Source: Dictyostelium discoideum | Taxonomy: Eukaryota | Assembly: GCA_000004695.1 (NCBI GenBank) | Contig: CH709172.1 | Coordinates: 1-2,343 of the forward strand | Length of the DNA: 2,343 nucleotides | Direction of reading: 5' to 3' | Part shown: positions 1 through 2,343 of the stretch, in pieces | Position numbering within the stretch: position 1 is the stretch's first letter | Layout of the letters: each line of letters starts with the position of its first letter | The notes under the pieces: generated by a model | The model's input: only the letters and a program-made list of their open reading frames with translations | What the model was told of the DNA's origin: nothing | The model's database searches: none | Translations under genes and position numbers: made by a program

Positions 1-232
1 TTATAATAATAATTTAAAAAAAATTTTTAAAAAAAAAAATAGTCTACAAAAAAAAAAGAATTAATTAAAAAGTAAAAGTATTTGAAATCAGAAATTTTTT
101 TATTTAATTGTGAAAATTCTAAGTGTATTAATGACTTTAACAAGGGTCATACAACATTTATAATTGACTAATTTGAAAAGCAGAACTTTATTTCCATTAT
201 AATTTGTACCAAAAGCATACTTTAGAAGGGGC

Positions 233-385
233 AACCTAAAATATAATTATTGTTTTTTAAATTATATTAATCTCTTTATTTTATATTATTTTTTTTTTTT
301 AAAAAAAAAATTATATTGACTTACCAGTAATTATTTAAGTGAAATATCAATTTGATTGAAAAGAAGTGATTGTTGGTATAAAGGT
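233..385. repeat. tandem repeat unit, copy 1
   Basis: Starts 'aacctaaaatataattattg'. Contains T12 (289-300) immediately followed by A10 (301-310). Core 'ttatattgacttaccagtaattatttaagtg' at 311-341. Confidence 0.6.
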
Positions 386-579
386 AACCTAAAATTTAAT
401 TATTGTTTTCAAATTAGTCTATTTTATTTTATTATTATTTTTTATTTTATTTTTTTAATTTTTTTTTTTTTAAAAAATTATATTAACTTACCAGTAATTA
501 TTTAATTGTAGTATCAATTTGTTTTAAAAGAACTGGCGGTTGGTTTTGATAGCATTGGTATTATTGATGAAGTTGAAGA
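386..579. repeat. tandem repeat unit, copy 2 (longer, with an extra 'cattggtattattgatgaagttgaagaa' segment)
   Basis: Starts 'aacctaaaatttaattattg'. T13 (459-471) followed by A6 (472-477). Core 'ttatattaacttaccagtaattatttaattg' at 478-508. Confidence 0.6.
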
Positions 580-684
580 AATCTAAAATAATATTTTTTT
601 GTTTATTTATATTAATCTTTTTATTTTTTTATTTTTTTTATTTTTTTTAATTTTTTTTTAATTTTAATTATCTTACCTTACCAG
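580..684. repeat. tandem repeat unit, copy 3 (truncated; ends at the junction with the retroelement coding sequence)
   Basis: Starts 'aatctaaaataatattttt'. Phased T7-T9 tracts at 621-661. Ends 'tcttaccttaccag' at 671-684. Weak similarity continues into about 705 ('ccagttttgatttagtggagtaa' versus 'ccagtaattatttaagtgaaata'). Confidence 0.5.
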
Positions 685-690
685 TTTTGA

Positions 691-1638
691 TTTAGTGGAG
701 TAATGGGCGATCTAACAACTTCAATGGATCACCAAGTAATGTTGCATCAGGTAGCAACAGTACCAAGTCTGTTTCCAAGTTACGACTATGTTCTTACAAC
801 CGATGCCTCGGAATCAGGTGCAGGTGCCACACTCAAGAAAGGAAACAAGGTAATCAAAACTTGGTCATTCCAATGGTCAACAACTCAATCAAATATGTAG
901 TCAAATCGTCGAGAAATGCTCGCGCTGCTGATGGCCTATCAAGCGCTATGTCGGAAACTGAACAACTGCAAGCTGAAGATTCAAACCGACAACACTACCA
1001 CTCTCTCTTACATCAATCGCCAGGGTGGTCAAATACAAGATCTCTCAGTTCTGTTCGAACAACTTTGGAAACAATGCCTCAAGAAGAAAGTGAACTTGAT
1101 TGGAGAGCATATTCCAGGATTCTTCAATGTAAAAGCCGACCACCTCAGCCGTCTTTCAGAGATGAATCACAAATCATCGTCCAGAGTAATCAAGAGTTAC
1201 AACTGGCAACTGAAGAAGGAAGTGTTCAATCGCATCCAACTTCAATTCGGTCAAATACAGATGGATCTGTTCGCATCTCACCTCAACCATCAAACGAACA
1301 ACTACTCAACAATCAGAATGAATGCACTCCACCTCGATTGGAGTCAATGGAAGCAATGTCTGGCCTTTCCACCTCCCATTCTTTTGCCTTATATCCTGGA
1401 GAAGATGAACTCATCCAGTTCGAAGAAGGTTTCTATAATACTGATCTTCCCAATCTGGAGATCAGCAACTTGGTATCCGATGATTCAAGCACAAGTTCCT
1501 CGTCGTCATCGTCACATGTTTGCTCAAGTACTGGGAACATTCCAAGAAGTATTGACCAAACAATCAGTAGAGTCGATACCAATCCAGATCCAACAACGTT
1601 GGAAACTGGGGATTATTCAACTTTCCAATCTCATGTAA
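691..1638 (+). pseudogene. pol fragment: RNase H plus DIRS-type methyltransferase-like (DLFAS/FPP) domain. N-terminally truncated (no RT) and interrupted by an in-frame TAG at 898-900. The ORF track splits it into 703..900 and 916..1638.
   Basis: Frame 1 opens after TGA 688-690. Catalytic-Asp motif TTDASESGAGATL at 796-834 (D codon 802-804). HIPGFFNVKADHLSR at 1108-1152. MDLFAS at 1261-1278. AFPPP at 1363-1377. Stop TAA at 1636-1638. Both listed ORFs are in the same frame (703 and 916 are both 1 mod 3). Confidence 0.8.
696..1637 (+). other. stop-free frame-3 (-1 relative to pol) reading frame contiguous with the YR CDS. Possible N-terminal extension of the YR ORF, dual-coding with RNase H/MT-like.
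   Basis: After TAG 693-695, frame 3 has no stop for 549 codons to the window end. The overlapping 313 codons translate to a Ser/Asn/Gln/Glu-rich, low-complexity sequence (for example SSTSSSSSSSHVCSSTGN at about 1488-1541). All 23 or so stop triplets in 696-1637 lie in frame 2. Confidence 0.4.
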
Positions 1639-2343
1639 TGTCCTTCGCTCGTACAACAAATACAAAAACAGCTGAGCTGTTAATGAAGTCTTGGGAACCT
1701 TCAACTCTCAAAGTATATAGCTCCAGTTATACAAGATTCCGCAATTTCTGTACTTTGAACTCTTTGAATCCAGCAAACATTACCTTAGTTGTTTTCATGG
1801 ATTATCTTACACATCTGTTCAAACACAAACCTCCGTTAGCCTTCTCAACAATTAACGGTCATCGCTCTATGTTGAATCAGTTGTTACTCCTTAGGAATCA
1901 AACTGATATTGTTAATGATCCATTCATTACAAGAATTATGACTGGTATTCACAAGTTGCGCCCTTCATCAGCAAATTATAAAGAGATATGGGATGCAAAT
2001 CAAGTATTAAAGCACTTATCTACTATCAAAGTCATCCCCAAGTACACATACACTGCGCTATTAAACAAGACACTTGTACTCTGTAAAATGTTTGGTTTAG
2101 CAAGATCATCAGACTTAGTGAAGTGGTCGTTCAAAGGTCTCATTATTACTCCTGACTCAATCAAAGGTCCAGTTACCAATGCTAAAGAACAAAGAAGTGG
2201 TGTTGTTTCAATCTTAAAATTAACATCGTTAGATGATACAAACTCTCAAGTATGCCCTGTTCGCCACCTTGCAACATACCTTAGAGCTTTTAAAGGAAGA
2301 AGAAAGCCCCATTCGGGTGACTCTGTCTTTATTAAGAAAAATC
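1638..2343 (+). CDS. tyrosine recombinase (DIRS/Crypton/phage-integrase type). N-terminal SAM-like domain and the start of the catalytic domain; 3'-incomplete at the window end.
   Basis: Frame 3. ATG at 1638-1640 overlaps the pol stop (ATGTAATG). Translation is MSFARTTNTKTAELLMKSWEPSTLKVYSSSYTRFRNFC...VVFMDYLTHLF...AFSTINGHRSMLNQLL...NYKEIWDANQVLKHL...LLNKTLVLCKMFGLARSSDLVKW. WD codons at 1989-1994. Conserved box-I Arg codon at 2103-2105. No stop through 2343. Confidence 0.8.
   Translation, partial: MSFARTTNTKTAELLMKSWEPSTLKVYSSSYTRFRNFCTLNSLNPANITLVVFMDYLTHLFKHKPPLAFSTINGHRSMLNQLLLLRNQTDIVNDPFITRIMTGIHKLRPSSANYKEIWDANQVLKHLSTIKVIPKYTYTALLNKTLVLCKMFGLARSSDLVKWSFKGLIITPDSIKGPVTNAKEQRSGVVSILKLTSLDDTNSQVCPVRHLATYLRAFKGRRKPHSGDSVFIKKN

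Follow-up and report, generated by a model that had tools for sequence, protein, structure and literature searches.

A three-unit repeat in an unplaced Dictyostelium discoideum contig as the probable interior of a cut-off, AT-rich TIR element joined to DIRS-1

The window analysed here is an entire unplaced contig of 2,343 bp from Dictyostelium discoideum AX4, which carries the gene DDB_G0294344 and consists of two parts, namely a fragment of an AT-rich element (positions 1-702) and a stretch of the retrotransposon DIRS-1 (693-2343). Positions 1-702 are likely to be a piece of a ~3-kb, multi-copy AT-rich TIR mobile element in which no coding capacity was detected. The AT-rich repeat at the centre of that fragment, to which a preliminary description of the contig had drawn attention, belongs, as an old interior module of three units, to a cut-off transposon copy; it is ordinary transposon debris and not a satellite. 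The features of the window and its matches in other loci are collected in Table 1.

Table 1. Features of the 2,343-bp window and colinear matches of its AT-rich part
Feature	Position in window	Strand	Details
Probable interior of ~3-kb AT-rich TIR element	1..702	+	~ positions 875-1561 of full copy L007:5633-2675
Unique conserved element segment	76..227	+	'older copy' of the preliminary description; not a repeat unit
Sub-repeat unit 1	228..382	+	begins GGGGCAACCTAAAAT; holds T12A10 and first core
Sub-repeat unit 2	383..577	+	holds T13A6, second core and unit-2-specific insert GATAGCATTGGTATTATTGATGA
Sub-repeat unit 3, incomplete	578..702	+	core variant ATCTTACCTTACCAGTTTTGATTTAGT
AACCTAAAAT	233 and 386		CTAAAAT additionally at 583
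T12A10	289-310		inside unit 1
Core TTATATT[GA]ACTTACCAGTAATTATTTAA[GT]TG	311-341 and 478-508
TTACCAG	321, 488, 678
CAATTTG..AAAAGAA	348-365 and 515-532
T13A6	459-477		inside unit 2
Element/DIRS-1 junction	693..702	.	TAGT microhomology 693-696 within ~10-bp imperfect similarity TAGTnnAGTA
DIRS-1 piece X	693..770	+	start of RT-containing ORF, M[A/G/V]DLTTS...
Deletion breakpoint	765..771	.	1,123-bp internal DIRS-1 deletion at 6-7-bp direct repeat (A)AGTCTG
DIRS-1 piece Y	766..2343	+	RNase H + Dam-like methyltransferase (frame of 691, to 1638); overlapping tyrosine-recombinase ORF (frame of 693)
In-frame TAG	898..900	+	RNase H ORF: QSNM*SNRREM vs canonical QSNMSSNRREM
DDB_G0294344, partial, 465 aa	948..2342	+	DIRS-1 recombinase ORF running off contig
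Match to L007:4754-4073	6-702		79%, 725 nt, E 1e-170
Match to L008:13287-13996	4-702		76.8%, 745 nt
Match to L006:7023-6491	6-527		77.4%
Match to L005:18148-17809	156-470		aligned

The strings, the T(n)A(n) switches and the unit lengths of 153, 194 and 105+ given in the preliminary description are all present, far above chance. Units were compared by local alignment (with bounds set there at 243-395, 396-589 and 590-700) against dinucleotide-preserving shuffles. Unit 1 and unit 2 aligned with a score of 131, compared with 29.5 +/- 4.4 in the shuffles (z 22.9; 0/300 shuffles as high), and the same procedure gave z 9.2 for unit 2 versus unit 3 and z 7.0 for unit 1 versus unit 3. The self-alignment periodicity is thus significant against shuffled sequence of the same composition, and the repeat stands. 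The switch from at least 10 T to at least 6 A occurs twice in the window; of 2,000 shuffles, 1.4% contained such a switch and none contained two. The longest exact complex repeat measures 20 nt (shuffles average 11.3, maximum 17). Tandem Repeats Finder returned only short T-rich periods on the window, without a long-period array, and the three units are 76-87% alike with large indels between them.

Both ends of the module differ from what had been proposed. An 'older diverged copy' had been placed at about 120-232, but region 90-242 aligned to any of the units at z -0.5 to 0.4, and at z 0.3 to 2.2 under softer scoring. Segment 76-227 is 85% identical to L006:6959-6813 and, in a multi-copy alignment, as well conserved in the other family copies as unit 1. 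Judged from these alignments, the segment is another portion of the element, and only the last ~15 nt of the region (GGGGCAACCTAAAAT, 228-242) belong to the repeat. The presumed degeneration toward the 5' end disappears as well, the 5' segment being unrelated to the repeat (z about 0) and well conserved between copies. Unit 3 is neither a short nor a decayed unit; it ends at about 693-702 through the DIRS-1 junction. Its core (ATCTTACCTTACCAGTTTTGATTTAGT) matches the unit-3 core ATCTTACCAGTT[GA]TGATTTAGTATAGTA of L006, L007 and L008, in all of which the unit runs on with ...TCATTTATATTTAAAATAAGTGAAGTTGG.

For comparison, seven D. discoideum loci were fetched, roughly 105 kb in total, and the family was found in four of them (L005, L006, L007 and L008). 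Every locus was reached through DIRS-1 proteins, so that the association with DIRS-1 clusters is sampling-biased, and the sample holds no second AX4 copy; the matching copies come from two other strains of D. discoideum, through their long-read assemblies. A unique core, named in the preliminary description as a refuting result, is excluded: colinear copies occur at all four loci with E values of 3e-60 to 1e-170 (1e-113 to 1e-170 for the long copies). Metagenome scans gave 0 matches with the core and 0 with the terminal repeat. L007 and L008 repeat the window's arrangement of units 1, 2 and 3 and share its unit-specific features, the insert GATAGCATTGGTATTATTGATGA being complete in unit 2 of both; the order is the same in L006, whose unit 2 keeps the first part of the insert with the rest deleted. 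All copies retain the T(n)A(n) switch in their units 1 and 2, and wherever the units occur in the sampled loci, they occupy one fixed position within the 3-kb element. The window copy differs from the others by ~10-12%, and its unit 1 is 88-90% identical to their unit 1 and 87-88% to their unit 2, and the putative orthology of the window units rests mainly on colinearity and unit-specific indels. L006 and L007 have common flanks, 95-98% identical over at least 2.5 kb, and were counted as one insertion situated on a larger duplicated segment. The sample includes ~4 large copies. A deletion derivative (L008:17170-18739) is without the whole sub-repeat module.

The limits of the element are best seen in a full AT-rich copy of 2,959 bp (L007:2675-5633), in which the counterpart of window 4-702 lies 880-1,561 bp inside. 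Its tip, CACAGGGGCGAAAA...CTTAAAAGCAYCTTTAAA, is inverted at both ends (L007:2675 and L007:5633) and is also found at L008:12929 and L008:18739; further termini are at L005:11137 and L006:7892. Homology breaks off at one and the same base (CACAGGGGCG) in five termini, the sequences outside them comprising at least four unrelated flanks. A 13-bp repeat forms arrays in inverted orientation next to the tips (12 and 53.5 copies), and a 57-bp tRNA-like tandem is among the other features; ARAGORN detected no tRNA genes in L005 or L006. The GC content is 8-20% over most of the L006 copy. At L005:11137 the flank appears, on translation, to be DIRS-1 antisense, which suggests an insertion of the element into DIRS-1. 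A related terminus at L006:17792 has the same tip and a different, coding-like interior, of which only ~380 bp is present. The length of the full copy rules out a MITE (under about 800 bp). Differing flanks at fixed ends are the mark of a DNA transposon, and because neither a transposase nor an autonomous partner was found in the sampled loci or by peptide searches, we infer mobility from structure alone. The earlier suggestions that the repeat is part of a mobile element and is associated with DIRS-like fragments are both borne out, given that the region is the interior of a TIR-bounded ~3-kb family lying among DIRS-1 in four of seven loci, all chosen via DIRS-1 proteins.

The family probably belongs to the DDT-type elements already catalogued, an assignment made from abundance and location. 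DDT DNA transposons account for ~19% of D. discoideum centromere sequence, as ~150 fragments interleaved with DIRS-1 (PMC2665215). Similarly, the element described here has TIRs, is fragmented and interleaved with DIRS-1, and shows a comparable abundance in our sample, the two being set side by side by description. DDT-A, DDT-B and DDT-S, putative class II elements of D. discoideum that are enriched in centromeric DIRS-1 clusters, reportedly go back to Glockner and colleagues in 2001. DDT-A and DDT-S have been reported as expressed, whereas the copies here are without a convincing ORF. We also take the element to resemble TIR transposons of the CACTA, Mirage and Chapaev types, the likeness lying in tips that begin CAC.G and in short sub-terminal repeats, direct and inverted, here in the form of 13-bp arrays of 12 and ~54 copies. 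However, the tip here is CACAG and not CACTA, no transposase was found, and any short target duplication is at best AT/AT. The terminal sequence of the element was not found in the literature searched, and a supplement on thug-S small RNAs contained no usable sequence for naming the family. It seems unlikely that the 2.96-kb element, with its CACAGGGGCG tips, inverted 13-bp arrays, 57-bp tRNA-like tandem and three-unit module, is a DNA-transposon family missing from the D. discoideum repeat catalogue.

Another reading, which is compatible with a TIR element and would change only why the core is its best-kept part, sees the units as remnants of the exon-intron structure of an element gene such as a transposase, with the core as a splice junction and the T/A-rich stretch as an intron. 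We regard this as quite unlikely, even with several features in its favour. On the minus strand, ACTTACCAG and CCTAAAAT of the core form good splice sites (CTG/GTAAGT and TTTTAG/G), and each unit reads TTTTAG/exon/CTG/GTAAG(T/G), with intron-like spacers of 92, 106 and 102 nt; the window 388->325 'exon' joins in frame to an open 235->103 segment. The segment SKCFNDYNTGHTTF is open in several copies, as are two plus-strand peptides, YQFDLKEVVVGI... and GIDSIGIIDE, and in L005 the unit-1 segment is ~180 bp away from a coding-like stretch that recurs in L006 beside a CACAGGGGCGAAAT terminus. Introns occur in DNA transposons of D. discoideum. One is recorded for thug-S (PMC4894637). On the other hand, the peptides are unmatched in 5.8 billion clusters / 1.84 billion representatives, the minus-strand ORF 103-246 is frameshifted in L006, L007 and L008, and all minus frames of window unit 2 are interrupted by stops. 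The minus-strand donor GT is lost in unit 2 of L007 (ACTTCCCAG) and L008 (ACTTAGCAG), the minus ORF uses codons atypical of Dictyostelium (Leu = CTT, CTG, CTA), and the GC content is only 14-20%. The three-unit module with its splice-site-like motifs, kept in most copies, might be of use to the element itself, for example as a remnant or a regulatory part of its gene.

More direct coding and RNA interpretations of the repeat were tried and rejected. The element has no convincing ORF, and peptide searches of both strands were empty; the plus-strand ORF that is best conserved (31 aa, 76-168) gave 0 matches in a full HMMER scan. A minus-strand gene with duplicated exons was dismissed on these empty searches and on an ORF that is not kept in other copies, and protein-coding exons, whether of the host or of a transposase, on that broken minus ORF and on plus ORFs that are short and have no homologue. 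A structured non-coding RNA was ruled out by the absence of Rfam matches at E<=1 in the window (with only sub-threshold matches in L007) and by folding z values near 0 (+0.67 and -0.10 vs shuffled controls). Gene callers predict spurious genes across the element, with 159-160-aa models spread over ~4 kb in L006 and L007.

That the AT-rich block is not a transposon is, in our assessment, very unlikely. Glockner & Heidel 2009 (PMC2665215) described regions that are non-coding, have the G/C content of their surroundings and are exclusive to centromeres, and the block is likewise non-coding, surroundings-like in composition, multi-copy and centromere-linked. L006 and L007 are, moreover, clearly a single insertion on a larger duplicated segment, and neither a target-site duplication nor a transposase was found: at the only copy with both ends and flanks (L007 = L006), the flanks ...GAAT/element/ATAT... 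offer at best a 2-bp AT match, not above chance here, and no duplication is convincing. However, the shared end base of the five termini among unrelated flanks, one of them apparently DIRS-1, argues for a discrete element, as do ends that are mutually inverted repeats with inverted sub-terminal 13-bp arrays, and the different interior behind the related terminus at L006:17792. The number of large copies in the sample also fits the reported DDT share better than a rare block. Unlike the published centromeric regions, as far as their description goes, the block has defined inverted termini and sub-terminal arrays and thus looks like a transposon.

From position 693 onwards the window is, by its sequence, DIRS-1, with predicted RNase H, methyltransferase and tyrosine recombinase in overlapping ORFs at 97-98% identity. 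Piece Y is 97.4-98.1% identical over 1,573 nt to the DIRS-1 copies in L003 and L004 and has Pfam matches to PF17917, PF17919, PF05869 and PF13102, and DDB_G0294344 corresponds to P0121 (100% identity, 100% coverage). Piece X shares 95-96% identity with L003:294-373, L004:17125-17204 and other copies, and the N-terminus of P0047 is MVDLTTSIGHQLILHEVAKIPSL. The 5' third is absent, and the sequence upstream of 693 in canonical DIRS-1, the end of ORF1, is missing in the window. The 1,123 bp lost between the (A)AGTCTG repeats take out the RT domain (canonical X ends at L004:17204 and Y begins at L004:18322), and the in-frame TAG marks a dead copy. Whereas this part is DIRS-1, the AT-rich repeat is not. 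As a component of canonical DIRS-1 it was rejected, being absent from L003 and L004 (two of the three mainly-DIRS-1 loci) and from a D. firmibasis locus, all of which gave AT-rich low-complexity matches only; the third such locus, L001, gave one weak AT-rich match. The units are not decayed copies of the adjacent DIRS-1 either, as comparison of the unit tails with 685-2343 on either strand gave no significant similarity (z -1.5 to 2.4).

Family homology stops at 702 and DIRS-1 homology begins at 693, and the three sequences were also set side by side across the junction. The element breaks off in unit 3, where a dead DIRS-1 follows, probably attached through microhomology-mediated joining at TAGT. 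DIRS-1 inserts into DIRS-1-rich regions and is highly fragmented there. It is highly unlikely that the junction is a cloning or assembly chimera in a small Sanger-era contig, which would leave the repeat itself unaffected. The contig is an unplaced 2.3-kb scrap from repeat-rich reads, a kind of DNA whose assembly difficulties have been described (PMC2665215), and the exact junction is absent from all other sampled loci; however, rearranged and truncated DIRS-1 abutting this element is normal in independent long-read assemblies (left of the window-150 equivalent in L005, and at L008:15168-15170), and the junction microhomology and degenerate DIRS-1 copy are as expected of real centromeric debris. 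The 5' edge of the contig lies ~115 bp within the element's long array of 13-bp repeats, and it may have been this array that stopped the AX4 assembly at the contig start.

Because matching units are 94-99% identical among L006, L007 and L008 and different units only 71-86%, the triplication is older than the spread of the family. It would have happened once, in the family ancestor, as a tandem duplication by unequal exchange or replication slippage, and the module would then have been copied passively each time the element multiplied, presumably by transposition, with the run lengths of T(n)A(n) drifting by slippage. A recent amplification, as once proposed, is contradicted by the same units, order and unit-specific insertions in the copies of other strains. 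Shared descent of the copies explains the conservation, so that selective constraint need not be invoked; the similarity of the units and the kept T(n)A(n) runs are accounted for in the same way, and no sequence-specific function is indicated in the contig.

The leading idea of the preliminary description, a locally amplified satellite-like or centromere-function repeat or a scaffold-attachment region under selection, is hardly credible: the highly significant similarity in roughly 83% AT DNA, the persistence of the switch in two units of all copies and the vicinity of DIRS-1, the main centromere component, are set against only three units with large indels between them, the same three units at other loci and in other strains, which speaks against local amplification, and a family member (the L008 derivative) that lost the entire module. 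The units, of 153-195 bp and 71-87% alike, number at most three per locus, occur only inside the 3-kb element and form no independent arrays. In the assembled D. discoideum centromeres, no satellite sequences were seen (PMC2665215). The repeat resembles alpha-satellite-type DNA in its AT-richness, in a 153-194 bp unit within the nucleosome-size range typical of satellites and in being centromere-type sequence, but it consists of three diverged, unequal units within a transposon in place of homogenised arrays.

The repeat, striking and 'structured' as it looked in DNA so rich in AT, is accordingly an inherited transposon interior and neither a satellite nor a functional array. The AX4 contig was unplaceable in that it starts beside a ~700-bp array of the 13-bp repeat and runs out in DIRS-1. 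The finding has little importance beyond bookkeeping; if the family were uncatalogued, it would add one more non-autonomous DNA transposon to a well-studied genome. The tips, sub-terminal arrays, three-unit module and deletion derivative may help to mask and annotate Dictyostelium centromeres in long-read assemblies.

The window is composite. Its first 700 bp have a GC content of 14-20%, against 34-46% for the rest, and hold a structured repeat of 2.6 units whose mutual similarities go far beyond those of dinucleotide-preserving shuffles (local alignment, n=300). Every string and unit length quoted in the preliminary description was recovered, with anchors AACCTAAAAT/CTAAAAT at 233, 386 and 583. 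The pair of T>=10 A>=6 switches present here occurred together in 0 of 2,000 shuffles, and Tandem Repeats Finder returned only short T-rich periods for the window. The sequence at about 120-232, previously taken for an older copy at a degenerating 5' end, is outside the repeat; similarity between 90-242, which spans it, and the units is non-significant, with z reaching only 0.3 to 2.2 under softer scoring.

Features of the window and of the comparison loci, with the result or basis for each
Feature	Location	Strand	Result or basis
Unit 1 vs unit 2	243-395; 396-589		z 22.9; 0/300 shuffles reach score
Unit 2 vs unit 3	396-589; 590-700		z 9.2; 0/300 shuffles reach score
Unit 1 vs unit 3	243-395; 590-700		z 7.0; 0/300 shuffles reach score
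5' segment vs any unit	90-242		z -0.5 to 0.4; 93-222/300 shuffles reach score
L005 match	window 156-470 = L005 18148-17809		75%; E 3e-60
L006 match	window 6-527 = L006 7023-6491		77.4%; E 4e-113
L007 match	window 6-702 = L007 4754-4073		76-79%; E to 1e-170
L008 match	window 4-702 = L008 13287-13996		76.8% over 745 nt; E 3e-145
Inverted tips	L007:2675 + 5633
Inverted tips	L008:12929 + 18739
Single ends	L006:7892; L005:11137
13-bp array	L007 4875-5571		53.5 copies, 697 bp
13-bp array	L007 2721-2877		12 copies
13-bp arrays, L006 counterparts	L006 7100-7840 + 5084-5250
57-bp tRNA-like tandem	L007 2911-3057; L006 5263-5376		2.6 copies
Element to DIRS-1 switch in shared TAGT	693-696		within ~10-bp imperfect similarity
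RNase H (PF17917, PF17919)	frame starting at 691	+	translation + Pfam
Dam-like methyltransferase (PF05869)	frame starting at 691	+	translation + Pfam
Tyrosine-recombinase N-terminal domain, overlapping	frame of 693	+	translation + Pfam
DIRS-1 piece X, start of RT-containing ORF	693-770	+	RT-ORF protein P0047 begins MVDLTTS...
DIRS-1 piece Y, starts in RNase H region	766-2343	+	DIRS-1 copies in another strain
X/Y joint at 6-7-bp direct repeat (A)AGTCTG	765-771		canonical copies
In-frame TAG in RNase H ORF	898-900	+	QSNM*SNRREM; Ser in other copies

The AT-rich family recurs in four loci (L005-L008) of two other D. discoideum strains, assembled from long reads; the first loci fetched via DIRS-1 proteins, L001-L004, gave weak AT-rich low-complexity matches only. 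The matching copies are all non-AX4, the window being the one AX4 copy seen, and because every comparison locus was reached via DIRS-1 proteins, the association with DIRS is biased by sampling. In a five-way alignment (A5), the unique segment (window 76-227) of both L007 and L008 precedes the three units, which keep the order 1, 2, 3, and the copies have in common a GATAGCATTGGTATTATTGATGA insert specific to unit 2 and a ATCTTACCAGTTnTGATTTAGT core variant specific to unit 3. Among L006, L007 and L008, matching units are 94-99% identical, compared with 71-86% between different units. These unit-by-unit matches, the shared order and the unit-specific features place the triplication before the divergence of these copies, so the window shows no local amplification, and the recent amplification first suggested for it does not hold. 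L006 has a deletion inside unit 2. Every copy retains the T-run/A-run switch in its units 1 and 2, the runs differing in length. Window 1-60 (A-runs, ATAGTCTAC) is divergent from all other copies, with good conservation from ~62 on.

Homology among the longer loci reaches well past the window's share (L008:12991-15168 vs L006:7336-5269 and L007:5075-2919, 86-88% over ~2.2 kb). The element so delimited has sharp ends with the tip motif CACAGGGGCGAAAA..CTTAAAAGCAYCTTTAAA, beyond which the flanks are unrelated between loci; the outside flank of L005 reads, by translation alone, as DIRS-1 antisense. Arrays of a 13-bp repeat (TATACTTAATAAG / CTTAATAAGTATA) adjoin the tips on the inner side in inverted orientation, and this partly palindromic unit yields weak, spurious miRNA-model matches. 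A full copy measures 2,959 bp, the window corresponding to its positions 880-1561, and L008:17170-18739 is a deletion derivative that has lost positions 1077-2021, including the whole three-unit module, while keeping one tip and both 13-bp arrays. This is the structure of a TIR DNA transposon without detectable coding capacity; we infer its mobility, since neither a target-site duplication nor a transposase was found. The suggestion that the repeat belongs to a mobile element and is associated with DIRS fragments was thus borne out, whereas a satellite is discounted by the lack of its defining features; overall, the preliminary description was mostly right in observation and partly right in interpretation.

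The 57-bp tandem includes GAATCGAACCCGTG, whose reverse complement resembles a tRNA T arm, and may be related to tRNA pseudogenes, which have been reported from centromeres 1 and 2; ARAGORN called no tRNA in the L006 copy, and Rfam gave only a sub-threshold 13-bit match in the tRNA/tmRNA clan for the L007 copy. L006 and L007, at contig ends (JBTAPG010000024.1 and JBTAPG010000114.1), share the element, both flanks and more sequence at 95-98% identity, over at least ~2.5 kb within the part compared. Their element copies differ by ~9%, mostly in array length and the unit-2 deletion, and the common flanks point to one insertion on a duplicated segment; the sharing reflects a large segmental duplication or else two assemblies of similar repeats. 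At L006 17792-18170 (= L007 ~15548-15930) and L005 17479-17627, the same tip, CACAGGGGCGAAAT, borders a different interior of higher GC, whose inward-facing strand has a coding-like stretch (...LRRNFRKRKKLMNLKNMVEIQEIIMDKYKEQ...), and in L005 the homologous stretch lies ~180 bp from the unit-1 segment. This terminus may represent a related, once-autonomous element. In the public annotation, gene models of 159-160 aa with kilobase introns extend across the element and past its ends (L006 3891-7989, L007 1409-5821); these models have no Pfam matches and are probably spurious, having been called on transposon sequence.

Introns do occur in D. discoideum DNA transposons (PMC4894637), and for this reason the units are kept, as a minor possibility, as a decayed gene remnant. 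The minus strand of each unit reads TTTTAG/.../CTG/GTAAG with intron-like spacers of 92-106 nt, and several copies keep short plus-strand ORFs (YQFDLKEVVVGI..., SKCFNDYNTGHTTF...) open, but the minus-strand ORF is frameshifted in other copies, the donor GT is gone from unit 2 of L007 and L008, and protein searches with peptides from both strands gave zero matches. Rfam and folding controls were negative for structured RNA.

The transposon sequence is joined to DIRS-1, whose arrangement is recognized by RNase H and Dam-like methyltransferase domains with an overlapping tyrosine recombinase; protein searches matched solely Dictyostelium DIRS-1 gene models. The recombinase frame matches DDB_G0294344 ("partial", D. 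discoideum AX4) at 100% identity from end to end; that gene is annotated over the overlapping recombinase ORF only (948-2342). The window itself amounts to one entire unplaced AX4 contig. DIRS-1 homology starts at 693 in every copy compared and falls into two pieces, X and Y. The end of ORF1, which precedes X in canonical copies (alignment A1), is missing, and Y shares 97.4-98.1% identity over 1,573 nt with DIRS-1 copies of another strain. Canonical elements have 1,123 bp between X and Y; the corresponding internal deletion takes out the RT domain and sets this copy apart from all other DIRS-1 copies examined. The in-frame TAG confirms a dead copy. DIRS-1 is 4.8 kb long; L003 carries three head-to-tail copies in the same orientation (1491, 5808, 9819) at a spacing of 4.0-4.3 kb, which, being shorter, may indicate nested or truncated tandem copies.

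In the other copies unit 3 runs on as ...TAGTATAGTATCATTTATATTT, DIRS-1 reads ...CCAGTAGTGGGAGTAATGGCC, and the window across the junction ...GATTTAGTGGAGTAATGGGCG, a sequence pattern consistent with microhomology-mediated joining. The window begins ~115 bp into the long 13-bp array, which probably halted Sanger assembly at the contig start.

D. discoideum centromeres comprise ~49% DIRS-1, ~19% DDT DNA transposons, ~10% Skipper and ~3% Tdd, all strongly fragmented and interleaved (Glockner & Heidel 2009, PMC2665215). DDT transposons are the best fit for the element by share and location, DDT being its probable family name. The genome is a well-catalogued one, in which the AT-rich repeat counts as ordinary centromeric transposon debris and is therefore of little interest.

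Follow-up and report, generated by a model that had tools for sequence, protein, structure and literature searches.

A recombinase reading frame kept free of stop codons across pol in a dead DIRS-1 copy of Dictyostelium discoideum

Introduction

The window analyzed here, a whole contig of 2,343 bp from D. discoideum AX4, raises the question of why one stretch of DNA should stay open in two reading frames at once. Frame 1 encodes pol-like domains up to position 1638, and frame 3, which continues downstream as a tyrosine recombinase (YR), has no stop anywhere alongside it. The first-pass annotation of the window took this for dual coding from 696 onward, with selection acting on both frames, and likened it to the DIRS-1 group of retroelements. 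We asked what the element is, whether the open frame could arise by chance, what selection acts on it, and what this implies for the synthesis of the recombinase.

Overlap between the ORFs of DIRS-1 was reportedly described by Cappello et al. in 1985. The overlap of its pol and recombinase ORFs is in any case already known from the literature, DIRS-1 having been described with three overlapping ORFs (PMC3950715) and with a long pol/YR overlap (PMC3266345). Piednoel et al. 2011 reported a long pol/YR overlap in half of 28 annotated DIRS1-like elements, including all five fungal ones (PMC3266345), and a cloned ORF II-GFP fusion was expressed in rrpC- cells (PMC3950715).

Results

The contig carries a dead copy of DIRS-1 (Table 1). 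By blastn, its main segment was 97.8% identical at the nucleotide level, without gaps, to an intact DIRS-1 copy (L006), and ten near-full copies from other D. discoideum assemblies were 93-98% identical to the window over 1,570 nt. On the contig itself, the annotated protein is DDB_G0294344 (D. discoideum AX4); the best 120 homologues listed were all Dictyostelium DIRS-1 gene models. The likeness to the DIRS-1 group was thus borne out, the element being D. discoideum DIRS-1 itself. Of the domains that are the hallmark of DIRS-1 pol, the RNase H and methyltransferase-like domains noted earlier in frame 1 were recovered by Pfam as an RT-type RNase H and a Dam-like methyltransferase; the reverse transcriptase (RT) is in the intact copy, whose pol has RT (RVT_1 2e-27), RNase H and Dam domains. 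The other hallmark, a tyrosine recombinase in place of a DDE integrase, appears in the window as a weak SAM-like N-terminal DNA-binding domain (~1677-1886) followed by the start of the catalytic domain, which is cut by the contig end so that the catalytic Tyr lies beyond it; ORF2 of the intact copy has SAM-like and Phage_integrase domains, and homologues likewise carry PF00589. The stop-free frame 3 is therefore DIRS-1 ORF2, the tyrosine-recombinase gene, and its assignment downstream of 1638 was correct from the start.

Table 1. Features of the 2,343-bp window and the evidence for each.
Feature	Position	Strand	Evidence or remark
AT-rich flanking repeat, outside DIRS-1	1-692		three units of ~170 nt each; 11-23% GC
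DIRS-1 GAG (ORF1) 3'-end fragment	693-771	+	blastn 96% to L002 4526-4605, L006 294-373
Deletion junction, AGTCTG microhomology	766-771	+	two blastn segments share 6 nt
DIRS-1 ORF3 (pol) 3' part, frame 1	766-1638	+	Pfam RT_RNaseH 3e-10, Dam 1.6e-12; 97.8% nt identity to intact copy
Private nonsense TAG, pol frame	898-900	+	Ser in all other copies examined
pol terminator TAA	1636-1638	+	frame 1
ORF2 part overlapping pol, frame 3 (-1 frame of pol)	768-1637	+	290 stop-free codons, 18% S
ORF2 non-overlapping part, tyrosine recombinase	1638-2343	+	Pfam Phage_int_SAM_5/4, weak; codon-phase switch

The left part of the window lies outside the element. Only one other copy of the flanking repeat was found (L005 2952-3530, 81-83% identity), and neither Rfam nor a tRNA scan gave a match in the window. 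The minus strand of 1-692 has three perfect intron-like boundaries, CTG|GTAAGT...TTTTAG. A spliced host gene on that strand was rejected: no frame is free of stops in the pieces between the 'introns', and in the homologous copy 'introns' and intervening pieces are conserved to the same degree. Descent of the AT-rich units from decayed DIRS-1 GAG/pol junctions was also rejected, the match being just 11-12 nt (ACTTACCAGTA) and within the range of shuffled controls.

The copy itself is rearranged at its left end. Blastn aligned window 693-771 with L006 294-373 and window 766-2338 with L006 1491-3063; 1,123 nt (1 mod 3) present in the intact copy are absent between two AGTCTG repeats, and with them the pol N-terminus and the entire RT domain. 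In intact copies, ~1.1 kb separates the GAG 3'-end piece from the counterpart of 766-2338, which lies downstream. A deletion of this length swaps the frame registers, so that GAG is read in frame 3 over 696-765, and the ORF2 N-terminus in frame 1 over 703-765. In agreement, frame 3 over 696-770 reads the GAG C-terminus SNGRSNNFNGSPSNVASGSN of the GAG ORF translation, and frame 1 from the ATG at 703 reads MGDLTTSMDHQVMLHQVAT, the natural ORF2 start (703-765 begins MGDLTTSMDHQVM; ORF2 of the intact copy begins ..VMADLTTSMDHQVMLHQVAT). With the junction at 766, the natural pol/ORF2 overlap in the window is 766-1638, ~870 nt, against ~2.0 kb in intact elements. The overlap and the RNase H ORF hence do not begin at 696, as first annotated, the sequence there being the GAG 3' end and the ORF2 N-terminus; and the emphasis on a large overlap was misplaced, for the window holds a shortened form of one that covers all of pol in intact copies.

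The pol frame of the window is also interrupted. Contrary to the statement that frame 2 alone has stops in 696-1637, frame 1 has a TAG at 898-900, a codon that is TCA or TCG (Ser) in 20/20 other copies examined. The TAG is private to the window copy, and its pol is therefore defective; a ciliate-type reassignment of TAG was ruled out, given a Dictyostelium host and Ser at that codon in all the other copies. This DIRS-1 copy is 5'-truncated, with its RT domain removed by the 1,123-nt internal deletion and a nonsense codon in what is left of pol.

In intact copies from all three species compared, the ORF2 frame encloses the entire pol. Its open length is 1,025 codons in the intact D. discoideum copy (L006 251-3328), and 1,044 in both D. 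citrinum and D. dimigraforme; the comparative sample comprised these three closely related Dictyostelium species and a few dozen copies. Pol is in the -1 frame of GAG, and ORF2 in the -1 frame of pol. Pol is without an early ATG, which is consistent with its expression as a GAG fusion, and conservation extends to the point where the ORF2 frame opens on the left (ref 1014-1020) and to its ATGs at ref 1116-1152. Intact ORF2 starts at an ATG within the GAG 3' end and runs for ~1,000 codons, in the -1 frame throughout pol (ORF3), the recombinase being encoded only by the last ~330 codons, past the pol stop.

Both frames are open far beyond chance, and their openness is conserved across species. 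Frame 3 is indeed stop-free from 696 to 2343, the last stop being a TAG at 693-695. A shuffling test that keeps the frame-1 codons had been set beforehand as a possible refutation. In 20,000 codon-order and 20,000 synonymous-codon shuffles of the window, 766-1635 contained a mean of ~15 frame-3 stops and a minimum of 4-5, where none is observed; frame 2, as a control, has 17 stops against 15.5 expected from the same shuffles. Over the entire pol, 30-38 stops are expected in the ORF2 frame (minimum 12), and again none is observed. Stop-free frame 3 is thus not common for this codon composition, and the ~1e-6 given earlier as the probability of such an open frame was of the right order (Poisson, ~3e-7).

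The pol sequence departs from expectation precisely where an ORF2 stop would form. T at the pol third position before AA, AG or GA occurs at 0/64 sites in the window, compared with 69/226 (31%) elsewhere (Fisher 2.7e-9); in each species it is found at none of the 163 at-risk pol third positions, against 29% at other pol third positions. In recombinase-only sequence, T in the same context has a frequency of ~26-37% (27% in the window). Divergence between species points the same way: the 155-171 synonymous pol differences should have produced ~14 ORF2-frame stops, with a minimum of 3 in 5,000 simulations, and have produced none. Purifying selection thus keeps the ORF2 frame stop-free across pol in the three Dictyostelium species.

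Individual copies agree with this, with one exception. The overlap has no ORF2-frame stop in nine of the ten near-full D. discoideum copies. Of only 28 substitutions private to the L005 lineage, in which pol is intact, six created such stops, indicating that stops accrue fast once the constraint is lifted. The L005 copy has a further stop within the recombinase domain, which marks it as a recombinase-dead lineage; the combination of a stop-bearing frame 3 with an intact frame 1, named at the outset as counting against selection, was therefore seen, in one copy of ten, without refuting it.

Selection against stops was not accompanied by detectable selection on the encoded residues. In the three-species comparison, substitutions in the overlap follow the codon phase of pol alone and shift to the recombinase frame just past the pol stop, and no ORF2-phase signature was present anywhere in the overlap. 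Four-fold sites of pol in the window's part have diverged by 0.40-0.44, compared with 0.39-0.58 in single-coding GAG or YR. No Pfam domain was found in the extension alone, and an HMMER search against 1.84 billion representatives listed 150 matches, all at least 47% identical and all close DIRS-1 relatives. Together, these observations argue for selection on stops and not detectably on amino acids; judged by such sequence comparisons, the amino acids of the extension appear free of detectable constraint in the window's part. The proposal of selection on both frames, and the alignment of independent copies suggested as a check on it, hence held as to frame 3 being non-random and actively kept open, and found no support as to amino-acid constraint.

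Could the extension nevertheless be a domain whose sequence is constrained by function, perhaps an arm through which the recombinase is targeted or regulated? Third positions of pol have diverged by 0.30-0.37 in the overlap, compared with wobble divergence of 0.40-0.60 in the GAG-only and YR-only parts, i.e., ~25-35% lower, so that a weak amino-acid or RNA-level constraint may act on the overlap. Some short motifs look conserved (e.g., RLESMEA, ELQLAT and GDYSTFQSHV), and a few are invariant in the three species, but this is mostly explicable by constraint on pol. At ref 1225-1650, in the 5' part of pol that is deleted from the window, four-fold divergence is only 0.14-0.20, and the pattern of divergence indicates that something extra is constrained there. 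True dual coding is unlikely, however, given that four-fold sites in the window are roughly as diverged as single-coding sequence, that an ORF2-phase signature and a Pfam domain are both lacking from the extension, that the matches listed are all close relatives, and that its composition, as the first-pass annotation remarked, is Ser-rich and of low complexity. An AlphaFold model of ORF2 built on a 22-sequence alignment had a mean pLDDT of 35, too poor to judge disorder.

Discussion

Overall, we put at roughly 80% the probability that the window is a dead DIRS-1 copy whose frame 3 is ORF2 purged of stops, and that the recombinase is made by ribosomes that cross all of pol. As to synthesis, the pattern of sequence conservation makes it most likely that the recombinase comes from ribosomes that stay in the -1 frame for the full length of pol. 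Close to the GAG/pol junction, these ribosomes would either initiate at the ORF2 AUG or shift into the ORF2 frame, and would then have to translate through the entire pol. If such passage is required, any ORF2-frame stop in pol would abolish recombinase synthesis; that stops are purged while amino acids are free to change argues for just this. The overlapping stretch would then be no folded domain but an N-terminal spacer, probably disordered and tolerant of sequence change. Counting against such translation, the ORF2 AUG is preceded in the mRNA by ~900 nt that include the GAG AUG.

A fuller version of this scheme is offered only tentatively, and we lean against it as it stands: the ~2-kb overlap would be a translated conduit of unconstrained sequence, and only a minority of ribosomes, those entering the -1 frame ~2 kb upstream at the ORF2 AUG or by slippage at CCGTTTTCAG, would make the recombinase. 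The CCGTTTTCAG tract, just before the GAG stop, is invariant and encodes Phe in all three frames. Were slippage to occur there, one site could set the GAG:pol:recombinase ratio via -1 and +1 shifts. Within the literature accessible to us, we found no description of a stop-only selection regime or of such a conduit as an expression route.

A different route to the recombinase would be a programmed -1 frameshift from pol into ORF2 inside the overlap, yielding a pol-recombinase fusion in the manner of retroviral gag-pro-pol. The frames are suitably arranged, ORF2 being exactly -1 of pol and pol -1 of GAG, and conservation in 3/3 species is seen for a canonical heptamer at ref 1539, T_TTA_AAA. The heptamer, however, codes for the conserved RT motif D-L-K, and its conservation is due to that protein constraint; the ORF2 frame, moreover, is open with conserved ATGs ~400 nt upstream of it, which a shift at that point would not need. 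No conserved X_XXY_YYZ heptamer was found in the window's overlap or in the GAG/pol overlap. We consider such a shift improbable.

Alternatively, translation of the recombinase might start close to the pol stop, at an internal AUG or on a subgenomic RNA, the open frame upstream being a relic. A candidate conserved Met lies in RLESMEAM (window ~1345), and conservation is also seen for the Met codons at ref 2283 and 2880/2889; but these Met codons derive from Gln-Trp pairs of pol (CAA TGG), which account for their conservation. The sole clearly conserved protein sequence does start ~30 nt before the pol stop, and the L005 lineage, with its upstream stops, keeps the pattern of purifying selection in the recombinase domain, although that domain has a stop of its own in L005. 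What makes internal initiation quite improbable is that a relic would hold ~14 stops since the three-species split, whereas none is seen. Lastly, the notion that frame 3 is open as a by-product of base composition or frame-1 codon usage, with no selection of its own, is refuted and retains practically no probability: the element is ~42% GC inside a very AT-rich host, and the pol wobble base is the first base of the frame-3 codon, so that codon bias could reduce stops, but every one of the 40,000 window shuffles contained at least 4 stops (12 for whole pol), T is missing only where a stop would form, and no stop arose between species where ~14 were expected.

As a discovery, the overlap is minor, being a textbook trait of DIRS-1, the founder of the DIRS order, and the window is a broken copy. 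The comparative result, that stops are purged while amino acids are free, narrows the ways in which the 4.5-kb DIRS-1 mRNA may give rise to the ORF2 protein.

The closest known system is DIRS-1 of D. discoideum, with which the window copy shares domains, frame relations and host species. Compared with intact DIRS-1, the window copy is 5'-truncated, lacks RT, has a TAG in pol, and retains 870 nt of the ~2-kb overlap; unlike intact DIRS-1, it joins GAG to ORF2 in frame 3 and the start of ORF2 to pol in frame 1. In other DIRS1-like elements, the recombinase ORF similarly reaches upstream into pol in a different frame, with its catalytic domain in the non-overlapping 3' end. The extension, on the other hand, is non-homologous between lineages (here the matches listed are all at least 47% identical), and the overlap varies in length, with many elements having none.

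Retroviral gag-pro-pol, as in MMTV and HTLV, uses two successive -1 frameshifts. The order in DIRS-1 is similar, with GAG followed by a -1 step to pol and a further -1 step to the recombinase frame, and with no early ATG in pol. Retroviral overlaps are short (tens of nucleotides), with a slippery heptamer and a downstream structure; in DIRS-1, by contrast, the third frame overlaps the second over the full 2 kb and has conserved ATGs of its own. Overprinted genes of RNA viruses also place two long ORFs on the same nucleotides, the newer of the two having a biased composition and a probably disordered product. Where such a gene is functional, the older frame typically shows suppressed synonymous variation, whereas in the window's part of DIRS-1 no such suppression is detectable, and stops alone are avoided.

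Identity and anatomy of the copy

On its sequence, the element in the window is DIRS-1 itself. We compared it with DIRS-1-bearing loci in other assemblies (D. discoideum L002 and L005-L009, D. citrinum L001 and L004, D. dimigraforme L003); the intact D. discoideum copy in L006 (1491-3063) matches window 766-2338 with 97.8% identity and zero gaps. The ORF2 of that intact copy, the tyrosine recombinase (YR) frame, has 1,025 codons (251-3328) with C-terminal SAM-like and Phage_integrase domains, and RVT_1, RNase H and Dam domains are present in its pol. A protein search with the frame-3 translation of 696-2342 gave Dictyostelium proteins only among its matches; one, 'DDB_G0294344, partial' (D. 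discoideum AX4), is 100% identical to the translation. GC content rises from 11-23% in 1-690 to ~42% from 696 on. In the window, frame 1 is the pol frame and frame 3 the ORF2 frame; the frame-3 stretch 696-1637 was without a Pfam match. Public automatic DIRS-1 gene models in Dictyostelium assemblies join the pol and ORF2 frames via invented introns, and such models account for chimeric 'RT + integrase' proteins in databases (P0001, P0009, P0018, P0020).

Features of the DIRS-1 copy in the window
Feature	Position	Frame	Basis
GAG (ORF1) 3' end fragment	693-771		sequence match to intact copies
RT-type RNase H		1	Pfam, 3e-10
Dam-like methyltransferase domain		1	Pfam, 1.6e-12
SAM-like integrase N-domain	~1677-1886	3	weak Pfam match; sole frame-3 domain

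Upstream of 693 lies an AT-rich repeat unrelated to the DIRS-1 copy. It comprises three units of ~170 nt in 1-692, each flanked on the minus strand by perfect Dictyostelium-style intron signals (CTG/GTAAGT ... TTTTAG/); the segments between these signals have stops in all frames. One copy of the repeat, 81-83% identical, sits beside DIRS-1 fragments in another D. discoideum strain (L005 2952-3530).

In intact copies ~1.1 kb separates the GAG 3'-end piece from the RNase H piece downstream of it. The two segment matches share the hexamer AGTCTG (766-771; L006 368-373 and 1491-1496), indicating that 1,123 nt (1 mod 3) were lost between short direct repeats. This deletion takes out the pol N-terminus and the whole RT domain and swaps the registers, so that the GAG C-terminus (frame 3 at 696-770, SNGRSNNFNGSPSNVASGSN) now runs into the ORF2 frame, and the natural ORF2 N-terminus (frame 1 at 703-765, MGDLTTSMDHQVMLHQVAT) into the pol frame. 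The left boundary of 696 that the first-pass annotation gave to a dual-coding stretch is thus an artefact of the deletion. Its statement that all stops in 696-1637 are confined to frame 2 is likewise wrong, because frame 1 has a TAG at 898-900. This codon is private to the window, being TCA or TCG (Ser) in 20 of 20 other copies; a single C-to-A substitution in TCG is its simplest origin. Judged from these lesions, the window's copy is dead for pol. Differently deleted DIRS-1 copies also occur, e.g., L005 4277-4356 followed by 4466-5110.

The ORF2 frame is open beyond chance

A stop scan confirmed that frame 3 is stop-free from 696 to 2343, and the open frame is real and statistically robust. 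The first-pass annotation had named shuffling that preserves frame 1 as a refutation test. We ran 20,000 shuffles of each of two types, permuting either frame-1 codons or synonymous codons within each amino acid; across 766-1635 these gave a mean of ~15 frame-3 stops and a minimum of 4-5, against 0 observed. The other alternative frame, as control, had 17 stops versus 15.5 expected. For the whole pol of intact copies, 30-38 ORF2-frame stops were expected and none observed. At pol third positions in the window that precede a codon beginning AA, AG or GA, T occurs at 0 of 64 sites versus 69 of 226 elsewhere (Fisher 2.7e-9); 16 of 60 such contexts carry T in the recombinase-only part.

Conservation across copies and species

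We projected 35 copies and fragments onto one common coordinate system. In D. citrinum and D. dimigraforme, intact copies keep the recombinase frame open over 1,044 codons, stop to stop, starting within the GAG 3' end and enclosing all 667-670 pol codons; the frame likewise runs open across pol in the intact L006 copy and in the D. discoideum consensus. Of ten near-full D. discoideum copies, nine lack any ORF2-frame stop in the overlap. Stops in the pol frame occur sporadically, and each copy carries 44-48 stops in the third frame. Between species, pol differs at 155-171 synonymous third positions; simulating as many synonymous changes produced ~14 ORF2-frame stops (minimum 3 in 5,000 runs), versus none observed. 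T is found at 0 of 163 at-risk pol third positions per species versus 29% at other sites, and the at-risk positions are themselves 41-67% diverged. The zero stops and the lack of T at diverged at-risk sites therefore show that anti-stop selection acted throughout the species' divergence.

The exception, a copy at L005 9933-13132, has an intact pol without frameshift; in the ORF2 frame it carries six stops within the overlap and a further one within the recombinase domain. Of its 28 private substitutions in the overlap, 5, 4 and 19 lie at pol codon positions 1, 2 and 3; pol was still selected in that lineage and ORF2 was not. Copies with frame-3 stops and intact pol, named beforehand as evidence against selection on both frames, are thus formally seen (one of ten), but here the recombinase is also dead. 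This copy mainly shows how fast stops build up once ORF2 is not needed; in its lineage pol may have been kept while recombinase was supplied in trans.

Selection acts on openness

The claim of selection on both frames stands as far as the open frame has been kept; for the amino acids of the extension (the pol-overlapping part of ORF2, 768-1637 in the window), no selection was detectable in the window's overlap. Between-species divergence in the overlap is 0.30-0.37 at pol third positions, 0.09-0.13 at first and 0.04-0.07 at second, and the wobble signature of the recombinase frame sets in only at the pol stop. At four-fold degenerate pol sites, divergence in the window's part is 0.40-0.44, about that of single-coding GAG-only (0.46-0.58) and recombinase-only (0.39-0.58) sequence. 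The extension is Ser-rich, as first described (18% Ser). A HMMER search with it alone against 1.84 billion representatives gave 174 matches; identity among the 150 listed, all of them fragments, ranges from 47 to 91%, and many are Dictyostelium DIRS-1 gene models already matched by the frame-3 search. Given the pol-phase substitutions, the roughly equal four-fold divergence and the matches listed, only selection for openness is detectable in this region.

Ahead of the RT core, the 5' part of pol (ref 1225-1650 of the extended L003 copy, minus strand, with ref x = L003 16827 - x; L006 ~415-840), deleted in the window, has a four-fold divergence between species of 0.14-0.20, compared with 0.4-0.6 elsewhere in the element. 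The added constraint could come from an RNA element, from genuine dual coding, or from a signal for frameshifting or packaging.

Possible routes of ORF2 expression

Pol is in the -1 frame of GAG, and ORF2 in the -1 frame of pol. Since the full 2 kb has been kept clear of stops, we infer that ribosomes making recombinase must enter the ORF2 frame near the GAG/pol junction; they would then read through the whole overlap to the recombinase, with the overlapping stretch as a tolerant spacer. All three species share the position of the ORF2 frame's left end, ORF2 ATGs lie at ref 1116-1152 within the GAG 3' end, and the first pol ATG comes no earlier than codon 61 in D. dimigraforme and codon 139 in D. 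citrinum. At the GAG stop, CCGTTTTCAGAAGAACAAGAAGTAAA (L006 ~385-420; ref 1195-1230) is conserved in three species and invariant in six of seven aligned copies; its T4 tract encodes Phe in all three frames (GAG CGT TTT CAG; pol CCG TTT TCA; ORF2 GTT TTC AGA). As pure speculation, CCGTTTTCAG, which is invariant and directly precedes the GAG stop, could be an entry or slippage site.

A -1 frameshift from pol into ORF2 was also considered, and one conserved heptamer, T_TTA_AAA at ref 1539, would suit it; however, this heptamer encodes the RT motif D-L-K and falls outside the window, and there is no other conserved heptamer. If translation began internally, or from a subgenomic RNA, close to the pol stop, the upstream stop avoidance would be left unexplained. 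In the literature searched, no paper was found on how ORF2 is translated.

Relation to known DIRS-1 architecture

The proposed match to the YR/pol overlap of the DIRS-1 group held, given the 97.8% identity to intact DIRS-1 and the published overlap. What our analysis adds is small: evidence for selection on stop-freeness only, which limits models of recombinase expression. A published account gives the DIRS-1 mRNA 'three overlapping ORFs', in which ORF II has its 5' end adjoining the ORF I 3' end (PMC3950715). [quoted passage not shown] The overlap is thus a defining, already known DIRS-1 trait, rediscovered here in a defective copy.
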